A stretch of 64,000 nt of DNA. Source: a virus. Location: the IMG/VR virus record IMGVR_UViG_3300009370_000003; one strand, 5' to 3'. The notes beneath the pieces were generated by a model. It saw only the letters and a list, made by a program, of their open reading frames with translations. It was not told where the DNA came from and searched no databases. The translations under genes were made by a program, and so were the position numbers. This document shows positions 1-64,000 of this stretch, one piece after another; position 1 is the first letter of the stretch, and each line of letters opens with the position of its first letter.

Positions 1-915
1 TCCATATAATGGAGATATAATTGGAACCACTACTGCTTCTGTTGATGGTGTTCCAGCACCTAGTCCTGAACCGACATCAATAGTAGCTCTTTTGTATCCC
101 GTTCCATTATCTGTTACGGTCACATGAGATATAGCCCCTGAAGCATTCACATGAACTGTAACCTCTCCATCTGCACCGTCACCAAGAATAACTTTACTGG
201 TATAATTACCTGTGGTGTATCCAGCTCCTCCACTAACTACTTTAACATGAAGAATTCCGCCATCTATAGCATTGGATTCTACATCCCATTGTGCAGTGGT
301 GTCGTCAGCGACTCCACCTAATTCGGTCTTTGCACCAATGGTTTTAACGGGAATAAAATCGCTAGTAACAAACTTAATTGTATCGGCAGCTGATACAGTA
401 GTTATGTACTTCCAAAGATATCCTCGTCCAGTTCCAGCACCAGTATCACTGGTTGAAACTAAAGCAGTTGCACTGGTTCCAGTAGGTTTAACAGTTGATG
501 CAACGGTTGACCCGTTATCGGCTCTTCCTGTTCTAATGCATTTGTAAATATTATATTCGTCTGTAATCACATAAAAATTTGAATCATACAAGTTAGAAGC
601 TGCTGCTGATCCTGATGAAACAGAACTCGCACTGATTTGGTGGTCATACTCATCATAAATTGTTCCTGTAGTCCAGTTCTTTCTTGAAACTGCATGTGTA
701 ACATCAGCAGTAGCAACTTTCTTCATTGCTATCATGTCTGAATATGCATCGTATTCCTCACCAGTTGAATTTGCTGGTGTAGGTGGTGAGGTATCGTCTG
801 TCCAAGGGAAAGACCTACCTATAAACATAAAAGTTGAAGAAGCGGATTCTCCAAAGTCCTCTATGAATTGTTTAGCACTATGTGTCCTAAACTTTTCGGT
901 TATAATTGCTGCCAT
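1..915 (-). CDS. gp8: Baseplate wedge subunit gp8 (runs off window start)
   Basis: Manual translation MAAIITEKFRTHSAKQFIEDF...FIGRSFPW...SDMIAMKKV...NWTTGTIYDEY, typical of T4-like gp8; follows gp7; missing from ORF track because it is truncated. Confidence 0.85.
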   Translation of the reverse strand, partial: MAAIITEKFRTHSAKQFIEDFGESASSTFMFIGRSFPWTDDTSPPTPANSTGEEYDAYSDMIAMKKVATADVTHAVSRKNWTTGTIYDEYDHQISASSVSSGSAAASNLYDSNFYVITDEYNIYKCIRTGRADNGSTVASTVKPTGTSATALVSTSDTGAGTGRGYLWKYITTVSAADTIKFVTSDFIPVKTIGAKTELGGVADDTTAQWDVESNAIDGGILHVKVVSGGAGYTTGNYTSKVILGDGADGEVTVHVNASGAISHVTVTDNGTGYKRATIDVGSGLGAGTPSTEAVVVPIISPLYG

Positions 916-940
916 TTTAAATCTCCGTTAATCTATAGAT

Positions 941-959
941 TATTTATATACTATTTATA
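941..959 (-). promoter_or_regulatory. Two tandem T4-type late promoters (TATAAATA)
   Basis: tatttata at 941-948 and 952-959, upstream of gp8. Confidence 0.75.
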
Positions 960-3900
960 AAGAACTCAAAGTTGAATTCGTAATATTTGAGGAAATTACA
1001 TAGGAACCCCATGTAATGTCTGTCCTCCTGTTCTCTTTAAGGTCAAAATTCTTCATTCGGTAGTTCGGTAAGAACGAATCCATGTCTGAAATTGTTAACC
1101 CACTATGTTTAGATGTTTCCATTAGAACTGCACTTAAACCGCCATCGATATAATTCGGAGACGATCCTCCAACATCATCAGGGTGAGGGACACCACTTTC
1201 CAAGATGATTCTATCTTCTTCGGTGTTTGTGGTATCCTTTGCATCTGTCGTGTGTAAAACACCATCGTTATTCAACAAGTAATATGATATATCATAAGTT
1301 TGTTGTTCACTTATTTTATTTATGTCACCAATGGTAGAACCAAAGGGAACATATGAAGTAATTGTTGAGCCTTCTGTTCTCTCGTCAAGTAAAGCTCCAC
1401 CATCTTCCAATTCAATGGAATTAAGTGTAAAGTTAGAAGAGTTTGTAACTCTTTCAGTTGCAAGATATTCAATAGCACCACTATGAGTAATAGTTGCGTC
1501 CTCTAATGCCATTGTAAATCCGTCTTCTGTAATAAAAGTCCCACCATATATTGAACCACTTTCGCCTTCTTCTCTTAAATGATTATAATCATCTGCATCG
1601 TCTATAATAAATTTACTGTATCCGTCTTCTAATACTATCCATTCTTCTTCCAAAGTTTGGTGCATACCAGCTGGTAATACAATTCCTGACTCTGCCATTC
1701 TGAATCTCCCTTCGAGTCTTTCGTATGGACTATGAGAAGGATTGTTTACATTATCAATACTTAATGATGTGTGTGTATTTCCTGTGTAATTTGTTATCGT
1801 ACCACCCATACCACTATGATTTGTGCAAAAATAGTATAATGTAGTAGGTGTTGAAGAAGAAGTTGTAATTTGTGTATGAGTAGTGCCGTAGCTAACTCCT
1901 GTCGTATATGTTCCACCACTATTATGTGAACCATCAGGCGTTACTGAAAATCTAAATGGGTGAGTTGACGATGAAGTAAAGTAATATGTTTTATCTCTTT
2001 CCAATTCTAAATGCTTATTTCTTACACCATTAACTTTAAAGACATTTTGAGAACCATTGTTCTCTACTTCTACAGATACACTTACACCTTGTGGATTTGT
2101 ATCTATTCTCATTGGGGTGCTAACTATAGCATTTGCAATAGACTCAAGTATTCGAATATTAAATCTTCTTTGTCCATAACTATCATCTAATGAAGAGGGG
2201 CCGAATCTCGGCTCGCCTTCGGGAGCAACTACAACTGTTGTTCCATCTACACCATTTCCTACAAATGGGTGTGTATTTCCTATTAACGATTCATCAAAAC
2301 CGATTAGGGTAGCTAATTCCTCGTTTGCAAGTCTATCTTGTAATAGGAAGTGACCACCTAGGTCTTGGCCAGAAGTAGCTTCATTTACAATTACTTCTCC
2401 AGCCTCTGTAATAAATGTAGAAGTTTCCGTAGAATATATCTCCCACTCGTTTAAGTATTCGGTTATTGCATTTATATCAGGAGCGTCTTCCAATATCATA
2501 TGATTCTTATCTGCCCAATATAGGAAAGCACCAGTTTCAGGGTGATAAACTTCCGTTGAAGTTTCTAAAATGATATTAGACTCGTCATCTCTCCTATCTC
2601 CTACATAACCACTTGCAGGCGAGTCAACATTAAAGCCTGTGCCTGTTCCGTATTCTTCAATATCAATATGATAAGTTGGGAACCCGTGTATTATAATTGT
2701 TGGTAAGAAGTTAAATCTTTTAGTTCTTTCAAATCCTACTACATTTGTTAATTCATCAAAAGGATTTACAAATTCTTTAACTGCAACTTCACCAAAGAAG
2801 ATATGCCCAGCTGGGTGAACTAAATCTTTAACAACATGTCTCCACTTGTTAATAGACTCACCAACCCTGACAACATATGAATGAGTTTGATATAACCAGC
2901 CGTCATGTAAATTAGAAGCAGATTCATCTAATGTGGATTCACTGGTTACTAACTGTCTTTGAATTGTTCCTTCACCACCAACTTTTCCTCTTGCTTGGAA
3001 TGGGTTAAATTTTAAACAAGTAAATTTGTCTATATTATTATAGTCACATACTTCGTTATCAAGGAAATGACCGTCTAGTGTATCAAATGTTAATACATGT
3101 GTGTTTGGATCATATTTTTTAACTCTACCTGTCGACCCTGTTATCGCTCCTGTAAAAGTTAAATTGGTAGTTAAAGTAGCTGTTGGTGTAGACACCAACA
3201 TTTTAAACATAGAAGTTGAGTGTAATGATTGGTTATTTTTATAGTTATAACCTTGGGCTTGAATATTAAGTGAACCAACACCACCAATTTCATCTGAATA
3301 TGCAACAAGTTTTGCACCTGTTCCACTTGAGACTGCACATTGAACTGCTGTATTTGCAACCTCACTTGTTCCACCAGTGATAACCTCTCCAGCAAGTGTA
3401 AATTGATTTACATCTGTATGTGTTCTTTTAACTATTATTCTTTTATTCTCTAAATCTATTCTTACAATAGTTGCAGTTGCACTTGAAGTTGCACCAGTGA
3501 CAACCTCTCCTTCAAGATATCCTTGTCGTCTGTTTAATGTGTCATACCATACTATATCGGTTGCTTTGTCAAAATAAATATACCCGCCGGGAAAACATTG
3601 AGGTAGTTCTGAATACCCTGTGCCTGGCGAAGTGATTACAACATTTCTGATATATGATTCTGTTGTATTAAGTTGTATTCTTTGTCCGTCTTCGTATAAT
3701 ACATTATTAAAGGCTGTATAGATTTCTATAATATGTCCAGCTGTTCGCCCGTTGACGAATGTAACTCTATCGTTTTTGAATGTGTAATCTGTGTATGGGA
3801 CTTGTAAAACTCCGTTGTCAAATACCTTAACCGAGTTATCATTAAATAAAATTCTTTTTCCGTTATCGTCTTTACCCTTGAAAAGAGTTTGGTTTGCTGT

Positions 3901-5535
3901 TGCAGTTATTTGAAACTGTCCCCATTCAGTTCTATTCTCAAGGTGAGCAACATCTTCTATTGCACCGATAACCCCTTCTGCAGCGTTTCCGTCTGCATTC
4001 GAATTATCAAATACAACTAAGTCCCCGCCATTGTATCCTGTTCCACCGTCTTCAACATAGACTTTATCTACTCCACCCCTTCTTAGTCCGTTGACAACAC
4101 CAAAGGATAATACTGTATCTCTTCCACTCTTACCACTCGTAAACTCTAATCTATCATTTAAGGAATACATAGAACCAAAACTTTGGTGTTCGTTTAGTAA
4201 ACCTCCTGATATAGTGTCATTAAAGTAATCTACATTCTCAGCCGTAGCTGAACCGTTTGCAGTTAATGTTGCATTAGTATCATCTTCGATACTTGCTATT
4301 ACATTTGTATATTTTGTATTGCCTACTTTATATGCAACGGTATCTCCAACCTTAAAGTCTGATAAGAATCTAGCACCAGCTGCACCTATTAATTTTTTAT
4401 CAGTGGTTGAAGTTGTTATATTTCCTTTACCCTGTATACTTTCTAACAGTATACTGTCTCCGTCTTCCTGTGCTACATAAATTGACGATTCTGTTTCGTC
4501 ATAATCAGATAGAATACCTTTAACTCTTCCAGTGACCTTGGTCACTCCGTCTCTATCTACAAATGTGCAAGGCCACTCATGGATAAATGTTCCAAAGTGG
4601 TTTTTTGTAATCTCTAATGAGTATTCTGCTCTTTGTGCGCTCGTTGTTGAAATATCGTAAACATTCTCTACGATTGATTCGGCTATAATTGTGACCCCGT
4701 CTAATTCATATTGAACCACCTTATCAGTTGAACTTGGACGAGTTTTAACATCGTCCATGACAACTGCAATTCTTCTTTGGTCATTATATCCTGACTCTGA
4801 TACTTGGATTGTTTCGTCTATAGGATATCTAATCTCTGCGTCCATGCCATACAGGAATCGCAGTAATAATTCTAATGATTGTTTTGTTCCTTTAGATTGA
4901 TAAAGGCCACTAATGTTTTTAATCGTTAGTCTTGCGTCTTTAGTGTCGTCTATGTCTAACGAAGGTATGAAATCTTTTTGGAAGTAATCTAAAAATTCTT
5001 CCGTTGTCTGATCAACATCTGAATAATTCAGTAGTTGATTGTTTGCAAGGATAGTATTATGTTTATATGTTTTAACTACACCAGTTTGTTTACCTTGCCT
5101 ACTGGTAACCGTTTCACCTGCGTCAAATCCATTTCCTTGGATTGTTTCTAGATATAAAGTATTACCATTAATTAATAGTATCTTTGCAACTGTTTCAGTT
5201 CCTACCCACTCACCTAGAATCCACTTCCCGCCGACAATATAGTCTCCGACTTGAAAAGGATTCTTGTCTGGCATTTCATATAATAATTTAGAAGTTGCAC
5301 TATCAGGTGATGGGTGAACGGTTGCTGGTTCTACGAGAAGATAACCTAAGTCATCTTCAAGTAGAATTTCGTCCAGCTCCCCTTGAGATTCGAGAACTAA
5401 TATCTCTGCTTCAAGGAATTCGAAGTATGCCTTTAGGAACTGCTCAAATATTGGTGCGTCTTCCTGAATAAAATCAGGGACTAGAGTGGATATCCTATCA
5501 GATAACCTATCAATATTGAACGCGTCCTTAGCCAT
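955..5535 (-). CDS. gp7: Baseplate wedge initiator gp7-like, 1526 aa
   Basis: N-term VPDFIQED..F..FLKAYFEFLE, LYQSKGT..S..LLLRFLYG, YQTHSYVV..W...VKDLVHPAGHIFFGEV; lies between gp6 and gp8. Confidence 0.85.
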   Translation of the reverse strand: MAKDAFNIDRLSDRISTLVPDFIQEDAPIFEQFLKAYFEFLEAEILVLESQGELDEILLEDDLGYLLVEPATVHPSPDSATSKLLYEMPDKNPFQVGDYIVGGKWILGEWVGTETVAKILLINGNTLYLETIQGNGFDAGETVTSRQGKQTGVVKTYKHNTILANNQLLNYSDVDQTTEEFLDYFQKDFIPSLDIDDTKDARLTIKNISGLYQSKGTKQSLELLLRFLYGMDAEIRYPIDETIQVSESGYNDQRRIAVVMDDVKTRPSSTDKVVQYELDGVTIIAESIVENVYDISTTSAQRAEYSLEITKNHFGTFIHEWPCTFVDRDGVTKVTGRVKGILSDYDETESSIYVAQEDGDSILLESIQGKGNITTSTTDKKLIGAAGARFLSDFKVGDTVAYKVGNTKYTNVIASIEDDTNATLTANGSATAENVDYFNDTISGGLLNEHQSFGSMYSLNDRLEFTSGKSGRDTVLSFGVVNGLRRGGVDKVYVEDGGTGYNGGDLVVFDNSNADGNAAEGVIGAIEDVAHLENRTEWGQFQITATANQTLFKGKDDNGKRILFNDNSVKVFDNGVLQVPYTDYTFKNDRVTFVNGRTAGHIIEIYTAFNNVLYEDGQRIQLNTTESYIRNVVITSPGTGYSELPQCFPGGYIYFDKATDIVWYDTLNRRQGYLEGEVVTGATSSATATIVRIDLENKRIIVKRTHTDVNQFTLAGEVITGGTSEVANTAVQCAVSSGTGAKLVAYSDEIGGVGSLNIQAQGYNYKNNQSLHSTSMFKMLVSTPTATLTTNLTFTGAITGSTGRVKKYDPNTHVLTFDTLDGHFLDNEVCDYNNIDKFTCLKFNPFQARGKVGGEGTIQRQLVTSESTLDESASNLHDGWLYQTHSYVVRVGESINKWRHVVKDLVHPAGHIFFGEVAVKEFVNPFDELTNVVGFERTKRFNFLPTIIIHGFPTYHIDIEEYGTGTGFNVDSPASGYVGDRRDDESNIILETSTEVYHPETGAFLYWADKNHMILEDAPDINAITEYLNEWEIYSTETSTFITEAGEVIVNEATSGQDLGGHFLLQDRLANEELATLIGFDESLIGNTHPFVGNGVDGTTVVVAPEGEPRFGPSSLDDSYGQRRFNIRILESIANAIVSTPMRIDTNPQGVSVSVEVENNGSQNVFKVNGVRNKHLELERDKTYYFTSSSTHPFRFSVTPDGSHNSGGTYTTGVSYGTTHTQITTSSSTPTTLYYFCTNHSGMGGTITNYTGNTHTSLSIDNVNNPSHSPYERLEGRFRMAESGIVLPAGMHQTLEEEWIVLEDGYSKFIIDDADDYNHLREEGESGSIYGGTFITEDGFTMALEDATITHSGAIEYLATERVTNSSNFTLNSIELEDGGALLDERTEGSTITSYVPFGSTIGDINKISEQQTYDISYYLLNNDGVLHTTDAKDTTNTEEDRIILESGVPHPDDVGGSSPNYIDGGLSAVLMETSKHSGLTISDMDSFLPNYRMKNFDLKENRRTDITWGSYVISSNITNSTLSSL

Positions 5536-5543
5536 AATTCTTA

Positions 5544-6011
5544 TTAAGCGATTGTGCCACCTATGTTAGTCAATAAGTTCCAGCCACCTAATGAAGAACC
5601 CAACCACACTAAGACACAAGCATCGCCCTTGTCTGTAAATGTGATAGTTGTTCCATTATTAAATGTGCCAGGCGTTAATACTACATCATGAGTTGAAGCT
5701 GGGTCAGTCGCAATCACTACGATTTTAATTTCTCCAGCATCACTTGAATCAGATAGACTCAATGCCAAGTTAGCTGAGATACTATCAGCATCTACAGCAA
5801 TAATACCACCATCATTAATATTTCCTGACGCATTCACCGTAGTGATGTCATTAATTGCTAAATGAGTTGGTATATTTTCAAAAAGACTTGAAATTGCAAG
5901 TCTCTTGTTTACAGGTGTTCCTGACGGGTCATCAACAACATGAAGAATATCAGTTGCTGAAACCTCGGAACCTGCCATTACGGTCAAAGCCGTTATTTTT
6001 TTATCTGCCAT
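5544..6011 (-). CDS. Putative virion structural protein
   Basis: MADKKITAL.. N-terminus common in myovirus tail proteins; strong RBS AGGAGG. Confidence 0.6.
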
Positions 6012-6083
6012 TTTATTTTCCTCCTAAAATCCAAATAAATGGGAAACTACTCGGGGGACTCCCGACCACTTTATACATTTTTA

Positions 6084-7958
6084 TTAATATGAACTGGTAG
6101 AGGTAGTATTAAAACCTACACCAGCACTCGATTCACCACTTGCGATGGTGTCCACTTCAGCAGTCACTTTAATATCGTCACTAGAGATATCAATTAAGTT
6201 ACCTCGCTCTGCAACGATATCATTACCCGAAGGTATGACTGTGAAATCTATCGATGTATCAGTATTAACCGTTGAGGTTAAAATAATAGCATTGATAGTT
6301 ACTAACCCAGTGGAATAGTCAACTACTCCAGCTGCGTTGTCTTTATAAATCCGAGTTGACCCTGATAAGTAATACCTTCTTAAATTACCTTTTCCGTCAT
6401 CGTCAAAGTAATGAGTATTTACAGAATCCCCTCCGACTTTAAAACCACTTGTTACTGTAATCCCACCGGCCATTGCATTGTGACCTGAATGTGGGTTGTA
6501 TAATGCATTACCCAACGATAATGTGTATCCTAATGGATTTGCAGAAAGCGTTGGTTTTAATTTCTTCCTCAACCTTATGTTTGTTGTATTAGATAAGATT
6601 GAAGAATCGGCTGCATCGATTACCTTTGTTAAATTCGAATGTCTAAAGATTGCATCAAATCCATTTAGAAAATCTGTATCGAATTGATTAATTGTGTTCT
6701 TAGTCAATGTTGCAAGTTCTCCCGCAGTTAAGGTTGTTAGAGTTGGATTGTATTTAATTGTTGTAGATATAAGAATCTTAACAATATCAGCATCTATAAT
6801 CTCGGGCCTAACTGTCAACATGTTTAACTTCTTTAAGTTGTTCTTCACCATTGTCTTTTCTGTATCAGAAAGATAGTCAGCATTGTTTGGTTTTAATGCA
6901 ATGAATACTTTACCATATTGTGGTGGGTCATTATCTTCTCCACCCCAAACAGCAACTGCGTCTGCATTCGGATAATATTCTTGAACTTTTGCTTTGTAGT
7001 CATTAAGTGTGACTAATCTATTTTGTGAAGTATAGAATTTGGTTGCTTTAAATTTAATTGACTCGATTGATTCTTTCTCTGCACCACCTGTTGCTGCAGT
7101 TGTGGTGGCAATAGAAGAATCTGTAAATCCATTAACTGCAGATATTTGAGTAAACTTATTAGCTCCGTCAGCATGAAGATCATCAACAATAATATATTCT
7201 ACTGTAATTATATCTCCGTCTAGTAACCCAACACCTAATGTTCCGTCACCAAAATAAAGTTCTGTAAACCCTACTTCGTTTTCTTGAGTGTAATAAACTT
7301 TAGAAGTTGTGTCGATTGTTGATATATCAGTTGACAATGAGTAGGTAGAAGTTATCCCACCTGAATTAACATTAACTGTCATTCTTGTTTTGTCCACTCT
7401 TGCATTTGATAATACAAACTTAGAATTTGGAATTTGTTTATCAAATACGAATTGGTCTTGTGCAAAAGTTCCTTGAACTAAATCTATACCAGCATATGTA
7501 AAGGTTGTTCCGTCTACTGTTGGTGTATAAGTAGCTGCAGTTGCAAACTCATAGTTGGAACCTTCATAAGTTGTTCTAAATGTTGTTCCTCTTGGCATTA
7601 TCATTTCAGTTAGAGTCGGTATAGTTCCGTCTGCACTTCTACAATTCTTTAAAGTCATTGTTGCTATTGCTGTTGAAGCTTTTTCTGATGAAGGAGTAAA
7701 TCCTAAATCCTTTGCACGAGATACTACATTCTTTCTTATCTGTGCTGAATCTAAAAACAGTTCTGAAGCTGCTATGTTTGTGTTAATTGCACCTATGTGT
7801 GATGCATATGCAAGAAGGTCTACTAAAACTGCTAGTGATGACCCCTCGAAGTTATAGTCCCTGAATACCTCTTGACCTTTCAGATAGTTTTTAAGATTAT
7901 CTGTAATGTTATCAAAATCTAAATCAGTGACATTTATTTGTGAACTATTTACTGCCAT
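6084..7958 (-). CDS. gp6: Baseplate wedge subunit gp6
   Basis: LDFDNI..NLK.YL...F.DYNFEGS, FLDSAQIR, QNRLVT..DY, WGGEDNDPP.YGKVFI. Confidence 0.95.
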   Translation of the reverse strand: MAVNSSQINVTDLDFDNITDNLKNYLKGQEVFRDYNFEGSSLAVLVDLLAYASHIGAINTNIAASELFLDSAQIRKNVVSRAKDLGFTPSSEKASTAIATMTLKNCRSADGTIPTLTEMIMPRGTTFRTTYEGSNYEFATAATYTPTVDGTTFTYAGIDLVQGTFAQDQFVFDKQIPNSKFVLSNARVDKTRMTVNVNSGGITSTYSLSTDISTIDTTSKVYYTQENEVGFTELYFGDGTLGVGLLDGDIITVEYIIVDDLHADGANKFTQISAVNGFTDSSIATTTAATGGAEKESIESIKFKATKFYTSQNRLVTLNDYKAKVQEYYPNADAVAVWGGEDNDPPQYGKVFIALKPNNADYLSDTEKTMVKNNLKKLNMLTVRPEIIDADIVKILISTTIKYNPTLTTLTAGELATLTKNTINQFDTDFLNGFDAIFRHSNLTKVIDAADSSILSNTTNIRLRKKLKPTLSANPLGYTLSLGNALYNPHSGHNAMAGGITVTSGFKVGGDSVNTHYFDDDGKGNLRRYYLSGSTRIYKDNAAGVVDYSTGLVTINAIILTSTVNTDTSIDFTVIPSGNDIVAERGNLIDISSDDIKVTAEVDTIASGESSAGVGFNTTSTSSY

Positions 7959-8374
7959 TATCGTACCCTATTTACTGTGAATTGAATCTCTTGATTGTTT
8001 AGACCATTTTTAATACTATAGTAGACGGTAACATCTAAAGAATTGTCTTCAACTCGAAATGTGCATCTCACATCTTCAACTCTAGGCTCAAATATCATAA
8101 TTGCTTTTGCCATTTGTTTTCTAGCCCGTCTAACTTGTCTATCGGTGTCCAATTCAAATAATAGACCCCTGACATTTCCACCTAAACTTGGTTTAAATGG
8201 TCTCTCATAGTAGTTTGTTAATACAATATTCCTAACTGCTCTACGAACTGCGTCTGAATCAGACTTAGTTGCAACATCTCCAGTTATTGGGTGTGCGGTA
8301 AAAAACAAATCAAGGTCTTTATATGCTTCCTTGACTGCAACATTTTTACCTTTGTTTACTACATAGTCGACCAT
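7958..8374 (-). CDS. gp25: Baseplate wedge subunit gp25
   Basis: YKDLDL.F..HP.TGD, AV.RAVRNIVLT...ERPF.P..G, FEPRV. Confidence 0.93.
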   Translation of the reverse strand: MVDYVVNKGKNVAVKEAYKDLDLFFTAHPITGDVATKSDSDAVRRAVRNIVLTNYYERPFKPSLGGNVRGLLFELDTDRQVRRARKQMAKAIMIFEPRVEDVRCTFRVEDNSLDVTVYYSIKNGLNNQEIQFTVNRVR

Positions 8375-8379
8375 AATAC

Positions 8380-8387
8380 TATTTATA
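8380..8387 (-). promoter_or_regulatory. Late promoter TATAAATA
   Basis: Exact motif 5 nt upstream of the gp25 ATG. Confidence 0.75.
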
Positions 8388-8404
8388 CTCCGTTAACATC
8401 TTTT

Positions 8405-9832
8405 CTATGAAGGTTTCTTAGTTTCTGCTGGAGCTCCTGAACCAGCACCACCCGCTCCACTAAAGTAATTGTGTGTATGAGTTGCAAGTGTTGGAGCATT
8501 TCCTGCCTTAGTATCAATATCACCTTGGGCAGTAATTGTTGAATCGTTAGTTTGTTTACCAGTTATATGAACTGTTCCATCAACTGTTAAGTTTGTAGTC
8601 ATTAATGTTTCAGGTGAAGTGAAGGTAGTGTTACCCACTACATCTGCATTTAATGTTCCGCCTATCTGTGCGTCAACATTACCTAGTGTCACATCTAACC
8701 ATACATTTCCTTCTGATACTGTTGTTTTCATATCACCTTTTGTAACCTCTGTATTAACATCACCTTGCAATACCTTCATATCAACATCACCTGTATTGAC
8801 ATTAATAGTGACATGACCTTTCTCTACAGTTATGTCAGCGTTCCCAGCAATAAATAGTTTGTCGTCCTTTGCAATTACTTCCCATTTATCATTTACTATT
8901 CGTGTTGACTCTGTTCCATCAGGGTGAATCTCATGGAATGTTCCTGACCTATGGTATAAGTTAATCCTCTCTGCACCTTTTGTATCGTCTACCTCGAATA
9001 CATGTCCACTCTCTGTTTCTGTAACTTTATTATATGGGTATACTGGTTTTGCTACAGTGTCTATCCATAACTTCTCATCACTACGAGGGTATTGTCCACC
9101 CTTTGGTTTTACTGCACTGGTATCAATATCATTCCATGCTGTCGCAGCGTCTTCGTCCTTCGAAGTTGCAGATAAAAGTTTAGTTGATAATATTAATTCG
9201 TTTAAAGAAGACTTCTTCTTTAGTTCTCCTTCTGTAAAGACTCCTCTTGTATAAGGTGAGTAATCTGAGCTGTCTGTATATAATGGATACCAAGGTAAGT
9301 CTTCCTTTGTTAATTCTCTTTCCTCTATTGTTGACCCAGTTCCGTCATAGTTGACTTCAATTTTTGCTGGATTAACTGGTGCGGTATCCATTGCAGTTGT
9401 AAGACCCCAACCTCTTCTTGAATCCTGAACTGGGTTTGGCATTTCAGAAGTATCTTTATAATCGTCAACGGTTAATTGTCTAGGGTCATTAAATCCTTTC
9501 TCTACATCTCTTGTTATTAATTCGTCTGTGATAGATTCTTTATACCCAACTTGTGGTATACCAGCTGCAGTTCCAAGAATTATTGGGTCTTGTTTTGCAG
9601 CGTCTCTAAAGTATCCAAATACCGTAGACCCCTCTACAAGTCCATGGCCTGTTCCTATTCCTGATAGACCAGCAGAAGTTGTTGGAAGGATAACCTGACA
9701 CCATGGTAAGTCTGCAGTTGCAATTAAAGTCTTTTCGTCTGTATGTATCCCGTGTATGCGCACGCGCACGCGACCCACTTGTAATGGGTCTTGTCTGTCT
9801 TCAACTATTCCGTAAAAGTAATCCATTACCAC
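8405..9832 (-). CDS. gp5: Baseplate central spike gp5 (no lysozyme domain)
   Basis: OB-fold GIVEDRQDPL..GRVRVRIHG..LPW; YPYNKV.ETESGH..E.DDT.GAERI..YHRSGTF; beta-helix repeats; C-terminal THTH. Confidence 0.92.
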   Translation of the reverse strand: MVMDYFYGIVEDRQDPLQVGRVRVRIHGIHTDEKTLIATADLPWCQVILPTTSAGLSGIGTGHGLVEGSTVFGYFRDAAKQDPIILGTAAGIPQVGYKESITDELITRDVEKGFNDPRQLTVDDYKDTSEMPNPVQDSRRGWGLTTAMDTAPVNPAKIEVNYDGTGSTIEERELTKEDLPWYPLYTDSSDYSPYTRGVFTEGELKKKSSLNELILSTKLLSATSKDEDAATAWNDIDTSAVKPKGGQYPRSDEKLWIDTVAKPVYPYNKVTETESGHVFEVDDTKGAERINLYHRSGTFHEIHPDGTESTRIVNDKWEVIAKDDKLFIAGNADITVEKGHVTINVNTGDVDMKVLQGDVNTEVTKGDMKTTVSEGNVWLDVTLGNVDAQIGGTLNADVVGNTTFTSPETLMTTNLTVDGTVHITGKQTNDSTITAQGDIDTKAGNAPTLATHTHNYFSGAGGAGSGAPAETKKPS

Positions 9833-11286
9833 ACTGCCTCTTCGGGTTCTATTTCTGGCCCTGTTCCTTCGTCAAGTGGTTTAGCATCTTCTACTTTCTT
9901 TGCATAACTCTCTTTAACACATTCTATATGAAGCATACCCGCCTTTTCTACTGGTGAAGCTGACAGTTTAATATCAGTAATTAGATATCTATCGTCATTT
10001 ACTTTATCATACTTATCACCCTCACCCATAATTTCAGGTGTAGGTATTAGTAATTTGATTATCATACCAACAGATAAATCTGTTCTTAATGGTATGGTGA
10101 GTATCATTCTATGTTGTTGTAATATTTCTAACAGAGCTCTTCTTTCTAGTATTCCACTATCGTTTAATTTCCTTGCTTCAAATACTTCGGGGTCTGATAG
10201 TTTGTCTACATTATCAAATGAATGTTGATTGTGATAATCATTAATAATTAATGAATCATATTCTTGAGTTGGTTGAAGGTCTATATCAATTTCATCTATT
10301 GAAGGAGACATTTCTCTATCAACTATCTCTCCAGCTGTTAATACTCTTTCCATATCATCGGTCATTAACATAATGTGTCCCGATACATGATTTCCCTTTT
10401 TCATTGCAGTCTCTAGACTAAAGATATTTTCTTCTTCTAATTTTCGTATGGGGTCATATACCTTTAAAGTAGATGCATATGCACCACCAACCGTTGCTTG
10501 AAGTGTATCAAACAACTGTGGTTTCTTATACACATCAATCATTGTATTAAGACCATCAGGCGCATTTATATTTTCTGTTTCTGTTTCCGTTGTATTTCTA
10601 GGAAACTGGGAAAATGGAATTGGGAATTCCATGGAACACATAGTGTCCATACTTTGAAATCTAAACCCACCGTTCATGGTTTGAAAAAAGAACATACCAT
10701 TTTTATATGCATGTGATTCGCTTGTTTGTGAATTGTTAACAATGTAATCTGTTATTTGTGCAACAGACCAGTTAGGGGAAATAAATTGTTTGTTTTCAGG
10801 AATGGTTTGTTCCCATGCGTCAAATTCGTCAACTCTAAACTTTCCAACATCTACTAAAACATTTTGAAGTATTTGATCATACCTTCCACGAAGGGTTTGG
10901 CTTAGTCTCTTTCTTCTTGCATAAAACATTCTAGGGTCACATATTCTCATTACATAAGTTTGTGTTAACTCATCGACTCTGTTAAGATTATCTATTTTGT
11001 ATACTCTAAAAGTTTTGTCTATTGAGAATTGGTCTTCTGACTTTTCGTCTAATCCTTCTTTCTGCCTAATTGCAATTCGGATATACTCTTGTCCTGTTAA
11101 TCTAAAGTTTTTTGGTAGATTAAGACCGTCTATTATATGCACTTCCCCAGTAAGAAATTTATTGTATATAGATTCATAGATAGTAAAGTTAGAACATAAT
11201 TGACTTATGTCTAACGATTCTTGATATTGATTTATTAAGGTGAAGGAATCTATAAAGAACTCACCTGCTACATAATTCCCACTCAT
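9826..11286 (-). CDS. Baseplate hub protein (gp27-like)
   Basis: FTIYESI..KFLTG...IDG, FFFQT..GF.F.S motifs; position between gp53 and gp5. Confidence 0.65.
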   Translation of the reverse strand: MSGNYVAGEFFIDSFTLINQYQESLDISQLCSNFTIYESIYNKFLTGEVHIIDGLNLPKNFRLTGQEYIRIAIRQKEGLDEKSEDQFSIDKTFRVYKIDNLNRVDELTQTYVMRICDPRMFYARRKRLSQTLRGRYDQILQNVLVDVGKFRVDEFDAWEQTIPENKQFISPNWSVAQITDYIVNNSQTSESHAYKNGMFFFQTMNGGFRFQSMDTMCSMEFPIPFSQFPRNTTETETENINAPDGLNTMIDVYKKPQLFDTLQATVGGAYASTLKVYDPIRKLEEENIFSLETAMKKGNHVSGHIMLMTDDMERVLTAGEIVDREMSPSIDEIDIDLQPTQEYDSLIINDYHNQHSFDNVDKLSDPEVFEARKLNDSGILERRALLEILQQHRMILTIPLRTDLSVGMIIKLLIPTPEIMGEGDKYDKVNDDRYLITDIKLSASPVEKAGMLHIECVKESYAKKVEDAKPLDEGTGPEIEPEEAVW

Positions 11287-12041
11287 GACTTCATTACTTG
11301 CTCAAACTGGGTAACAACTTTGTCAATCATAGCTGGTCTGATGATTTTAATTTTTCTCTTCTCTTCATTTGCTTCAAACTCAGCTTCCCAATGAGTTTTT
11401 GGTAAGTATCCTGATTTAAAATTATTTCTCTTAAGATTACCAAGATAGTAATGGTCAATTCCATCTACCATGTCTATAACAGAAGTTGGTGTAAAGGAAT
11501 GTCGGTATAACTCAGCTTGGCCATACCTTGTCAAGCTTGATGTACCTGTAATTGTCTTTGAAGAAAAATCTCCTACCACATCACCTATTGCTAGTCTATT
11601 ATGGGTAGGGTCTAGTTTAATGACTATCCCTGTTGCATCTGTTGCTGTTACTGTTTCTCCTATTAGAAATTTACTTACTATAGGAGGTTCTCCTGTCCGT
11701 GATATTAAGTCTGTGCTTGCACTGGCAACAGCATACTTCCCTCTATATTTATGGGACATATATTTTTGAAATGTAGCTTGGTCTTTCCACCAGTCGTAAT
11801 AATTTGCCCAATCATTTACTAAAAAGAATACCCAGTGTAAGTCACCATTACCGTAAAGTTTAGTTGCAACCACATCAGGTCTATCACCTTCTTCCAACTC
11901 ATAGTATGTGTAATCGACAATGGCTTCTTTGGCCCCAGTTGAGATTGCAGATTTACGAAAGAAATCTTTAATAGTAATAATCTTGCCGTCAGACAATTTG
12001 TATTGCATTTCAGGAAAGTTTTTAAAAAATTGTTTAGCCAT
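11283..12041 (-). CDS. gp53: Baseplate wedge subunit gp53
   Basis: FFKNFP..Y, EGDRPD.VA.KLYG...LHWV, E..ANEEKR.IKI; likely start MAKQ at 12041. Confidence 0.9.
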   Translation of the reverse strand: MAKQFFKNFPEMQYKLSDGKIITIKDFFRKSAISTGAKEAIVDYTYYELEEGDRPDVVATKLYGNGDLHWVFFLVNDWANYYDWWKDQATFQKYMSHKYRGKYAVASASTDLISRTGEPPIVSKFLIGETVTATDATGIVIKLDPTHNRLAIGDVVGDFSSKTITGTSSLTRYGQAELYRHSFTPTSVIDMVDGIDHYYLGNLKRNNFKSGYLPKTHWEAEFEANEEKRKIKIIRPAMIDKVVTQFEQVMKS

Positions 12042-13189
12042 TATCCGCCTCCGTCTTGACCCCAAAGTTTACCGTCATCTGTTCCCGCGGTGTCGTTTAA
12101 TAAACTTGGGGAACCAGTTGAGTCTACCATTCCGCCCGGCCCTCTTACTGAATTGGCTTTTGCCTTCATTGATTTCGGCCCAACCTTCTCGTTATAAACT
12201 TCTTGAGACATAATCTTGATTTCAGAAAACGATAATTCTATTTTAGTTGCTAAAGGCCAGACCTTTTCACCGTCTGAAATCAATCCTTCTGAATTTCCAT
12301 TAAAGGTATTTACAGTCATATCTTTTAAAACCATAGGTAAGAATCCTTCTATTTGATCTTGGACTCCTCCTTCTGGGCCTTCAATATGAACATCAAAAAC
12401 ATTTGGATAGTTAAAGAAGTTTTCGTTTGCAGATTCTTTATCCGCTGCAAAGGTATCAGGTAACATTGCAAGTCTAAATATGTTTACAATCTTTTGAACC
12501 ATTATTGCCTCTTTTGAATTCCTTGGCATAAATTCCCACTCAAAAGAATGGTCTCTAAAAGTTATACCTTCTAGGAACTGTTCTTCCATAGGATTAGAAG
12601 CCATACCTGCTTTAAGGTTTCTAATACCACCTGTCATACTATCACCTAGTTTATTAATAAAGCCTTTAATCACATTACCAGCTTCGTCTAACATGCCGTC
12701 TACTTTCTCACCTTCCTTCTTATTCAAAGCACTATCAACTCCTCTTGCTATTGCTCCAACACCCTCAGCTTTATAAGTAGTTGTCGATTGTTGAACTATG
12801 TCCTCGGGGAGATACAGTGCAATAGAGAATGTTTCTTTCGAAAGAAAGTTTCCACCAGCCCTTTTCTTTCTTGGTCGAGTTTCAAAGACCACATAATAAT
12901 CATACCCACCTTGCATAGGATATTGTAATTCAGTCATTGATAGTTCAGGTGGTTTTTTAGCAACTGTGTTTGCTTTGTTTACACTGGATAGTTGTTTTTC
13001 TAAACTACCTCTTCGTTCTTCTAATTTTCTTCTATTCTCTTCTGCTTGTTCTTGGAGTTTATCTACCTCTTCGGTATTAACTCCACCCTTGTACCCAGCT
13101 TGCTGAATCTTTGCTTTGATTCCTTTTGCCGACTTTAGTGCTTGGGAGGCTTGGTTTACTTTGTTTAATAATTTATTAATGTTTGGCAT
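12041..13189 (-). CDS. gp48: Baseplate tail tube cap gp48
   Basis: IALYLP, NP.EEQF.EG..FR.HSF.W.F.PRN..EA..V..I...FR, F.YPN.F, L.FSE. Confidence 0.85.
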   Translation of the reverse strand: MPNINKLLNKVNQASQALKSAKGIKAKIQQAGYKGGVNTEEVDKLQEQAEENRRKLEERRGSLEKQLSSVNKANTVAKKPPELSMTELQYPMQGGYDYYVVFETRPRKKRAGGNFLSKETFSIALYLPEDIVQQSTTTYKAEGVGAIARGVDSALNKKEGEKVDGMLDEAGNVIKGFINKLGDSMTGGIRNLKAGMASNPMEEQFLEGITFRDHSFEWEFMPRNSKEAIMVQKIVNIFRLAMLPDTFAADKESANENFFNYPNVFDVHIEGPEGGVQDQIEGFLPMVLKDMTVNTFNGNSEGLISDGEKVWPLATKIELSFSEIKIMSQEVYNEKVGPKSMKAKANSVRGPGGMVDSTGSPSLLNDTAGTDDGKLWGQDGGG

Positions 13190-13237
13190 ATAAATATCTC
13201 TATAGAAGTCTTTATTTGGTGTTATAATCTATTTATG
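13189..13237. promoter_or_regulatory. Divergent late promoter pair
   Basis: TATAAATA on + at 13189-13196 (for gp4) and CATAAATA on - at 13230-13237 (for gp48), each overlapping the other gene's start codon. Confidence 0.65.
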
Positions 13238-13687
13238 TCATACAGTGGTAAGTTTAAACCAAAGAACTATAAAAAATATAAGGGAGACCCTACAAAAATC
13301 TTTTACAGGTCTTTATGGGAACGCAGATTCATGGTTTACTGCGATAATAATCCCAATATTATAGAATGGGGAAGTGAAGAAATCATAATTCCTTATCGTT
13401 CTCCTGTAGATAAAAAAGTCCATAGATACTTTCCTGATTTCTATATTAAATATCAAAATAGTAAAGGTGAAGTCCTTAGAGAAATCGTTGAGGTTAAACC
13501 AAAGGCTCAATGTCTACCACCTAAAGAACCTAAAAGGAAAACAAGAAAATATAGGAATAAAGTCATCACCTATATAATCAACCAAGCAAAATTTAAAGCA
13601 GCTGGTGACTATTGTAGAGATAGAAAAATGGGATTCAGAATTCTAACCGAAGACCACCTAGTCCCCAAGAGTAAAAGAAAAAAATGA
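13235..13687 (+). CDS. gp4: Head completion nuclease gp4
   Basis: YSGKFKP.N..KYKGDP..I.YRS.WE, WGSEE..IPY.SP.D...HRYFPDF, EVKP..Q. Confidence 0.95.
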   Translation: MSYSGKFKPKNYKKYKGDPTKIFYRSLWERRFMVYCDNNPNIIEWGSEEIIIPYRSPVDKKVHRYFPDFYIKYQNSKGEVLREIVEVKPKAQCLPPKEPKRKTRKYRNKVITYIINQAKFKAAGDYCRDRKMGFRILTEDHLVPKSKRKK

Positions 13688-14274
13688 GTAAATTATTTGT
13701 ATTTGATTTGGACGGAGTTCTTATTAACTCCCTACTTAACATGAAGAATGCATGGGACGCCGTAAGGGTGAAACATGAGATTGAAATCCCATTCCGATAT
13801 TATAAAGCACAAATAGGTAAACCCTTCCCTGACATTATGAGTGAACTAGGATTGTTTGATAAACACCTAGAGATATATGACACCTATAAAACATATTCTC
13901 AAATGAACATTCACACTATTCCTATGTATGAGGGTGTTAATGAAACTCTAAACGAATTAAAAGACCAAGGTCATAAGATTGCACTATGCACTTCTAAAAC
14001 AAAAGAAACCACTAACATACTCTTAAGTAAATTCCCTAAATTTGATTATGTCTGTTGTCCACAAAAAGGCCTTCGTGGTAAACCAGCACCTGACCAATTA
14101 CTATACACTATTGCCATGTGTAATGTTGACCCTAAAGACACAATTTATATTGGAGACATGATGCCTGACCTACAATGTGCTGTTAGAGCTGGTGTCCATT
14201 TCGAATATGCAGAATGGGGATTTGGAGAATTAAAATGCGAGCACTCGCTGAAGTCGATTACAAATCTGATTTAG
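13684..14274 (+). CDS. HAD-family phosphatase
   Basis: FDLDGVL motif I, TSK, KPAP, YIGDM..D motifs. Confidence 0.9.
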   Translation: MSKLFVFDLDGVLINSLLNMKNAWDAVRVKHEIEIPFRYYKAQIGKPFPDIMSELGLFDKHLEIYDTYKTYSQMNIHTIPMYEGVNETLNELKDQGHKIALCTSKTKETTNILLSKFPKFDYVCCPQKGLRGKPAPDQLLYTIAMCNVDPKDTIYIGDMMPDLQCAVRAGVHFEYAEWGFGELKCEHSLKSITNLI

Positions 14275-14963
14275 TTATTGGGTTAATTCCCGCGAGGTGG
14301 AAATCAACTCGGTTCGAAGGGAAACCACTTGTAGATATAGCGGGTGTGCCTATGATACGAAGGGTATATGACCGTGCAAGTATTGCTAATCACTTAGACC
14401 AAGTCATTGTCCTTACAGACGACATGAGAATTAATGACTATTGTCAACTGAATCAAATGACATGTATTGTAATAGAAGAAGATTGCCGAACTGGAACAGA
14501 CCGTTGCGCTCACGCTCTGAAATTATTGGAGGGTAGTCTCTTTGTAAACATTCAAGGAGACGAACCCTTGATTAATCCTTCTGCAATAGACAATCTTATA
14601 GAAAATTTCGATAATAATATAGGTGTTGCAAATGCATATACTAAAATTGACCAAGATTATAAACTAAATGACAGAAATGTTGTAAAAGTTGTGTTTGATA
14701 AGGCAAAAAATGCGCTTTATTACAGTAGATTACCTATATCAGACTACCAACAGCTGGGATTATATGCCTTTAACCGCGGTATGCTGGACGCCTTTCCTAA
14801 ATTTACCCTAGGAGAACTGGAAATTGACGAATCTATCGAAATGTTGAGGTATCTTGAGAACGGATTTGATGTTAAAATGGTTGAAGTCGAAGATGAGGGC
14901 CTTTCCGTAGATACTCCTAACGATTTAAAGCTGGTTGAACTAAAAATTAAGGGATATCACTAA
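14235..14963 (+). CDS. kdsB: 3-deoxy-manno-octulosonate cytidylyltransferase (CMP-Kdo synthetase)
   Basis: IPARWKSTRFEGKPL, TGTDR, VNIQGDEP, VVKVV, ALYYSR, E.LR.LENG, SVDTP.DL; GGAG RBS before ATG 14235. Confidence 0.92.
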   Translation: MRALAEVDYKSDLVIGLIPARWKSTRFEGKPLVDIAGVPMIRRVYDRASIANHLDQVIVLTDDMRINDYCQLNQMTCIVIEEDCRTGTDRCAHALKLLEGSLFVNIQGDEPLINPSAIDNLIENFDNNIGVANAYTKIDQDYKLNDRNVVKVVFDKAKNALYYSRLPISDYQQLGLYAFNRGMLDAFPKFTLGELEIDESIEMLRYLENGFDVKMVEVEDEGLSVDTPNDLKLVELKIKGYH

Positions 14964-15847
14964 TGGAACACATACATTTAAACGCACATAAGGTAAAATA
15001 CTATGAAAATGGTGAGCAACCTTCTAGTTATCACCAACGAGACCCCGTAGCAGTAGAAGAAGTCAAACAAAAGTTCGAAGAAGTGTCAAAAGTCGGCCAT
15101 CCTAAGATAATAACACTGCATGAAGCCCAAAAAGAAGGCATAGTTCAGACTAAAGGGTATTATAACGACAAACCAATGACCCCTTTAGAGGCATATGGTT
15201 ATGTATGGCTTGATAATGCCTATAAAACAGAATATCCTGACCCAAAAACAGCTAAAGGCCAAGAGTGGAGTGACTTTTTAATGAAACCAATCGAAAATCA
15301 AGTGTTTCATTGCATTAAGATACAATGGTTAGTCAATATCATACAAACAGAGGGCCTTTATTCTTGTCCTCAAGCGGTATTAAGAAAATCTCAATGGTTT
15401 GTCCATCCCGGCCAGTTCAGAGTTCATGCTATTACCTATACTGACTGTAATGAAGAGTTCATTGTTTGGGATACTAAGAATATTTTACCTCAACCCGAAA
15501 TAGATTATGAAGAATGGTGGTCTAGATACAGTCACCATACAGATAAAGGTTTATTTGCAGCAGTCTTTGAAGATATTGTAGAAATGCATGTCGGAGAATA
15601 TCGCCAAGACCTATATGATAAGGTTGCTGGTGGGATAGATTGCTTCCAAGGTGTTAAACCAATACTCGAAGGAACATGTGACGAGAGCATAGCACATTTA
15701 TTCACCCATGGAACATACGAGGGCCACGGGATAGGGATTGTAGGACACTTTACCTTTGAAGATTTACAACATGTATGTGACTTCCACCCAACAAAGCAAT
15801 ATATTGGCAAAGAAAACTTTACTTTGTATAACAATTATCATAAATAA
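14963..15847 (+). CDS. Hypothetical protein, 294 aa
   Basis: Long ORF coupled to kdsB (TAATG overlap). Confidence 0.7.
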   Translation: MEHIHLNAHKVKYYENGEQPSSYHQRDPVAVEEVKQKFEEVSKVGHPKIITLHEAQKEGIVQTKGYYNDKPMTPLEAYGYVWLDNAYKTEYPDPKTAKGQEWSDFLMKPIENQVFHCIKIQWLVNIIQTEGLYSCPQAVLRKSQWFVHPGQFRVHAITYTDCNEEFIVWDTKNILPQPEIDYEEWWSRYSHHTDKGLFAAVFEDIVEMHVGEYRQDLYDKVAGGIDCFQGVKPILEGTCDESIAHLFTHGTYEGHGIGIVGHFTFEDLQHVCDFHPTKQYIGKENFTLYNNYHK

Positions 15848-15852
15848 TAGAT

Positions 15853-16440
15853 ATGGCAAGTCTATTTTCAGATATAATTGGTCAAAAGCCAGAAGAGATT
15901 GAAGCTCAAACCTTCAACTCGTTAGAATGGTTCCAAAAGAATGTAAGGGATATCCGTAGGAGTCCCGATAAGCTGTTAAAAGAAAATCAAAACTTTGTCA
16001 CTCGATTTGAGTTAGGTAAAATGTATATGTTTATGTATGATGCTAAACGGCAAGATACATTGAAGTATTACGATTACTTTCCTCTCTCAATTTGTTTGAG
16101 AAGATATCCAACTGGTTTTCTAGGTGCAAATTTACATTACATTGCACCGAAATACAGAGCATTACTAATGGACGCATTGTATCAGTATATCGAGATAGAC
16201 GAGACAACCGAGGAAGCTTATTTTAGGGTTAGATACCCTATGATTAAAAGCATTAGTAGGTTGAGGTGGGCAAAACCCTGTTTAAAACAATACCAATATG
16301 GTTATATAAACAGTAGGATTGTTGAAGTTCAACCTGAAGCAATGGACATGGTAGTTATGCTACCAAGTCATAAATTTAAATCAAAGGGAACTAACTTTAA
16401 TGCAAATATAGTTCACCGAGAAAGTTTAGGAAAGACATGA
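15853..16440 (+). CDS. gp2: DNA end protector protein gp2
   Basis: G.MYMF.YDAK....L.YYD.FPL, GFLG.NLHY, PCLKQY; CATAAATA at 15839-15846. Confidence 0.9.
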   Translation: MASLFSDIIGQKPEEIEAQTFNSLEWFQKNVRDIRRSPDKLLKENQNFVTRFELGKMYMFMYDAKRQDTLKYYDYFPLSICLRRYPTGFLGANLHYIAPKYRALLMDALYQYIEIDETTEEAYFRVRYPMIKSISRLRWAKPCLKQYQYGYINSRIVEVQPEAMDMVVMLPSHKFKSKGTNFNANIVHRESLGKT

Positions 16441-16652
16441 TAGAAAAAATAGTAGCACAAACACTTGGTTGCAGCCAAGATTCAATAAAAGACGAATCAA
16501 ACTTTGTAAATGACTTAGGTGCCGACTCTCTTAACATAGTTGAGATAGTTATGGCAATAGAGGAAGAGTTCGATGTTTCGATTCCTGATGAAGATGCTGA
16601 GACACTTCATACAGTCGGCGCAGTAAAACAATATATTGAGGACAACTCCTAA
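16437..16652 (+). CDS. acpP: Acyl carrier protein
   Basis: DLGADSL..VE.VMA.EEEF...IPDEDAE with the phosphopantetheine serine intact. Confidence 0.95.
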   Translation: MIEKIVAQTLGCSQDSIKDESNFVNDLGADSLNIVEIVMAIEEEFDVSIPDEDAETLHTVGAVKQYIEDNS

Positions 16653-17542
16653 TGCCAAAAGGAAGTAAGGCCACAGGTGGAGCAGCACCAAAATCTAGTG
16701 GAAAGTTTAACGATAAGAGAGGCATAGATGCTCTTAAGGGATATGTCGGCCAACCTCTACAACCAAATAGATTTATTTTTCAATTCTTAACACTACCAAA
16801 AGATTTTGAATTACCTGACGGAGATACTTTAAGTATACTCTGTCAATCAGCAACATTGCCGGGCAAGTCAATAGAAACAGCAGAACATATTAGACATAGA
16901 TACATGCCTACAGGTGATGTTGATTACGGTCAAAGCATATCCCTTACTTATATTTGTGACACCTCATTTATGGATAGATATATTATAGAAGAGTGGTTAA
17001 GATATGTCCATTCAGCAGATGTTGATACATGGACTGATATAAGTTATGGTAAAAGTTCTGACGGCGAGAAACAAATTTTCAGATTCTATGATGAGTATGC
17101 AGCTCCATGTAAAGCACAATGTCATGTATTAAGAAGAGATGGTAGTGCAGCTATGACATATACATTTCATGATGTATATCCACAAGGTATAGATGATATT
17201 TCATTAGAAATGAGTTCAAATGATGAAGTTATGCAGTTTTCATTTGATTTAGGATACAAGTGGTGGACAGTTGAATACTTACCAATAGAAACAGAAGTAA
17301 AAATGAACCAACCTATGGACGGAAACTTTGAGATAAGTGGACTAAATAAAGGGAGGAAAATCTTTGATGCAGTTCTTGAAGGACTCAAGGTTGCTGGAAG
17401 GTTTAATAAGAAAGCGGGTGCAATGGGAAGGAGACTAGGTCAACTTGACACTGCAATAACCCGTGGTAGTAACATAAGCAGAGATATAGGTGGAAGCTTT
17501 AACTCTAATTATGTGACTAATAAAAGGCGTGGTGGAGGTTAA
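16652..17542 (+). CDS. gp54: Tail tube initiator gp54-like (gp19 family)
   Basis: PNRF, LCQSATLPG, Y...Y, YP..I..I.L, F.Y.WW. Confidence 0.7.
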   Translation: MPKGSKATGGAAPKSSGKFNDKRGIDALKGYVGQPLQPNRFIFQFLTLPKDFELPDGDTLSILCQSATLPGKSIETAEHIRHRYMPTGDVDYGQSISLTYICDTSFMDRYIIEEWLRYVHSADVDTWTDISYGKSSDGEKQIFRFYDEYAAPCKAQCHVLRRDGSAAMTYTFHDVYPQGIDDISLEMSSNDEVMQFSFDLGYKWWTVEYLPIETEVKMNQPMDGNFEISGLNKGRKIFDAVLEGLKVAGRFNKKAGAMGRRLGQLDTAITRGSNISRDIGGSFNSNYVTNKRRGGG

Positions 17543-17569
17543 TTCTAACACCACATAAAGAGGTATATT

Positions 17570-18274
17570 ATGGCTTTACCAAAGCAGACCGCACCGAAGT
17601 ATAAATGCATACTTCCAAGTGACGGTTCAGAAGTGGAGTTTCGACCATTTCTAGTTAAAGAGCAAAAAGTATTAATGCTTGCTCAGGAACAAGAAAAGGA
17701 TGAAGCAATGTTTGTTGCAGTGCAAGACCTTATCGAAGCAGTAACTTTCGGAAAGGTTAAATCCAAACAGTTACCTGTTATCGACATGGAATATTTGTTC
17801 CTTAAAGTTCGATCAGTATCGGTAGGAGAAACAGCAACAGTAACCTTGTCTTGCCACGACCCCAAATGTGAAGGAGGGAATGGAGAGGCAGTTGTTAATT
17901 TAGATGATGTGGAAGTAGTAGGAGACGAACCTGAACACAAAATTATGATTAGTGATGAATTAGGAATTGAGTTAAGATACCCAAGGATAAGTGATGTAGA
18001 AGCAACACAACACCTTGAGGGAGGAGCTCAAACTATTGAAATGCTGAAGCAGTGTATGGTGACAATATTTGATGAGGAAGAGGTCTACACAGTTCGAGAT
18101 AGTTCTACAAATGAACTAAACGAATTTGTTGAGACACTAACAATGACTCAATTAGAATTGTTAACTGCATTTTTTCAAGGCATACCAGTATTGAAGAAGG
18201 AAGTCGAAACAGAATGTAAAGTGTGTGGAAAGGAAATTAGAACTGAATTAGTAGGTTTACAAAGTTTTTTCTAG
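17570..18274 (+). CDS. gp26: Baseplate hub subunit gp26
   Basis: MALPK...P.Y...LPS, FRPFLVKEQK.L, D.EYLFL..R..SVGE, CxxC, ends GLQSFF. Confidence 0.93.
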   Translation: MALPKQTAPKYKCILPSDGSEVEFRPFLVKEQKVLMLAQEQEKDEAMFVAVQDLIEAVTFGKVKSKQLPVIDMEYLFLKVRSVSVGETATVTLSCHDPKCEGGNGEAVVNLDDVEVVGDEPEHKIMISDELGIELRYPRISDVEATQHLEGGAQTIEMLKQCMVTIFDEEEVYTVRDSSTNELNEFVETLTMTQLELLTAFFQGIPVLKKEVETECKVCGKEIRTELVGLQSFF

Positions 18275-18324
18275 TAGCCCTTTCTCATGATAGTCTAATA
18301 AACTATTTAAACACAAACTTTCAA

Positions 18325-18471
18325 ATGATGCAACATCATGGCTACTCTCTTAGAGAGTTAGATGACATGATGCCATGGGAAAGGGAAATTTACATTAAAT
18401 TATTACTTCAACATTTAGAAGAAGAACGGGAACGAGAAAAAGCTCGTGCCCAAAAAGCAAGAAGCAGATAG
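18325..18471 (+). CDS. gp51: Baseplate hub assembly chaperone gp51-like (may be made as a -1 frameshift fusion to gp26)
   Basis: MMQHHGYSLRELDDMMPWEREIYIKLLLQHLEEE; frame is open upstream to 18271. Confidence 0.85.
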   Translation: MMQHHGYSLRELDDMMPWEREIYIKLLLQHLEEEREREKARAQKARSR

Positions 18472-18502
18472 CTCTTGCATTTTAAATGAGGAGAAATAAG
18501 TT

Positions 18503-18886
18503 ATGGCAGATTCACGAGAACAGTTTAGTGGAGACATGTCGAGAAATGAAGTTGAAATAGATTTATCTAAATTTATGGAGATGATTCAAGAGAACGCTGC
18601 ATTAAAACAGCAGATTTTTGAATTAGAACATGACGGTAAGGTCAACCCCTATCAGAAGTGGATTCATTTATCAGCAATGATTGATAGTTGGAGAATATGG
18701 CCAAGAGCATTTTTAAGTGTTTACATATTCTTAATTTACTATGTTGTAATGTGGTTTTTGGATTTAGCTGAACCAACAATGGAACAAAGTGGACTACTTT
18801 CAATATTGGTTGGTGCTGGAGCAGCTTGGTTTGGACTATATGTCAATTCCGCTGCAAAAGAACATGCTACCAATAAGAGTGATTAA
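18503..18886 (+). CDS. Membrane protein with two TM helices
   Basis: GAGGAG RBS; IDSWRIWPRAF-TM1...TM2. Confidence 0.75.
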   Translation: MADSREQFSGDMSRNEVEIDLSKFMEMIQENAALKQQIFELEHDGKVNPYQKWIHLSAMIDSWRIWPRAFLSVYIFLIYYVVMWFLDLAEPTMEQSGLLSILVGAGAAWFGLYVNSAAKEHATNKSD

Positions 18887-18911
18887 TTTTTAATTAGTAG
18901 AGGAAAACAAA

Positions 18912-19133
18912 ATGGCAGAAGAAGAAACAATAAATGAATCACATGATGATTCAAATCATCTTGAAAGTCTAAAGGATAACGCACCAGTAGAACCTAACAA
19001 GGACGAACTGGACGAACTACAATATGAGTCTGCAAAGGCTTCATATGATAGAGCTTTAGAACTATGGCAAGAACAAGTTGATAAAACTGAAGCTTCACTT
19101 TTAGTAGAAGAAGAATTAAAAGAAGAAGAATAA
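18912..19133 (+). CDS. Small acidic protein ending -KEEE
   Basis: GAGG RBS; 73 aa ORF. Confidence 0.7.
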   Translation: MAEEETINESHDDSNHLESLKDNAPVEPNKDELDELQYESAKASYDRALELWQEQVDKTEASLLVEEELKEEE

Positions 19134-19144
19134 GGCTTTAACCA

Positions 19145-21487
19145 ATGGCAAAAAAAGACGAAGACGGTCGCTCGAGTAAGCAAGCCGATGCATTTCTAAA
19201 AAAGGATCAACAACGATCCGAGAAATTGCAACAAGATAGGACAGACGCCCTTGAAAGGTGGACGAAGGCTAACGCTAATACTTATAAAAAATCTGCTGAG
19301 AAACTAAATGCTGCAGCTGAATCTGGCATCAAGGCCATGCAGGCAAAGGAAAAGGCAGACGCATTAGAAGTTGCAAATAGAGAAAGAATGGCAGCTTCAA
19401 GAGGTGTCTCTCTAGCCCAATTCGAAAAGACCATGGACGCAACCATGAAAGAAGGTTGGAGTGCAACAGAAGGAGTCTTCGAACCCTTAGACGAACTCGG
19501 AAAGTCTATGGGTAAAATCCAAGTTGACGGAACTATGGGTAAATCCCTTGGTTCTGCAAGTGGTGCCATTAAAGAATTAACTGGTGGTCTATTAGACCTT
19601 GGTGAAATGACTGGTGATGCAATGGATAAAGTGAAAGCAGTTGGAACACTCATTGCAACTCCGTTCAAAGTTGCAAACAATGCTATCGCAGGTGCAACAA
19701 AATTCTTTGGTAAGGAATTCAATCCCGGCCAGAAGATGGCAGACTGGTGGGGTGGAACTGAAACTCTTATAGAGGACGGTGATAAAAAAGCTACGAAAGG
19801 ATTTAGAGATTTAAAATTCAGTGAAAAAATGGGTAGGATATTTAGGCCATTTAGTCAGGGAGCTGAAGACGCAAAAGATAAATCAGAAGAAGGTGGTTCA
19901 AAAGTTTCTCAAGCTGGTGGTATACTATCTGCAGCTGGAGGTGATATAGAAGATGGTTCAGCTGAAGTTCCTAAAGCTGGTTCTAGACTATCTAAAGCTG
20001 GTTCTAAATTAGCTGATGGTTTTAATTCTTCCATGGAGAAGTTATCCGACTTAGGTGGAAGAATGAAAGAGAGTGCAAAGGCAATGGGAGCAGCGACTAT
20101 TGCATGGATAAAAAACTTCCCAGCAATGATGAAAGGATTGTGGGGAACCATAAAACAAATGGGGAAATCTGCAGCAGCATTCTTAATGGCTCTCCCAGCA
20201 CTTATAATATCTAGTATTGCATTTGTCGCAGGATTAATTGCCTCTGCAGTTAGTATGATGATTGCAGCTGCACCAATAATTGGTATTGCATTATTAATAG
20301 GGTTAGCAGTAGCAGCTCTTGTAATGGGTATTATGTTCTTAGTCCAAAACTTCGAATCTATTAAAACAACTATATCAGAAAAGATTACTGCAATGATAGA
20401 TAAAGTCAAAGCGGTTGTGGGTAATATCGCAGACTTCTTTTCTAATATCTGGCAAGATATATCTGACTTCATTCGAGAAAAGGTATTAAAGATTAAATCA
20501 ATCTTAGGTCTTACTTCTGATGCTGAAGAAGAAGAGTTAAAAGGTATTGAAGAAAGAAAGGCCAAGAAACAAGCAATGACCGATGAGGCAAACAAACAAG
20601 CCGCAGCAGAAATTGATGAAATGAGAGCTAACGGTGAACTCGAAGGTATGAGTCGTAGAGAAATCAGGAACCTTACTAAAGAGAAAGAAGCAGAAGCCCT
20701 CGCCCGCGTGCAAGAGGAAGCTGAGTTCCAAGCAACATCAGATGAAGACCTCTTGGCCATGAAACACAAACATGAGAAGTCACTCGCAGAAGAATTAGAA
20801 AACAAGAAAAATAGGGACTTTAATAAGTCCAAAGATGAAAGTCAGTGGGAACAAACGAAAGGTAACGAATTTAAGATGCATCGTTTGAATCTTGACGAAT
20901 CAGCTGAGGACGGTGGAAAAGCAGAATTCATGGAAATGCGAGAAGACGATCGCAACCAACGGTATGGAACAGAAGAAAATATAGAAAATAGAATATTATA
21001 CGATCAATTCAATGCAGATAGAGCAACAGACGAACTTAAAACAAGAGACGATTATATTGCATCTAAAGAATTAACCGAAGAAGATAAAGACGCTATCCAT
21101 GCAAAAGAACTTGGTTGGACACTGGGAGAATATCAGGCAGTAAAAGAGGCAGAAATTGCAGCAGGAAAGGAACACGAAGATTATTACGAAGGCAAGGGAT
21201 TCGGTGAGACTGACGATGGGTATGACTATGCACTACTTAATGCAAGAGCAAATTCAGAAGCTATTGATAGGGCAGACGGGGATAGACTTAAAGATGCTCG
21301 GGACGAAGCAGAACAACAAAAATACCTAAGTGACTTAAACACCTATGGTGCTGGTGGAAGCTACATACCACCAATGAATGCAGTTGCAGTTCAAAATAAT
21401 AGTGCTTCTAATATGGTTAGAATGCAAGACCCGTCAACAACAAATCCAGAGCCTACTGGCACTCGTCTTTCTGTAGTTCCAGCTTAG
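19145..21487 (+). CDS. Probable tail tape measure protein (gp29-like)
   Basis: 780 aa, helical, with a central hydrophobic Ala/Ile-rich segment; downstream of gp26/gp51. Confidence 0.7.
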   Translation: MAKKDEDGRSSKQADAFLKKDQQRSEKLQQDRTDALERWTKANANTYKKSAEKLNAAAESGIKAMQAKEKADALEVANRERMAASRGVSLAQFEKTMDATMKEGWSATEGVFEPLDELGKSMGKIQVDGTMGKSLGSASGAIKELTGGLLDLGEMTGDAMDKVKAVGTLIATPFKVANNAIAGATKFFGKEFNPGQKMADWWGGTETLIEDGDKKATKGFRDLKFSEKMGRIFRPFSQGAEDAKDKSEEGGSKVSQAGGILSAAGGDIEDGSAEVPKAGSRLSKAGSKLADGFNSSMEKLSDLGGRMKESAKAMGAATIAWIKNFPAMMKGLWGTIKQMGKSAAAFLMALPALIISSIAFVAGLIASAVSMMIAAAPIIGIALLIGLAVAALVMGIMFLVQNFESIKTTISEKITAMIDKVKAVVGNIADFFSNIWQDISDFIREKVLKIKSILGLTSDAEEEELKGIEERKAKKQAMTDEANKQAAAEIDEMRANGELEGMSRREIRNLTKEKEAEALARVQEEAEFQATSDEDLLAMKHKHEKSLAEELENKKNRDFNKSKDESQWEQTKGNEFKMHRLNLDESAEDGGKAEFMEMREDDRNQRYGTEENIENRILYDQFNADRATDELKTRDDYIASKELTEEDKDAIHAKELGWTLGEYQAVKEAEIAAGKEHEDYYEGKGFGETDDGYDYALLNARANSEAIDRADGDRLKDARDEAEQQKYLSDLNTYGAGGSYIPPMNAVAVQNNSASNMVRMQDPSTTNPEPTGTRLSVVPA

Positions 21488-21614
21488 AACCTTTCCTATT
21501 ATATTTGGTTTTGTCTTTTACGACTTTATGTTTAAAGGGACTATCTTTATCAAATAGTATTTTAGCATACCGAGATTTCGGTTTCTGAATTGTTCTTTTA
21601 CTTCCTTTTGACAT
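21453..21614 (-). CDS. ArfA-like basic peptide, 53 aa
   Basis: [53 protein letters not shown]; TGATG coupling to rpsU; not in ORF track. Confidence 0.55.
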   Translation of the reverse strand: MSKGSKRTIQKPKSRYAKILFDKDSPFKHKVVKDKTKYNRKGSKLELQKDECQ

Positions 21615-21856
21615 CACCACATCCAACTTCTTCGAGATTCTGCTAGTGCAGCTTTCTTTGCGTCAATCTTTTTCTTCCGTGTAATATCTTGATTCTTCTT
21701 ATGTCTCTTCTGATTAGGTTTGACATAATACTCTCTATCTCTACACTCTTGAATGATGCCTGCTCGTTCTACCTGTTTCTTAAACCTACGAAGCATTCTG
21801 TCGAATGGTTCGACATTTTTATTCTTCGGATTTATTCTAGGCGTAACTTGTGGCAT
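21614..21856 (-). CDS. rpsU: 30S ribosomal protein bS21
   Basis: [32 protein letters not shown]. Confidence 0.93.
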
Positions 21857-21874
21857 ATCTGTGTGTTATATAGT

Positions 21875-22052
21875 TTAAAAAAAAGTGTTAAGTCACCCCA
21901 CGCCTTACAGCAGTCCCGTTCTTAACCGATTAACCCGCATGATTTTGCTGTTAACCTTGCCCTTACTTGGTGCCCCCATTTCATTCCACGGCCCAAGTGA
22001 GTTATCGTCTGTATCACCTGACGGTCATTATGTAGCACGATAACCCCTATTC
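21875..22052 (-). ncRNA. Candidate structured RNA between gp32 and rpsU
   Basis: Four consecutive stems: GGGGTTATCGT/ACGATAACTC, ACTTGG-GCC/GGC-A-CCAAGT, GGTTAAC/GTTAATC, GTTAAG/CTTAAC, then T8. Confidence 0.6.
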
Positions 22053-22056
22053 GAAA

Positions 22057-22956
22057 TTAGCTGTCGGAAGCTAATTTCTTAAAGTAATCCATTGCTTCAC
22101 CACCGTCTTTACCGACTGTAGCTTCTGCAGTTGAAATTACTGGTTCTTCTGCAACTGTCTCTTTATTGACATCTGCCCAAGGCACTTCGTCTTGGTCTTC
22201 TGCAATAGATTCAGCTGTAGAATTACTAACACCACCCGTCAGTCCTAAAATCCTTTCGAGTTTAGTTTTCAACTCGTCATAAGATTTAAATTCTTCGGGT
22301 GAGATAATATCTGACAACGAATGAACAGAAGTATATATATCATTCAACTGATTTTCGTCATCAAACAATGGACTTGCAGAATCAAATTCTGATTTATCGT
22401 AGTTCCAATAACCATCGACTTTTCTGATTTTGATTTTGAAGTTAGCACCTTCTCCTCTCAAATCGAAAGGATTAACTGCTTTCTCATCTTCGAATGCTGG
22501 GGAAATTGCTTCCTTCAACTGTTCAAAGATTTTCTTACCGTATCTGTAAAGGAATACTTTACCTTCATTGTCGGGATTCTTAGGGTCTGAAACAACATAG
22601 ATGTTTGACACATAGTGAAGTCTTCGCTTCTGTCTTCGTGCAATCTCTTTGTTTGCTTCTATCCCAGTATTCCACAATGTAGTATTGTATTCGGACACAG
22701 GGTCTTGTTTATTAAGAGTCGTTAAAGACTTCTCAATATACCAACCGCCTGGCCCTTGAAAGCCGTGATCCCAATAAGAGACCCATGGCATTTCTTCACC
22801 TTCGGGGGTAGGTAGGAAACGGATTATTGCAAACCCATTACCACTCTTGTCGAGTTCGGGTTTCCAAAATCTGTCATCGGAATAGGACTTTTTTTCTCCT
22901 TGAGTAGGAGAGGCAGTTTCCATTGCTGCCCGTAACTTATCTAATGATGTAGACAT
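22057..22956 (-). CDS. gp32: Single-stranded DNA-binding protein gp32
   Basis: DDRFWKPELDKSGNG.A.IRFLP, HGFQGPGGWYIE.SLTT, NYDKSEF, ends YFKKLA. Confidence 0.97.
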   Translation of the reverse strand: MSTSLDKLRAAMETASPTQGEKKSYSDDRFWKPELDKSGNGFAIIRFLPTPEGEEMPWVSYWDHGFQGPGGWYIEKSLTTLNKQDPVSEYNTTLWNTGIEANKEIARRQKRRLHYVSNIYVVSDPKNPDNEGKVFLYRYGKKIFEQLKEAISPAFEDEKAVNPFDLRGEGANFKIKIRKVDGYWNYDKSEFDSASPLFDDENQLNDIYTSVHSLSDIISPEEFKSYDELKTKLERILGLTGGVSNSTAESIAEDQDEVPWADVNKETVAEEPVISTAEATVGKDGGEAMDYFKKLASDS

Positions 22957-23000
22957 AGTATTTTCCTCGTATATGCATTATATCGCATTTTATTAACATT

Positions 23001-23750
23001 TTATCTAAAGGTAAAAAGAGAACTCTCTCCTAATACCCACCTTTCCTTACTATTTTCATAATAAGTAAGTTCATTATACACGACTTTCTTGTCTTCGTCA
23101 ATAGGGTTTTTAAAGTAAACCGCTATATCTTTAAACAAGTCGTCTTTCAATAAAGAAACAAACTGGTATTTCTGTATAGTAAATACTGCATGTTCCTCTG
23201 TATATTTATGCGCATAAGAACTTATATCTAAGCCTTTTAACGCATTATCGTAATCTTGTATATCAGGGTCTAATGCATCAAACCCTACTAAAGTAATTTC
23301 TTTGTATCCGTTATAAGCTGCATATCCTAATGCACTGATACCACAAAAAGTGTTCTTGAGCTTCTCATTATTATACATAATAATGTTCTCATTTGGGGGG
23401 ACTATATTATAGCAAGTAAGATACACTTCGTCTTCCCCTTCACCTTGTGCAATAAAATGAGTATCGGACTCGGAACGGTTCGTTATTATCTTCGCTCCCA
23501 TAATCGTATACACTTCTTCTATCTCTTCATAGTGAGATATATCCATCGCACCATACCAGTCACCCATGGCAATCGGGCAGTGTTCTAGTATGCCTTTTTC
23601 TATTGCATCATGTTGGACGGGAATATCTAAACAGAAAAGTATATTAGGATAAATCCCTTCTCTATAGATTGCATTACAACCCCACCACTCTTCGAAAGAG
23701 TTTAAGTCATACTGCTTTCTGCTTGGGCCATTTCCTACTATGTGGAGCAT
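23001..23750 (-). CDS. GT42/Maf-like (CMP-ulosonate-type) glycosyltransferase
   Basis: IVGNGPSR, WGCNAIY and G.SA...A...GYKEITLVGFD motifs. Confidence 0.55.
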   Translation of the reverse strand: MLHIVGNGPSRKQYDLNSFEEWWGCNAIYREGIYPNILFCLDIPVQHDAIEKGILEHCPIAMGDWYGAMDISHYEEIEEVYTIMGAKIITNRSESDTHFIAQGEGEDEVYLTCYNIVPPNENIIMYNNEKLKNTFCGISALGYAAYNGYKEITLVGFDALDPDIQDYDNALKGLDISSYAHKYTEEHAVFTIQKYQFVSLLKDDLFKDIAVYFKNPIDEDKKVVYNELTYYENSKERWVLGESSLFTFR

Positions 23751-24334
23751 AACTCTATTAATCTCTTCTTGTATACTGCATGGTCATATGTAACGAATGC
23801 TTTATACTTGTTTAACTTGGTATGGACTTCGGGATATACGACCTTCTCTTGTATTAGTCTATTCCAGTCTTTACTGAATCCAATTATCTCGTCCATAATA
23901 CACATTGTTTCGGGTGATACTTCTTTTGCAAGATATCGTTTTAAAAGTTTTGGGTGTTGCCCTGCTTTAACCTCTATCAGCTTTTCGATATTTCTTGCCG
24001 CGGACAGCGAGTCGTTTACTTCTGTCTCGAACATATAAGTTAACTTCTGATTTCTTTTCTTCCATTCCTTATATACTTTGTCTGATTCATTATCTAATAA
24101 GTCGCCGACCCATTGGTCTTTAACCAGTAGGTTGGCAATATAAAAATCTTGTAGTTCTTGTTTGTAGGTTTTATAGAGTTTGCCGAAATGGTATTTGTCC
24201 TTTCTCTTTATGAACGAATTAATATCTGCTTTGACTTTACCATTGTATTTAATAAAGTCGTAATCGTTAGAATAGAAATGCAGTTTTATACCAAGGTATA
24301 AAGTGTATGCATCGTATCCTTCACGACTCGTCAT
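23738..24334 (-). CDS. gp59: Helicase loader gp59
   Basis: AY.LYL.IKLHF....YDF.KY.GK, F.KRKD.Y.F.KL, HP.LLK.YL. Confidence 0.93.
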   Translation of the reverse strand: MTSREGYDAYTLYLGIKLHFYSNDYDFIKYNGKVKADINSFIKRKDKYHFGKLYKTYKQELQDFYIANLLVKDQWVGDLLDNESDKVYKEWKKRNQKLTYMFETEVNDSLSAARNIEKLIEVKAGQHPKLLKRYLAKEVSPETMCIMDEIIGFSKDWNRLIQEKVVYPEVHTKLNKYKAFVTYDHAVYKKRLIELCST

Positions 24335-24609
24335 TACTTCACCAGCGTAAGACTGGTGGTTGCTTCTCTATGTGCTTTAATTACTCCGTCATTTGTCGGG
24401 GTAACAAATACTGCATTATAAAATGTGGTGGCTTCAGGATTCTCTACTCCAGTGACAGCAATACCATGTGCAAATCCCATACCACCCTCGGGTGTTTGGA
24501 CTATCATGCGTGGGTCTTTAAGTTCCACATTACCATCTTCTAAGGATTCAAGTATACCAACATACTCTCCACTCACTGTTACTACTGTAACAATATCACC
24601 TTTATCCAT
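24334..24609 (-). CDS. Hypothetical protein, possible Sm-like fold
   Basis: KGDIVTVVTVSGEYVG.L, L.DPR.I beta-strand pattern; GGAG RBS. Confidence 0.65.
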   Translation of the reverse strand: MDKGDIVTVVTVSGEYVGILESLEDGNVELKDPRMIVQTPEGGMGFAHGIAVTGVENPEATTFYNAVFVTPTNDGVIKAHREATTSLTLVK

Positions 24610-24703
24610 TATTTTTTCTCCTTATTTCTCACGGCCATGTAACGACCAATATAGTATGAAACTATACTTACTATTATAAAGTTCATTATCGTATAATATT
24701 CCA

Positions 24704-24967
24704 TTACTTCTTCTCCGTAAAGAAGCCACTCAAGGTAGACTGACTTCGTGTGTGTCTGTTAATCATGTTTAACTGTTCAGCTTCTGCTTGTAGTTTTTCC
24801 TTAAGAGGTGTAGAGATTAATCTCTTTGCACTCTCGGGTTCTACTTTATTCACTTCACATATTTTAATTATTGCTGACATTACATCTGCATTTCCCTTTC
24901 CCTTTGCAAGTATCCTTTCAACTTGCTCGCTGAATTCCTTTTTTGATATCATCTTATCAGATTCCAT
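24704..24967 (-). CDS. gp33: Late transcription coactivator gp33
   Basis: FS..VE, AI...CE....EPE.A..LIS.PLKEKL..EA..LN. Confidence 0.9.
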   Translation of the reverse strand: MESDKMISKKEFSEQVERILAKGKGNADVMSAIIKICEVNKVEPESAKRLISTPLKEKLQAEAEQLNMINRHTRSQSTLSGFFTEKK

Positions 24968-25634
24968 ATAAGTTTTTATATTGTTTTCTCAAAAGAGCTA
25001 GGGGTTCGATATAGTCTCGGTAGTCAGAACGAAACATTTGAAATGAGTTTGATCCTTCCACCGCTACCAGAGCCAGACATTCTTCTATCTCATGACCTGT
25101 TAGTTCTTCTACCATTAATGCATATGCAGCCATTTGAAGATACCAAGGTTTAGCCATGTATTCTTCTTTTGGTTTTGCACTGCTTTTAAAATCTATAATA
25201 CTCAACCGACCTTCGAACATTCCAATACAATCTACTCGTCCAGCCATTTTAAGGGTGTTCGAATACATTGGAGCTTCTATAGCAAGTGGGATTATTTCAT
25301 CTAAAACTGGTCTGACAGCACGGAACATTCCTTCTTGTAGAATGTTCTCAAACTCTATAAACGGCTTTTCCTTCTTAAGGTAGTCTTCCACATGTTGGTG
25401 AAATAGAGTTCCTCTCTTTGCAGCCATGGTAGAAACCTTGTTGGCTTCTTCTTCTCCAACTCTTTCTCTCCACAACTGTATTTGCTTTCTTGATTCTAAG
25501 CCGACAACGGTTGTTACACTCGGGAATGCTTCTCCGTTTTCGTCTATGTAATATCTCTTACCTTCCCTTGTTTCAGTCTTAAGGTCTAGGTTTTCTAAAT
25601 CGGTTATTTCTAATAAGGTTGTTCGCACTTGCAT
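24957..25634 (-). CDS. PD-(D/E)XK exonuclease
   Basis: R.Y, PSVTTV, RGT.FH, AGRVDC, IIDFKS, Q..AY. Confidence 0.88.
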   Translation of the reverse strand: MQVRTTLLEITDLENLDLKTETREGKRYYIDENGEAFPSVTTVVGLESRKQIQLWRERVGEEEANKVSTMAAKRGTLFHQHVEDYLKKEKPFIEFENILQEGMFRAVRPVLDEIIPLAIEAPMYSNTLKMAGRVDCIGMFEGRLSIIDFKSSAKPKEEYMAKPWYLQMAAYALMVEELTGHEIEECLALVAVEGSNSFQMFRSDYRDYIEPLALLRKQYKNLYGI

Positions 25635-25646
25635 AATAATATTATA

Positions 25647-25952
25647 TCACTTCGTCTGCTGTTTGTCCATATGCTTTTTAATAGTCTGAATAGACTTCTC
25701 TCTTTTAATATCTTTACTCCCATGTCTCTCATGGACATTCGAGCCGGGATGCGCGTCACCTATTTTGTTAAGGACATCTTTAAATCCACCGTCTATCTTA
25801 ACACGGTCACCGTGACCACCTATAATATTAGGTGCTGTGATTCTTTGTTCAATATGTGGGTGTGATTCTAAAAATTTTTCTTTTTTAGAAATAGACATAA
25901 GTTCTTCCCACTCTACACCAGTGTCAGGATTAAAAAATACATAAGTTGGCAT
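25647..25952 (-). CDS. FmdB-like small protein
   Basis: MPTY.F....TG...E..MSI...E.FL...PHI; CATAAATA upstream. Confidence 0.7.
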   Translation of the reverse strand: MPTYVFFNPDTGVEWEELMSISKKEKFLESHPHIEQRITAPNIIGGHGDRVKIDGGFKDVLNKIGDAHPGSNVHERHGSKDIKREKSIQTIKKHMDKQQTK

Positions 25953-25969
25953 AATATATTATTTATGGT

Positions 25970-26129
25970 TTAGTAAATATCCCATTCTAAAGGCACATGC
26001 CATAAGAATGCAAAGAATAGATATAGGGTTCCACCTACAAGTAAAGGATATCTAAACTCTTTGTTTCTCCATAAGTAAAACCCAACCAATAAAAAAAGAA
26101 ATCCGAAAAACATATCGAATATAAACATT
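25970..26129 (-). CDS. Small membrane protein
   Basis: Two hydrophobic segments; likely start MFIFDM (approximate). Confidence 0.5.
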
Positions 26130-26147
26130 TTTGGTTGAGTTGTTAGA

Positions 26148-26450
26148 CTAGAAAGAATTGTCGACTTTACGGGTTCCACTTCCATAGTCAAATCCTATTT
26201 GTAATTTGTATGGGTCTTGACTACGGCCAACATATTCGACACCCGCTCTTGCAGTTGACGGTGCAACATAATCCAAATACTTATCTACCCAGTATCCTTT
26301 TCCCTTGCAATAGTCTTCTATTTCTTCGTAGGTTCCCATTGCATACATTACATGATTCCCAGTTTTATCAAGAACCTTAGCGAATTCCATATCGGATATA
26401 TGACCAGTCCTTGGTAAATCTTGTACTAAATTTAATTCTTGTTGTTTCAT
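26148..26450 (-). CDS. Hypothetical protein
   Basis: ORF coupled to the upstream hydrolase. Confidence 0.65.
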   Translation of the reverse strand: MKQQELNLVQDLPRTGHISDMEFAKVLDKTGNHVMYAMGTYEEIEDYCKGKGYWVDKYLDYVAPSTARAGVEYVGRSQDPYKLQIGFDYGSGTRKVDNSF

Positions 26451-26986
26451 TACTTATAAAATATATGTTCGTTAATATGCACTGTCTCATTCAAGTGTTG
26501 AGCCCAATAAGGATAAATGTAATCTCCATGATACCACATAGCACCTTCTGTTAAATCGAAAGGTTGTGTTAGTAAAAATTGATTGGCAAGTTGTTGACTT
26601 GCAACCCAAGTCTTACTGTCTTTTGGTTCGTCTGACTTACCGTCACAATACCAACTGAACTGACACATTCCTCTCTTAGGAATTAGCTCACCAGTTTTCC
26701 ATGAGGCTCTATATTCTTTTGTTTGATAGACTACTTCACAAAATGTATTGGGGAATTGTTCTGATTTAACTCGGTTCAAGGTTACGAGAGCGACTCCAAT
26801 TTTTCCAGCGAGTGGTTGGTTTCCTGCTTCAAAATAAATGTTTTGTGCAAGACAAAATGCTTCATCATTATTTACATCTTGTTTCACCGCGTGCGCGGGT
26901 GTAGCCCACATAAAAATACTTATCACTAATAATGCCATAGCCATGTATAAGTAAACTGGCATTTGAGATTTTATTTTTTTCCACAT
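26450..26986 (-). CDS. Cell wall hydrolase, SleB/Hydrolase_2 family
   Basis: CLAQNIYFEA, VTLNRV....FP...C.VV.Q, CQFSWYCDGK, H.FY; N-terminal signal/TM. Confidence 0.92.
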   Translation of the reverse strand: MWKKIKSQMPVYLYMAMALLVISIFMWATPAHAVKQDVNNDEAFCLAQNIYFEAGNQPLAGKIGVALVTLNRVKSEQFPNTFCEVVYQTKEYRASWKTGELIPKRGMCQFSWYCDGKSDEPKDSKTWVASQQLANQFLLTQPFDLTEGAMWYHGDYIYPYWAQHLNETVHINEHIFYK

Positions 26987-27171
26987 AGTCTAACTCCCTT
27001 GAAGTAATCCTTGTTGAAGTCTTGGTTGTACTTCTTGCTTACTCTTGCTAAACAAGCACGAACACCAAACACTTTAAATACCAAGTAGTCTACGAAAGAC
27101 ACTTGAACTTGAAATTCTTTTTTATATAAGTCGGCTCTTTCAGGCCCACCTAGGAAATCTGCTACTATCAT
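26971..27171 (-). CDS. Hypothetical protein
   Basis: Overlapping operon ORF. Confidence 0.5.
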   Translation of the reverse strand: MIVADFLGGPERADLYKKEFQVQVSFVDYLVFKVFGVRACLARVSKKYNQDFNKDYFKGVRLCGKK

Positions 27172-27539
27172 ATTAAATAACTCGGCCCATAAATTGTTTG
27201 TGGTTTAACTGGATATCCTTTTAAAAGATTTCCTCTTGGTGCATTCAATGTAGGAGTTCTCCACCCAGCTGCCATTAGAACATCACCTTCTTTAAATTCT
27301 ATAAACTCTCCACCACTTTTCTTTTTGTTCTTAACTTTGAAATCGTGTTTTGCAATGAATCCCCAAACACTTCGTTTAGGGTAAACATTTGGTGAACCTT
27401 CGTTATAACATATACGAATGTATTTCTTACCTTCCGTATAATCATGGAAAGAACCGTCTAGTGCTAACCTCGGCCATTTCTTTTCGTATTCTTTAGTCAA
27501 ATCTTTGCAGAGTGTATCTACTGCTTCTTTTAATTCCAT
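27168..27539 (-). CDS. Conserved phage hypothetical protein
   Basis: GKKYI.I, SVWGFI, GD.LMAA.W..P....RGN. Confidence 0.7.
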   Translation of the reverse strand: MELKEAVDTLCKDLTKEYEKKWPRLALDGSFHDYTEGKKYIRICYNEGSPNVYPKRSVWGFIAKHDFKVKNKKKSGGEFIEFKEGDVLMAAGWRTPTLNAPRGNLLKGYPVKPQTIYGPSYLI

Positions 27540-27961
27540 TATGCTACCTTTTCTTTCTTACCGTAGAAACCAGTGGGTAGCCTACTATTAAATTTTGCAC
27601 GAGCATTCTTAAGCCACTCTTTGTATTCGGGAGTGTCAACGACATAATCGTTTTCTTCCTTATCCCAGTGGTGGTCAATTTTACTCCACACATCGCTAGT
27701 AACCCAGCCGTGTCCTTTAATATGTTTTAAGTCTTCGACTGTAACTTTGTACCTAGAACCAAACGCATCTTCAACAAAGATTGTTTTAGTCATTGGGCCA
27801 GTTGCATAGTTGGACTCACTGTAATTAACTTTACCTACTTTTTTTATTATCGGTTCTAATGGTTTGTTCCAGTAGTTGCTTTCGAATTGAGGTTCCTCAA
27901 TACATTTTTCGAGACCTTGTTTGATCTCCATTCCGATATAATCTGTATATTTTGCTGTCAT
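27539..27961 (-). CDS. Hypothetical protein
   Basis: ORF with RBS. Confidence 0.65.
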   Translation of the reverse strand: MTAKYTDYIGMEIKQGLEKCIEEPQFESNYWNKPLEPIIKKVGKVNYSESNYATGPMTKTIFVEDAFGSRYKVTVEDLKHIKGHGWVTSDVWSKIDHHWDKEENDYVVDTPEYKEWLKNARAKFNSRLPTGFYGKKEKVA

Positions 27962-28039
27962 AATTTTCCCCTAATAATAGCAGGGGCTGGAATAGTCTCT
28001 TTCAAGGTTCCGGCTAGTCCTGCTACATTCATAATTCTC

Positions 28040-28207
28040 TTAATACCCGCTTGTTGTATGGGCATATGCATCGGGACAATCTTTTACCCCGCAGACACAA
28101 CCGTCATTGTTGTCATTAGTATCTGCATTGTCATAGTATGCATCAACTGCTGCCTTCTGTGAATCAGTAAGGTCTTTGTAATCTACATCATTAAATGGAT
28201 TTATCAT
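28040..28207 (-). CDS. Small hypothetical protein with Cys/His cluster
   Basis: CVCGVKDCPDAYAH; AGGAG RBS before MINPF. Confidence 0.55.
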   Translation of the reverse strand: MINPFNDVDYKDLTDSQKAAVDAYYDNADTNDNNDGCVCGVKDCPDAYAHTTSGY

Positions 28208-28417
28208 AATTTTACTCCTAAAAAACTGGTGAAGTTCAGGACTGAGTAGATTGGCCACATCAAAGGCGTCGTAACCAGTCCTGTTATCAAACCAACTTTG
28301 CCTACCGCACCCATCACTAATGAGTTTTTGGTTCCATTTTTCAGGAAAGATAGTGAATCTCCGACTTTGTTGATTAACTTCATGATATTTTTTGTTACTT
28401 TTCTCATTTCTATATAC

Positions 28418-28447
28418 AGTATATCAAAAAGCGGAAGGCATTGTCAA
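28418..28447 (-). promoter_or_regulatory. Sigma70-type early promoter
   Basis: TTGACA-ATGCCTTCCGCTTTTTGA-TATACT. Confidence 0.8.
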
Positions 28448-28590
28448 GGCTGATTCCAAAAGTCTTTCTCCCAAATCAATGGAATTCTCTTGTTTTGTTT
28501 CCTCTCTTCTAGCATTACTGTCTGCACATAGACAAAGATTAGCCCACCTAATGTGAGTATAAATCCTATTAAAAATTGTAGTCCAGTCAT
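28444..28590 (-). CDS. Small single-TM protein, 48 aa
   Basis: MTGLQFLIGFILTLGGLIFVYVQ..; GGGAG RBS; not in ORF track. Confidence 0.55.
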   Translation of the reverse strand: MTGLQFLIGFILTLGGLIFVYVQTVMLEERKQNKRIPLIWEKDFWNQP

Positions 28591-28609
28591 TTAATTCTCC
28601 CAGTTAATT

Positions 28610-28710
28610 GGAGGGGTGGGTTCAAGTTTTCACGCATGTCGTGATAATAATTGTGGACTTGGTGATGATTTAGAACCCTTGTCCCTTACCCGAGTCTTTC
28701 GACCCCTATT
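28610..28710 (-). ncRNA. Candidate structured RNA
   Basis: GGGTC-GAAA-GACTC, GGGTTC/GAACCC, CAAGT/ACTTG, TCACG/CGTGA, AGGGGT/ACCCCT. Confidence 0.5.
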
Positions 28711-28725
28711 AAAACTATACCTCTA

Positions 28726-29001
28726 TTATACCATGGACACAGCCCTATGGTCAAGGCCGTATTTGGTTAAATAATATATTACTGCTTTCTTCTCATTCGA
28801 GGTCAAATCGTCTATACTTGTAAACCTAGAATAGGTTAAACCTACAGTAACTAATTTATTACCAGCAGTCACAGCTGCATTCCACATTAAATCATTTTTC
28901 GGGTATAACTGATTCTTCTCACATAGTGTGATAAGGTTCCTACCCATTCGAACAAACTTCTCTTCTTCTCCTTTAAAGTTTTCGTATAAGCTCATTTGCA
29001 T
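28726..29001 (-). CDS. Hypothetical early protein
   Basis: GGAG RBS; directly downstream of a promoter. Confidence 0.65.
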   Translation of the reverse strand: MQMSLYENFKGEEEKFVRMGRNLITLCEKNQLYPKNDLMWNAAVTAGNKLVTVGLTYSRFTSIDDLTSNEKKAVIYYLTKYGLDHRAVSMV

Positions 29002-29027
29002 TACTCCATTATTTAAATATAGAGTAT

Positions 29028-29057
29028 ATTATATAAAAAAGCCTAGGGCAGTGTAAA
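29028..29057 (-). promoter_or_regulatory. Sigma70-type promoter
   Basis: TTTACA-18 nt-TATAAT. Confidence 0.7.
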
Positions 29058-29071
29058 GTGGGTTTTTGTAA

Positions 29072-29323
29072 TTATAATCCGGCTTGGATTTTATCGAGTT
29101 CAAGGATTTTCTTGTTTATAACATCTACACGGTTAGGCCAATAGATATAGTCCTTATCTGAATCCTTTGCTAGGTTCTCTAACAATGGTCGAATAAAGTT
29201 ATCAAGTTTATCAATGACAGCGTTTGCTTCGTTTGTGCTACTGGAGATGGATTTATCTACTACCTTAAGCTCGTCTGCGTCTAAGGCTGCAAATCCAAAA
29301 TCGTTGTATTCTATTTCTGACAT
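29072..29323 (-). CDS. Conserved phage hypothetical protein
   Basis: DFGF...D..EL, PLL.NL.....KDYIYWPNR; CATAAATA upstream. Confidence 0.75.
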   Translation of the reverse strand: MSEIEYNDFGFAALDADELKVVDKSISSSTNEANAVIDKLDNFIRPLLENLAKDSDKDYIYWPNRVDVINKKILELDKIQAGL

Positions 29324-29331
29324 ATTAGTAT

Positions 29332-29934
29332 TTATGTATCCTTATCGCCGAATTCCTCTTCAACCTCTAACATATGGTTATAATATTCTTCTAGTTCCTT
29401 TAACTCTTGTTTCTCATGTTGTACTTCTCGATAGTTTGCTCGGTGTTCTAATGTCATTTCTGTTGGAACAATTCTATTGGTATACCAATTAAAAATGAGC
29501 TCTCTAATAGCATCAGTTATCTCATCATAATATAATGAAGGCAATTCGTCATGTTCTATTAACCCAAGGTTCAATGTTATTATACCACATTTTCTGTCAC
29601 TGTTATAATTGAGGTTGTCAGCTAAATGGTTAAGTCCAGCTTTCTGAGCGGCATACAAATAGCCTTTAGAGATATTTGGTTTCCCAGCTCGACTGGATAT
29701 GTTAATGATAAGCTTATGGGTGTCGTCTTTCCATTGACAATATGCCTCATGTAATAGTTCCGCTTGTTTGAATCCTACATGTGCATTGTTAATAAAGATA
29801 TCAAAATGGTTCCATGGTATGTCTGACTCAACTCTACATGTTTCAACATCTAATTTTGAATAAACTATCTCCCCATTCAAGTTCTTTATAACTGCACCTG
29901 CTAGTTTACTACTTCCTGTTATTAGGACTTTCAT
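29332..29934 (-). CDS. Short-chain dehydrogenase/reductase-like protein
   Basis: KVLITG, DIFINNA, IINISS, YAAQK (YxxxK). Confidence 0.8.
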   Translation of the reverse strand: MKVLITGSSKLAGAVIKNLNGEIVYSKLDVETCRVESDIPWNHFDIFINNAHVGFKQAELLHEAYCQWKDDTHKLIINISSRAGKPNISKGYLYAAQKAGLNHLADNLNYNSDRKCGIITLNLGLIEHDELPSLYYDEITDAIRELIFNWYTNRIVPTEMTLEHRANYREVQHEKQELKELEEYYNHMLEVEEEFGDKDT

Positions 29935-30826
29935 AATACTCCTTAATCAAATCAAAGGACGGCTTTCCAAATAGACTACCGTCAACGCTACATTTATTAC
30001 AAGGGGACATACTCCTATCACCCTTCATTAATTTCCTTCTAATCTTATTCATGGGTTTACTAAACCATACATCGTGTAGACTCTGTTGCAATAGATTCCC
30101 GACAACATGTTCTCGTCCCCAATCGTTTGAGCAGAATAGAACATCACCATTCCAATCTACAAACATTTTATAGAACGGATAGTGACATGGTTTCCCTTGT
30201 AGGGATTCCACATCACTCTCCTCAATTCCAATCCAGTCAATGGTTCCACTTCTATTGTTTAATATTAATCCGTGATTCTCAAAATCACCCCAGTGCATTC
30301 TATACTTATACTTGTCTTTATAGTCTACTAGAATCCTATCAAAGTGTTCTATCTGTTCTACACCGTCATACAAATTTATATAGAGCAAATCTAATCCACT
30401 GTCAAATAACTTCTTTGCATATTTTAATGTGAGCTTATCTCCATTAGTATTACACTCTAGGGTTGCGTCTGGCAACCACATTCTAAATCGAAATACTATC
30501 TGTGGGAACTTAGGGTTAAGAAGGTTCTCTCCAAATCCGCTAAAAGATATCTTCCCATTATAATTATGTTTTCCTAATTCCTTTGCAATAGTCTCTGCAC
30601 CTTTCGGTGTCATGTGTAAGTTTCTATTTGGAAAGACATGAGAGTAATACCTTGGACAAAACACGCATGCCCTATTACATAGTTCAGTTGTATTAACCTC
30701 AACCGTAAGTATGGAATTAAGTTCATTTGCTTTATCTTGTTTAGACCAGTGTTTCTTTTCTTGTTCTCTTCTGTGTTCTAAGAAATCGTGTTGGTCAACA
30801 GCTTGTATTGGAATGTTCTCACCCAC
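29909..30826 (-). CDS. Radical SAM protein with SPASM/twitch domain
   Basis: CNRACVFC; C.YPF....VDWNG.V..C..D; CNKC. Confidence 0.92.
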   Translation of the reverse strand: MGENIPIQAVDQHDFLEHRREQEKKHWSKQDKANELNSILTVEVNTTELCNRACVFCPRYYSHVFPNRNLHMTPKGAETIAKELGKHNYNGKISFSGFGENLLNPKFPQIVFRFRMWLPDATLECNTNGDKLTLKYAKKLFDSGLDLLYINLYDGVEQIEHFDRILVDYKDKYKYRMHWGDFENHGLILNNRSGTIDWIGIEESDVESLQGKPCHYPFYKMFVDWNGDVLFCSNDWGREHVVGNLLQQSLHDVWFSKPMNKIRRKLMKGDRSMSPCNKCSVDGSLFGKPSFDLIKEYYESPNNRK

Positions 30827-31298
30827 GCCTTACCTCTAGATATCGTTCTTCTTTACCATCGTCAGGAACATAGGTATATGTTACTGTGTCACCATGGCTC
30901 CATTGTGGGATAAAATCTATAGACAATAAAGTATAGACATTATCTGAACCATTAAATATGTGTGAGGAAGTAGGGTCACCACCCTTTTTAGAAAACATTG
31001 TTTTGCAATGGTATTCCCATAACTGCTCATTGTCTGATGAGAATACAAGTTTATCGGATAATGGAAGAACAGAAAAACGAAGTAAGTTATCGTCACGAAT
31101 TACTTTGAAACTTTCTACCCAACGGAATCCTACCTTGTTTGCCATGTCCCAAGGTATATCAAAACGAAGTAAGTCTTCTCTATCGTAGGGAAGCTCTTCG
31201 TTATAAATTTTAGATTGTTGTTCTACTCGGTGTTGACGGACAATATCTTTAGTTGAAGTATCCACCGTCTCGGACATCATCTCCACTCTCGGTTTCAT
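30819..31298 (-). CDS. Hypothetical protein (start uncertain)
   Basis: ORF fills the gap between coupled genes. Confidence 0.5.
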   Translation of the reverse strand: MKPRVEMMSETVDTSTKDIVRQHRVEQQSKIYNEELPYDREDLLRFDIPWDMANKVGFRWVESFKVIRDDNLLRFSVLPLSDKLVFSSDNEQLWEYHCKTMFSKKGGDPTSSHIFNGSDNVYTLLSIDFIPQWSHGDTVTYTYVPDDGKEERYLEVRRG

Positions 31299-32685
31299 TT
31301 GCTTCCCCTTCACTATCTGTTTCACTTGCACTAACAAACTCACCACTGTCCTGTAGGTCACTAATGAAATTGTCTGTTGCCAATGTAAACTGTGTAATCA
31401 TTTCTGCTTTAGAATCTTTTGTAGATACAGTATCAAATCCTAACTTTAAAGCTTCTGCTCTAATCTTAGACTTAGTCATACCTTTAAGTTCTGACGCTGT
31501 AGGAACTACAACTTCTTCGAACTCTTCGTCTTCTACTTTCTTAGCAGCTTCTAAATCATCTGATTCGTCATGTTCAATTTGAGACGCAGCAGCTCTTGCT
31601 TCGAAATCTGCAATCTCTTTCTCGGGAACTATTCTAACATTAAGTGGTTTGGCTTTAGCTACCTCTGCCTGAATTACAGCAGGATTGTTGCTGTCACTAA
31701 TAATAGGTTTACTTCCAACAGTAAATGTTTCGGTTGTTTCTGACTGTGGAACAGCAAAGTTTGTTTCCGTTGTTGGACTTCCATTTGCATCGTATCCAAC
31801 TGTGATAGGTTGACCCTCTAAATCTTTAGGTGGTTCTTCTGTTACATCTTCTTCGGATAAATCCTCAACTTCCTTTAAGAACTCGTCTGTTCCTTTTGCG
31901 TCTTCGGGAACATCTAAGGTTATGGTTTCTTTCCCTGATTCACCTAATGTTGTAGTTGTTATAGTTTCAGGATTACTGTAGGTATCAGCATAGGTATCTA
32001 CTACTGGAACTGTCTCGGTAGATACAGAAGTTGTTATTGGTTCCAACTCATCTTGCATTTGTTCTGAAACAGAAGGTTCAGGATTTACTGCTCTTGCTCT
32101 CTCCCAAGCTTTACTTGGTGTAGATACAGTAGTTACAGCTGCAGCTGCCTTAGACTCGTCTAGTAATTCTTTAAGACTCTTCTGTTGTTCTGCATCTAAT
32201 GGTTCTGCAGTCTCACCTTCTTGTAAACCAATCTGTCCGTCACCGTCTAGGTCGATATTAATACCATGTGATGCAAGGACAGCTTCTAATTGTCTTGCTC
32301 TCTCTTCTGCATCTTTCCTTCGTTTCCTTTCTACATTACGAGCGTCTTGAAGGTCTTGTTGAACCCTTGCAATTTCCATTTGCTTTTGTTGATTATGCTC
32401 TTCGGTTAACTGCACCATTCTGTTCTGTGCATTAGTTAACTGTACTTGATACTCATCTAACCCTTCCTTAAGTTCATTCCTTATTGTAATGAATGCGTCT
32501 AGGTCTTCAATCTTAGTGGGTTTCTCTAAGGCTTGTTGCATTAATATCTGTGAAAACTGAGCGACAGCAGGGGTCACATTAACTCTAAAGTTTTTAATGC
32601 GTTCTTGCAACCGTTCAAGTTCTGTGGGTTCGGGGGCAGCGAAAGTAGAGGTTCCTACTTCACTATTCAATTCATCTGTTGCCAT
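31249..32685 (-). CDS. Large acidic coiled-coil protein with EF-hand-like loop and Rho-N/HeH-like C-terminal motif
   Basis: Coiled coil, DLDGDGQIG, ELKGMTKSKIRAEALKLG...KAEMI; likely start MATDE after GGAG. Confidence 0.65.
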   Translation of the reverse strand: MATDELNSEVGTSTFAAPEPTELERLQERIKNFRVNVTPAVAQFSQILMQQALEKPTKIEDLDAFITIRNELKEGLDEYQVQLTNAQNRMVQLTEEHNQQKQMEIARVQQDLQDARNVERKRRKDAEERARQLEAVLASHGINIDLDGDGQIGLQEGETAEPLDAEQQKSLKELLDESKAAAAVTTVSTPSKAWERARAVNPEPSVSEQMQDELEPITTSVSTETVPVVDTYADTYSNPETITTTTLGESGKETITLDVPEDAKGTDEFLKEVEDLSEEDVTEEPPKDLEGQPITVGYDANGSPTTETNFAVPQSETTETFTVGSKPIISDSNNPAVIQAEVAKAKPLNVRIVPEKEIADFEARAAASQIEHDESDDLEAAKKVEDEEFEEVVVPTASELKGMTKSKIRAEALKLGFDTVSTKDSKAEMITQFTLATDNFISDLQDSGEFVSASETDSEGEANETESGDDVRDGGYFN

Positions 32686-32782
32686 AATAATCTCCATGGA
32701 GTCCTACACGACTATTATCGTTGATAAGCTTCTTTACAAGAAAGCTGTGCATTCTATGTATAGTCTCGGAGGACATAAGTAT

Positions 32783-33292
32783 TTAGTTAATAGTAAGGTC
32801 TGGAAAGGCTTTTTCTACAACATCTTTTGTGATATTTTTGAATGGCCATTTACCGTCTTTTACCAACTCCATTAGTTCGGCTTCCTTGGTGGGGATACCT
32901 TCTAATAATTCTATCCACATAGACTCTCTACGAGCTTGTGGGACTTGTTCTGTCACAAAATATTTAAACATTTTATGCTCGAACCGTAGACTTGTTTCAG
33001 TTAAATCTGAAGCAGGTGCTTCGTTCTTTCTATAAGGGGTCTCACCTTCGGGTAATGTGCTATTGATATTAGAATCAAAGTACCATTGCAATACTCTTTG
33101 CACTGCACCGTTCCTATCATTATACACTCTAATACCATGTGCAGCCTTATCAGGGTCTTCAACTAAGTTTGCTTGACATAGTATCTCATACACATCTGCG
33201 TCATTAGGAAGTCTAGTTCGTTCTGTGACTAACTCCATTAACGGCTTATTGGGTGAACCCTTTGGTCTACCTCTTCCTCTTTTTTCATTCAT
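32783..33292 (-). CDS. Conserved T4-like hypothetical protein with N-terminal AT-hook
   Basis: KRGRGRPKG; LPEG..PY; RE.M.I.LLEG....EAEL; usual neighbour of rnh. Confidence 0.8.
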   Translation of the reverse strand: MNEKRGRGRPKGSPNKPLMELVTERTRLPNDADVYEILCQANLVEDPDKAAHGIRVYNDRNGAVQRVLQWYFDSNINSTLPEGETPYRKNEAPASDLTETSLRFEHKMFKYFVTEQVPQARRESMWIELLEGIPTKEAELMELVKDGKWPFKNITKDVVEKAFPDLTIN

Positions 33293-34140
33293 AATGTAAA
33301 ATCCTCTACATGATTTAATAACACATCTAATCTATGTGTTCTTAAGTAATCAAATACTTTACCTTTAACTGGTTCAACATTTGAATACTCATTTAATATT
33401 CTATCTGCCACCTCTTGTGGAATGAAATCAAAATCTATTAAAGTTTGATTTCTTAAATAGTTCCTATAGTATTTATCGTCATTTTTAATAGTGATTCTCA
33501 TATACTTTTCTAGTATAGGTTTCCTCATAGGGGTCTGCCTTATACCTTCGTCTAAACAATTATCATTAGATAATATGTTTGGTATACCGTCAGCTTTATC
33601 TCCCTTAAGTATATGTTCTTTTAAAAACTCTCCTGCGTCTAATGGTTCAACAAACTTATTAAGGTTAGGTGACCATTGTTTCACACTCTCATACCTTTGT
33701 AATTGTTGGAAGTCTTTATCTCCACTAACAATTAGTAAAGGGTTACCATTATCTATTATGTAATGGTGTTGTGTTAAGACTGCTATTATATCGTCTGCTT
33801 CACACCCTTCCACATACATATATTTATAGGGGAAATTTTCCTTGATTTCCATTTTAACTGTATGCAATGTATCAAAGATTAACTTCCAATCCCTATCGTC
33901 TTTGTCTCTAGCTTTCTTTCTGTTTGCTTTATATAATGGAAAGAAATCTCTTCTCCATGGATTCGGAGCGTCTGTGCATAGAACTATTTGACCATAGTCT
34001 GCTGAATATCGTTTTTGATAGTTCCTAACGGAATTCAGAATCATGTGTCTTAACAAGTCTTCTGATATTTCGCCTTCTGTTAGTTTTAATTGTGCCATGA
34101 GACCAGCAATGATGGTCTGCGTAAAATCTATTAGTATCAT
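33289..34140 (-). CDS. rnh: T4-type RNase H
   Basis: ILID..Q, WRR..FP.YKA.R, EADDII, SGDKDF.QL, GD..DGIPN. Confidence 0.95.
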   Translation of the reverse strand: MILIDFTQTIIAGLMAQLKLTEGEISEDLLRHMILNSVRNYQKRYSADYGQIVLCTDAPNPWRRDFFPLYKANRKKARDKDDRDWKLIFDTLHTVKMEIKENFPYKYMYVEGCEADDIIAVLTQHHYIIDNGNPLLIVSGDKDFQQLQRYESVKQWSPNLNKFVEPLDAGEFLKEHILKGDKADGIPNILSNDNCLDEGIRQTPMRKPILEKYMRITIKNDDKYYRNYLRNQTLIDFDFIPQEVADRILNEYSNVEPVKGKVFDYLRTHRLDVLLNHVEDFTL

Positions 34141-34856
34141 TTAATCACTTTTATTAATAATGTATTCTTGGTAATTAAGTCGTTTCCTTCTTTTGCTTTA
34201 GACCTAGGTATCTCGTCCATAAACCTTTGAGCAATAATATTACCACCTTCTATTAGTCTATCAAGTAAAGTCAAATCTGTCAAGGTCTTTTCTGTAATTT
34301 TATGGTATCCTGTTATACGACTTCTATTTACAGATAAATGACCAATAAACTCTGTTAGCTTCTTACTTGAAGTGTTGTAGGTGAATAGGTGTCTTGCCCT
34401 AGGTATCTCTACTGGGTCTATTGATTTATATTTGTCTTCCCATGTTTCTAGGTAAGGAAGTTTCTTTACTATCTGAGCTGGAGTTTTAATTCTAGGTTTA
34501 CGAACTGGTTTGTATTCTTCACAATACTTCTCTATGTCTGACTCTAATCCAGCTAGGAACTTAAGAACTTTCTTCTTGTGTGCCTTACTCATAAAACTAT
34601 ATGCTTCTTCTAACTGGTCACACTTTTCGTCATTCCTTATCTCGTCTGCCATTCCATTAGTAAACCCTTCCATGTATTTAACGACACGACTGCTATAGTC
34701 TAATTGACGGAGATACTTATACATGGAAAATGAATTCTTTTGGTTATCTATTACTTTATCAATCTCCATCTCAACTGGGTCTAGAGCGTCCAACGCCTTC
34801 AACCTCATTCTTTCTTGGATTGATACTTTAGGCTTTGTCTTCGTCTGTGTCGTCAT
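34137..34856 (-). CDS. Conserved T4-like hypothetical protein
   Basis: QL.EAYS, K.RKP, SI.P..I, YNT..K.L; conserved position before rnh. Confidence 0.75.
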   Translation of the reverse strand: MTTQTKTKPKVSIQERMRLKALDALDPVEMEIDKVIDNQKNSFSMYKYLRQLDYSSRVVKYMEGFTNGMADEIRNDEKCDQLEEAYSFMSKAHKKKVLKFLAGLESDIEKYCEEYKPVRKPRIKTPAQIVKKLPYLETWEDKYKSIDPVEIPRARHLFTYNTSSKKLTEFIGHLSVNRSRITGYHKITEKTLTDLTLLDRLIEGGNIIAQRFMDEIPRSKAKEGNDLITKNTLLIKVIK

Positions 34857-36261
34857 GTTTATTAGTCAATAAGAACTTCCTAGTAGGATTAATCATTAGA
34901 TTAGCTCTTCCCATAAAATCTCTATTCGCTAAAAAAGGAATCTTCCCTCTTTGGTCTAGACTTACTTCTTGTTCATATATAGTATTTAAGAAGTTTAATT
35001 CACACTTGACTATTGGTCTTTCTTCTGCTGGTTTTAATAGAGTTACCATTCTAACTAAAGGTTTCTTATATGTTTTACCATTCCGTTTGTAGTGAACAAC
35101 CTTGCCTTTGACCTCATGAGAGTCCGCGTGTAATGCACAAACACTCGTGTTGTTACCTGTGTCCAGTTTAACTGTCATAGCTTCTCCATCGACTTCTATG
35201 GTCTCTAGAACACCACATTCAGTTGCACTCTTTCTCCATGTCTCTCTGTCAAAGAAATCTTCTATAATTGTTTCACAAACTTCATCACCTAACACTTCGG
35301 ATATTCCTTGGGTGCCCGGCGAATGGTTTACCTCTAGCATGAACGGGTCTTCCTTCTCTCTGTTTCCAGCTGGGATAAAATCTACTCCTACCCATTGACC
35401 ACCTACAGCTTTTGCAGCTCGTAGACATGCTTCTTGTTCGATATCGGTTAGTTCAATCTCTTCGGCGTCTGCACCTTGAGATATGTTTGAACGAAAATCG
35501 TCAATGATTTTTTTCCTCTTCATTGCACCAATGACTTTCTTATTGTTAATCATGACACGGACATCATATTCCATATCAATATACTCTTGCAAAAGAATAT
35601 CACAAGTCGGGTCAATCTTATAGACAAGACTAACGGTAGACTGTAATGACCTTTCGGTTTCTACTAATAGAACTCCAACTCCTTTTGCACCCTGTAATGT
35701 TTTTAACACCATAGGGAATTCATTATCTAATGTTTCAGCTGCACGCTGAACTGTCTCATTCTCTTCATTAGGTATCAACACTGTTCTCGGTTGATTCATT
35801 CCTATCTCTTGAAGTCTTAAGTAAGTTCTAAACTTATCTGAACATACCTCAATACATTCTCTTGAGTTTACAACTGGGAATCCATATCTTTCTAATTGGG
35901 ATATTAAATCAAGATAAGAATCTTTAGATACTACTGCACCTCTAACTATAACCAAAGTATCAGCGTCCATAACAAATCCTTTTTCATCGTCCTCGTTGTG
36001 GATTGTTATAACACCGTCATCGGTTCGCTCCAAGTATGCACCATTAATCTTACACGAGTAAACCTCAATCTTATTTTCTTTTGCAATGTTATATAACTTA
36101 CTGGAAGTGGATAAAGGTTTCTTAACTACGGGTTTGTCTGAGTTCTTCTTTTTCTTCTTGACCATGCGTCGTTCAGCAATGACAACTAACCTATACGGTT
36201 TGTCATTACCTTTCGCCTCTGTTAGGAGTTCGTTAAACGACTTCATTTTATTGTTCCTCAT
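34828..36261 (-). CDS. rimK: RimK-family ATP-grasp ligase fused to a RimB-like retropepsin protease
   Basis: DKF.T, P.T, P.VLK...G..G.GV, LLQEYI, DVRV, FRSN...G, GVD, LEVN.SPG; C-terminal KLDTGN...ERP.V...L..R....L..R. Confidence 0.85.
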   Translation of the reverse strand: MRNNKMKSFNELLTEAKGNDKPYRLVVIAERRMVKKKKKNSDKPVVKKPLSTSSKLYNIAKENKIEVYSCKINGAYLERTDDGVITIHNEDDEKGFVMDADTLVIVRGAVVSKDSYLDLISQLERYGFPVVNSRECIEVCSDKFRTYLRLQEIGMNQPRTVLIPNEENETVQRAAETLDNEFPMVLKTLQGAKGVGVLLVETERSLQSTVSLVYKIDPTCDILLQEYIDMEYDVRVMINNKKVIGAMKRKKIIDDFRSNISQGADAEEIELTDIEQEACLRAAKAVGGQWVGVDFIPAGNREKEDPFMLEVNHSPGTQGISEVLGDEVCETIIEDFFDRETWRKSATECGVLETIEVDGEAMTVKLDTGNNTSVCALHADSHEVKGKVVHYKRNGKTYKKPLVRMVTLLKPAEERPIVKCELNFLNTIYEQEVSLDQRGKIPFLANRDFMGRANLMINPTRKFLLTNKHDDTDEDKA

Positions 36262-36878
36262 TCGGAGTTGCCCACTGGAATTATATTTCCTGCGACACTT
36301 ATTCTTTCTTTATCTGTCTCATAGTGTGGAAAGACAAAGTGTTGAAGCCATGAAGGGAACATTATTATTTGTCCTCTTTCTGGCCAGTGATTAAATTGAC
36401 TCCAATTCATGTATTGTTCTTCACCATATCTTAATTGTAAGTGACCTGCTAGTTCCGTGTTTCTTGCATTGTCGAACTTATTATTTATGGTTTCTGCCCT
36501 GCTTAATTCATTTTTAATATAAATTACAAATGAGAACATACCAGTATGAGCATGTGCTGGATTGAATTCCATATACCTTTGTATGTTAACCCACAATGCA
36601 TCTATCTCAACTCTATCTGTTTCAGTCGGTCGCGCACCAGTGTCATAATAGAGTTGATTAACATGCTGAAGGATATGTCCTTTACATGCATCACTGGTTA
36701 AAGGAAGAATTTGATATTGGTCATCTATCCTTCCAGCAAGACCTTCTCTCATTGAGAATGACTCGTCATTGGTTGCAGTCTCAATGGACTGTTCCATTTC
36801 TTCAATATACTTGGGGTCTATCTGACTAATATAAACGGGTGGGCCGAAAGGGAATAGGGTGCTGAGTTCTTGATTCAT
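36258..36878 (-). CDS. 2OG-Fe(II) oxygenase-like protein
   Basis: WVN, NPAHAH, SFV.Y, G....FPSWL.H.V.P, RISVAGN. Confidence 0.85.
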   Translation of the reverse strand: MNQELSTLFPFGPPVYISQIDPKYIEEMEQSIETATNDESFSMREGLAGRIDDQYQILPLTSDACKGHILQHVNQLYYDTGARPTETDRVEIDALWVNIQRYMEFNPAHAHTGMFSFVIYIKNELSRAETINNKFDNARNTELAGHLQLRYGEEQYMNWSQFNHWPERGQIIMFPSWLQHFVFPHYETDKERISVAGNIIPVGNSE

Positions 36879-37204
36879 TTAACTAACTTAACAAATGCTT
36901 CTGCGTCTACTACGACTAATGGTTTACTTCTGTTTCTTTTAATCACTACCACTGGTTCATAACCTTTACAGTTCTGTTCTGCTTGTTCATAGGCTGCCCA
37001 TACATTAACCTTCTCTTGGTTCTTACATTCTACACTATACGGGAATATCTGTCTAGACTGTTTCCCTAAGATAATGTCTTCACCTTGGGAACCCATAGGT
37101 CGGGATTCTAAATCTTCTTCGTCTAAGCCTAGTTGTTCTACCAGCAACTTAGCAAACCACTGTTGTAGTTTTCTTCCTTTAGCCTTTGCTGATGAGGTTT
37201 TCAT
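36875..37204 (-). CDS. Putative Holliday junction resolvase-like nuclease
   Basis: SAKAKGR.LQ, MG..GED, ECKNQE. Confidence 0.7.
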   Translation of the reverse strand: MKTSSAKAKGRKLQQWFAKLLVEQLGLDEEDLESRPMGSQGEDIILGKQSRQIFPYSVECKNQEKVNVWAAYEQAEQNCKGYEPVVVIKRNRSKPLVVVDAEAFVKLVK

Positions 37205-37547
37205 AATTATTCACTGCATTCATATCAAAATTTATACTCACTCCACAACCACAAGAACTTTCTTCTTTGGGGTTAATGAATTTAAAAAACTCGTTAAGTC
37301 CTTCTTTAACCCAATCGATTGTCATTCCACTTATGTAAGGAACGGACTGTGGGTCTACTGCAAATTTAATCTTACCGTAGTCTACTACTAACTCGTCGCT
37401 AGATATGTCAGTAGCAGAATCAAACACATACTCAAGCCCAGCGCAACCGCCCCCCGTGACTCCGAGCTTAATGTATTCAAACTTCTCTGCACTTCTCTTC
37501 TCCAAGAGTTTATTAATTGCTTCATCGGTTATCTCTATTGTTAACAT
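37179..37547 (-). CDS. iscA: Fe-S cluster assembly A-type carrier (IscA/HesB)
   Basis: GGGCAGLEY, F.F.NP...SCGCG.S; TATAAATA at 37553-37560. Confidence 0.92.
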   Translation of the reverse strand: MLTIEITDEAINKLLEKRSAEKFEYIKLGVTGGGCAGLEYVFDSATDISSDELVVDYGKIKFAVDPQSVPYISGMTIDWVKEGLNEFFKFINPKEESSCGCGVSINFDMNAVNNYENLISKG

Positions 37548-37555
37548 ACCTATAT

Positions 37556-38194
37556 TTATATTAAGTCTCTGTTACTCTCGGCATTATCTACCTTAACTGT
37601 CTTGCAGTTAATCAGGCCCCAAGGGATTTCTATCTCTTGGTCTTCGGGAATATAAAGTTGATTGATTTCTGAATTGTTGCATGTATGGATTGCGTCATAG
37701 ATTGTTTCTACGATAGGTTCTCCATGCAAATTAAAAGAAGTATTAAAGACAATAGGAGTTCCATTCCTTTCTCCTAATGCTTTGATAAGGTCATAATAGT
37801 TTTTGTTTTGTTCTCTGTTAACTGTCTGTATCCTACAGGTGTTATCGGTATGAACTAATGAGGGTATCTCCTCTAATGCTTTCTCGGTGCATTGTAAAGC
37901 AAATGACATATAAGGACTAGACTTTAATTGTCCTAGGTGAACATACTCATGTGCATGTTCTTCTAAGATAGTGCAAGCAAACGGTCTGTAGTATTCTCTC
38001 TTCTTAACTTCATTAACTATATCCTTTGCATCAGAATTAGTTGGGTCAAAGAGTATAGACCTATTCCCTAATGCACGAGGGCCCCATTCAGATTCCCCTT
38101 GGAACATTCCAAAGATTTGTTGCTTGTCTACTAGCAAATCTATAACTGTATCTAAGTCTCGGTGAATGTCTGTTGATATGTATTGACCACTCAT
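37556..38194 (-). CDS. Carbamoyltransferase C-terminal domain (CmcH/NodU)
   Basis: FQG.SE.GPRALGNRSIL, KKRE.YRPFA, H.D.TCR.QTV, NTSFN..GEP.V. Confidence 0.92.
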   Translation of the reverse strand: MSGQYISTDIHRDLDTVIDLLVDKQQIFGMFQGESEWGPRALGNRSILFDPTNSDAKDIVNEVKKREYYRPFACTILEEHAHEYVHLGQLKSSPYMSFALQCTEKALEEIPSLVHTDNTCRIQTVNREQNKNYYDLIKALGERNGTPIVFNTSFNLHGEPIVETIYDAIHTCNNSEINQLYIPEDQEIEIPWGLINCKTVKVDNAESNRDLI

Positions 38195-39399
38195 AGCTCT
38201 TCTCCTAAATTCAATGAACGAGCTAATCTAATTGCAGAACCTATTGCTGTTCCAGCGTCATTTGCAACTGGGTCAACAAAGAATTGATAGTCAGGGAAAG
38301 CGTCTAGATACTTTGCATTGTTCGTGCAGTTCAACGCATACCCACCACTCAACAAAATGTTTTTGCAGTCGGGGTTATTATCTATTCCTTTCTGTATTAA
38401 CTTACAAGTTAAATCATATGAATTCTGTTCTATAAGATTGCACATGGAATGTATTGAGATATCAGGATAGTCACTATCCTTTTGGTATTCGTGTATTGCA
38501 GCTGCACCCATAACTTTACCTGCGGAGCGACCTAACTTATCAAATCCAAAATACATAGAAGCAGCTGAGAAGTTCATACCATTACTTGGTGCAGAACTAA
38601 TCACTATCTCTGCGTCTAATCCTTCTAAAGTAAGTTCGGGTGTATAGGTTAAAGCATGCTTCATTTCATTAGGGAAACACCTGTTAGTCAGCTGATCTAG
38701 TGACCTCATATTACTTAGTCGCTGGTATTGCAACTTGGGGTGTTTAAAAGGACTGCACAAATAGATACTCTCTACTTCTTGATAGTTCGGATAATCTTTA
38801 TGGAATCGACATGCACCACCACCGTCTTGAACGATACAGATAGCTTCCTCTTCTTCCTCAAAGTATTCACTAAAGTAATACCCACACTCTGCATGATAGA
38901 TATGGTGTTCTATCTCATAGTGGAATTCCTCTAGACCTAATTGCTTTGCAACAGTTGCGTGCATGTCATCGTCGCGAGGCGAATCGGTATAGGAGTGTTC
39001 AACCCCGTTATACTTAAAGACTGGTTTGCTCTCAATGTTCTCACCCCACTCCCCGAAGTGTTCTTTATACTTCTCTTTGATTGCTTGTATGCGCTCATAG
39101 CTGAGTTGTTCTTCTTTACAGAACTCTAGGATTTCTCTTTGTAGCTTTCTATTCTTTTGAGAGAGATTTTCAAATCCCCAATCATATATCCTGCGGTCAA
39201 ACGAAGCACCAATGAAATGGTCGGGTTGTTCAATGTTTTTACTCTCTATGATATGAGAGTGCATGTGACTGTCGTCAGGACTGTAATGCTTTGCTCTACG
39301 AAATCTATCTTCGTAGTATAAGAAATCTACTTCCCACTTGTCAGTATCAAACTGTGCAAGGGAAGTGTCATGACTCGAATTGTATCCAATGATTTTCAT
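38191..39399 (-). CDS. Carbamoyltransferase N-terminal domain
   Basis: HDTS, E.RF.R.K, HH..HA, DG.G, GKVMG, SGG.ALNC..N, P.A.D.G.A.G. Confidence 0.85.
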   Translation of the reverse strand: MKIIGYNSSHDTSLAQFDTDKWEVDFLYYEDRFRRAKHYSPDDSHMHSHIIESKNIEQPDHFIGASFDRRIYDWGFENLSQKNRKLQREILEFCKEEQLSYERIQAIKEKYKEHFGEWGENIESKPVFKYNGVEHSYTDSPRDDDMHATVAKQLGLEEFHYEIEHHIYHAECGYYFSEYFEEEEEAICIVQDGGGACRFHKDYPNYQEVESIYLCSPFKHPKLQYQRLSNMRSLDQLTNRCFPNEMKHALTYTPELTLEGLDAEIVISSAPSNGMNFSAASMYFGFDKLGRSAGKVMGAAAIHEYQKDSDYPDISIHSMCNLIEQNSYDLTCKLIQKGIDNNPDCKNILLSGGYALNCTNNAKYLDAFPDYQFFVDPVANDAGTAIGSAIRLARSLNLGEEL

Positions 39400-39485
39400 A
39401 ATATAATTTATCTGATTGTCTTATCTTTTTATTTGATAATCGTTTGTTTGCTTTCTTCTCTTTCCTTGAGAGACTATGTATGGTT

Positions 39486-39692
39486 TTAACTTTTGTCTTT
39501 TGGCTCATTTCTTTTATCAAAGGACGACTTTATTTTATACACCTGTTCAAGTTTGTCTTGCGTGATTAAATCACGGTCAAGGAAATCTTCAACCATTTGT
39601 CGTCTCCCATTCTTCTCACCGCTACGGAATACGAAGTAAACCAAGCCAATGACATATGCAATGTGTATCCATATTAAGTTCTCTTCCATCAT
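39486..39692 (-). CDS. Small membrane protein
   Basis: One TM helix; TATAAATA at 39694-39701. Confidence 0.6.
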   Translation of the reverse strand: MMEENLIWIHIAYVIGLVYFVFRSGEKNGRRQMVEDFLDRDLITQDKLEQVYKIKSSFDKRNEPKDKS

Positions 39693-39696
39693 GTAT

Positions 39697-40338
39697 TTAT
39701 ACTTTTCTAATTGCTCTCATTCTTTGCAAGGGCATAGGCTCACCTGAAATTCTATGAAAGAACATAACCAATGTTAATCTATCCTCTTCATCTTCTCTTT
39801 CAAAGCTGTTCGCACTATGATGAATATTTCCATTAAACAATAGGAATCTATTATATATTCCCTTTACATCTAATTCTTTTTGAAATGAGCTGTTGAATTC
39901 TTCTTGGACTTTCTTGTCTTGCTCAGTCAGATACCCTCTAAGATTAGCTTTCATTTTTATCTCGAAGGGGTCGGGGTCTCGATTAAATTCATGAGTTCTT
40001 TTATATAATGAAGTGCCCGCATTATCATTTAAGTAGAGTATGCCCGTGGCGAAGCAGTTGTCGTGGTGAACCCAACCATGGTGCAACTTCGATGGAACTC
40101 TTTGAACTTGCATAGAGCAGTCAACCTCTCCATCTAGGACATCATGAATAGAATGAAAGAGTGCCATAATTCTTGTGGCAATATTATCATACAGTGGAAA
40201 TGCAACCTCATGAAGCTTATCACTTCTTCTGCCGGGCCACAATCCTTTTGGGCAAGGACGATAATCTAATCTATTAGCGAACTCCACAAAGTGCTGTGGC
40301 TCATCTAAAAAATTATCTACTATCGTTATCGGTATCAC
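39697..40338 (-). CDS. 2OG-Fe(II) oxygenase-like protein
   Basis: IVDNF..P, WPG.RS, WVHHD, G.LYL, GT, YNR, H.A, RLT...F. Confidence 0.82.
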   Translation of the reverse strand: MIPITIVDNFLDEPQHFVEFANRLDYRPCPKGLWPGRRSDKLHEVAFPLYDNIATRIMALFHSIHDVLDGEVDCSMQVQRVPSKLHHGWVHHDNCFATGILYLNDNAGTSLYKRTHEFNRDPDPFEIKMKANLRGYLTEQDKKVQEEFNSSFQKELDVKGIYNRFLLFNGNIHHSANSFEREDEEDRLTLVMFFHRISGEPMPLQRMRAIRKV

Positions 40339-40535
40339 TGTTTGTGTTTGTATGTGCGGGTCTTTTTAATTGGGCTTCTTATGCTATACCCAAAGTCAAA
40401 GAGCCTATCCCATTCCTGTATGGCCTTGTATATAATATACCCAAGGAGATACCAAGCACCCAAAGAGATTACCCACTTAAAGGCAAACCCAAGAACGGTG
40501 TAAGGGAATAAGATTATTGATTCAATTAATTCCAT
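40335..40535 (-). CDS. Small membrane protein
   Basis: Hydrophobic ORF in an operon. Confidence 0.5.
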   Translation of the reverse strand: MELIESIILFPYTVLGFAFKWVISLGAWYLLGYIIYKAIQEWDRLFDFGYSIRSPIKKTRTYKHKQ

Positions 40536-40810
40536 GATTCTACTATTGCTTCGACTTGTGATTGCTTATACCATACACCTGAAAATATCCAAGTCGACTG
40601 AGACTTATCAGGCAGTAGAGGTTCAACTACGAACCTCGGTGTTCCAGCAGGACTTCTGTCCTTGCATATTCTGTAATTATTTATTGCAGTGAGGAATACT
40701 CTCATATTAAAACGGCCAGTCCTTAAATCCCGTAGTCGCCCAATAGACTAATACGGAAACGGTAGCCGTGAATAAGACTGCTCCTAGCACTGCAAAGATA
40801 TAGACTAAAT

Positions 40811-41071
40811 CTAATTCCATTGTGCTTCCTTTATTTCTTGTAAATACTTTTCGACATTATCCCATGTTAAATGCCCAATGACATCTTGAGTAATCGGCGT
40901 ATGATAAGTTATCTCGTCTTCTGTATCTAGAACTGCCAACTCCCATAGGCCGTCTGTCCCACCGTAACTATACTCGTGCTTGATTACACTTGCACCATAA
41001 CCATTGGGAAACTTATAGGTGTGCTGAACCCCGCCGTGGTAATAATTGGTTTCCTTCAAAAACTCTCTCAC
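40811..41071 (-). CDS. Conserved phage hypothetical protein
   Basis: FPNGYGASV....[12 protein letters not shown]...TPIT.DVIG.L. Confidence 0.75.
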
Positions 41072-41208
41072 TATCTTAACCTCTCTTCTAGAATTTTAAT
41101 ATCCTTTAGCTCTCTCTTGTTCGGTTCTTTAATTGTTTTTAATCGGTCAAGAGCTCTCTGTCTTCTAGACCTAATGTTTTTATTTCTCCACGCTCTTACA
41201 CCCATATT

Positions 41209-41370
41209 TTAACTCCATTGACCTGAATGGTCTTCTCGTTCACCACAATGTGGACAATATAACTTATACGGTTTCCATTCGTCCATAACTGCAATGCTCC
41301 AAAACCCATTGCACTCTGAGCAAGTGAAATGCCAGATGATTTCTTTATTGGGCTGAGGTTTATTAATCAT
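41209..41370 (-). CDS. Small zinc-ribbon protein
   Basis: WHFTCSEC..WS...LYCPHCG; not in ORF track. Confidence 0.6.
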   Translation of the reverse strand: MINKPQPNKEIIWHFTCSECNGFWSIAVMDEWKPYKLYCPHCGEREDHSGQWS

Positions 41371-41572
41371 GGATAGGTAAACTTATATATTCGCAATAAA
41401 CATTCTTGTCGTCACAAATTAAAACATTCGTCATTAGTTTGCAATCCTCAAGTGTCCCGCTCTGGTCGCACCTGAGTTTAACTAGGTTGTCTCGTGGATA
41501 GACTGTAAGACCAGCACAACTCTGTAGTAGTAGCAGTAGAGTGAAGATTATCATTATCGCTGGGTATTTCAT
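41363..41572 (-). CDS. Small putative lipoprotein
   Basis: Signal peptide with LQSC lipobox. Confidence 0.5.
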   Translation of the reverse strand: MKYPAIMIIFTLLLLLQSCAGLTVYPRDNLVKLRCDQSGTLEDCKLMTNVLICDDKNVYCEYISLPIHD

Positions 41573-41821
41573 ACGGAGCCTCCGTCATTATCATTATTAT
41601 TTAGATAGATTATAACCATCATTACTATTACCAACAGTGCTATTAAAGTATTCATACTCGTTGCGACCAATCCTCACTGAATAAACATAACCTTTCTTGA
41701 CCGTCACATGTCTCATAGACAAACTGACTGGATAATATTTGTGTCACCTTTCCCGTGTGTTCTCTGTCAAAGTAAGGTTCTCTGTGAATTATCTTATCAC
41801 CTACGCTCGGGAACTTTGGCT

Positions 41822-42070
41822 TCACTGTGCAATATATCCTGCTAGGGTTCTCAATAAAAACATTAACCCCATAGCATTCAGCATAATCAACGCACGGTCT
41901 TTCCATAGTATAGAGACCACCAACCACAAGGACACCCCTATGGTAGACGCTACAAGGTCAAAGACAGTAAACCCATCTACCCCTCTAACCGACATAGCAG
42001 ATAGAATAAAGATACTTGCTACCCACTTAAGATACCAATCAGCAGTAAACTTTTTATGCTTCTCTTTCAT
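41822..42070 (-). CDS. Small membrane protein
   Basis: WY.KW.AS, W.DRALI.LN, three TM segments. Confidence 0.7.
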   Translation of the reverse strand: MKEKHKKFTADWYLKWVASIFILSAMSVRGVDGFTVFDLVASTIGVSLWLVVSILWKDRALIMLNAMGLMFLLRTLAGYIAQ

Positions 42071-42254
42071 ATTAGGAAAACAATCCCGCTATTAAAAGAT
42101 AAGGCAAACCTAAAAAGAATATCATGATAGCATACAAGCCGTAGATAAGAAGTTCCAACCGTCTAAAACGATAGTCTCTTTCGTCAAATAACTTATCAAT
42201 TTTCTTTGTCATGACACCATTATACCATATACATACCCACACTGACTAGAGGGT

Positions 42255-42680
42255 TTATTGAGAAAACCGTTCCATGACTAGGTCAAAAAGAAAGTCCTCG
42301 TGCTTCCGTGCTGGATTCTCATACATGTATTCACCTCGTGCAGCCTGACGAACATGTATCATTTCGTGTGAAAGAGTCTCCAAGAGCGGCACTCGTACAC
42401 CATACATGTCCTTGCGGGCTAGTTCAACTACAATATCCTTACAATTATTTTCGGTATCTATGTCATTACACGGATAACAACACCCCACGGCGTCTCTGAA
42501 CTCGTCTAAGAACTGATTATGCACAATAATATCCAGTCGTATGTTATCGTGTTTATCCAGTCCTAGTATAGGAATAGAGTGCAGAATAAACTCTTCTATC
42601 TTATCATGCTCTCTCACTTCTCCCCCGCGAGGGCCAGATATATCAATTTTAATACTCATATTTTTCCTTTCACGGGTCAT
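42255..42680 (-). CDS. Putative HEXXH metallopeptidase
   Basis: TLSHEMIHVRQ. Confidence 0.65.
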   Translation of the reverse strand: MTRERKNMSIKIDISGPRGGEVREHDKIEEFILHSIPILGLDKHDNIRLDIIVHNQFLDEFRDAVGCCYPCNDIDTENNCKDIVVELARKDMYGVRVPLLETLSHEMIHVRQAARGEYMYENPARKHEDFLFDLVMERFSQ

Positions 42681-42807
42681 TTTTTCCCGAGAATTTTTTT
42701 TGGGACTGGGTTTATTAGCCGGTCAAAGATATTCACTAGGGGGCTTGAGGCCTCTCTCAGATTTTATAGGAGTCCCAAAACACTGTTTAAAGGCCCTCAG
42801 GCTGAGT

Positions 42808-42981
42808 CTAAGAGACCTTGCGGTACTCTACTATATGACCTTTCGCGCCGTATTTAATTGCAACAGCGGCCGCGTCTGCGAGCTTCAGCGGTGTTTTTGA
42901 CCGTAGTTCTAACTCGTAGGAGCCATCTATTGTTATAATCTTAGGATTTATAGTATAAATTTCGAATAAAGATTCACTCAT
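42808..42981 (-). CDS. Small hypothetical early protein, 57 aa
   Basis: MSESLFEIY..., overlaps the upstream ORF stop. Confidence 0.45.
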   Translation of the reverse strand: MSESLFEIYTINPKIITIDGSYELELRSKTPLKLADAAAVAIKYGAKGHIVEYRKVS

Positions 42982-43150
42982 CTTTTGATTTATTATCCTT
43001 GTAATGGGCGCTGATACGGGCCGGCAATACTAATACATCATTGCAGAATTCACAGCAGCGGCCGTTGGTGAATAGGGGATAGGGATTGTGACCCATATCC
43101 AAGAGGTTGTCATCACATATGACACATTGTTTCATTTCATCTAATATCAT
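42974..43150 (-). CDS. Small Cys-rich (Zn-binding) protein, 58 aa
   Basis: CVIC...GHNPYPL...GRCCEFCN...V.PAR. Confidence 0.6.
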   Translation of the reverse strand: MILDEMKQCVICDDNLLDMGHNPYPLFTNGRCCEFCNDVLVLPARISAHYKDNKSKDE

Positions 43151-43157
43151 AGTCTGT

Positions 43158-43187
43158 ATAGTAGCACATATAGCGAGGCGCTGTCAA
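43158..43187 (-). promoter_or_regulatory. Sigma70-type early promoter
   Basis: TTGACA-GCGCCTCGCTATATGTGC-TACTAT. Confidence 0.7.
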
Positions 43188-43199
43188 GGCCTATTATGT

Positions 43200-43455
43200 G
43201 ACCCTCTGAGACCCTTTGTTTATAGGGGTTTCAGAGGTATGCACTGTTTTGGTGCATAAATTGGTCTTGAGAACCACCCTATCCAATCCTTAGATGGCTC
43301 TCAAGATAACATAATATGTGGGAATCTCTCTCATGTTCCCGCGACCTTCTCGGTAGATAACCCCAGTGACTTCATTTATAGTGAGAGATTGTCACGATAG
43401 GAGTCTCTCACAGGCGCAATCCACGGTCATATCCACTGGTCAATACCGTTTCATA
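43200..43455 (-). ncRNA. Candidate multi-hairpin small RNA
   Basis: Six tandem hairpins after an extended -10 (TGTGGTATAAT); no sizeable ORF. Confidence 0.5.
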
Positions 43456-43505
43456 TACTAATATTATACCACAATCGTCCATTCTATACTAGGCCCTTTC
43501 CTATA

Positions 43506-43706
43506 TTAGTAGGGGCAATCAGGAAGATTGTCGTATCGAAGCTTTATTAGAGTGTCGATCAGGGTGTCCGTATCTAGCTTATTAGGGATTTTATCGATAC
43601 CATAGTCGGCAATGTCTTTGATTACCAGCCATATATCCTTATCCGCCAATGCACATACAGCATCAGTGATCGCATCTATGTTGTTGTCATTTACTATATT
43701 ACTCAT
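43506..43706 (-). CDS. Small hypothetical early protein
   Basis: Starts just downstream of the promoter at 43716-43745. Confidence 0.6.
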   Translation of the reverse strand: MSNIVNDNNIDAITDAVCALADKDIWLVIKDIADYGIDKIPNKLDTDTLIDTLIKLRYDNLPDCPY

Positions 43707-43715
43707 TATGTATAC

Positions 43716-43745
43716 AGTATATCAAATATGCGGAGGCATTGTCAA
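43716..43745 (-). promoter_or_regulatory. Sigma70-type early promoter
   Basis: TTGACA-ATGCCTCCGCATATTTGA-TATACT, near copy of the promoter at 28418. Confidence 0.8.
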
Positions 43746-43905
43746 GTATTTCGTAACCTCTGAGACCCTTATAGGGCGGGCTATAGGAGAGAGCGCCTCT
43801 TATAAAGCACTCTTTTTATCTACGGGGAGTAGTTTCGACCTTTTCCGTTTCCCCATCTCTGGCCGTTACATTCAATTCATTTCATAATTTCCCATTTACT
43901 AAGAC

Positions 43906-43935
43906 ATTATATCAGAATAGCGGGGTCATAGTCAA
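43906..43935 (-). promoter_or_regulatory. Sigma70-type early promoter
   Basis: TTGACT-ATGACCCCGCTATTCTGA-TATAAT. Confidence 0.75.
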
Positions 43936-44159
43936 GGCTTTTTTACCTGTCGTAGCCGTATTACAGGGAGGCAGAAGAAGCGCGCAGAGCTCTGAAGCTT
44001 CTCAAAATCCCTCCGAAATGCCTTGACTCCTAACTAAATATGTGCTTAGCCTCCCCAAACAACACGCCCTGTAAGCAGAATTTCACCATTATCACCATTA
44101 ACCATTCTGCGTATTATTTTCCATTATCCTCTGTATACTGGGGAGAATAAATATTCATT

Positions 44160-44753
44160 ATGGACTTCTTGCCCTTCGAAATATATTCTGCACCCTTTCC
44201 ACGGGGAAAATATGGGCGCATATGGGAGATTCCGAACTATCTCAGTGACGAAGAATTGTGGAAAATCACTGATAATATTACTTTGAATCATACTCCTATA
44301 TCCTCTGACATCTATCCGAATAACTCTCATTATGTAGACCACACTAATAAATCTCTATCCATTCTCGCCGCAGCTACTGAGATATTCCGTTACCACTTAG
44401 AGAATAATGATATAAACGCTTCTTATGCCTTTGGAGGTCTTGAGGGCCTTGAGTCTCGTAAGTTTATGCTAGATGAGCGGGTTCAGGGTAGTCCTAAAGG
44501 CATGAGGGAGTATCCGCCTCATACAGATGCTGGTAAATTCCTGACTTGTTTAGTACCGCTGAGTCCTGTGAAGTCTGTTCCGACTTCGTTCTTTGGCTTA
44601 GATAATAGAGAGAAGGTTGTGTCTATACCATGGAAGGTTAACCATGCTTATTTGTTTTGTTCTAGTCGGGAGTATTCATGGCACGGATATGCTGGAGATA
44701 AGAAGCACGACAGATGGGTTCTTAATGTGAATTTATTTCAAGATGATTCTTAA
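44160..44753 (+). CDS. 2OG-Fe(II) oxygenase-like protein
   Basis: PHTD..K.LT, W..N.A..F, SWH.Y, R..LN.N. Confidence 0.75.
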   Translation: MDFLPFEIYSAPFPRGKYGRIWEIPNYLSDEELWKITDNITLNHTPISSDIYPNNSHYVDHTNKSLSILAAATEIFRYHLENNDINASYAFGGLEGLESRKFMLDERVQGSPKGMREYPPHTDAGKFLTCLVPLSPVKSVPTSFFGLDNREKVVSIPWKVNHAYLFCSSREYSWHGYAGDKKHDRWVLNVNLFQDDS

Positions 44754-45327
44754 CAGTTTTAAATCGTATGGTGTTTATTTCTAGGTTGTTATCCCATTCG
44801 AAATATATGTCTATGGCCATTGAATATCGCGGGTCTTGTCCAGTGTTTTCATAAACGGCATGGTCTAAGTCGCAGGTGAATATATGAATATCACCCACCT
44901 CATTCTCATGCATTCCATAATCCTCATACCATGTTAGATTATATTCACCGCCGAGGAATATATTTGCATTGTAGAACATATGGCGTCTCATGAATTCATG
45001 CTGTACCGTTCTGCCATGATAGTGGAGTAGGAGTTCTTCTCCTACTGATAGCTTATTGCCCCAGCACTGGAGTATCATATATTTCCATTCCCTGAATTCA
45101 GGTAGATTAAATAATCGTTGTTCTATATTGAGGTGTTCGAGTGATTCGTTATATAGCCAGTTGTATACGGGATAGGTTGCAGTGAGCCCTTCGTATCCAG
45201 TGTTCTCACCGCGAGGCACATTGTCCTTATCCTTTTCGAATACGGATATGATATGCTCGCATTCTTCGGGTGTTAAAAATTGTGGATAAGACTTGTGATA
45301 TCGTTTATTAGCTGGTGGTCTCGGCAT
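44722..45327 (-). CDS. 2OG-Fe(II) oxygenase-like protein
   Basis: FLTPEEC, W.N, HYH, H.V, PR.S.A.D. Confidence 0.75.
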   Translation of the reverse strand: MPRPPANKRYHKSYPQFLTPEECEHIISVFEKDKDNVPRGENTGYEGLTATYPVYNWLYNESLEHLNIEQRLFNLPEFREWKYMILQCWGNKLSVGEELLLHYHGRTVQHEFMRRHMFYNANIFLGGEYNLTWYEDYGMHENEVGDIHIFTCDLDHAVYENTGQDPRYSMAIDIYFEWDNNLEINTIRFKTVKNHLEINSH

Positions 45328-45565
45328 CTTCCCATTCTATATCTGCTTCAAATGCACCGCTATAATCCATTTCTGTATCTACAGTGTATTTCTCATACCC
45401 ATGTTGATTATAGTTCCTAGCATTCTGCCTATTCTCTAATGCAGCCAGCCTATCTTCAATTTGCTCTAGTCTTTCTATAAGGTGTGGAAATCGTGTTGCT
45501 TGCTTCTGCTCAATCTTTTTAATCTTAGTCAATAAGACTCTATTGCTTAATACTGGTGTAGTCAT
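45308..45565 (-). CDS. Small coiled-coil protein
   Basis: ORF overlapping the downstream gene. Confidence 0.55.
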   Translation of the reverse strand: MTTPVLSNRVLLTKIKKIEQKQATRFPHLIERLEQIEDRLAALENRQNARNYNQHGYEKYTVDTEMDYSGAFEADIEWEDAETTS

Positions 45566-45647
45566 AGATTTATTTTAAATACTCCTATCATGCTCACTAA
45601 AAATAAGATAACACTTAATCCAAAGATTATCTTAACTGCTGTGTTCA

Positions 45648-46544
45648 TTATAATACCCACCATCGGAGATATTCGTCTTCTTCAAGATTATCTGTATCTC
45701 CTTCAAAGGTTATCCAACTTGCTTGCCTAGAGATATCTCTATACTCATGTTCCTTGTGAAACAATGCAGATTCTTCGTCACCACCTAGTCCTCTCCAACC
45801 ATAGCCATCTACTGGTGGATTGAAGTGTGGTCTGACATTCTCTTCCCATAGTATATTGCGCTGTTCTTGTTTTTCCCAATCGTTAGGTGCATATGGGATA
45901 TTGACACCGTGTGCATGAGCAAGATAAAAGAATTTGGGTTCTAATTCACATTCAAACCATTGCTGAGCACCATATGGTGTGGCGTCATAGTCCTCTATTA
46001 TTTGTTCATAGTTATCTTCAAACTCATTATATATCATTCCAGCGGTTGAGGAGGCAACACCAATATAGAAAGGTGACATATCTGATTCTTCATTCCACCA
46101 ATTATCAAACTGCTGAATTGGGTAGAGGTCATTCTCTAATATTAATATTTTATCTTCAGCTGGAATAGATTTAGCAGCGTTTTCTGTTTTTCCTTGTTCA
46201 GGGACGGATTCCATGGAGGGCATTGCCATCAAGTCTCGTCCTACTGTGGGTGCATTCAAGACAACCACTTTATTATCTCCATGTAATTGTCGTTTTGCTG
46301 CTTTAAAGCAGTTCATATATGACCAAAACCCTTCAAACTTATCTGCATCATATTCAATGACACGACAATGCCTTTCGAACATGGATTTATCTATGTTGGT
46401 TAATACGAACAAGTCGACTAACTTAACCCCGTCATGGGTATACCATGTTCTCTGAACGGAGAATGAATCGGATAGTCGATTTACATCATCTACCGACCAA
46501 CCACCTTCTCCACAATATACATAAAAACTAACTACTGCATTCAT
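45648..46544 (-). CDS. Divergent glycosyltransferase-like protein
   Basis: WSVDDVNRL, LFVLTN, GFWSYMNCF echo the Y..EYVNRL/F.CLTD/GWWNKL pattern of phage GTs; weak match. Confidence 0.4.
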   Translation of the reverse strand: MNAVVSFYVYCGEGGWSVDDVNRLSDSFSVQRTWYTHDGVKLVDLFVLTNIDKSMFERHCRVIEYDADKFEGFWSYMNCFKAAKRQLHGDNKVVVLNAPTVGRDLMAMPSMESVPEQGKTENAAKSIPAEDKILILENDLYPIQQFDNWWNEESDMSPFYIGVASSTAGMIYNEFEDNYEQIIEDYDATPYGAQQWFECELEPKFFYLAHAHGVNIPYAPNDWEKQEQRNILWEENVRPHFNPPVDGYGWRGLGGDEESALFHKEHEYRDISRQASWITFEGDTDNLEEDEYLRWWVL

Positions 46545-46592
46545 TTTATATTTTCACTCCTAATAATATATTCATTCATTTATTTAGTTTGT

Positions 46593-47084
46593 CTAAAGAG
46601 CACCCTTTAGAATAATATTGTCACTTCCGTCAGCATTCTTATCGTTTAGCACACAAACTTCTTCAAAGTTATTCTTCCCTTGTGCTGCGCCTCTTGCTAC
46701 AGCATTATTGAGCTTCGTCCCTATAAGACAATAGCCACCCATATCTTTTGCCCATTGCAGAAGTAAAGGAATGGGTCTTTTATGTTCTCCGCCCCAATTA
46801 TCTTTGCTGGTTTTTCTATATTCAGGTATCACTAGCATTTGCCTTATCCATATATTGTTTTCAATACGACAATTAATAGAATATCCAAACCAACACTCCT
46901 CTACATTATCCCACATGCCGAATGCATATTCATAGGTATTGATTCTATATAACCATTCCTCTTCTGATAATGACGATAAGAATATTCCCGTGCCTCCTTT
47001 AAGCTTTGGGCCTTCAATTAATTCCATTTCCATTAACCATGGAATATCTTTCTCTTGGAGCTTAATTAAATTGTATCTATCCAT
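46593..47084 (-). CDS. GNAT-family acetyltransferase-like protein
   Basis: WIRQMLVIPEYRK; N..AR. Confidence 0.6.
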   Translation of the reverse strand: MDRYNLIKLQEKDIPWLMEMELIEGPKLKGGTGIFLSSLSEEEWLYRINTYEYAFGMWDNVEECWFGYSINCRIENNIWIRQMLVIPEYRKTSKDNWGGEHKRPIPLLLQWAKDMGGYCLIGTKLNNAVARGAAQGKNNFEEVCVLNDKNADGSDNIILKGAL

Positions 47085-47692
47085 CCTGTGTATATGTATT
47101 TCACTCCTTTTAATGGTGGGTTTCCTCTATGCTGGTGAGTGAATCCACTGGGCCAGAGTAATAAATCTCCTTGTGCTGGTTTAATTCTTAAAGATTGATA
47201 TAGAAATTCCAGTTCACCACCCTCTTCAACATCATTTAAAAAGACTGCCCATGCAAGTATTGACCTGTAGCTGTCTAACTGATTAGAATGTTCCATATGC
47301 CAGTTATGATATCCTTCGGTCATTTTGGTCTTTTGCATTTTTGCACCACCTACACCTATCCAACTATATTGTCCTTGTATTGGATACTTTCTAAGGAATT
47401 CAGGCATGACCTCATTGTTAACAATATCCACTATTGGTCTAACTACTGGTAATGAACTAGGTGGTATTGTTTGGTGAACAATAGCTTCGTCCTGAATATT
47501 CAATGCACTTGCTCCCATATTGTCAAGTCTGTCTACTGTCATTCCAGCTTCTGAGGCTTCTTCAAATATTCTAATTGCGTCTTCACATAGTTCTCTAGGG
47601 ACACAATTCTCAAAACGATATATGTGTTCACCTAAATCATGTATTTCCTTTTGGTCTTCAGCCCTTTCAAAATTTACTGGTCTTGGATTCAT
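47066..47692 (-). CDS. 2OG-Fe(II) oxygenase (P4H-like)
   Basis: GYH.WH.E, R.LAW..FLNDV.EGGE.EF, WP..FTH.HRGNPPL..KYI.TGW. Confidence 0.9.
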   Translation of the reverse strand: MNPRPVNFERAEDQKEIHDLGEHIYRFENCVPRELCEDAIRIFEEASEAGMTVDRLDNMGASALNIQDEAIVHQTIPPSSLPVVRPIVDIVNNEVMPEFLRKYPIQGQYSWIGVGGAKMQKTKMTEGYHNWHMEHSNQLDSYRSILAWAVFLNDVEEGGELEFLYQSLRIKPAQGDLLLWPSGFTHQHRGNPPLKGVKYIYTGWIDTI

Positions 47693-47931
47693 CGTAGAGG
47701 CTCCCTTTGTTCAAACCACCGCAAGAGAATATACACTCTGATATATGCAATAATGGTCATAAAGAATGTGACCATAGTTCCTGCTATAAATGTGCTCTCT
47801 ACTAACATAAAGTCTATAAAAAACCACAACAATAAGAGATTGAGTGGGTAGTTAATAATCAACCCAGTGAATACTGTTGCAGAAACCTGCTTATGGGTTT
47901 TCTTGTGTTCTTCTATCATACTAAAATTCAT
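47689..47931 (-). CDS. Small membrane protein
   Basis: V.TGL.INYPL, AY.RVY..R.F. Confidence 0.65.
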   Translation of the reverse strand: MNFSMIEEHKKTHKQVSATVFTGLIINYPLNLLLLWFFIDFMLVESTFIAGTMVTFFMTIIAYIRVYILLRWFEQREPLR

Positions 47932-47943
47932 TTCCTTTCCTTT

Positions 47944-48019
47944 TGGTGGAGCTGATAGGAATCGAACCTACGACCTACTGGATGCAAACCAGTCGCTCTC
48001 CCTACTGAGCTACAGCCCC
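47944..48019 (-). tRNA. tRNA-Ala(TGC)
   Basis: GGGGCTGTAGCTCAGTAGGGAGAGCGACTGGTTTGCATCCAGTAGGTCGTAGGTTCGATTCCTATCAGCTCCACCA; G3:U70 pair, encoded CCA. Confidence 0.97.
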
Positions 48020-48663
48020 ATATCATAACCAAATGTTTCATAATCTTCTCTGTAATATTCTTGCACGAGTTTCAAACTCTCTTCTGTCCAGTCTATTGGT
48101 GTACGGGGTATCGCATATCTTAGTTGTGGTTCTATGTCTAATGCTTTCCATATTGTTTTGTCTTCTAACCTATGCCATTGTACTGTTGGGAAATAGTTTT
48201 TGTTTAAACCAAGCATTTCTACCTGTGTATATCTAAACATGGTATTATCAATCATTGTTGTTGGTCTCATATAATTACCATGAACTATGAACTCTTTAAC
48301 AAATTGATTAAACTCTGTATTGACCCAAGGGATACCATTTTCACTTGAATAAGTTAATATCCTATGCAGACTTTCCATTCTATCCTCGGGGTGTCTCACT
48401 GTTGCATAATATTTGTAGTGAGGTCTCAACTTTTTTAACTCTTCAAAAGTTGCATGTTTCTTATGAAACTCAACTGTGCCTCTCATGCGTTTACTATCTA
48501 ATGTGTTAACACTTCTTAATGTCCATATTGCATCAGGAATCGACTGCACCATCAGCTGTCCTTTAAACCCATGCTTTTTTATAAGTGCATGTTCTACACT
48601 GGTTCCGCCTGTTCTAGGTATGTGAACATATCCTATAAGTGCTTCGTCTAATATCATTTGCAA
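48010..48663 (-). CDS. Sulfotransferase family 2 protein
   Basis: HIPRTGGTS (5'-PSB), VRHPEDRMES (3'-PB), YY.EDY..FGY. Confidence 0.85.
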   Translation of the reverse strand: MQMILDEALIGYVHIPRTGGTSVEHALIKKHGFKGQLMVQSIPDAIWTLRSVNTLDSKRMRGTVEFHKKHATFEELKKLRPHYKYYATVRHPEDRMESLHRILTYSSENGIPWVNTEFNQFVKEFIVHGNYMRPTTMIDNTMFRYTQVEMLGLNKNYFPTVQWHRLEDKTIWKALDIEPQLRYAIPRTPIDWTEESLKLVQEYYREDYETFGYDMGL

Positions 48664-48715
48664 ATCTCATGTATATAATATAGTCCAATGTGATACCAAA
48701 ATGTACTTAAATAAC

Positions 48716-48931
48716 TCATTTGAATACTATCTTTGCCAGTCCCAGTTTGTTTCTTCGGTCTATCTCTACTCTAACCTTCGCTCTGAGCTTAGGTTTGATG
48801 CCCTCTTTGTTATATGCTTCAATTAAATCTGCATTTGATTTACATTTCATATAATCGTGGACAACACTTGTTTTGCCTGTCACACGGTCATATTGATTTG
48901 ATGATTTACTAAATTTAATCGGTGGCATCAC
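48716..48931 (-). CDS. Small basic hypothetical protein
   Basis: Overlapping operon ORF. Confidence 0.6.
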   Translation of the reverse strand: MMPPIKFSKSSNQYDRVTGKTSVVHDYMKCKSNADLIEAYNKEGIKPKLRAKVRVEIDRRNKLGLAKIVFK

Positions 48932-49589
48932 TCTCCTCTAGTTTAATGTCTATTGGTAATCGAATAGCGTTCTCTATATATAAATCGTTTAACTCCTCAT
49001 TAGGGATTGGCTCACCGAACCATATTGCAAGACAATACCTTTCTCCATACTGTATGGGTTCAACAGTGTGCCAAACTTCTGTTGAATTATTAAATGCAAC
49101 TATGGTTCCTCTTTTAGTTAAGAATCTATGGCCACCGACATTGAGTTGACCACCTATGAAATGGTCGTTTAAGAATACTATTGCTGTCCCAGTGTCATTA
49201 TCATCAGCAATGTCCATATGCCAAGGGAAATGACTGCCCTCTTCATACTTTATTATCTGCATGTAATTGATTCTTCCAAATGCCCACCCTTTGGGTAATG
49301 CCCATTCAATTCTTTCTAGGATATAATCTCGCTCTGGGCCGGCATATACATTGCAATGTATTTTACCACCGTGTTCATAAGCGTGGTTTTGACCGTCAAA
49401 CTCTTTATCTACTGGTGTAAATTTACTATCGGCGATTGACTCTACTTCAACGAATGGTATTTCATTAAACACATTTATTATTTCATCACATATCCACCCT
49501 TGTAATACTTCGTCATGAATAACCATAAAGTTACCACTATTCTGTTTTGGTTGATCGGTCTGTGTGCCTGTTACGGTTTGTTTGGGCAT
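48915..49589 (-). CDS. 2OG-Fe(II) oxygenase (P4H-like)
   Basis: Y.EG.HF.WH.D, FLND.F.GG, H.V.P...G.RY. Confidence 0.88.
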   Translation of the reverse strand: MPKQTVTGTQTDQPKQNSGNFMVIHDEVLQGWICDEIINVFNEIPFVEVESIADSKFTPVDKEFDGQNHAYEHGGKIHCNVYAGPERDYILERIEWALPKGWAFGRINYMQIIKYEEGSHFPWHMDIADDNDTGTAIVFLNDHFIGGQLNVGGHRFLTKRGTIVAFNNSTEVWHTVEPIQYGERYCLAIWFGEPIPNEELNDLYIENAIRLPIDIKLEESDATD

Positions 49590-50278
49590 TATTTTATCCT
49601 CGGGTAATAGAACATAACTTGTGAGTATCTATAGTTGTCTTTGTATACATTATAATCTGTTATATATGCACCATGCATTTTATTGCCTGTGAATAGAGCT
49701 GCACGATTAAATTTAGCTGGTATGATATGTTTTAAATCCATCATTTCTTCTACTGGTTGTAGTAATCCCTCTTGTTCCATATTTGGAACCCAACCCGCTT
49801 CATATACTGCAGTTCCACCATTCTCTTGTTTATCAAGATAGACTAACATATTAATAACTGCTTGATTGTCGGGGTCTTCAAAGTTTCCGTCTATGTGTGG
49901 GTAGTGTTGCAAGTGAGGGTCAAAGACATTAATAGTCTTGAAACAATTAACCTCTATATCATCTCGGTATTCATAGTCTCCTTTCCACCATTTCTCTCTA
50001 CATATTTCAAGGATTCTCTCATTTGCGTTTCTCCATAGTCTTGTAGGGTGTCCTACCTTATCAACTATCCTTGCATCAATATAATCTATTCCATTAGGTG
50101 ATTGTCTTTCTTCATTGTATTTCCATAATGGAATATCTCTTTTGGAGATATGAGCATAGACAGCTTCAGGGTCTTCATAATAATTGTCTATTGTGAAACA
50201 CTGTAAATCTTCATGCCATTCAATATCCCATTCCTCTGAAGCTTGCTTGTATAAACTGTCGATACTATAGAAACTCAT
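49589..50278 (-). CDS. 2OG-Fe(II) oxygenase-like protein
   Basis: IDN.Y.DP, PH.D, VYL, GGT..Y, KFNR, HG, R..QV.F. Confidence 0.82.
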   Translation of the reverse strand: MSFYSIDSLYKQASEEWDIEWHEDLQCFTIDNYYEDPEAVYAHISKRDIPLWKYNEERQSPNGIDYIDARIVDKVGHPTRLWRNANERILEICREKWWKGDYEYRDDIEVNCFKTINVFDPHLQHYPHIDGNFEDPDNQAVINMLVYLDKQENGGTAVYEAGWVPNMEQEGLLQPVEEMMDLKHIIPAKFNRAALFTGNKMHGAYITDYNVYKDNYRYSQVMFYYPRIK

Positions 50279-51002
50279 ATGACAACTCCGTCCCTTCTTC
50301 GTTATTGTTTATAGGGCTGTTATGTTTTAAGTTAAATGATATTGCAACTCGTCTAAAGTCACCTTCCTCTCGATTGATAGAATGAAATACATTACTCGGC
50401 CACATAAAACATTCTCCTTGAGTCGGAGTGATTTGTATATCTTGGTGATTGCCCGTTTGTCCTATAGCCACTGTGTTCGGCATATGTTCTTGTTTCATTT
50501 CGTCTCTTTTATGTCCCCAACTAAATTGTGATTGAATATTTGGACTGTGGAAATTTATGGGTTGGCCACCGTCATTCACTGGATAGTATGTTCCACTGAC
50601 CATTGAGTCTTGGTGATTATGTGGTAGGTGGTCGAGGTCTGCTTGCCAAACACTAACCCATGAGAATAGGTGAATATCATGTCTGCTTAAATTAGAGACT
50701 TCCATATGCCATTGGGATTGAATGAAAGATATGTAAGTATCTTTAACTTGATTTGCAAAATCTTCATACCAAGGAAACTCACACATTTCTTGTCTTTGTT
50801 CTTCAAAGAAATAGGTTGTGTAATATCGTCTTGGGTCGTCTTCGAATTGTTTGATTTTATCAATCAGTGATTCACAATCTTTTGCCACACCTTCATGTGG
50901 TAAAAGAAGACCACCTCTTAAAAAAGGTGTGGGGAATATGTAGTCAACTACATATGAGAATGGTTGAAAACTATTCTCGTTATTGATTATCGGGGGCTTC
51001 AT
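50265..51002 (-). CDS. 2OG-Fe(II) oxygenase-like protein
   Basis: IFPTP, SW, H..HNH, SGTYY, WPS...H, R..ISFN. Confidence 0.85.
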   Translation of the reverse strand: MKPPIINNENSFQPFSYVVDYIFPTPFLRGGLLLPHEGVAKDCESLIDKIKQFEDDPRRYYTTYFFEEQRQEMCEFPWYEDFANQVKDTYISFIQSQWHMEVSNLSRHDIHLFSWVSVWQADLDHLPHNHQDSMVSGTYYPVNDGGQPINFHSPNIQSQFSWGHKRDEMKQEHMPNTVAIGQTGNHQDIQITPTQGECFMWPSNVFHSINREEGDFRRVAISFNLKHNSPINNNEEGTELSYEFL

Positions 51003-51048
51003 TCTTTATCACTTTTTTCATGTTATAACATTATTTAGTCGTCAAAGT

Positions 51049-51255
51049 TCAGTCTTCAAATGAAACTACTATCTCACATATATGGTCTGTATCATTACAA
51101 AATTCTTTTACGAAATCTGAAGCAAAGAGTAATTCCTCTCTGCTTCTGACTTCTAATCTGACAACATTTCTGTTATCAATTTCGGTTGAATTGCTTTTGA
51201 CCAATTCATCGGTGAGCTCATTACGATTTCTGAATTGTCGTAAGAGGCTTACTCT
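51049..51255 (-). CDS. -1 frame extension of the upstream lipoprotein (68 codons, no ATG/GTG)
   Basis: Open frame RVSLLRQFRNR...CEIVVSFED*, entered via C CCA AAA at 51255-51261. Confidence 0.6.
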   Translation of the reverse strand, partial: RVSLLRQFRNRNELTDELVKSNSTEIDNRNVVRLEVRSREELLFASDFVKEFCNDTDHICEIVVSFED

Positions 51256-51527
51256 TTTGGGCTTTCTGTCGCTTCTTCACCTTGTATCGCATTAGTTTCT
51301 TCATCGATGTAATCGGCAGCTTCCGCTACAACACCTGCTGTGGTATCACCCACAAATGCAGCTGCATCAACAACATCTTCTGTTACTGCTGAAACAATTT
51401 GAGAAGTACCAGTTACAACTGAATCAACAGTGCCTGTGACAACAGTTTTACCTGCTTCCCAAACTCCGCCGACTGTTGAACAACCAGCAATTAAGACTAG
51501 AAAACTTATAGCTATTAAGTTTTTCAT
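51249..51527 (-). CDS. Small lipoprotein
   Basis: MKNLIAISFLVLIAG-C lipobox; amphipathic repeats; AAGGA RBS. Confidence 0.8.
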   Translation of the reverse strand: MKNLIAISFLVLIAGCSTVGGVWEAGKTVVTGTVDSVVTGTSQIVSAVTEDVVDAAAFVGDTTAGVVAEAADYIDEETNAIQGEEATESPKE

Positions 51528-51539
51528 ATCTGTTCTTCC

Positions 51540-51560
51540 TTATTATTATTATTATTATTA
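51540..51560 (-). repeat. (TAA)7 tract next to the RBS
   Basis: ttattattattattattatta on +. Confidence 0.9.
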
Positions 51561-51752
51561 CTGCTCAAACTGAGCCAGTAGATTATTTGCACTCCATGTG
51601 CAACAATATAGTATTTAGGTGTTAATGGTTCTCCAAAAGCTCATTTAAATGGGCTGTGTGATACCAAATGTCATACATTATCTCCAGTGCATGAAGCACT
51701 AGCATAATAGACAATAGCAATGCACATATCTTTAACCACTTTATCTGATGTT

Positions 51753-52301
51753 TCACTCTTTATCTTTATCTCGTGGGAATAGACCGACACTTGGTCTTCT
51801 TGATTCATCCTCTAATTTCACTCCAACACCGACTGCTGGTTCATCTTTAATGGTGACATTCCTATAATATATAATGACTTCACCCATCTGTTTGATGTAT
51901 CGTCTTAATTCTTGCATATTTGCAGACATGGCTTCATAGTCACCAATCGTAGTTGCAACAAATACGACGCTTCCACCATTCTTATCTTTAATGTCATCTA
52001 AGAATCTATCAAGATAAGTATAACCTTCTGGCCAATCAGGATTCTCTTTACCCAGTTTACAAGATTTGTCTTCATTTCTTTCTCTTATACCTTCCTCATT
52101 CTTGAGACAAGGATTGGCAATCTTTGCTTCAGATACAACATACCATTGTGGTTCAATCAAATTGATTTCCCTTGGTAATTGAGGTTGCATGATTTCAATC
52201 TCTATGGGTTTGGAAACTATCTCCACCTCTTTGGTTCCCATTAGGGAACACGAACTAAGGAGTGTTACCGCTATTAAGGCTGCTAAGCTCTTTGCTATCA
52301 T
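51753..52301 (-). CDS. Putative o-spanin (Rz1-like lipoprotein)
   Basis: LLSSC lipobox, Pro-rich, YE.MS.NMQELRRYI..I.YY; overlaps the i-spanin. Confidence 0.75.
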   Translation of the reverse strand: MIAKSLAALIAVTLLSSCSLMGTKEVEIVSKPIEIEIMQPQLPREINLIEPQWYVVSEAKIANPCLKNEEGIRERNEDKSCKLGKENPDWPEGYTYLDRFLDDIKDKNGGSVVFVATTIGDYEAMSANMQELRRYIKQMGEVIIYYRNVTIKDEPAVGVGVKLEDESRRPSVGLFPRDKDKE

Positions 52302-52635
52302 CTTCTATACTCTTAAATACATCAGCTGTTCCTTTGTTTATTCGGATTTCAATTAAGCCCGGCCTTGCCTCTGCCAACTGATTTAAATTATGCCTACGAA
52401 ATATATCTAAGTATTCGTTCTTCTCCTGCTCAATCTGAGCATTACGAGCTGTCATTTGCATTAAGGATTGACCTTGCTTCTCATATGACTCTTTCATCAC
52501 TGCCATTGCAGCTGTCTGTTCTTCGATTGCAACTTCGAGCTTATAGTTATTTGCTTTCAGTGTTTGATTATCACTGTATAAGAAATAACTAAAAAGACCA
52601 AGTGCAACCAGTAAACCTATTAATACTTGTTGCAT
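52255..52635 (-). CDS. Putative i-spanin (Rz-like)
   Basis: N-terminal TM plus coiled coil, A..RPGLIE.RIN.GT. Confidence 0.75.
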   Translation of the reverse strand: MQQVLIGLLVALGLFSYFLYSDNQTLKANNYKLEVAIEEQTAAMAVMKESYEKQGQSLMQMTARNAQIEQEKNEYLDIFRRHNLNQLAEARPGLIEIRINKGTADVFKSIEDDSKELSSLNSGNTP

Positions 52636-52907
52636 TATACTTCCTCTATTCGATAATTTAATCCAGCTGCTGATCGAATCACTACTGGACTTTTATCGTT
52701 ATCTATGAACTTGAGTTCATTTGTTGTTTGTTTTGTGATTTTTCGGACATCTTCAAAGTATTGGTCATCACTATCACCCCATTCACTATTGTAAGATACA
52801 TGTATATTATATCTCGTAACAAAAAGAGACCGAACCCACTCATATAGGGTTCTCATTATTTTCTTAAATTTAAGATAAAACTTTCTCTTTCTTGTCATTT
52901 TGCCCAT
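52635..52907 (-). CDS. Hypothetical protein
   Basis: Coupled ORF; TATAAATA at 52913-52920. Confidence 0.65.
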   Translation of the reverse strand: MGKMTRKRKFYLKFKKIMRTLYEWVRSLFVTRYNIHVSYNSEWGDSDDQYFEDVRKITKQTTNELKFIDNDKSPVVIRSAAGLNYRIEEV

Positions 52908-52925
52908 ACTGTTATTTATAGCATA

Positions 52926-52948
52926 AGAAAAACCACCCGAAGGTGGTC
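52926..52948 (-). terminator. Intrinsic terminator with UUCG loop
   Basis: ACCACC-TTCG-GGTGGT-TTTTCTT. Confidence 0.85.
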
Positions 52949-53007
52949 TTCCCTAGAAAGGGCGGTTGGGTAATGAACCCAACTCTTATACTAGACTCAT
53001 GTAGCCC

Positions 53008-54090
53008 TTAATCCTCTCTTTTTCCAACACCCCAATCAATTACGACTGGAAATCTTGGAATGTTATCTACTGACCTTTCGAAAAATCGACAAGTCACCCA
53101 TGTTGGTTTCACTTCTTGTTCTAGAAGTTCTTTCAAGGTTTCTTGATTACCTCTAACACCACTATTAAATGTTTCTGTTCCGTCTGTAAGAATAAAGTGT
53201 TTAGCATATCCAGCCCAGTTACCTGAACCTTCTAATACTTCTACAACATCAAACTCTTCTGTGATAAACTCTTTTCTTTTAAGAAGATTCTTACTTCTCT
53301 TGTTGTCATATGGTGTGTCGTTACGAACCATTTGTCCTTCGTAACCAGCTTCTGTGTATTCTGAATACAGTTCGTCTAACTGTTCTTGGTCATTACAAAC
53401 AGAAGTTTCAACAGTAACTATTGGAAGTTCAAACATTTGGTCTTCTATAAACATCATTCTATCTAGAAAATTATCTGTTCCCGCCATATCATATACATGA
53501 TATTGAACTTTATCAAATGTTTCAATCTGTTCTTCTTCTGTTGGTTTTACTTTCCTAACAAGACTTACAATCTTTTGGAAGTCTGACTTTAATTCGTGAT
53601 TGTAAAGCTCACCGTCTAAAATAACATCAGGGTACTCTTTAAAAAACGGTTCAAGTGCTACGAATATATGTTCACAAGTTGTAATCTCTTTACCAGCTCT
53701 TGTGTAAAGTCCGTCTTTCCTTGCAATGCACCTAATACCATCTAACTTAGGTTGACTAATACCACTTGATTGTGGTCTTTTTGTGTAGTCATGTGCAAGT
53801 TGTGGTTTAAACTTATCGTAGGTATCAATCTTTTTAATATCTTCAAAGTATTCTTTTTCTACTTTTTTATCCCAATCTGCATTAGCTTCTTTGACTGCTT
53901 GTTCAAAAGCAGTAGTAGCATTAGCTTTACCTTCATTCTTAGGGGTGGCTTCTTTCCAACCACTCTTAACTAAGTTACCTTCATGAATTCCAGCAATCGT
54001 TCTAGTTGCAGCATCTTTATATTGGATAGTCCATTCACGAACCTTTCCAGTTGTATCTCTTTTATAGAGGGTTGGTAAACTATTAATCAT
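53008..54090 (-). CDS. lig: ATP-dependent DNA ligase
   Basis: QPKLDGIR, LDGELY, YHVYD, GYEGQM.R, LLKRK; likely start MINSLPTLYK. Confidence 0.93.
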   Translation of the reverse strand: MINSLPTLYKRDTTGKVREWTIQYKDAATRTIAGIHEGNLVKSGWKEATPKNEGKANATTAFEQAVKEANADWDKKVEKEYFEDIKKIDTYDKFKPQLAHDYTKRPQSSGISQPKLDGIRCIARKDGLYTRAGKEITTCEHIFVALEPFFKEYPDVILDGELYNHELKSDFQKIVSLVRKVKPTEEEQIETFDKVQYHVYDMAGTDNFLDRMMFIEDQMFELPIVTVETSVCNDQEQLDELYSEYTEAGYEGQMVRNDTPYDNKRSKNLLKRKEFITEEFDVVEVLEGSGNWAGYAKHFILTDGTETFNSGVRGNQETLKELLEQEVKPTWVTCRFFERSVDNIPRFPVVIDWGVGKRED

Positions 54091-54590
54091 TTGTTTCTTA
54101 ATTCCTTTAATGCATTGATTGTATCTCTTGCACAAGTGTGAACAATTCCAATACCACCAGCATCTTCCCAAGCTTTAATGTTCTTTGGTCTGTCGTCTAT
54201 CAATACATTGCCCGGCAATGCATATGCAGCCTTCTGTGTTCCAGTAAATGTGCAGTTGACTACAACACTCGGGTCAACCCATTTAGCAGTCCAAGCTTTC
54301 TTGTCATAAACTACTAACTCTCTGTTTACTAAACCAGCAGCAGTCAAAATCTCCCATGGCAATCCAGTGTGCTTGATATATGCAACCAAGTCATACATGT
54401 CAATCATAGGTGGAAGATTTGCAAACATTCTTTTGTTCGTTAATTCTTCCTTTCTCTTGTCATAGTCGGAGTGACCTTTGTCGTCATTAGTCATAGGGTG
54501 ACCAATATATTCCTCACAACCCTTCAAAAAGTCGGTAAGAACACCGTCCATGTCCACAAAAATATAATTTATCTTTGTATTTTCTACCAT
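54087..54590 (-). CDS. HAD 5'(3')-deoxyribonucleotidase-like protein
   Basis: DMDGVL.DF, ILTA, K..W, LIDDR..N...W...GG. Confidence 0.85.
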   Translation of the reverse strand: MVENTKINYIFVDMDGVLTDFLKGCEEYIGHPMTNDDKGHSDYDKRKEELTNKRMFANLPPMIDMYDLVAYIKHTGLPWEILTAAGLVNRELVVYDKKAWTAKWVDPSVVVNCTFTGTQKAAYALPGNVLIDDRPKNIKAWEDAGGIGIVHTCARDTINALKELRNK

Positions 54591-54811
54591 TCTTTGTAGA
54601 ACCCTTCTTTTTCGTTATCGTTATAACCTTTCATGTAAATCTTTATTTCATATGGAGTTAATTCTGTCACCCTAGGGCCGTTATAGGTTCCAAGGGGAAA
54701 GTAGTGAGGATTTATACCTCGTCTATAATAAGAGTCGCAAGTACCTCTATCGTAAAGACCACCATTGACTGTATGTTTTTCTGCAATTCCTTCTGTATTA
54801 TATGGACTCAT
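54584..54811 (-). CDS. Conserved phage hypothetical protein
   Basis: GG.YDRG..DSYYRR...PHY; GGAG RBS before the internal Met. Confidence 0.65.
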   Translation of the reverse strand: MSPYNTEGIAEKHTVNGGLYDRGTCDSYYRRGINPHYFPLGTYNGPRVTELTPYEIKIYMKGYNDNEKEGFYKEW

Positions 54812-54841
54812 AATTACTCCTTTTTTCCCATTTCTACATAC

Positions 54842-54871
54842 ATTATACTTAAAAATGGAAGGCATTGTCAA
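54842..54871 (-). promoter_or_regulatory. Sigma70-type early promoter
   Basis: TTGACA-ATGCCTTCCATTTTTAAG-TATAAT. Confidence 0.8.
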
Positions 54872-55182
54872 GGCAAAAAGGGCTGTTTTTCGTAAATATA
54901 TGCCTCATTTTCGTCTATTTTTCCGTCAATTAGCACCTGTTTTAGGTGCATCATCTCATGAGCAAGGGTTATTTCCTTCTCATCGTCCATTTTGATATAA
55001 ATGTCAATATAAGTCCTTTTTCCTAGGACTCTAGGGTACTCTATAAGGCCCTTTTGGGACATAGATGGGGGTAACCTCTTGATATGGACTATAGCGTCCT
55101 TAGAATCGACGCTAAGTGCCTTAGAATGCATTACTGCAAGGTCAAGTAATCTGTCTTGTTTACAGTAAATCTCCATTATCAT
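54868..55182 (-). CDS. Putative HEXXH metallopeptidase
   Basis: TLAHEMMHLKQ...ENEAY. Confidence 0.65.
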   Translation of the reverse strand: MIMEIYCKQDRLLDLAVMHSKALSVDSKDAIVHIKRLPPSMSQKGLIEYPRVLGKRTYIDIYIKMDDEKEITLAHEMMHLKQVLIDGKIDENEAYIYEKQPFLP

Positions 55183-55333
55183 ACTCTAGTTCTTCGACTT
55201 GGTCAGGGTCGACTTCACAACCACAAAATGGACAATGACATACAACATAATGGTGGATATCCATTTCATGTTCTATATCACACTCTGATTTGCAATTTGA
55301 ACAATAACACTTAATTATTTGAGATTCAGTCAT
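55160..55333 (-). CDS. Small zinc-ribbon protein
   Basis: CSNC...CPFCG; ATGA coupling; not in ORF track. Confidence 0.65.
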   Translation of the reverse strand: MTESQIIKCYCSNCKSECDIEHEMDIHHYVVCHCPFCGCEVDPDQVEELEYDNGDLL

Positions 55334-55575
55334 GATAGTTTCTTTTCTCCTATCGCTTCAGTGAATAAATTTTCCATACTTTTCTTCTTGCCGTTGATAG
55401 TCGCGTATGGAAGTGGGTGTGGACTATCACTTAAATAAAAATCTAGACCCTCTATATAGACACGAACTTCTGCACTTGTATTGTCTATGCGAATGCTTCT
55501 AAAGATATGCTGATACCTCATACATTCTACATCCCAATCCTTTTCTTTGGGAAGATATAATTTAAATTTCTTCAC
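55330..55575 (-). CDS. Hypothetical protein
   Basis: Operon ORF. Confidence 0.55.
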   Translation of the reverse strand: MKKFKLYLPKEKDWDVECMRYQHIFRSIRIDNTSAEVRVYIEGLDFYLSDSPHPLPYATINGKKKSMENLFTEAIGEKKLS

Positions 55576-55747
55576 CTACATATCTCTCTTTAAGATACTT
55601 TTGCCATAACCAATCAGTATATTTAGCAACATAGGCTTCTCTATCTAATCTATTTGGTGCTGATAATGGGTCGTTGTGTTCGTCACAATAGTCTAACCAC
55701 ATTCTTGTGCAGAATGATCTAAACGGTGCTTCTGTTCTATCCACCAT
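55562..55747 (-). CDS. Hypothetical protein (start uncertain)
   Basis: FRSFC.RMWLDYCDE. Confidence 0.55.
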   Translation of the reverse strand: MVDRTEAPFRSFCTRMWLDYCDEHNDPLSAPNRLDREAYVAKYTDWLWQKYLKERYVGEEI

Positions 55748-56021
55748 GACTTTCGTGACTTGGCCAGATATTTTTGGGTCTACTGCTTGAAACATTACCC
55801 CTCTTCTCATGCCATTTTCTAAATTCATCATATCCGCCAATGGCTTCACCATTAACTCTTATTTGTGGGAATGTTCTTGCATTAGGGAACTGTTCAAGTA
55901 ATTCCTCTCGTGTAAAATCTTCGTCTAATTGCTTGTATATAAATTGATACCGTTGTGTCTGACACAAGAACTTTGCTTTCTCACAAAATGGACATTGTGG
56001 TTTACCAAATATTTCAATCAT
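55737..56021 (-). CDS. nrdC: Glutaredoxin
   Basis: CPFC, RTFPQI, IGGY; GGAGG RBS before MIEIF. Confidence 0.93.
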   Translation of the reverse strand: MIEIFGKPQCPFCEKAKFLCQTQRYQFIYKQLDEDFTREELLEQFPNARTFPQIRVNGEAIGGYDEFRKWHEKRGNVSSSRPKNIWPSHESHGG

Positions 56022-56117
56022 ATTCCCTCCAAAAATCATTTTCGAAGGCAACTTGAATTCCTACATGTATTGCACTATCAACAAGTATTAATACTCCAAA
56101 CATAATCCAACCTGATA

Positions 56118-56276
56118 TCATCTTCCTTGTCCTCTGTATGCTTTGTGTGATTTCTTTTTTGATTTGTTCATCGTTGACATTGATATCTTAGTTTTTCTAC
56201 CTCTACCACCTTGTCCAATAGAAGATGCTTTTGGTGTAGTATCTCTTACATGTCTGAATAGTCCTGATTTTCTCAT
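56118..56276 (-). CDS. Small basic protein ending YRGQGR
   Basis: MRKSGLFRHVRDTTPKASSIGQGGRGRKTKISMSTMNKSKKKSHKAYRGQGR; AGGAG RBS. Confidence 0.7.
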   Translation of the reverse strand: MRKSGLFRHVRDTTPKASSIGQGGRGRKTKISMSTMNKSKKKSHKAYRGQGR

Positions 56277-56288
56277 TGCTCTCCTGTG

Positions 56289-56555
56289 TTAAAGTTTAAT
56301 TGCTAATAGTATGAATATCCCAAGTAGTGTGATTTCAACTAAAAACATTAGGCCTGCAAGAATGGTATGATACCATATCCACCTAGTCGCATATGCATTT
56401 TCTATTGATACTTCATCAGGGTCAGGTGAATATCTGTAAGACGGTTCATCTGTTATATCTCCCATGCCATGTAGTTTCTCTTCTACTTCTTGAATTCTTG
56501 TAACGAGCTCATCTTCCTCTTTGCTTCCCCATAATATGTGATACCATTTTTTCAT
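56289..56555 (-). CDS. Small membrane protein
   Basis: ENAY.TRWIWYHTIL plus TM. Confidence 0.65.
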   Translation of the reverse strand: MKKWYHILWGSKEEDELVTRIQEVEEKLHGMGDITDEPSYRYSPDPDEVSIENAYATRWIWYHTILAGLMFLVEITLLGIFILLAIKL

Positions 56556-57649
56556 AACTTAAAGTCCGTAAATGTGTCGTCATCGACATCTTGTTTAATT
56601 CCACCAATGACATACGATTCTATTTCGGTCTCTTGTGGTGCGTTCTGTAATCCTCTACTCGTAAACCAATGTTGTGTCCATGGTAAAGGGTTATTAACAC
56701 TGGATATATCATAAAGTGGTGATAATCCTAGCATTCTTAGTCTTTTATTTGCAATGTATTCTATATAGTTTCCCAGTAATGGAACTGATAGTCCAATCAT
56801 TGAACCGTCTTTGAATAGGAACTCTGCCCATTCTTTCTCTTGTGTTACTGCGTCCTCATACATTTGATAAACTTCTTTCTCACAATCCTTCATAACCTTT
56901 GTCATGAGTTTATCCTTTTCGGTATTTTTATATGCTTTCAGGATATGCTGTGTTATGCCCAAATGTTGGCTCTCGTCTCTCGCTATCAACGAGATAATCT
57001 TTGCACTTCCTTCCATGAGTTTTAACTCACCAAATGCAAATGAACATGCAAAGGATACAAAGAATCTAATACCTTCTAAGATATTAACTGATATCAATGC
57101 AAGGTAAAGTGCCTTATATAAATCATAATCGTCTACTTTAAGGTTCAGTAATTTCCTTCTACCTAGAGCTATGAAATGGTCATACTTTGCAGTCACCATT
57201 TCTGCTCTCTTAACGATTGCCTCTTCTTGTAATATTGTATCAAAGATATCACTTGGGTCTGAATACACATTCTTGATAATGTGTGTATAAGACCTACTGT
57301 GTATCGTCTCCATAAAGTCCCAAGTGATAATACAAGATTCCAGTTCAGGGAGAGTCACAAAAGGTAGAAATGCTATGCTTGGAGCTCTACCCTGAACGGA
57401 ATCCAGTAAGGTTTGATACCTCAAGTTTGAGGTAAATATATGTTTCTGTGCTTTGTTTAATGTCGTATAATCAGCACGGTCTTTCTGTAAGGACACCTCT
57501 TCGGGTCTCCAAAAGAATCCTAATTGTTTCTGTGTTAGTTTATCAAACACTGGATATTTGAATTCATCAAATCGTTGGGTGTTAAGTGGTTCTCCAAAAA
57601 ACATTTTCTGTTTCGTGAAGTCTACTTGATTTTTATTAAATACTGTCAT
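56552..57649 (-). CDS. nrdB: Ribonucleotide reductase class Ia beta subunit
   Basis: FFWRPEEV, LLDSVQGR, ETIHSRSY, LEGIRF..SFAC, RDE..H, APQETE. Confidence 0.98.
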   Translation of the reverse strand: MTVFNKNQVDFTKQKMFFGEPLNTQRFDEFKYPVFDKLTQKQLGFFWRPEEVSLQKDRADYTTLNKAQKHIFTSNLRYQTLLDSVQGRAPSIAFLPFVTLPELESCIITWDFMETIHSRSYTHIIKNVYSDPSDIFDTILQEEAIVKRAEMVTAKYDHFIALGRRKLLNLKVDDYDLYKALYLALISVNILEGIRFFVSFACSFAFGELKLMEGSAKIISLIARDESQHLGITQHILKAYKNTEKDKLMTKVMKDCEKEVYQMYEDAVTQEKEWAEFLFKDGSMIGLSVPLLGNYIEYIANKRLRMLGLSPLYDISSVNNPLPWTQHWFTSRGLQNAPQETEIESYVIGGIKQDVDDDTFTDFKL

Positions 57650-58722
57650 TATGCTGGTGTCTGTCTCGGGGTTTTAACTATTTCAGCGTTCTTGTGTTGT
57701 GTCTCAAAGATATTAGGATCGTTTTCTACAACCTTTCCGTCCACTATTTGTTTAAATTCTTGATATCTATTAACGAAATCTGACTTTTGATGCACAGCCC
57801 ATATTTCTTTATTGTGCCATACATCTGACATTAATTTCTCGTGTGATTTGAATTCCCAACTGTCTACATCTTGAGGGTGATATCTAGACCGTCTTCCATC
57901 AAATCTACAAGGGAAAACTGGGTCATTTTGTGCTCTAATATGCTGGGGTTGAGTGTCTGCTACTCGGTCTGCGCCAGGCATTGAAAGCATGTTAGTGGTT
58001 TTGTTATAAAAATGTAAAAACATATGATAACTTTCATTACCTAAAAGATACTCTCTCCAGTGTGCAACATTTGGGCCTTGATACATTAATACATCACCAA
58101 CCTCTAAATCTATTCTCTTTGCATTCTTTCTTTGTCTAATAGGAACTGCTTGAGTATTTTCCCAAATTTCATTTGGAGTATTAATCCAGTCTTTACTATT
58201 ATCAACCCATATTGGCCATGGTCTATTGTCGTCTGTCTTATAATCTAGACAAATTGTTGCACTGACTTCACATGAAGGTCTATCAGCATGTGCTTTAAGA
58301 TATGCACCTCTTTGATACTTTCTTGTGTACGAATATGTTTCTTGAAGGTTAAGGTCAATTACATCTTTTAATGCTTCCCATAACCACCTATGTAATGCAA
58401 CACCCATAGGTGAACACCACATACCATTTGATTTGTAAAATGAATCCTCGGGAGCTTTTTTATCAATGATTAACTCTTCTAACTCTAAATGTTGTGACAT
58501 GTCAGGGTCGAGTTCCATTCTCTTCCATGCGTCCAAAGCCATGTTGATAATGTCTTTAGGAATGAAATCTCTTAATATGACATACCCCTCTTTCATGAAT
58601 TTCCATGTTTCGGGATTAGTTGAACCAGCTAATACAGTCCCACCCTTACCTTTCTTAATGTCTTCTGAGATTGCGCCTTCTACAATATACTGTATCGTTC
58701 TGTCTTCAAATTGAACAGGCAT
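57649..58722 (-). CDS. 2OG-Fe(II) oxygenase-like protein between nrdA and nrdB
   Basis: TYSY.R.Y..G..L..HADRPSCE.S.T, W.I, GD...Y.G....HWRE, FLHF. Confidence 0.82.
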   Translation of the reverse strand: MPVQFEDRTIQYIVEGAISEDIKKGKGGTVLAGSTNPETWKFMKEGYVILRDFIPKDIINMALDAWKRMELDPDMSQHLELEELIIDKKAPEDSFYKSNGMWCSPMGVALHRWLWEALKDVIDLNLQETYSYTRKYQRGAYLKAHADRPSCEVSATICLDYKTDDNRPWPIWVDNSKDWINTPNEIWENTQAVPIRQRKNAKRIDLEVGDVLMYQGPNVAHWREYLLGNESYHMFLHFYNKTTNMLSMPGADRVADTQPQHIRAQNDPVFPCRFDGRRSRYHPQDVDSWEFKSHEKLMSDVWHNKEIWAVHQKSDFVNRYQEFKQIVDGKVVENDPNIFETQHKNAEIVKTPRQTPA

Positions 58723-61009
58723 CGCAGTCTTCCTCACTTTCTTCATTGAATGGGTCTCTAGGTAAATCTTCTAGAACCACATCTTCTACTTTACCGTCCA
58801 TGGTGTTTTGGTAATAAGATGTTTTCCACCCATACTTATATGTAGTCAATAAATCTTTTGCCATAATAGATATTGGCACTTCATGATTATCATAGTTTTC
58901 GGGATTATATGACCAGTTTCCGCTGATTGCTTGGTCAAAGAACTTTTGCATGATTGCAACTACTTTTATATAACCATCATTATCTTCCATGTCCCACAAC
59001 AATGTATAAAAGTTTTTTAACATTGAATACTGAGGGACAACTTGTTTAAGGGTTCCTTTTTTACTCTTCTTAACAGACAAGTGGTCTCTAGGTGGTTCTA
59101 CACCATTCGTTGCATTAGAAACGACGCTAGAACTCTCTGACGGCATTTGTGCAGTCAAGGTTGAGTGTCTTACACCATGTTCTTTTATGTCTTTTCTTAA
59201 GGTTTCCCAGTCCATATTGTATACTGGTTTAACTAACTCGTCTACCTCTTGTTTGTATGTGTCTATTGGTAATAGACTGTCTGCATACTTGGTTCTATGG
59301 AAGTATTCACATGCACCTTTCTCTTGTGCAAGTTGATTGCTTGCTTTTAGAAGATAGAATTGGAACCGCTCTGTTAGTTCATGCACCAGTTTTAATGCTT
59401 CGGGGTCGTTATATTTAACCTTGTTTTTTGCAAGGTAATGTGCCAGTCCAATGTATCCTATACCAAGACTTCGTCTTGCTTTAGTAGATACTTCTGCAGC
59501 TATAACTGGATACTCTTGAAAGTCTATCAGTTCTTCAAGTCCTCTCACTGCTAAGTCACAAAGAGATTCCAGTTCTTCTTCTTTAACAATACCCACATTA
59601 ATTGCACTTAATATACACAATGCAATTTCACCTTCTCCTTCTATATTTTGGATAGGGTCTGTGGGTAATGTTATCTCTTGACAAAGATTACTCATGTTTA
59701 CTTTGTCTTTAAAACTACTGTGTGTATTACAGTGGTCTATATTCATAATGTAAATACGGCCAGTCTCTGCTCGTTCTTTTAATAAATCTGTTATGAGTTC
59801 TCTTGCACTAACCTTTTTCTGTGGGATAGAATATGCTCTCTCATACTTTTCATACAATTTGTCAAACTCTTCTGTCCCAAATGCTTCGTATAAGCCGGGC
59901 ACTTCATGAGGTGAGAATAAAGTAATGTCTTCATTCTTTAAGAACCTTTCATAGAAGAGCTTACTGAATTGAATCGAGTAATCAAGTTTCCTAACACGGT
60001 TGTCTTCCGTGCCTTTGTTGTTCTTAAGGACAATAATGTCTTCAATCTCTTGGTGCCAGATTGGGAAGTGGACAGTTGCCGATCCACCTCTAACACCATT
60101 CTGTGTGCAACATCTAACTGTGCTCTCAAATTTTTTAAGGAAAGGGATAAGTCCTGTATGTTGGACTTCTCCACCTCTAATTTTGCTACCAATTCCTCGA
60201 ATTCTTCCTGCGTTAATTCCGATACCCGCTCTCTGCGCAACATATTTTCCAATGGCATGGTCACTTGAGAAGATACTGTCGAGAGTATCGTCTGAATCGA
60301 CAAGTACGCAGCTCGCAAATTGTCTAAGTGGTGTTCTAACTCCTGCCATAATTGGCGTCGGTATGTTAATTTTGAATTGACTGATCGCATCATAGTATCT
60401 TTTGACATAATCTAATCTTACCTCTTTGTCATAATTTTGAAATAGAGTCATTGCAATTAGCATATACATAAACTGTGGAGTCTCATAAACTTCTGCAGTT
60501 GACCTATCTTGAACCAAATACTTGTCTACTATCTGTTGAAGACCAGCATATGTAAAAGTTAAATCTCGTGCATGTTTAATATATGTGTTGCACTTCTCTA
60601 TCTCTTCTTTTGTGTATTGATCTAATATATCTTTATCATATACACCCCATTCTATATTTCTCTGTATTATTTCATACAGTGGTGGATAGATTGTATTATC
60701 TTTCCACTTCGTATTAAACACCTGCTTTTGTATTGCAAACAATAAGAGTCTTGCAGCTACAAATTGATAGTTAGGATTGTCTAATGTTATTAAGTCATGT
60801 GCTGACTTAATTAAAATCTGTTGAATTTCTTTTGTGGTTATTCCTTCATAGAATTGAAGACCACTATTCATTTCTATCATTGACTCACTGACACCTGTGA
60901 TGTGTCTACATGATTTTTCCACCATTACATGAATTTTATCTAAATTTATTGATACTTTTGACCCGTCTGCTTTGACAACCTTTATTCCACCATTCCCGTT
61001 ATAACTCAT
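58706..61009 (-). CDS. nrdA: Ribonucleotide reductase class Ia alpha subunit
   Basis: ATP cone, PTPIMAG.RT, QFASC, SNLCQEI, KTSYY, C-terminal CDAC. Confidence 0.98.
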   Translation of the reverse strand: MSYNGNGGIKVVKADGSKVSINLDKIHVMVEKSCRHITGVSESMIEMNSGLQFYEGITTKEIQQILIKSAHDLITLDNPNYQFVAARLLLFAIQKQVFNTKWKDNTIYPPLYEIIQRNIEWGVYDKDILDQYTKEEIEKCNTYIKHARDLTFTYAGLQQIVDKYLVQDRSTAEVYETPQFMYMLIAMTLFQNYDKEVRLDYVKRYYDAISQFKINIPTPIMAGVRTPLRQFASCVLVDSDDTLDSIFSSDHAIGKYVAQRAGIGINAGRIRGIGSKIRGGEVQHTGLIPFLKKFESTVRCCTQNGVRGGSATVHFPIWHQEIEDIIVLKNNKGTEDNRVRKLDYSIQFSKLFYERFLKNEDITLFSPHEVPGLYEAFGTEEFDKLYEKYERAYSIPQKKVSARELITDLLKERAETGRIYIMNIDHCNTHSSFKDKVNMSNLCQEITLPTDPIQNIEGEGEIALCILSAINVGIVKEEELESLCDLAVRGLEELIDFQEYPVIAAEVSTKARRSLGIGYIGLAHYLAKNKVKYNDPEALKLVHELTERFQFYLLKASNQLAQEKGACEYFHRTKYADSLLPIDTYKQEVDELVKPVYNMDWETLRKDIKEHGVRHSTLTAQMPSESSSVVSNATNGVEPPRDHLSVKKSKKGTLKQVVPQYSMLKNFYTLLWDMEDNDGYIKVVAIMQKFFDQAISGNWSYNPENYDNHEVPISIMAKDLLTTYKYGWKTSYYQNTMDGKVEDVVLEDLPRDPFNEESEEDCDACSI

Positions 61010-62031
61010 GTTTTCTTATACTCCGTAAGTTTTGCTTTTGCTGAGAGGCCGTTGTAAGTATTCGAAGTAATTATTTCAACTACATCATCTGTTGTCAATC
61101 CACCTTGAATCATGTCATTGATATCTTTAAATTCAGATACCCGTCTATCATTCCAAATACAGACATTCCAACCGAGGTTAATAACTTCCTCTAGTTTTTT
61201 AATTATCTCTGTATTTCTTGGTTCGTTATCATAAATGATTATTGCGTTGTCTTTAAATTTAATATCTAATTTCTTAAAGTCACTACCACCAACTGCAATA
61301 CTGTTGGGAAGGAATAAACTATCTATTGGCCCCTCTGTTACAAAGATAGTTTTTGAGTTGTCCACATTATTAATGTTATAGATGAGTGGAACATCATCTA
61401 CGAATCTCATGGTTAAGTATCGTAATGGCGAGTCATTAATAGCACGACCACTTACACCAATCAAATCACCTTTAGTATCATAGAAAGGTATGACTATGCG
61501 TGGGTCGTTTCCTAAAACTCTATCTTTATACTTTTCAGATAAGTTTCCAAGAGTTTGAGCTTGTCTAACGAACCACAATTTTTTGATTTCTTCCGTAGGA
61601 ATTTTCCTAGATTCAAGGTATTCCCTAGACTCGTGGTTTTCGATTGCACGAAAACACAATGCGGTTAAATCAACTTCCTTCATATTTAGAAGTTCTTTTC
61701 GCGGAGTAAACTTGAAATCGTTAGAACTTCTTGTCTTTTTTGCTCTTGGAGTTTTACCACTTTCTTTTAACCATTCTTTAATGTATTCTTTGTGAATAAC
61801 GGGAAAATGGTCTTTGAGAAAGTTCACACTTGAGGTAGATTTACCACAATTATGACACTTGTATATGAAGTTTTGTTCCACGGTAAAGTGGAATCCCCGA
61901 GCCTTGTATTGATTCTTCTGTGAATCTCCACAATAAGGACAACGGTGATTTAATGTGTTCTCATTCTTCCACTTCGCCTGATCCAGTGAGGATAGGACTT
62001 GGGAAAGATACTTTCTTTCCAACCATAGCAT
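61006..62031 (-). CDS. gp61: DNA primase gp61
   Basis: RCPYCGDS...KARG, KCHNCG, EGPIDS.F, DNEPRN, KDINDM. Confidence 0.96.
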   Translation of the reverse strand: MLWLERKYLSQVLSSLDQAKWKNENTLNHRCPYCGDSQKNQYKARGFHFTVEQNFIYKCHNCGKSTSSVNFLKDHFPVIHKEYIKEWLKESGKTPRAKKTRSSNDFKFTPRKELLNMKEVDLTALCFRAIENHESREYLESRKIPTEEIKKLWFVRQAQTLGNLSEKYKDRVLGNDPRIVIPFYDTKGDLIGVSGRAINDSPLRYLTMRFVDDVPLIYNINNVDNSKTIFVTEGPIDSLFLPNSIAVGGSDFKKLDIKFKDNAIIIYDNEPRNTEIIKKLEEVINLGWNVCIWNDRRVSEFKDINDMIQGGLTTDDVVEIITSNTYNGLSAKAKLTEYKKT

Positions 62032-62061
62032 ATATAATATTATACTATAAAAGGGTGGTTT

Positions 62062-63246
62062 CTACAAGGTGGTTTTCCTGATATCGTCCATTTTCTTTTT
62101 CGGCACCTGTAGTATATATCGTTGTTCTACTACCTTGGGCTTTTCCTCTTCTACCCTACGAGCAATTAACCCAACAGAAGTGATTAGAAGAAGTATTGCC
62201 AGTGGGTCAAATACGAATATCAGAGCAAAAATGACAGCCCTAATGGCATTGTCAAGATACTTGACACTCTCGTCTTGACCGTATATTACTTCTGCAATAT
62301 ACTTGATTGGGCCTACTTCCCTTTCAAATCCTAGTATTTCTTGGTCAAATACAAACTTTTCTTCCTTTAATTCTTCTATTGTATCATATATCTCATCGAT
62401 TTGTCCAGTGTATTCTTCTGTGTCTGCAATTATATTATCTTGTGAATCTGTATTTTGTGTCTGCAGTCTTCTAATTTCTGCATTTGCTTCGTTGATAATC
62501 GTCTGTGCTTGAGCTCTATAATTATCAATGTTATCCTGTTGTTTGCTTATATCACTTGCAATTCGTTCTCGTTGGTCTCTTTGTTGTTCAAACAATTCGT
62601 TTGCCTGTGCAATATAATCAATCTTCTCTACCTCTCCAGCATCGAATATAGTAGCTTCCTCTAGTCTTATTATTTCAACACCTTTGTTTCTTAATTCATT
62701 TACGGCAGCGTCTAAGATAGTCAGCTGACTTCTAATACTTGTTATGTTTCCTTCTGCATACTCAATATCACCCTGAACTCTCTCCCATGCACCATCTCTT
62801 ATGGCTATTTGAGCATTAACTGCGTCTGTTATATCATATTGTCCTGTCCCTAGAGATTCTATCCTGTTCTCTAGCGTGAGAATCTTATTTTCTTCTCGCT
62901 GAATAATGTTTTCTATTCGGGTAATCTCTGACTGTGCAACACCAGTTGCATATGAAGTGTCTGAACTAGCTTTGGCAAGGTATCCAAAAATACCTAATGA
63001 GGTGATTAACATGAGAACAAACACGGAGAGTGCAAGGTAGTATTTCATGAAACCTAACCTGTCCCATACTAAGTGTAAGTATGCAGCGGTGACTATCTTT
63101 CCAAATTCTAGAACAGATGCCATGACTACGACACCAAGATATGCTCCAGCAAATATGGTTGCGAGACCAAGAATACTAAAGTATGCAGCGATGCCTGCAA
63201 TGCTTAGGCTTGTGAATAGTGCTAACAGATTCAATAATTTCATCAT
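62062..63246 (-). CDS. Membrane-anchored coiled-coil protein
   Basis: Three N-terminal TMs, ITS.GIFGYL.KA, long coiled coil, EVGPIKYIA, IFVFDPLA. Confidence 0.75.
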   Translation of the reverse strand: MMKLLNLLALFTSLSIAGIAAYFSILGLATIFAGAYLGVVVMASVLEFGKIVTAAYLHLVWDRLGFMKYYLALSVFVLMLITSLGIFGYLAKASSDTSYATGVAQSEITRIENIIQREENKILTLENRIESLGTGQYDITDAVNAQIAIRDGAWERVQGDIEYAEGNITSIRSQLTILDAAVNELRNKGVEIIRLEEATIFDAGEVEKIDYIAQANELFEQQRDQRERIASDISKQQDNIDNYRAQAQTIINEANAEIRRLQTQNTDSQDNIIADTEEYTGQIDEIYDTIEELKEEKFVFDQEILGFEREVGPIKYIAEVIYGQDESVKYLDNAIRAVIFALIFVFDPLAILLLITSVGLIARRVEEEKPKVVEQRYILQVPKKKMDDIRKTTL

Positions 63247-63280
63247 AAATTATGTTAGTTCTATGACATAGAGTTTCTCA

Positions 63281-63853
63281 TTAATATACATCTTCTGCAC
63301 TCACAAAGACTCTGTTTGTTCCAACAAACCCTTCGTAAACAGAAATACCAAATACTTTAGTGACTTCACCTTTAATTTCTACTGCTGTTTTAGGTTTGTA
63401 TAATGTTTCATCAAATTCATTCTTGAAACGGAGTCTATATGTCCCCTTGTGTAGGTTAGGTAAATCTAATGTCTCTGTAATAAGTTCAGGATTAAAGTTA
63501 TCACTCTCCTTTAAATATCTGTAGAACTTTTCATAAAGTTCTTCAGCTTGTTCGTCAGAAAGTTCACAATGTTCCTTAAGTAATGCAAGTGCTACAGCGT
63601 ATGAAGCAAACTGTGTTTTACCGAATGGAACTTTGTTGATAATCCTTTTTAAATTGAAAACTAATCTATGCAACATAGTAAGAGAGCTCTTTTCTATCTT
63701 AGTCTTTGGAACATTCTTTGTCCCGTCTGCAAGTGTCTTAATTCTCTTTCCTTTTGCGTCAATAAACCCAAGTTGGTATGCCTTTTGTTTATTCCAAGGT
63801 GTTACCAATAATTTGAGTATGCGAAAGACTATTAGTGTATCTATAATTCTCAT
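63281..63853 (-). CDS. Conserved T4-like hypothetical protein
   Basis: R..KLLVTPW....AY.LG.ID..G, HRLVFNLKR, SYA.AL.LLKE. Confidence 0.8.
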   Translation of the reverse strand: MRIIDTLIVFRILKLLVTPWNKQKAYQLGFIDAKGKRIKTLADGTKNVPKTKIEKSSLTMLHRLVFNLKRIINKVPFGKTQFASYAVALALLKEHCELSDEQAEELYEKFYRYLKESDNFNPELITETLDLPNLHKGTYRLRFKNEFDETLYKPKTAVEIKGEVTKVFGISVYEGFVGTNRVFVSAEDVY

Positions 63854-63871
63854 ACAACTATTTAGGTATTT

Positions 63872-64000
63872 TTAGAGTTCTCTTAATCGAGATGCTAGAG
63901 GTTCGTCTATTTTTATATCAGTTTTCCATGATTCATCTATATACCCTAGGTATAATAACATGGTCTTTATTGAAGTCCAATATTTGTCGTCTTTGATTTT
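63872..64000 (-). CDS. Conserved T4-like hypothetical protein, 3' end only
   Basis: KIKDDKYWTSIKTMLLYLGYI...D..L...LREL*. Confidence 0.6.
   Translation of the reverse strand, partial: KIKDDKYWTSIKTMLLYLGYIDESWKTDIKIDEPLASRLREL

Follow-up and report, generated by a model that had tools for sequence, protein, structure and literature searches.

The rpsU locus and its overlapping small gene

The window, by which we mean the whole stretch of viral DNA analysed here (64,000 nucleotides), comes from a marine T4-like phage. At the locus in question, a ribosomal protein gene runs directly into a small second gene, which in turn meets a convergent tail gene. The features, with their coordinates and strands, are as follows:

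19145..21487, plus strand: tail tape-measure-like gene, 780 aa, assigned by PHROG; convergent, given as context and lying outside the module
21453..21487, no strand assigned: 35-nt overlap of two convergent 3' ends, those of the mini-gene and the tape-measure-like gene, from the ORF list
21453..21614, minus strand: mini-gene of 53 codons with a basic product and an ordinary TAG stop, assigned to a DUF7230-like, putatively ArfA-related family
21492..21572, minus strand: conserved core of the mini-gene, residues 15-41, from the invariant columns of alignment A1
21612..21616, minus strand: TGATG, a translational coupling signature, read from the sequence
21614..21856, minus strand: rpsU, encoding a phage bS21 of 80 aa (PF01165, TIGR00030, PHROG 21469)
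21857..22056, minus strand: non-coding spacer of 200 nt between a gp32-like gene and rpsU, from sequence and fold score

The upstream gene passes the curated cut-offs for bS21, scoring 53.8 bits against Ribosomal_S21 (PF01165; cut-off 27) and 55.6 bits against TIGR00030 (E 3.4e-15; cut-off 28.95), and it also matches PHROG 21469, 'ribosomal protein S21', at E 7e-14. On the minus strand its TGA (21614-21616) has one base in common with the ATG of the mini-gene (21612-21614), and the relative L003 has the same one-base junction but through another stop codon, TAATG. At its far end, the mini-gene overlaps the 780-aa ORF, which matches PHROG 1272 and PHROG 58, 'tail length tape measure protein' (E 9.4e-8 and 3e-6), and a convergent overlap of the same 35-nt length recurs in relatives L003-L006. 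The original prediction had described a phage rpsU, a TGATG stop/start overlap with a 53-codon ORF, a basic motif within that ORF and a 35-nt overlap with a convergent tape-measure gene; all four observations are confirmed, the motif being present as written.

The spacer upstream is G+C-rich, has a fold z-score of -2.0 and ends in a hairpin and T-run just upstream of rpsU; Rfam gave no match for the region or the spacer. RNA-library contigs, drawn from two studies, span 21896/21913-22056 and break off close to the T-run, a weak hint that the gp32 unit may have its 3' end here, in which case rpsU and the mini-gene would form a separate two-gene unit. Further RNA-library contigs cover 21695-21856 (identical in sequence) and 21340-21648 (333 nt, from a relative that is 94% alike); these contigs are without strand and DNA carry-over into the libraries is possible, and they are thus no proof that the mini-gene is transcribed, just as stretches lacking a contig are uninformative.

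A real gene in a DUF7230-like family

The 53-codon ORF is a real gene under purifying selection. Its core is common to 61 clusters at 50% identity and to ten close clusters, and over the 27 codons of the core dN/dS lies at 0.08-0.2, the synonymous sites being nearly saturated. An open frame arising by accident at the rpsU 3' end, which would fit an ORF that is short, overlaps two other genes and is unnamed in any source, is exceedingly improbable and is ruled out by the conservation across 61 clusters and the dN/dS of about 0.1-0.2 at saturated synonymous sites, while family copies at places where no other gene overlaps them also speak against it. A lack of conservation had been named as grounds for abandoning the original prediction; the ORF is conserved.

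Judged by the family profile, the mini-protein falls within a family of small, basic, DUF7230-like proteins. Its best Pfam match is DUF7230 (PF23876) at 16.4 bits and E 0.01, below the gathering threshold of 27 bits, and DUF7230 is also its best match in the ESM-Atlas (cosine 0.92). Half of the family, 31 of 62 members, has a DUF7230 match, the best at E 1.8e-8; Pfam ArfA matches, counted up to E 0.1, are limited to four of the 62, with 8e-4 as the best E. DUF7230 is present in just two of the 401 Pseudomonadota genomes searched, and a literature search for the name found no paper mentioning the family. A tblastn search of the phage collection with the mini-protein and P0158 as queries returned no match even at E 1-10, which is no evidence of absence, since these queries are short and lysine-rich and the low-complexity filter was on. 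Related loci were gathered with sub-alignments A1, A4 and A5, and the contexts of more distant cluster representatives were taken from IMG/VR loci.

A remote likeness to ArfA

ArfA, the RF2-dependent alternative rescue factor also called YhdL (PF03889; PDB 5MDV, 5H5U and 5U4I), appears to be a distant relative of this family, and the likeness reaches the window's peptide through the family only. When aligned with hhalign to 30 diverse ArfA sequences, the whole family gave a probability of 73%, a P of 3e-5 and a score of 25.8, which was never reached in 400 column shuffles (maximum 19.8, median 8); sub-family A4 reached 88.6% and a P of 2.6e-6 over ArfA residues 12-53, and the negative control, the basic S21 family, scored 9. 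Searched against all PDB sequences, the family profile matched ArfA chains and nothing else (E 0.24-0.34). The window's own narrow sub-family, A1, gave a P of 0.016 against ArfA, which is within the shuffle range and not significant, and a P of 0.1 against the single E. coli ArfA sequence. The mini-protein alone had no match to Pfam ArfA (threshold 25.5 bits) at E up to 10 and an E of 0.21 against an ArfA profile of our own building. A profile search of genome contigs with enterobacterial ArfA recovered close enterics only. A lack of profile similarity had also been named as grounds for abandoning the original prediction. The resemblance to the ArfA core that had been proposed by eye is, however, recovered by profile comparison for the family and for A4, and over the exact stretch that had been aligned, but it does not reach significance for the peptide alone or for A1, and Pfam's ArfA model does not find it in the window's peptide.

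The aligned columns are, as far as the alignments can be read, those that are functional in ArfA. The C-terminal two thirds of the core, from residue 23, aligns with ArfA from residue 21, so placed that Phe27 falls on ArfA Phe25 and residues 28-32 on the RF2-binding beta-strand, while the ArfA-aligned part of the basic tail holds Tyr38 and Arg40. Position 27 is nearly invariant across the family, as Phe or Tyr. In ArfA itself, Phe25 and the strand at 27-30 contact RF2 (PMC8012679), and the basic mRNA-channel tail carries Tyr39, Arg41 and a KH motif (PMC8012679, PMC6299226), no single residue of this tail being essential (PMC6299226). The order Phe, strand, Tyr, Arg, KH is kept in the family with one clean three-residue gap, and this gap, found in every ArfA alignment, falls in the KGKGS loop, which is not intact in the mini-protein, as had been noted at the outset. 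The KH motif is missing in the window's peptide and is carried by 72 of the 102 distinct viral family members. The N-terminal helix of ArfA, with Ala18, is needed for RF2 activation; this helix (residues 15-24, including Ala18) is aligned for sub-family A4 alone, not for the whole family or A1. By its ArfA scores, the window's peptide is among the members of the family that are least like ArfA.

Linkage to S21 and in-frame terminators

Of the 102 distinct viral peptides, 19 are encoded directly downstream of an S21 gene in the same orientation. The surroundings of this pair differ among several contexts, yet the pair itself is retained; the remaining 83 peptides are not beside S21. The records of HTVC008M and Mosig, cultured pelagimyophages that encode S21, gave no match to the family profile beside S21 or elsewhere, and the family is likely absent from them. 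The synteny with rpsU that the original prediction had looked for in other phages thus recurs in a minority of the viral members, and was not seen in these two phages. The coupling to S21 is a new element.

In 20 of 27 close relatives, a strong intrinsic terminator is located inside the frame, right after the core, with compensatory change in the stem and with the stop codon 7-47 nt past the T-run. The same arrangement is found in 21 of the 102 members of the wider family and in one bacterial DUF7230 gene; outside the family, arfA and brfA are the genes known to be built in this way (PMC8012679, PMC6881298). On the coding strand of the window's mini-gene, no terminator or hairpin was found inside the frame, so that this copy lacks what is otherwise the strongest parallel in regulation to arfA and brfA. 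Since there is no in-frame terminator and the ATG overlaps the rpsU stop, the mini-protein should be made together with bS21 irrespective of tmRNA saturation. A search of the window for a tmRNA gene found none, the one tRNA gene present being for tRNA-Ala.

Proposed role in freeing ribosomes

We see an even chance that the mini-protein is a small basic ribosome-binding protein that forms a phage branch of an ArfA/DUF7230 lineage. Its most likely role, judging from the sequence comparisons above, would be that of a candidate release-factor-dependent rescue factor or other mRNA-channel binder, co-made with the phage bS21, and it probably helps the phage to keep host ribosomes working; ribosome binding, release-factor recruitment and rescue are what we infer for it. 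The interpretation put forward originally, a two-gene ribosome module combining initiation tuning with rescue or occupancy of the mRNA channel, is thus partly supported. In the proposed mechanism, once a ribosome has stalled at the 3' end of a broken message that has no stop codon, the Lys/Arg-rich C-terminal half would enter its empty mRNA entry channel, while Phe27 and the short strand that follows would dock onto the beta-sheet of a class I release factor, which on the model of ArfA would be RF2. Hydrolysis of the peptidyl-tRNA by this factor would then free the ribosome. Decay of host mRNA in the infected cell should yield many such stalled ribosomes, and the factor would send them back to the pool that makes phage proteins.

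Complex prediction bears on the release-factor step. With Caulobacter RF2, used as a stand-in for RF2_PELUB, the mini-protein scored 0.33, the best of three controls scoring 0.00; at least 80% of contacts are common to the runs, and the partner's pLDDT is 55 or higher. Among solved complexes, 58 of 80 reach the mark for a pass, as do two of 110 mismatched pairs, but at scores of 0.60 or lower, where this prediction falls, the passes are just seven of the 80 solved complexes and both of the passing mismatches. The model thus lends weak support to contact with RF2, and the pass may reflect memory of the solved ArfA-RF2 complexes. To our knowledge, ArfA occurs only in beta- and gammaproteobacteria, whereas the cultured relatives of the window's phage infect SAR11 (Alphaproteobacteria); host RF2 may not be a partner. 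It also counts against the ArfA reading that short lysine-rich motifs can converge.

Two alternatives have to be weighed. First, the mini-protein could bind the mRNA channel or decoding centre of the 30S subunit without being a rescue factor, and either block SmpB-tmRNA, so that phage proteins from truncated messages would escape degradation tagging, or silence or park host ribosomes, in which case the phage bS21 would mark those that stay active. The best-conserved part of the ArfA likeness is indeed the channel-binding tail and the strand, the loop and KH motif are altered in the window's copy, and the peptide is co-made with a 30S protein. In addition, some related phages, such as Mosig, carry a tmRNA of their own, which suggests that trans-translation matters to this phage group. 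A pure plug, however, would not need a nearly invariant Phe27, the counterpart of the Phe25 that contacts RF2; moreover, the in-frame terminators of the relatives fit a back-up rescue factor gated by tmRNA, and the RF2 prediction, weak as it is, points the same way. We consider this first alternative unlikely.

Second, the mini-protein could be a generic basic nucleic-acid binder (for instance an RNA chaperone, an internal virion protein or a protein that condenses DNA) that resembles ArfA because short lysine-rich motifs converged, and that sits beside rpsU through an inherited gene order of no functional meaning. The similarity to ArfA is short, at about 26-39 columns, and fails to reach significance when the window's sub-family is taken alone; most viral members do not adjoin S21, and the gene borders on a block of tail genes. 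All of this would suit such a protein. Convergence of basic composition, on the other hand, does not readily account for column shuffles that keep composition and never match the real score, for the low score of S21, another basic family, or for ArfA as the sole match in the PDB. Nor would it explain why the Phe-strand-Tyr-Arg-KH order is kept with a single clean gap, why the S21-peptide pair outlasts changes in the genes around it, or why in-frame terminators recur in phage and bacterial members alike. We judge this generic binder to be equally unlikely.

Returning to rescue, a wider picture is possible, which from sequence comparison we would place somewhat short of an even chance: DUF7230-like proteins may constitute a third, so far unrecognised, lineage of release-factor-dependent rescue factors that has been widely adopted by phages. 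One marine myovirus lineage would have joined it to bS21 as a two-gene take-over unit acting in SAR11-type hosts that have no ArfA of their own, and the unit would exist in two regulatory forms, one gated by tmRNA through the in-frame terminator and the other, as in the window, constitutive and coupled to S21.

Significance and comparison with known systems

Phages carry tRNAs, tmRNA, bS21 and hibernation factors, and we know of only one phage-borne factor for the rescue of stalled ribosomes that has been annotated as such, in HTVC027P. If the family does free ribosomes from degraded host messages, this would explain how translation is sustained in slow-growing, ribosome-poor hosts such as SAR11, and ArfA-type rescue would reach far beyond the beta- and gammaproteobacteria. 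The recurrent pairing with bS21 offers a concrete and testable two-gene unit, and the forms with and without an in-frame terminator offer a natural comparison of tmRNA-gated and constitutive expression.

Among known systems, ArfA resembles the mini-protein in its size of about 50 aa, its strong basicity and the order of its elements, namely a Phe, a short strand and a Lys-rich tail with Tyr and Arg, with KH present in most of the family; the hairpin in the arfA frame (PMC8012679) is also comparable to the in-frame terminator of many relatives of the mini-gene. The window's copy, on the other hand, lacks three residues of the KGKGS loop, the KH motif and the in-frame hairpin, has an ordinary stop and falls below the Pfam threshold, and the mini-gene differs from arfA in being phage-borne, coupled to rpsU and, in a lineage with cultured relatives that infect SAR11, outside the taxa from which ArfA is known. 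BrfA (YqkK) of Bacillus subtilis is likewise a small, basic, RF2-dependent rescue factor; it places a KH motif in the mRNA channel, and its coding region contains a rho-independent terminator that yields a non-stop mRNA (PMC6881298). This non-stop design is the one seen in the 20 close relatives, whereas the window's copy has no internal terminator; the family profile, searched to an E of 10, did not match the PDB chain of BrfA.

Closer to the phage itself, gp30 of Pelagibacter phage HTVC027P is annotated 'ArfA' and is reported to be highly expressed both early and late in infection (PMC12753301). It is thus a phage ArfA-like mini-protein from the same host group as the window's phage lineage, with an ArfA score of 19.4 bits in a six-frame search, under the cut-off; unlike the mini-protein, it belongs to a podovirus, keeps the KGxGS loop and is not beside S21. 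The upstream gene, finally, is of the same kind as the phage-encoded bS21 of Pelagibacter phage HTVC008M and others (PMC6375957, PMC9723584), two reports that make no mention of an ArfA-like neighbour of phage bS21, and the bS21 of HTVC008M was shown to enter ribosomes (PMC6375957).

Organization of the locus

The rpsU gene of the window, which encodes bS21, is directly followed by a small basic open reading frame, and the arrangement is that of the original prediction: the stop codon of rpsU overlaps the start of the mini-gene, whose final 35 nt overlap the 3′ end of a convergent tape-measure-type gene.

Genes at the bS21 junction of the window
21614-21856, minus strand: rpsU (bS21), 80 codons; Pfam 53.8 bits (cut-off 27), TIGR00030 E 3.4e-15
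21453-21614, minus strand: mini-gene, 53 codons; its ATG shares one base with the rpsU TGA
Convergent to the mini-gene: 780-aa gene, matching PHROG tape-measure families

On its upstream side, rpsU is flanked by genes for a single-strand DNA-binding protein of gp32 type and a helicase loader resembling gp59. By DNA, the window's closest cultured relatives are two pelagimyophages, Mosig and HTVC008M, and Melnitz, a phage of Methylophilales; the window thus derives from an uncultured T4-like phage of marine origin. A non-coding, G+C-rich stretch of 200 nt with a terminal hairpin and T-run (21857-22056, minus strand; fold z-score −2.0, without an Rfam match) separates the gp32-like gene from rpsU; RNA-library contigs from two studies cover 21896/21913-22056, ending near the T-run, and the spacer could be a gp32 3′ UTR with terminator or a small RNA. 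The sole RNA gene detected in the window is a tRNA-Ala (anticodon TGC; 47944-48019, minus strand).

Linkage to rpsU in other phages

The linkage is real and recurrent and is confined to one phage lineage. Synteny with rpsU, proposed earlier as a check, holds in part: S21 lies directly upstream on the same strand for 19 of the 102 distinct family peptides on viral contigs, but is absent within 2.5-4 kb of 83. Where present, the pair is kept while its flanks vary (gp32 and the tape-measure-like gene in the window, a methyltransferase at locus L003, curli-type CsgF and CsgG at L007). At tight junctions the two genes are −1 to 15 nt apart, and eight of these nine cases lack an internal terminator; at loose junctions the distance is 134-194 nt and the terminator is always present. 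Within the loose gap (L007:2806-3000; L023:3842-3979; also L037, L045 and L048), a T4-type late-promoter box, TATAAATA, stands ~33 nt past the S21 stop, followed by a Shine-Dalgarno sequence and then a conserved mini-ORF for a basic peptide (about 24 codons, range 23-26), which immediately precedes the start codon of the ArfA-like gene. An in-frame terminator closes the unit, and the window contains no equivalent of this mini-ORF. The CsgF and CsgG genes (L007:3692-4949) lie a few genes downstream of the pair in one relative group, as they do in HTVC008M (L001:1005-2330).

In relatives lacking S21 (L039:3759-3950 and 4169-4447; L031, L033, L038, L041, L043, L047), the ArfA-like gene is flanked by two conserved genes, for a 63-aa acidic protein and for a 92-aa protein with a hydrophobic N-terminus, the latter followed by a paralogous 84-86-aa gene; the products of these neighbours may be membrane or lysis-type proteins. 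S21 is also encoded by HTVC008M and Mosig, in neither of which a copy of the peptide was detected. A tmRNA (SsrA) gene is annotated in Mosig a few kb from gp32 (L002:8435-8494; MT647606.1 111467-111805). Mosig has tmRNA and S21 without a detectable ArfA-like gene, while the window has an ArfA-like gene and no tmRNA within 64 kb; tmRNA and the ArfA-like gene may represent alternative ways for phages to deal with stalled ribosomes.

Resemblance to ArfA

Taken alone, the window's peptide matches DUF7230 weakly (E 0.01), a family that a protein atlas likewise suggests, and has no Pfam ArfA match. Of the 62 family members in the alignment, 31 have a DUF7230 hit (best E 1.8e-8) and four a Pfam ArfA hit (best E 8e-4). 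A search of all PDB sequences with the family profile gave four matches at E up to 10, all of them ArfA (E 0.24-0.34); these alignments cover the stretch in which a likeness to ArfA had been seen by eye, with the same three-residue gap. We also compared family profiles with ArfA, represented by 30 diverse genes drawn from 401 Pseudomonadota genomes.

Profile comparisons (hhalign) with ArfA
Whole family: probability 73%, P 3e-5, score 25.8
Sub-family A4: probability 88.6%, P 2.6e-6, ArfA residues 12-53
Sub-family A5: probability 68.7%, P 4.5e-5, 31 columns
The window's narrow sub-family, A1: probability 2.8%, P 0.016, score 15.2

The predicted similarity is borne out for the family as a whole, but not for A1, which is not significant by itself, so the window's peptide is linked to ArfA only transitively. 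Some members form a bridge: P0176, for example, resembles an ArfA that has lost three residues of the loop. The 'ArfA' gene of the podovirus HTVC027P (L293, MN698241.1 about 15783-15851, minus strand; 19.4 bits, under the Pfam cut-off) combines a DUF7230-typical N-terminal motif with a KGxGS-type loop, and so seems intermediate between the two families. Only two of the 401 genomes have a DUF7230 gene, and DUF7230 is unmentioned in the literature searched.

Possible function

In ArfA, Phe25 and strand 27-30 dock on the RF2 β-sheet, helix 15-24 includes Ala18, which is required for RF2 activation, and the basic tail, with its KGKGS loop and KH motif, occupies the empty mRNA entry channel (PMC8012679, PMC6299226). 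In the phage family a Phe (or Tyr) is nearly invariant, followed by the strand, Tyr and Arg in the order of ArfA, whereas three residues of the loop are lost; of 102 viral members, 72 have the KH motif, which the window's copy lacks. The most likely function would be that of an ArfA-type factor, an assignment on which we are evenly poised. Its basic tail would sense the empty mRNA channel, the Phe and strand would recruit a release factor, and ribosomes stalled on broken messages would be set free; the window's factor would be made together with phage bS21, without tmRNA gating. A predicted complex of the peptide with Caulobacter RF2, a stand-in release factor, scored 0.33 (best of three controls 0.00), graded as weak support: 58 of 80 solved complexes attained the mark, as did 2 of 110 mismatched pairs, whereas with scores of 0.60 or under only 7 of the 80 attained it, together with both of those mismatched pairs. 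At least 80% of contacts are shared between runs, and the partner's pLDDT is at least 55; since ArfA-RF2 complexes are already solved, the pass may reflect likeness only.

Three other readings have been considered. First of all, the peptide might bind the channel to block trans-translation or park ribosomes, which we consider unlikely. Second, it is similarly improbable that the peptide is an unrelated basic protein that binds nucleic acids and came by its motif through convergence; the equally basic S21 family scores 9 against ArfA, and 400 composition-keeping column shuffles reach at most 19.8 (median 8), versus 25.8 for the real family. Finally, a chance ORF, scarcely credible, is refuted by conservation. 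The 53-codon ORF is a gene: 61 clusters at 50% identity were recovered by profile search of 1.8 billion representatives, an invariant core (residues 20-40) is common to ten close clusters, dN/dS in the 27-codon core is 0.08-0.2 between window and relatives with synonymous sites near saturation, and homologues also occur at sites overlapping no gene. RNA-library contigs cover rpsU with sequence identical to the window's, and one from a 94%-alike relative covers the whole mini-gene; such contigs carry no strand, so this coverage is no proof of transcription.

Comparison with known systems

An in-frame terminator, a known hallmark of arfA and brfA, yields an mRNA without a stop codon, and the protein made from it avoids being tagged by tmRNA only under tmRNA saturation (PMC8012679, PMC6881298). 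In the phage family it is seen in relatives only: 20 of 27 distinct close relatives carry a strong intrinsic terminator (A-tract, 5-bp G+C stem, T-run) in frame directly 3′ of the core, their stop codon lying 7-47 nt past the T-run, often within the next gene's TATAAATA box, whereas the window's copy, like those at L003-L006 and L014-L022, has an ordinary stop codon and no such terminator. The stem shows compensatory change while the encoded residues vary, so the hairpin, rather than the peptide tail, is under selection. A chromosomal DUF7230 gene (L162:1480-1710, bacterial genome G176), adjoining a Fic-domain gene, has a classical intrinsic terminator in frame and a stop codon far downstream.

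Phage bS21, as had been stated, is established (PMC6375957, PMC9723584), and gp30 of pelagiphage HTVC027P is annotated as ArfA, with expression reported (PMC12753301). The literature searched holds no description of an S21-ArfA-like pair. The gp30 product retains the loop, whereas the window's family lacks three of its residues; the novelty here lies in the start-stop coupling of the gene to rpsU and in its accompanying terminator-less form.

What the first reader, a model, noticed from the sequence alone, without database searches (positions are those of the whole stretch)
43200..43495. Promoter-driven ~250-nt transcript made almost entirely of hairpins
Seen (- strand, after TGTGGTATAAT): ACGGT/ACCGT; GTGAGAGA/TCTCTCAC; GCGGGAA/TTCCCAC; TCTTGAGAGCCATCT/AGGGTGGTTCTCAAGA; TATGCAC/GTGCATA; CCTCTGAAACCC/GGGTCTCAGAGG. 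The first ATG stops after 4 codons. Two loops carry GGA (AGTGGAT, AAGGATTGGAT). The G-T mismatches work as G-U pairs on this strand. Inference: an early sRNA, for example a protein sponge or anti-defence decoy RNA.
Basis: partly seen in the sequence, partly recalled or inferred. Interest (0 to 1): 0.7.

Follow-up and report, generated by a model that had tools for sequence, protein, structure and literature searches.

The report
New pseudoknotted early RNA of marine phages
The hairpin-rich stretch holds a real, promoter-driven non-coding RNA gene of an uncultured marine T4-like phage, whose hairpin-pseudoknot-hairpin core recurs with many compensating base changes in at least eight related phage lineages, matches no described RNA family, and has no known function.

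Summary
Observation confirmed.

Only part of the stretch is the conserved entity. It is a 142-nt core on the minus strand (43459->43318). Hairpin H1 pairs through its loop with 7 nt downstream, forming a pseudoknot. Next come an invariant 20-nt junction holding a 3-bp mini-hairpin, and hairpin H3 with an invariant 11-nt loop, CAUGAGAGAGA. H2 is an optional insert found only in some lineages.

Eleven distinct sequences in about eight types were recovered from marine metagenome and IMG/VR contigs. They show double compensatory changes in H1, H2, the pseudoknot and all five H3 pairs. Each copy has its own sigma70-type promoter.

The long 15-bp hairpin and the TATGCAC hairpin are lineage-specific add-ons. 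The last hairpin belongs to a PeSL-like stem-loop/promoter module that bounds the cassette.

There is no match in Rfam, in INPHARED phages or in the nearest cultured phages. Transcription was not shown, and the CsrA-sponge/decoy idea has no support.

Best reading: a new family of structured early phage RNA, probably a self-contained trans-acting product. A cis leader, an antisense sRNA and a ribozyme remain open. Other first readers of this scan noted the same stretch on this genome; nothing was noted on other DNA.

The parts
43463..43473 (-). Extended -10 promoter TGTGGTATAAT of the RNA. The start is predicted at about 43456-43459.
   Evidence: TATAAT sits at the same distance from the RNA's 5' GUAUA in all types. 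It comes with TTGACA (L109), TTGACG (L124) or TAGACA (L125-L127) at -35.
43318..43459 (-). Conserved RNA core, 142 nt: H1, pseudoknot, H2, junction with mini-hairpin, H3.
   Evidence: CM R1 scores 177 bits here and 49-182 bits in relatives. Between types A and C the core is 89% identical, against 80% for the adjacent gene and 61-70% at its third codon positions.
43423..43449 (-). Hairpin H1 (ACGGU/ACCGU). Its loop carries the pseudoknot 5' strand CCAGUGG (43439-43433).
   Evidence: The stem is ACGGA/UCCGU in L109 and L124, AGUUC/GGACU in L126, and GUCC/GGAC in L125 and L127.
43363..43369 (-). Pseudoknot 3' strand UCACUGG, which pairs with 43439-43433.
   Evidence: CCAGUGG/UCACUGG in types A-E, CCAGUGA/UCACUGG in L124, and CUAGGGA/UCCCUAG in L126, L125 and L127. 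That is two double changes and one one-sided change, with 7 of 7 pairs kept in all 11 sequences.
43381..43411 (-). Hairpin H2: 8-bp stem and 15-nt loop CUCCUAUCGUGACAA. It is an optional module.
   Evidence: Two compensatory pairs. H2 is absent from L124, L125, L126 and L127. The loop recurs in a different stem in L013-L018.
43343..43362 (-). Nearly invariant junction GGGUUAUCUACCGAGAAGGUC, with mini-hairpin ACC-GAGAA-GGU (43354-43344).
   Evidence: The mini-hairpin is paired in all 11 sequences. C-G becomes U-G in L125 and L127.
43318..43342 (-). Hairpin H3: a 5-bp covarying stem (43340-43336 / 43324-43320) around the invariant loop CAUGAGAGAGA (43335-43325).
   Evidence: All 5 pairs show double compensatory changes and 100% of cells are paired in 11 sequences. 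No shuffle of 500 reaches the covariation score.
43258..43317 (-). Lineage-specific insert holding the 15-bp hairpin (43306-43265) with loop AAGGAUUGGAUA.
   Evidence: Present only in the window, L010 and L011. It is absent in types B, C and E-H and has no other copy. The single change in L011 turns G-C into G-U on this strand.
43238..43258 (-). Small hairpin TATGCAC/GTGCATA, found in types A and B only.
43203..43237 (-). Stem-loop CCUCUGAAACCC/GGGUCUCAGAGG without a U tract. It is the stem-loop half of a PeSL-like module.
   Evidence: Equivalent stem-loops follow the RNA in every type.
43158..43187 (-). Next early promoter, TTGACA-N18-TACTAT, for the 58-aa zinc-ribbon-like ORF at 43150-42974.
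43506..43706 (-). Upstream 66-aa acidic ORF (P0002). It served as the anchor for finding relatives and is not obligately linked to the RNA.
   Evidence: Relatives L019-L024 have the ORF without the RNA, and L124 has the RNA after a different ORF.

Best explanation
Window 43459->43318 (minus strand) is one member of an undescribed family of structured non-coding RNAs. The family is carried in the early, hyperplastic region of a clade of uncultured marine T4-like phages, whose nearest cultured relatives are Melnitz, Mosig and HTVC008M.

Shown:
- The conserved architecture is H1, then a 7-bp pseudoknot between the H1 loop and a downstream strand, then an invariant ~20-nt junction with a GAGAA-looped mini-hairpin, then H3 with the invariant loop CAUGAGAGAGA.
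- H2 is an accessory insert present only in the window's sub-clade.
- Every copy has its own sigma70-type promoter.
- Every copy is followed by a stem-loop plus a further sigma70 promoter. The RNA is therefore packaged like the ORF cassettes that PeSL elements shuffle in T4-type phages.
- The long hairpin and the TATGCAC hairpin are recent add-ons.

Inferred:
- Host RNA polymerase makes it early as a discrete RNA of about 140-260 nt.
- Because it is a self-contained cassette whose neighbouring genes change, it works in trans as a folded RNA.
- Because nearly all unpaired nucleotides of the 3' half are frozen while the stems drift, its junction and H3 loop most likely recognise a host or phage factor (protein or small ligand), rather than it acting as a simple antisense RNA.

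My odds:
- Conserved RNA structure under selection: about 0.9.
- Independently transcribed early: about 0.75.
- Trans-acting factor-binding RNA: about 0.35.
For: Structure:
- In the seven distinct sequences that carry H2, 5 pairs in H1, H2 and H3 show changes on both sides. 95.6% of cells are paired, against 38-52% when the partners are slid, and no shuffle of 500 reaches the covariation score.
- Over 11 sequences, all 5 H3 pairs covary and 100% are paired.
- The pseudoknot keeps 7 of 7 pairs in all 11 sequences through two double changes and one single change. The H1 stem has four sequence versions.

Selection:
- The core is 89% identical where the flanking gene is 80% identical and 61-70% at third codon positions.
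- The 3' half is nearly invariant between phages whose carbamoyltransferases are 35-46% identical and whose RimK proteins are 79-81% identical.

Promoter: TATAAT sits at a fixed distance in all types, with consensus -35 boxes in several.

Strand:
- One-sided changes keep G-U on this strand. These are the mini-hairpin C-G to U-G, the pseudoknot G-U to A-U and the L011 long hairpin.
- All neighbouring genes lie on this strand.

Non-coding: indels are not multiples of three, and the only frames are 4-14 codons of varying length.

Cassette behaviour:
- The RNA lies at the same place, upstream of the carbamoyltransferase/RimK/RNase H block, in four IMG/VR contigs, but with different immediate neighbours.
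- Contigs from two metagenome runs join 43474 directly to 42233, which leaves out the RNA and three ORFs.

Not a known family: no Rfam match for three versions, no blastn match in INPHARED, and no CM match in Melnitz, Mosig or HTVC008M.
Against: - Transcription was not demonstrated. The only RNA-library contig (depth 2) covers 43446-43594, that is the upstream gene's end, the promoter and 14 nt of the RNA. It could be read-through or DNA.
- The 3' end is unknown, because the stem-loops after the RNA lack U tracts.
- The core folds no better than shuffled sequence.
- The sample is small: 11 distinct sequences in about eight lineages of one phage clade. The pseudoknot and H1 comparison for L125-L127 rests on my own register, because MAFFT misaligned that half.
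- Nothing identifies a binding partner, so the trans-acting, factor-binding step is inference only.
Confidence: 0.55

Rival explanations
1. It is a cis-acting leader. The folded RNA stays with the polymerase or transcript that made it and controls what happens downstream. One possibility is put/nut-like processive antitermination through the U-less stem-loops of the following cassettes. Another is attenuation.
For: It lies directly after an early promoter and directly before a stem-loop, at the head of a ~20-kb run of minus-strand genes that restarts after a convergent plus-strand gene. The downstream stem-loops lack U tracts, so read-through is plausible. In L013-L018 the H2-like hairpin is part of a ~135-nt leader that runs straight into a 59-aa ORF. 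That put and nut elements sit in such positions is from my own knowledge, not tested here.
Against: Each downstream gene has its own strong promoter. The gene following the cassette differs between types A/C, B, F, G and H, so no conserved regulated gene exists. The 64-kb window holds a single copy although it has many early promoters. There is no similarity to known antitermination RNAs in Rfam.
Confidence: 0.2
2. It is a base-pairing regulatory sRNA. An exposed loop acts as a seed against host or phage mRNAs, masking ribosome binding sites. The candidate seeds are the H2 loop CUCCUAUCGUGACAA (anti-Shine-Dalgarno-like) and the H3 loop CAUGAGAGAGA.
For: Both loops are invariant or nearly so. 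The H2 loop is kept in a different stem in the otherwise unrelated L013-L018 RNA. A 12-nt complement, counting one G-U, lies at 45592-45581 in a stretch that is 100% identical between the window and L012.
Against: H2 is missing from half of the family. Matches to the H2 loop complement are no more than chance plus the general excess of AGGAG. Duplex energies against 185 start regions do not exceed those of shuffled RNA. H3-loop complements occur only on the non-coding strand and at chance frequency. Conservation extends far beyond a seed. The host is unknown, so host targets could not be searched.
Confidence: 0.18
3. It is a self-cleaving ribozyme or another RNA-processing element that cuts the early transcript.
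For: It is a compact pseudoknotted fold of about 100 nt, with frozen junction and loop nucleotides and freely covarying stems. From my own knowledge, this is the pattern of small ribozymes. The hairpin-loop-to-downstream-strand topology recalls pistol.
Against: No Rfam ribozyme family matches even at E <= 10. No cleavage evidence of any kind is available.
Confidence: 0.07
4. It is a DNA-level element, such as cruciforms, a replication origin or a recombination hotspot, and not an RNA.
For: The plus strand folds at least as well. The region is a hotspot of indels between relatives. The A-C mismatch in the last stem-loop would be a G-U pair on the other strand.
Against: A pseudoknot and a loop-to-strand pairing kept by compensatory change have no obvious DNA role. 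One-sided changes keep G-U only on the minus strand. A promoter is kept in front of every copy.
Confidence: 0.04

Closest known systems
PeSL cassettes (promoter-early stem-loop modules) of T4-type phages (Arbiol et al. 2010, PMC2839356; Comeau et al. 2014, PMC4122927)
   Same: A stem-loop immediately followed by a near-consensus sigma70 early promoter bounds small cassettes in hyperplastic regions. Related phages differ by whole-cassette indels at these modules.
   Different: Described PeSL cassettes carry ORFs, whereas here the cargo is a structured non-coding RNA. The stem-loop sequences differ from those of RB49/phi1, PST and nt-1. The RNA's own promoter in the window is an extended -10 type without a good -35.
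Known non-coding RNAs of marine T4-like phages: CfrI, PhotoRC-II, wcaG, manA, glnA and abiF (summarised in PMC9964418)
   Same: Structured RNAs encoded by marine T4-like myophages.
   Different: None matches by Rfam covariance models. Most of those are cis-regulatory elements in front of conserved genes or antisense RNAs. This one is a stand-alone cassette with its own promoter.
HK022 put and lambda nut RNA elements (from my own knowledge; not tested here)
   Same: A folded RNA encoded just downstream of an early phage promoter and upstream of terminator-like hairpins.
   Different: There is no sequence or model similarity. Put has two plain hairpins and no pseudoknot. No antitermination was tested. 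Downstream genes have their own promoters.
Small pseudoknotted ribozymes such as pistol (from my own knowledge, plus the Rfam scan)
   Same: The loop of a 5' hairpin pairs with a strand about 20 nt downstream. Stems covary while junction nucleotides are frozen. Both are frequent in phage and marine metagenome DNA.
   Different: There is no match to the pistol model or any other ribozyme model at E <= 10. The conserved nucleotides differ. No cleavage data exist.
CsrB/RsmY/RsmZ-type protein sponges
   Same: A small RNA with GGA in some loops.
   Different: Only two to four GGA motifs occur. One is inside the pseudoknot and changes between lineages, and the others lie in a lineage-specific insert. 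There is no array of GGA hairpins.

Membership tests
PeSL-type cassette boundary (T4-type phages) | Stem-loop directly followed by a sigma70-like early promoter | tested here: met
   43237-43203 stem-loop followed by TTGACA-N18-TACTAT at 43187-43158, and a second module at 43763-43716. The same layout follows the RNA in L012, L101, L109, L124 and L126.
PeSL-type cassette boundary (T4-type phages) | Located in a hyperplastic region and associated with indels between close relatives | tested here: met
   Types A, B and C differ by whole hairpins and genes at these points. Contigs in runs X18 and X5 join 43474 to 42233.
PeSL-type cassette boundary (T4-type phages) | The stem-loop acts as a transcription terminator | tested here: inconclusive
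   No U tract follows the stems. No RNA 3'-end data are available.
Any Rfam 15 family | Covariance-model score at or near the gathering threshold | tested here: not met
   Nothing at gathering score. The best hits at E <= 10 are unrelated families at 9-20 bits, for the window, L125 and L124 versions.
CsrA/RsmA-sequestering sRNA | Many GGA motifs presented in hairpin loops and conserved across homologues | tested here: not met
   The GGA of the H1 loop lies in the pseudoknot strand and is not conserved in register. The AAGGAUUGGAU loop is only in the window, L010 and L011.
Riboswitch / cis-regulatory leader | A conserved downstream gene, or a gene class under its control with no intervening promoter | tested here: not met
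   The downstream gene differs between types, and a consensus promoter intervenes.
Hfq-type sRNA with intrinsic terminator | A 3' GC-rich hairpin followed by a U run | tested here: not met
   The terminator scan finds none on the minus strand in 43200-43460. The sequence after H3 and after the last stem-loop is not U-rich.
Structured functional RNA (general criterion) | Helices supported by compensatory changes in independent lineages | tested here: met
   one double change in H1 within the window's clade plus different stems in other clades, two in H2, two in the pseudoknot and five in H3.
Expressed sRNA | A discrete transcript with defined ends | not testable with these tools
   Only assembled contigs of one metatranscriptome touched the locus (43446-43594).

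The most novel reading that the evidence does not exclude
The frozen junction and H3 loop on a pseudoknot scaffold mark a new class of active RNA made by abundant ocean phages at the very start of infection. It could be a new self-cleaving ribozyme. It could be a stand-alone aptamer that soaks up a host signalling molecule or a host protein. It could be a polymerase-modifying antitermination RNA in a phage group that lacks the T4 middle-mode machinery.
Probability: 0.15. Interest if true: 0.85.

Novelty: new variant of a known kind. Interest (0 to 1): 0.6.

Why it matters
Myophages related to the pelagimyophages and cyanomyophages are among the most abundant viruses in the sea, yet almost nothing is known about their early, host-takeover genes. 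No stand-alone small RNA has been described for this group in the sources I could search.

This is a compact RNA with strong covariation support. It has an unusually frozen junction and loop, its own promoter and a cassette-like mobility. That makes it a concrete, synthesisable object of about 110-142 nt for biochemical tests: structure probing, self-cleavage, ligand and protein binding, and transcription read-through.

It also extends the PeSL idea of modular shuffling from protein genes to RNA genes.

Tried and rejected
1. Close-neighbour searches that gave nothing:
- The 66-aa ORF and the 2OG oxygenase in IMG/VR.
- The 58-aa ORF, which has no relatives but itself among 5.8 billion proteins.
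- Relatives of the 141-aa ORF (L001-L009), which are not syntenic and lack the RNA.

2. The scan of IMG/VR for the H2 loop motif gave 76 hits, all coding or chance.

3. The genome-contig scan for the junction motif gave 5 hits (Streptomyces and others). None matches the model, so they are chance.

4. The metagenome contigs protein scan gave only contigs already held, plus one distant relative without the RNA.

5. RNA evidence: run X20 holds one 151-nt contig at 43446-43594. This is no verdict on transcription. RNA runs X23 and X24 held next to none of the sampled words.

6. Target hunting:
- Complement of the H2 loop.
- Complement of the H3 loop.
- Duplex energies against 185 start regions versus shuffles.
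- Nothing was above chance.

7. The RNAalifold long-range helix GGUA/UAUC is rejected, because L109's U-to-A change breaks it while keeping H1. Its second helix, CCAGUGG/UCACUGG, is kept as the pseudoknot.

8. MAFFT could not align the 5' half of L125-L127. H1 and the pseudoknot for those were therefore tabulated by script, not by the count of structure pairs.

9. Coding readings are rejected for lack of conservation and because a promoter lies inside one frame. The frames considered were MKRY, a 12-codon frame lost in type C, the MRE... frames of 7-14 codons starting in the H3 loop, and a 63-codon frame in L124.

10. The look-up of encoding contigs closed after 10 look-ups. The look-ups of P0022 and P0013 were not run.

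11. Type D (L013-L018) was considered as a family member and rejected. It shares only the promoter, the first bases and the H2-like loop, and R1 does not match it.

Full report
**What is in the window**

The 64-kb window is part of an uncultured marine T4-like myophage.
- It encodes gp5/gp6-type baseplate proteins, class I ribonucleotide reductase, RimK and a carbamoyltransferase, and has 37% G+C.
- Its baseplate wedge protein is 39-42% identical to those of Methylophilales phage Melnitz and Pelagibacter phages Mosig and HTVC008M.
- Near-identical DNA occurs in marine metagenomes of 11 studies.
- Around 42.7-44.2 kb lies a gene-poor stretch of the minus strand with four tandem sigma70-type promoters and only small ORFs.

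**The observation**

Folding gives mixed signals.
- The 256-nt minus-strand RNA folds to -75.5 kcal/mol (z = -2.63).
- The plus strand folds better (z = -4.14).
- The first 142 nt alone fold no better than shuffles (z = 0.09).

Thermodynamics therefore neither picks the strand nor singles out the part that proves to be conserved.

**Finding relatives**

DNA searches of deposited phages found nothing, and Rfam found nothing. Relatives came from three routes.
- Upstream gene: homologues of the 66-aa ORF and their contigs.
- Covariance model: model R1 built from the first six distinct sequences picked out L109 and L112.
- Motif scans of IMG/VR: two scans with invariant motifs found L124, L125, L126 and L127, and R1 confirmed them at E = 1e-12 to 1e-18.

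Hits of the same motif in bacterial genomes did not match the model. The nearest cultured phages have no copy, and the window has a single copy.

**Anatomy of the family**

Eleven distinct sequences fall into about eight types.
- A: window, L010, L011.
- B: L101, L102.
- C: L012, L103, L108, L110-L119.
- E: L109.
- F: L124.
- G: L126.
- H: L125, L127.

The shared features, in order along the RNA, are these.
1. A TATAAT box lies 3-4 nt before a 5' (A/U)GUAUA. The -35 box is TTGACA, TTGACG or TAGACA in types E-H, and a TG extension replaces it in types A-C.
2. Hairpin H1.
3. A 7-nt stretch of the H1 loop, always preceded by GA, is complementary to the 7 nt that immediately precede the junction.
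4. The invariant junction G(G/A)G(U/A)UA..AC(C/U)GAGAAGGUC contains a 3-bp hairpin with a GAGAA loop.
5. Hairpin H3 has a 5-bp stem around the loop CAUGAGAGAGA (UAUGAGAGAGA in type B).

It occurs only in types A, B, C and E. In types F, G and H the linker is 19-21 nt.

**Covariation**

On the model-guided alignment of the seven H2-containing sequences:
- 95.6% of cells are paired.
- Five pairs have changes on both sides: H1 U-A/A-U, H2 U-A/G-C and G-C/A-U, and two H3 pairs A-U/G-C.
- No shuffle of 500 reaches the covariation score.
- Only 5 of 500 shuffles reach the number of doubly changed pairs.
- Slid partners pair in 38-52% of cells.

This alignment was fitted to the model, which favours the structure.

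On the MAFFT alignment of all eleven sequences, the 3' half aligns without ambiguity.
- All five H3 pairs show double changes: GGGAA/UUCCC, GGGGG/CCCCC, GGGUG/CACCC, AGUGG/CCACU and GUGGG/CCCAC.
- Pairing is 100%, with 1 of 500 and 0 of 500 shuffles reaching the observed values.

MAFFT misaligned the 5' half of types G and H, so H1 and the pseudoknot were tabulated by script.
- The pseudoknot is CCAGUGG/UCACUGG (types A-E), CCAGUGA/UCACUGG (type F) and CUAGGGA/UCCCUAG (types G, H).
- All seven pairs are kept in all eleven sequences, through two double changes and one G-U to A-U change.
- H1 is ACGGU/ACCGU, ACGGA/UCCGU, AGUUC/GGACU or GUCC/GGAC.

One-sided changes that give G-U occur in the mini-hairpin of type H, in the pseudoknot, and in the long hairpin of L011. 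They are pairs only on the promoter's strand.

**Selection**

- Between types A and C the RNA core is 89% identical, while the adjacent 66-aa gene is 79-80% identical and 61-70% at third positions.
- Two type-C contigs whose genes are 84% identical differ at 3 of 139 RNA positions.
- The 3' half of the RNA is almost unchanged between phages whose carbamoyltransferases are 35-46% identical.
- Indels of 1, 2, 3 and 5 nt, together with short frames of varying length, exclude a protein-coding reading.

**What the other hairpins are**

- The 15-bp hairpin with the AAGGAUUGGAU loop is a 54-60-nt insert found only in the window's own lineage. It has no other copy anywhere I could look.
- The TATGCAC hairpin is in types A and B only.
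- The last hairpin, CCUCUGAAACCC/GGGUCUCAGAGG, together with the TTGACA-N18-TACTAT promoter 15 nt further on, forms a stem-loop/promoter module. A sister module stands at 43763-43716, and equivalents follow the RNA in every type.

This layout matches the PeSL elements described for T4-type phages. Those are composite stem-loop plus early-promoter motifs in hyperplastic regions that mediate cassette indels (PMC2839356; PMC4122927).

Three observations agree with that behaviour.
- Contigs in two metagenome runs join 43474 directly to 42233. That is, the RNA's promoter region is fused to the next TGGTATAAT promoter, leaving out the RNA and three ORFs.
- Relatives L019-L024 have the 66-aa gene without the RNA.
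- L124 has the RNA behind an unrelated 61-aa ORF.

In all four IMG/VR contigs the cassette nevertheless lies in the same hyperplastic region, upstream of the carbamoyltransferase/RimK/RNase H block.

**Mechanism**

What is shown:
- It is a single-stranded fold under purifying selection.
- It has its own early-type promoter.
- It is a movable cassette.

What is inferred: it is made as a discrete early RNA and acts in trans.
- Its neighbours change while it stays the same.
- Conservation of nearly every unpaired nucleotide of the 3' half, with freely drifting stems, fits a specific three-dimensional surface for a protein or ligand better than a short antisense seed.

I put that at about 0.35.

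The cis-leader or antitermination reading (0.2) is kept alive by two facts. The downstream stem-loops lack U tracts. In L013-L018, an H2-like hairpin with the same 15-nt loop in a different stem forms the start of a leader that runs into a 59-aa ORF.

The antisense reading (0.18) rests on invariant loops, but no target rose above chance, and the host is unknown.

A ribozyme (0.07) and a DNA element (0.04) are less likely.

One GGA loop is the pseudoknot strand, and the other belongs to the lineage-specific insert.

**Novelty and limits**

- No Rfam family matches any of three versions, and no deposited phage genome matches.
- The known RNAs of marine T4-like phages are CfrI, PhotoRC-II, wcaG, manA, glnA and abiF (PMC9964418). 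All but CfrI are in Rfam and do not match.
- A survey of pelagimyophage genomes mentions no such RNA and reports difficulty in even defining promoters (PMC7029224).

I therefore class it as a new family within the known kind 'phage-encoded structured small RNA', packaged in a known kind of cassette.

The limits are these.
- Expression is unproven.
- The 3' end is unknown.
- The family sample is small and comes from one phage clade.
- The look-up of encoding contigs closed before two further look-ups.

Noticed in passing
window 43745-43935 (minus strand): A second ORF-less early cassette lies directly upstream. The promoter TTGACT-N18-TATAAT (43935-43906) drives about 150 nt that are 83-99% identical in types A, B and C. 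These include a ~65-nt invariant block (AUGAAUUGAAUGUAACGGCCAGAGAUGGGGAAACGG...CUCCCCGUAGAU) and a GAAAAGGUCGA motif that recalls GAGAAGGUCG of the studied RNA. In L012 a gene caller placed an 87-aa reverse-strand ORF over it.
   Followed up: partly
window 42233 / 43474: Contigs in metagenome runs X18 and X5 join 43474 to 42233 with two letters in between. This fuses the RNA's promoter region to the TGGTATAAT promoter of the next block. These are natural variants that lack the RNA, the 58-aa, 57-aa and 141-aa ORFs.
   Followed up: partly
L013:3265-3415 (also L014-L018): Behind a homologue of the 66-aa gene sits a different ~135-nt leader. It shares with the window only the TGGTATAAT promoter, the first bases AGUA, and a hairpin (AAAGG/CCUUU) whose loop UCCUAUCGUGAUCAAU equals the H2 loop plus one U. 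It runs into a 59-aa ORF. In the minimum-energy fold the loop pairs instead with CACGAUGG 70 nt downstream.
   Followed up: partly
window 45581-45592 (minus strand) and L012:141-152: CAUGAUAGGAGU, inside the end of a 33-codon hydrophobic ORF just before the 85-aa ORF, is complementary to 12 nt of the H2 loop, counting one G-U. The surrounding ~100 nt are 100% identical between the window and L012, although nearby genes are about 80% identical. Statistically it is not above chance.
   Followed up: partly
window 43381-43388 versus 43322-43329: The 3' arm of H2 (AAUCUCUC) is complementary to the end of the H3 loop plus the start of its 3' arm (GAGAGAUU) in types A and B. This is a possible alternative pairing, and it is weaker (6 bp) in types C and E.
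   Followed up: no
window 43706-43716 and 43150-43158: The 66-aa and 58-aa ORFs start 9-13 nt after their -10 boxes and have no Shine-Dalgarno sequence, so these early mRNAs would be nearly leaderless.
   Followed up: no
L124:1745-1909: After the RNA cassette of L124 comes another promoter (TTGACA-N17-TATAAT). About 150 nt without an ORF follow, ending in a classical terminator (CCCGAUAAAAAAUUUUUCGGG). This may be a further RNA cassette.
   Followed up: no
window 44160-44753 (plus strand): A 197-aa ORF of no known family lies on the opposite strand, convergent with the upstream minus-strand genes. It is conserved in L012 (920-1528). The four tandem promoters restart minus-strand transcription just after it.
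   Followed up: no
L019-L024: The more distant homologue of the 66-aa gene (79 aa, 67% identical) is followed 41 nt later by an 813-aa ORF of no Pfam family instead of the RNA. Peptide deformylase and a 2OG oxygenase lie upstream.
   Followed up: no

What the first reader, a model, noticed from the sequence alone, without database searches (positions are those of the whole stretch)
51049..51527. Lipoprotein gene with a probable -1 programmed frameshift and pseudoknot/hairpin switch
Seen: the 92-aa lipoprotein ends AGC CCA AAA GAG TAA, placing an X XXY YYZ heptamer (C CCA AAA, 51261-51255) one codon before the stop. The -1 frame stays open for 68 codons with no ATG/GTG and fills the otherwise empty gap to 51049. 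Eight nt after the heptamer is a stem CTC-TTACGA/TCGTAA-T-GAG. Its loop (CAATTCA) is the exact complement of a downstream TGAATTG, giving a pseudoknot. That TGAATTG can instead pair with a second CAATTCA further on, so two exclusive folds exist. Established: a slippery heptamer plus a nearby 3' structure drives -1 frameshifting. Inference: short (92 aa) and long (~159 aa, two extra Cys) isoforms of an envelope lipoprotein, close to the spanins. Phage frameshifts are usually reported in capsid/tail genes, so this would be an unusual target.
Basis: partly seen in the sequence, partly recalled or inferred. Interest (0 to 1): 0.85.

Follow-up and report, generated by a model that had tools for sequence, protein, structure and literature searches.

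The report
Frameshifted phage lipoprotein with hidden domain
A small envelope lipoprotein gene of an uncultured marine T4-like phage almost certainly uses a programmed -1 ribosomal frameshift to make a second, longer protein with a two-cysteine domain found in no longer protein in the databases, and about 85 related phage loci keep the same arrangement.

Summary
The minus-strand lipoprotein ORF (51527..51249, 92 aa) ends AGC CCA AAA GAG TAA. The in-frame heptamer C_CCA_AAA lies at 51261..51255. The -1 frame runs open to 51049, and a hairpin starts 5 nt after the heptamer.

Comparison makes the frameshift convincing. Of 107 non-redundant homologous loci from marine viral and metagenome contigs, 85 keep a -1-frame ORF ending in a domain with two invariant Cys. 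Of these, 79 carry a canonical X_XXY_YYZ heptamer within two codons of the 0-frame stop. The heptamer type differs between lineages (CCCAAAA/C, GGGAAAG/C, AAAAAAG). In several lineages a -1-frame TGA sits directly before the heptamer and the 0-frame stop directly after it.

- 61 of 85 extensions have no ATG/GTG/TTG ahead of the domain.
- The heptamer's first base is held against codon bias.
- A hairpin 4-9 nt downstream is strongly enriched and covaries.
- The extension evolves as coding sequence.
- No in-frame fusion exists in about 1.8 billion representative proteins.

The proposed pseudoknot/hairpin switch is confined to the window's own lineage and is not supported as a conserved feature. 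The protein's function is unknown; it is probably an envelope or lysis-cassette accessory. I found no prior report. An earlier first-reader note of this scan flagged the same stretch.

The parts
51612..51618 (-). CTAAATA motif upstream of the gene, resembling a T4-type late promoter. Context only; function not tested.
Evidence: Read. The promoter meaning is from memory of T4-like late promoters.
51249..51527 (-). 0-frame lipoprotein ORF, 92 aa (P0002): signal peptide, lipobox Cys16 (51482..51480), then about 65 acidic residues predicted helical with 11-residue hydrophobic periodicity.
   Evidence: Cys16 invariant in 20 homologues; single long helix, low confidence; periodicity peak 3.7 residues.
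51255..51261 (-). Slippery heptamer C_CCA_AAA, in the 0 frame, one codon before the stop.
   Evidence: A canonical heptamer is present at this place in 79/85 homologues with the extension. First base held against codon bias.
51249..51251 (-). 0-frame stop TAA, lying in the spacer / base of the hairpin.
51215..51249 (-). Hairpin 1, the predicted frameshift stimulator. It starts 5 nt 3' of the heptamer. Inner stem TTACGA/TCGTAA, 11-nt loop.
   Evidence: Covariation in related sequences. Position-specific enrichment of hairpins across the family.
51183..51211 (-). Hairpin 2 (TGAATTG 51208..51202 pairs with CAATTCA 51193..51187). TGAATTG could alternatively pair with the hairpin-1 loop 51237..51231. 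Specific to the window's lineage.
51049..51261 (-). -1-frame extension (P0001, 70 codons from CCC, then the stop at 51051..51049). The long isoform is residues 1-89 of the lipoprotein plus these 70, giving 159 aa.
   Evidence: Homologous -1 ORFs in 85 loci. Coding signature.
51052..51195 (-). C-terminal beta-beta-alpha-beta domain of the long isoform, with the two family-invariant Cys (codons 51099..51097 and 51078..51076). It follows a basic linker of about 21 residues that is predicted disordered.
   Evidence: only C55 and C62 invariant in 39 sequences. (pLDDT about 80 for residues 23-68).
51622..51756 (-). Small one-TM ORF (44 aa, GTG start) between the o-spanin and the lipoprotein. Similar small ORFs lie upstream of the lipoprotein in distant loci. 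Context only.
51753..52635 (-). Overlapping i-spanin (52635..52255) and o-spanin (52301..51753) directly upstream. Context only.
   Evidence: phrog_739, phrog_812. Synteny kept in most clade-A loci.

Best explanation
This is a conserved programmed -1 ribosomal frameshift in a phage envelope lipoprotein gene.

Proposed mechanism (inferred, not shown): most ribosomes decode ...Ser-Pro-Lys-Glu and stop, giving a 92-aa prolipoprotein (about 77 aa once matured and lipidated at Cys16). A fraction pause over C_CCA_AAA because the hairpin 5 nt downstream resists unwinding. The P-site tRNA-Pro and A-site tRNA-Lys re-pair one base back (CCC AAA). Translation then continues in the -1 frame for 68 more codons. 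The result is a 159-aa isoform that adds a basic flexible linker and a compact beta-beta-alpha-beta domain. That domain is probably closed by a disulfide between the two invariant Cys in the periplasm.

The frameshift efficiency therefore sets a fixed short:long ratio from one late transcript.

Shown by comparison: the slip site, the frame relation, the hairpin, the coding selection on the extension and its lack of a start codon.

Inferred: that the slip actually occurs and at what rate, lipidation and outer-membrane sorting, the disulfide, and the role. My best guess at the role is an accessory of the lysis/envelope cassette in which short and long forms act together.
For: (1) Anatomy in the window.

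(2) 85 of 107 non-redundant homologous loci (identity down to about 42%) keep a -1 ORF of 35-67 codons past the 0-frame stop, with two invariant Cys.

(3) 79/85 have a canonical in-frame X_XXY_YYZ at most 2 codons from the 0-frame stop: CCCAAAA 31, AAAAAAG 17, GGGAAAG 16, CCCAAAC 12, GGGAAAC 2, AAAAAAA 1. None of the 22 homologues lacking the -1 ORF has one in the last 13 codons.

(4) In 10 loci the overlap of the two frames is exactly the 7 nt of the heptamer, with a -1-frame TGA just before and the 0-frame stop just after.

(5) Heptamer types interchange repeatedly on the protein tree while the arrangement persists (quick tree, weakly resolved).

(6) Synonymous-site constraint: AGC is 28% of AGY codons in these genes but 32/32 before CCA. 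GAG is 12% of GAR codons but 14/14 before GGA/GAA_AAG.

(7) 61/85 extensions have no ATG/GTG/TTG ahead of the domain, only 2 have an ATG, and none is positionally conserved.

(8) Extension substitutions: 45% fall at third codon positions. The synonymous fraction is 0.29 in this frame against 0.15 and 0.07 in the others.

(9) Hairpin anchored 4-9 nt 3' of the heptamer: mean -9.8 kcal/mol (44 non-redundant sequences) against -4.2 at 176 random positions in the same loci, Mann-Whitney p = 2e-14. In a 19-sequence sub-alignment 77% of cells pair, against 16-38% when the partners are slid. Four pairs show both-side changes, and the covariation score beats 500/500 shuffles.

(10) No in-frame fusion. 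All lipoprotein homologues are at most 122 aa (longer ones checked). A profile of the extension finds only 12 fragments of 26-69 aa among 1.84 billion representative proteins.

(11) A metatranscriptome contig from an independent study spans 51145-51505 colinearly, with no indel at the slip site. This support is weak.
Against: - There is no protein-level evidence, and the efficiency is unknown.
- The window's own hairpin is modest (z -1.46).
- From general knowledge of E. coli, C_CCA_AAA and X_XXA_AAC are weaker slip sites than X_XXA_AAG, so the long form may be rare.
- 6/85 loci have only imperfect sites (G_GAA_AAG, A_AAG_AAA).
- One lineage (P0020; six independent contigs) carries the Cys-domain ORF in the +1 frame without a -1 heptamer.
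- The counts come from related sequences, so they are not fully independent events.
- Homologues without the extension also fold stably after their stop (probably terminators). Raw folding z-scores alone therefore do not discriminate.
Confidence: 0.86

Rival explanations
1. The downstream ORF is a separate small gene, started on its own (at the TTG at 51204 in the window, or at a non-canonical codon) or by termination-reinitiation. No fusion protein is made.
For: The window has one TTG. Gene callers have occasionally called such fragments as stand-alone ORFs of 26-69 aa.
Against: 61/85 homologous ORFs have no ATG/GTG/TTG before the conserved domain, and the few that occur are not positionally conserved and lack SD-like context. 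This rival does not explain the heptamers, the wobble-base constraint or the stop-heptamer-stop design. A real overlapping neighbour gene in the extension-less clade does have its own ATG or GTG in all four loci read, which shows what independent initiation looks like here.
Confidence: 0.04
2. The frame change happens at the nucleic-acid level, by transcriptional slippage or DNA phase variation in the A-run, rather than on the ribosome.
For: Some clades have runs of 6-7 A (AAAAAAG).
Against: Most sites have only 3-4 A (CCCAAAC, GGGAAAG), too short for known slippage. The two-triplet pattern with a constrained first base fits tandem tRNA re-pairing. More than 100 independent assemblies agree on the length, and an RNA contig shows no indel. 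Contigs do hide rare variants.
Confidence: 0.04
3. The -1 ORF is not translated. The region is a conserved RNA element or leftover of a decayed gene, and the open frame is incidental.
For: The first 20 or so codons overlap a conserved hairpin, so part of the apparent peptide conservation (the ..FSLF..EKE.. type) may be driven by RNA.
Against: The frame stays open in 85 divergent loci, two Cys are invariant, substitutions are in excess at third positions, the synonymous fraction is highest in this frame, and the domain model is confident.
Confidence: 0.03
4. Sequencing or assembly error, or a pseudogene: the real gene is one continuous 159-aa ORF.
For: None beyond the homopolymer context.
Against: The same split is seen in contigs from many studies and assemblers. 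No continuous version exists in any database searched.
Confidence: 0.01

Closest known systems
Phage lambda-type tail assembly chaperone G/GT frameshift (Xu, Hendrix & Duda 2004; from memory and as cited in PMC10885494)
   Same: A -1 slip at a heptamer near the 3' end of a short ORF; lambda uses G_GGA_AAG, the very heptamer of one clade here. The product is the short protein plus a C-terminal extension domain. The arrangement is conserved while sequences diverge. A fixed short:long ratio is presumed to be the point.
   Different: No sequence relation. The gene sits after the spanins, not before the tape measure. The product is a secreted lipoprotein, not a cytoplasmic assembly chaperone. A conserved 3' hairpin is present here.
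E. coli dnaX tau/gamma frameshift
   Same: A_AAA_AAG (used by one clade here) with a hairpin about 6 nt downstream. Classical bacterial tandem-slip mechanism.
   Different: In dnaX the shift truncates the protein, whereas here it extends it. dnaX also has an upstream SD-like stimulator, which I did not examine here.
T7 capsid gene 10A/10B and IS3-family OrfA/OrfAB frameshifts
   Same: A minor longer isoform made by -1 PRF close to the end of the upstream frame. IS3 elements combine A_AAA_AAG with a hairpin or pseudoknot and a nearby 0-frame stop.
   Different: Different proteins and roles. No homology.
Small phage and host envelope lipoproteins (o-spanin Rz1; T5 Llp and Cor-type exclusion lipoproteins; Braun lipoprotein Lpp)
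   Same: A short signal peptide with lipobox, a small mature protein in the periplasm of Gram-negative hosts, and location next to the spanins. Like Lpp, the mature part is predicted to be one long helix.
   Different: No detectable sequence similarity to any of them. 11-residue rather than 7-residue periodicity. To my knowledge none of these is made in two forms by recoding.

Membership tests
Programmed -1 ribosomal frameshift cassette (X_XXY_YYZ + 3' stimulator) | Slippery heptamer in the correct phase of the upstream frame | tested here: met
   C_CCA_AAA at 51261..51255. A canonical heptamer at the equivalent place in 79/85 homologues.
Programmed -1 ribosomal frameshift cassette (X_XXY_YYZ + 3' stimulator) | Overlapping -1 ORF that continues past the 0-frame stop and has no initiation signal of its own | tested here: met
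Programmed -1 ribosomal frameshift cassette (X_XXY_YYZ + 3' stimulator) | Stable RNA structure 5-9 nt 3' of the heptamer | tested here: met
   Prediction level only. Hairpin at spacer 5 in the window. Family-wide enrichment, p = 2e-14. Covariation in A5.
Programmed -1 ribosomal frameshift cassette (X_XXY_YYZ + 3' stimulator) | Arrangement conserved in homologues, and -1 ORF under coding selection | tested here: met
Programmed -1 ribosomal frameshift cassette (X_XXY_YYZ + 3' stimulator) | Trans-frame protein actually produced | not testable with these tools
   Needs a reporter assay or mass spectrometry.
H-type frameshift-stimulating pseudoknot / RNA switch | Loop-to-downstream pairing conserved or covarying among homologues | tested here: not met
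   7-nt pairing only in WIN, L020 and L027; 6 nt in L112. Absent in L002, L003, L024 and L025 and in other clades.
Bacterial lipoprotein (Lgt/LspA substrate) | N-terminal signal peptide ending in a lipobox with invariant Cys | tested here: met
   Checked by motif only: M-K-N, a hydrophobic stretch, then I-A-G-C. Cys16 is invariant in the alignment. Lipidation itself is not testable here.
Tail assembly chaperone G/GT family | Homology to TAC proteins and position upstream of the tape-measure gene | tested here: not met
   No PHROG or Pfam TAC hit. The gene lies between the spanins and 2OG-oxygenase genes.
o-spanin (Rz1-like) | Match to spanin families | tested here: not met
   P0002 and P0001 give no spanin hit, whereas the two upstream genes do.
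BON / ring-building-motif periplasmic alpha-beta domains | Fold similarity of the extension domain | tested here: inconclusive
   Best VIA Z 3.7-4.7 (CdsD, PrgH, BonA, DolP among the rows), within the range of chance arrangements. No Foldseek match at E <= 0.001.

The most novel reading that the evidence does not exclude
This would be an ancient, previously unannotated recoding module of marine phages, present in T4-like phages, in contigs whose completeness estimates imply genomes of about 350 kb, and in one of about 64 kb. A -1 frameshift fixes the ratio of a short and a long envelope lipoprotein. The long form carries a disulfide domain that is found only as 26-69-aa stand-alone fragments in protein databases, because it has no start codon. 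The slippery heptamer has been replaced repeatedly while the frameshift was kept, and one lineage may have moved to a -2/+1 event. It would be the first conserved frameshift known in a phage envelope or lysis-cassette gene.
Probability: 0.8. Interest if true: 0.75.

Novelty: new member of a known kind. Interest (0 to 1): 0.72.

Why it matters
Conserved frameshifts in tailed phages are textbook cases only for tail assembly chaperones and a few capsid genes. A second, widely conserved case in a secreted lipoprotein would show that phages also use recoding to set the stoichiometry of envelope proteins.

It also exposes a protein domain that gene callers cannot see. This warns that part of the 'non-coding gaps' in phage genomes is trans-frame coding sequence.

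The family offers a natural series of different heptamers and hairpins in one context, which is useful for studying what tunes bacterial frameshift efficiency. Its place beside the spanins gives a testable lead on lysis or superinfection control in abundant uncultured marine phages.

Tried and rejected
- The search for related loci with the window's extension peptide alone found nothing. The patterns were too specific; relatives were reached through the lipoprotein instead.
- blastn and tblastn against 50,697 GenBank phage records found no match for the region or for three family members. A scan of 185,579 species genomes found none. No cultured carrier and no host clue were found.
- Pfam and PHROGs gave no family for the extension and only noise for the lipoprotein. 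The ESM Atlas returned only unnamed viral 'lipoprotein' clusters.
- RNAalifold on the MAFFT alignment A3 returned no structure, because the stems are out of register between lineages. I replaced it with anchored per-sequence folding and a gap-free sub-alignment.
- Whole-segment folding z-scores do not separate the slip-site segment from the post-stop segment of extension-less homologues.
- Foldseek against the PDB gave no significant match. VIA gave only Z < 5.
- Complex prediction on three copies of the mature helix gave no verdict.
- The +1-frame ORF after the lipoprotein in the L080 group looked like another recoding case. It has its own ATG or GTG and is an ordinary overlapping Zn-ribbon-like gene.
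- Literature searches for a frameshifted phage lipoprotein found nothing relevant.

Full report
**1. What is in the window**

On the minus strand, ORF 51527..51249 encodes 92 aa (P0002). It has a typical lipoprotein signal peptide: M-K-N, a hydrophobic stretch, then the lipobox I-A-G-C with Cys16. It ends AGC CCA AAA GAG TAA. The heptamer C_CCA_AAA (51261..51255) is therefore in the X_XXY_YYZ phase, one codon before the stop.

The -1 frame has a TGA five codons upstream of the heptamer. It is then open for 70 codons counted from CCC, to the stop at 51051..51049 (P0001). Its only start-type codon is a TTG at 51204. A slip would give a 159-aa protein: residues 1-89 plus the 70.

A hairpin occupies 51249..51215, starting 5 nt after the heptamer. 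A second hairpin (51211..51183) uses TGAATTG, which is also complementary to the loop of the first.

The surrounding genes show a T4-like marine myovirus: gp6-like and gp5-like baseplate proteins and NrdA/B. Directly upstream lie an overlapping i-spanin/o-spanin pair and a 44-aa membrane ORF. Three 2OG-Fe(II) oxygenase genes lie downstream.

**2. Is it more than chance?**

Within the window alone, not decisively. Of 233 stop-to-stop ORFs of at least 60 codons, 4 combine a terminal in-frame heptamer with a long open -1 frame. The window's hairpin 1 is modest (-7.7 kcal/mol, z -1.46). The case rests on comparison with homologues.

**3. Comparative evidence**

*Loci collected.* Scans with the lipoprotein and with an alignment of its homologues (A1) returned 171 loci from IMG/VR and metagenome contigs. 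Of these, 107 were non-redundant around the gene's 3' end and had enough downstream sequence.

*The -1 ORF.* In 85 of the 107, with lipoprotein identity down to about 42%, the -1 frame stays open for 35-67 codons beyond the 0-frame stop. It ends in a recognisable domain: a helix, then (Y/F)-C, 5-7 residues, C. In an alignment of 39 diverse extensions the two Cys are the only invariant columns.

*The heptamers.* 79 of the 85 carry a canonical in-frame heptamer no more than two codons from the stop, and the heptamer differs between lineages:

| Heptamer | Loci |
|---|---|
| CCCAAAA | 31 |
| AAAAAAG | 17 |
| GGGAAAG | 16 |
| CCCAAAC | 12 |
| GGGAAAC | 2 |
| AAAAAAA | 1 |

Six loci have near-canonical sites (G_GAA_AAG, A_AAG_AAA). 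None of the 22 homologues without the -1 ORF has a heptamer in its last 13 codons.

*Stop-heptamer-stop design.* In 10 loci the -1 frame has a TGA immediately 5' of the heptamer and the 0 frame stops immediately 3' of it. There, the only place to change frame without meeting a stop is the heptamer itself.

*Turnover.* On a quick and poorly resolved tree of the mature lipoprotein, heptamer types interchange many times. The extension-less lineages are nested among those with it, which suggests an old frameshift with turnover of the slip site and a few losses.

*Codon bias.* The heptamer's first base is a synonymous position of the preceding codon, and it is held against codon bias. AGC makes up 28% of AGY codons in these genes but 32 of 32 before CCA. 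GAG makes up 12% of GAR codons but 14 of 14 before GGA/GAA_AAG. These sequences are related, so the counts overstate the number of independent events.

*No independent start.* 61 of 85 extensions have no ATG, GTG or TTG ahead of the conserved domain. Only two have an ATG, and no start is positionally conserved. By contrast, a genuinely separate overlapping gene in the extension-less L080 group has its own ATG or GTG.

*Coding signature.* In the last 32 codons of 26 distinct sequences, 45% of pairwise differences fall at third positions. The synonymous fraction of differing codons is 0.29 in this frame, against 0.15 and 0.07 in the other two.

*No in-frame version anywhere.* All 106 lipoprotein homologues found among 5.8 billion clusters are at most 122 aa. 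Of the seven of 114-120 aa, all read owe their length to upstream start calls; the 122-aa one is an unrelated chimera. An exhaustive HMM search with the extension profile over 1.84 billion representative proteins found only 12 fragments of 26-69 aa. The domain is therefore absent from every protein longer than 69 aa in that library.

**4. The RNA element**

Per-sequence folding shows a hairpin beginning 4-9 nt after the heptamer in nearly every lineage, with quite different sequences.

- The best hairpin anchored at that spacing averages -9.8 kcal/mol over 44 non-redundant sequences. At 176 random positions in the same loci it averages -4.2 (Mann-Whitney p = 2e-14). 68% reach -8 kcal/mol, against 12% of the controls.
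- In a gap-free alignment of 19 close relatives (A5), the stem I specified pairs in 77% of cells, against 16-38% when the 3' partners are slid by 1-3 columns. Four pairs show changes on both sides (12 cells). The covariation score exceeds all 500 shuffles.
- Between more distant members the inner stem is re-invented: TTACGA/TCGTAA, TCTCGG/CCGAGA, TCTGGC/GCCAGA, CGTCG/CGACG, TCAAC/GTTGA. In the short-extension clade the arms are pyrimidine/purine (..TTTTCTCT.. / ..AGAGAAAA..), with compensatory differences, for example between L132 and L162.
- The conserved peptide just after the slip site is therefore probably shaped partly by the RNA.

Loop-to-downstream complementarity of 7 nt occurs only in the window's close lineage, and 6 nt in L112. 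Most relatives have none. I treat it as lineage-specific and unproven. The conserved stimulator is a plain hairpin.

**5. The proteins**

*Lipoprotein.* Its mature part is acidic and is predicted as one long helix at low confidence. Its hydrophobicity has a sharp 3.7-residue period, that is 11-residue repeats rather than heptads. This fits either a surface-seeking amphipathic helix or a non-heptad bundle. A trimer prediction gave no verdict.

*Extension.* It models as a disordered basic linker of about 21 residues plus a beta-beta-alpha-beta domain with pLDDT about 80. The two Cys lie at the end of the helix and the start of the last strand, suggesting a periplasmic disulfide. This is an inference.

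*Fold searches.* They gave nothing significant. Weak rows (Z about 4) include periplasmic BON and ring-building domains, which I do not rely on.

**6. Distribution and expression**

- The family occurs only in viral and metagenome contigs. There is no hit in 50,697 GenBank phage records or in 185,579 species genomes.
- Clade A keeps the spanin-spanin-lipoprotein order.
- The short-extension clade lies on contigs of 37-83 kb estimated to be 11-23% complete, which implies genomes of roughly 350 kb. Another member is on a contig from a phage of about 64 kb.
- Metatranscriptome contigs cover the gene. One, from an independent study, spans 51145-51505 across the slip site without an indel. This is only weak evidence of transcription and against slippage at the RNA level.

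**7. Verdict**

A conserved -1 programmed ribosomal frameshift producing two lipoprotein isoforms is by far the best explanation (about 0.86). The rivals are independent initiation, nucleic-acid slippage, an untranslated RNA element and assembly error. Each fails to explain several of the conserved features.

The mechanism is classical. The target (a secreted phage lipoprotein next to the lysis genes), the breadth of conservation and the hidden domain are new as far as my searches show. Function remains open. I favour a role in the lysis/envelope programme in which the frameshift fixes the ratio of short to long form. Nothing here tests that.

Noticed in passing
window 17570-18471 (+): Possible second -1 frameshift. 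The gp26-like baseplate-hub ORF (17570..18274; phrog_150 positions 5-232 of 282) ends ...AGT TTT TTC TAG, which gives T_TTT_TTC directly before the stop. The -1 frame continues for 65 codons. These match the missing C-terminal part of the same family (phrog_150 positions 236-279) and phrog_634 'baseplate hub assembly catalyst'. It lies upstream of the tape-measure-like gene 19145..21487, the classical place of the tail-chaperone frameshift.
   Followed up: partly
window 51622-51756 (-); L145:1946-2146; L135:1661-1843: A 44-aa one-TM ORF (starting M-K-H-Q-I-K-W-L-K-I) lies between the o-spanin and the lipoprotein. Similar small ORFs (M-K-H-M-I-K-W-L-K-I...) lie one or two genes upstream of the lipoprotein in distant loci from apparently very large phages that lack detectable spanins. 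It may be a conserved partner gene. There is no PHROG hit.
   Followed up: partly
L026; L180-L185 (e.g. L183:620-860): One lineage (protein P0020; six independent contigs from different samples, identical here) has the Cys-domain ORF in the +1 frame relative to the lipoprotein. Its tail reads TCC CCA CAG TAA TAA and has no -1 heptamer. It would need a -2 (CCA to CCC) or +1 event, or it is a recent frameshift mutant.
   Followed up: partly
L080, L099, L117, L120 (3' end of the lipoprotein gene): In the extension-less clade a roughly 49-aa Cys-rich (Zn-ribbon-like) ORF overlaps the lipoprotein's last codons in the +1 frame. It has its own ATG or GTG, so it is an ordinary overlapping gene and not recoding.
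   Followed up: yes
window, ORF ends at about 13685 (+) and about 26973 (-): Two further ORFs end in an in-frame A_AAA_AAA directly before the stop, with a -1 frame open for 195 and 173 codons. These are probably just the next genes, but I did not look.
   Followed up: no
window 51545-51569 (-): A run of seven TAA/AAT triplets directly upstream of the lipoprotein's ribosome-binding site. The read-laying tool skipped this repeat.
   Followed up: no
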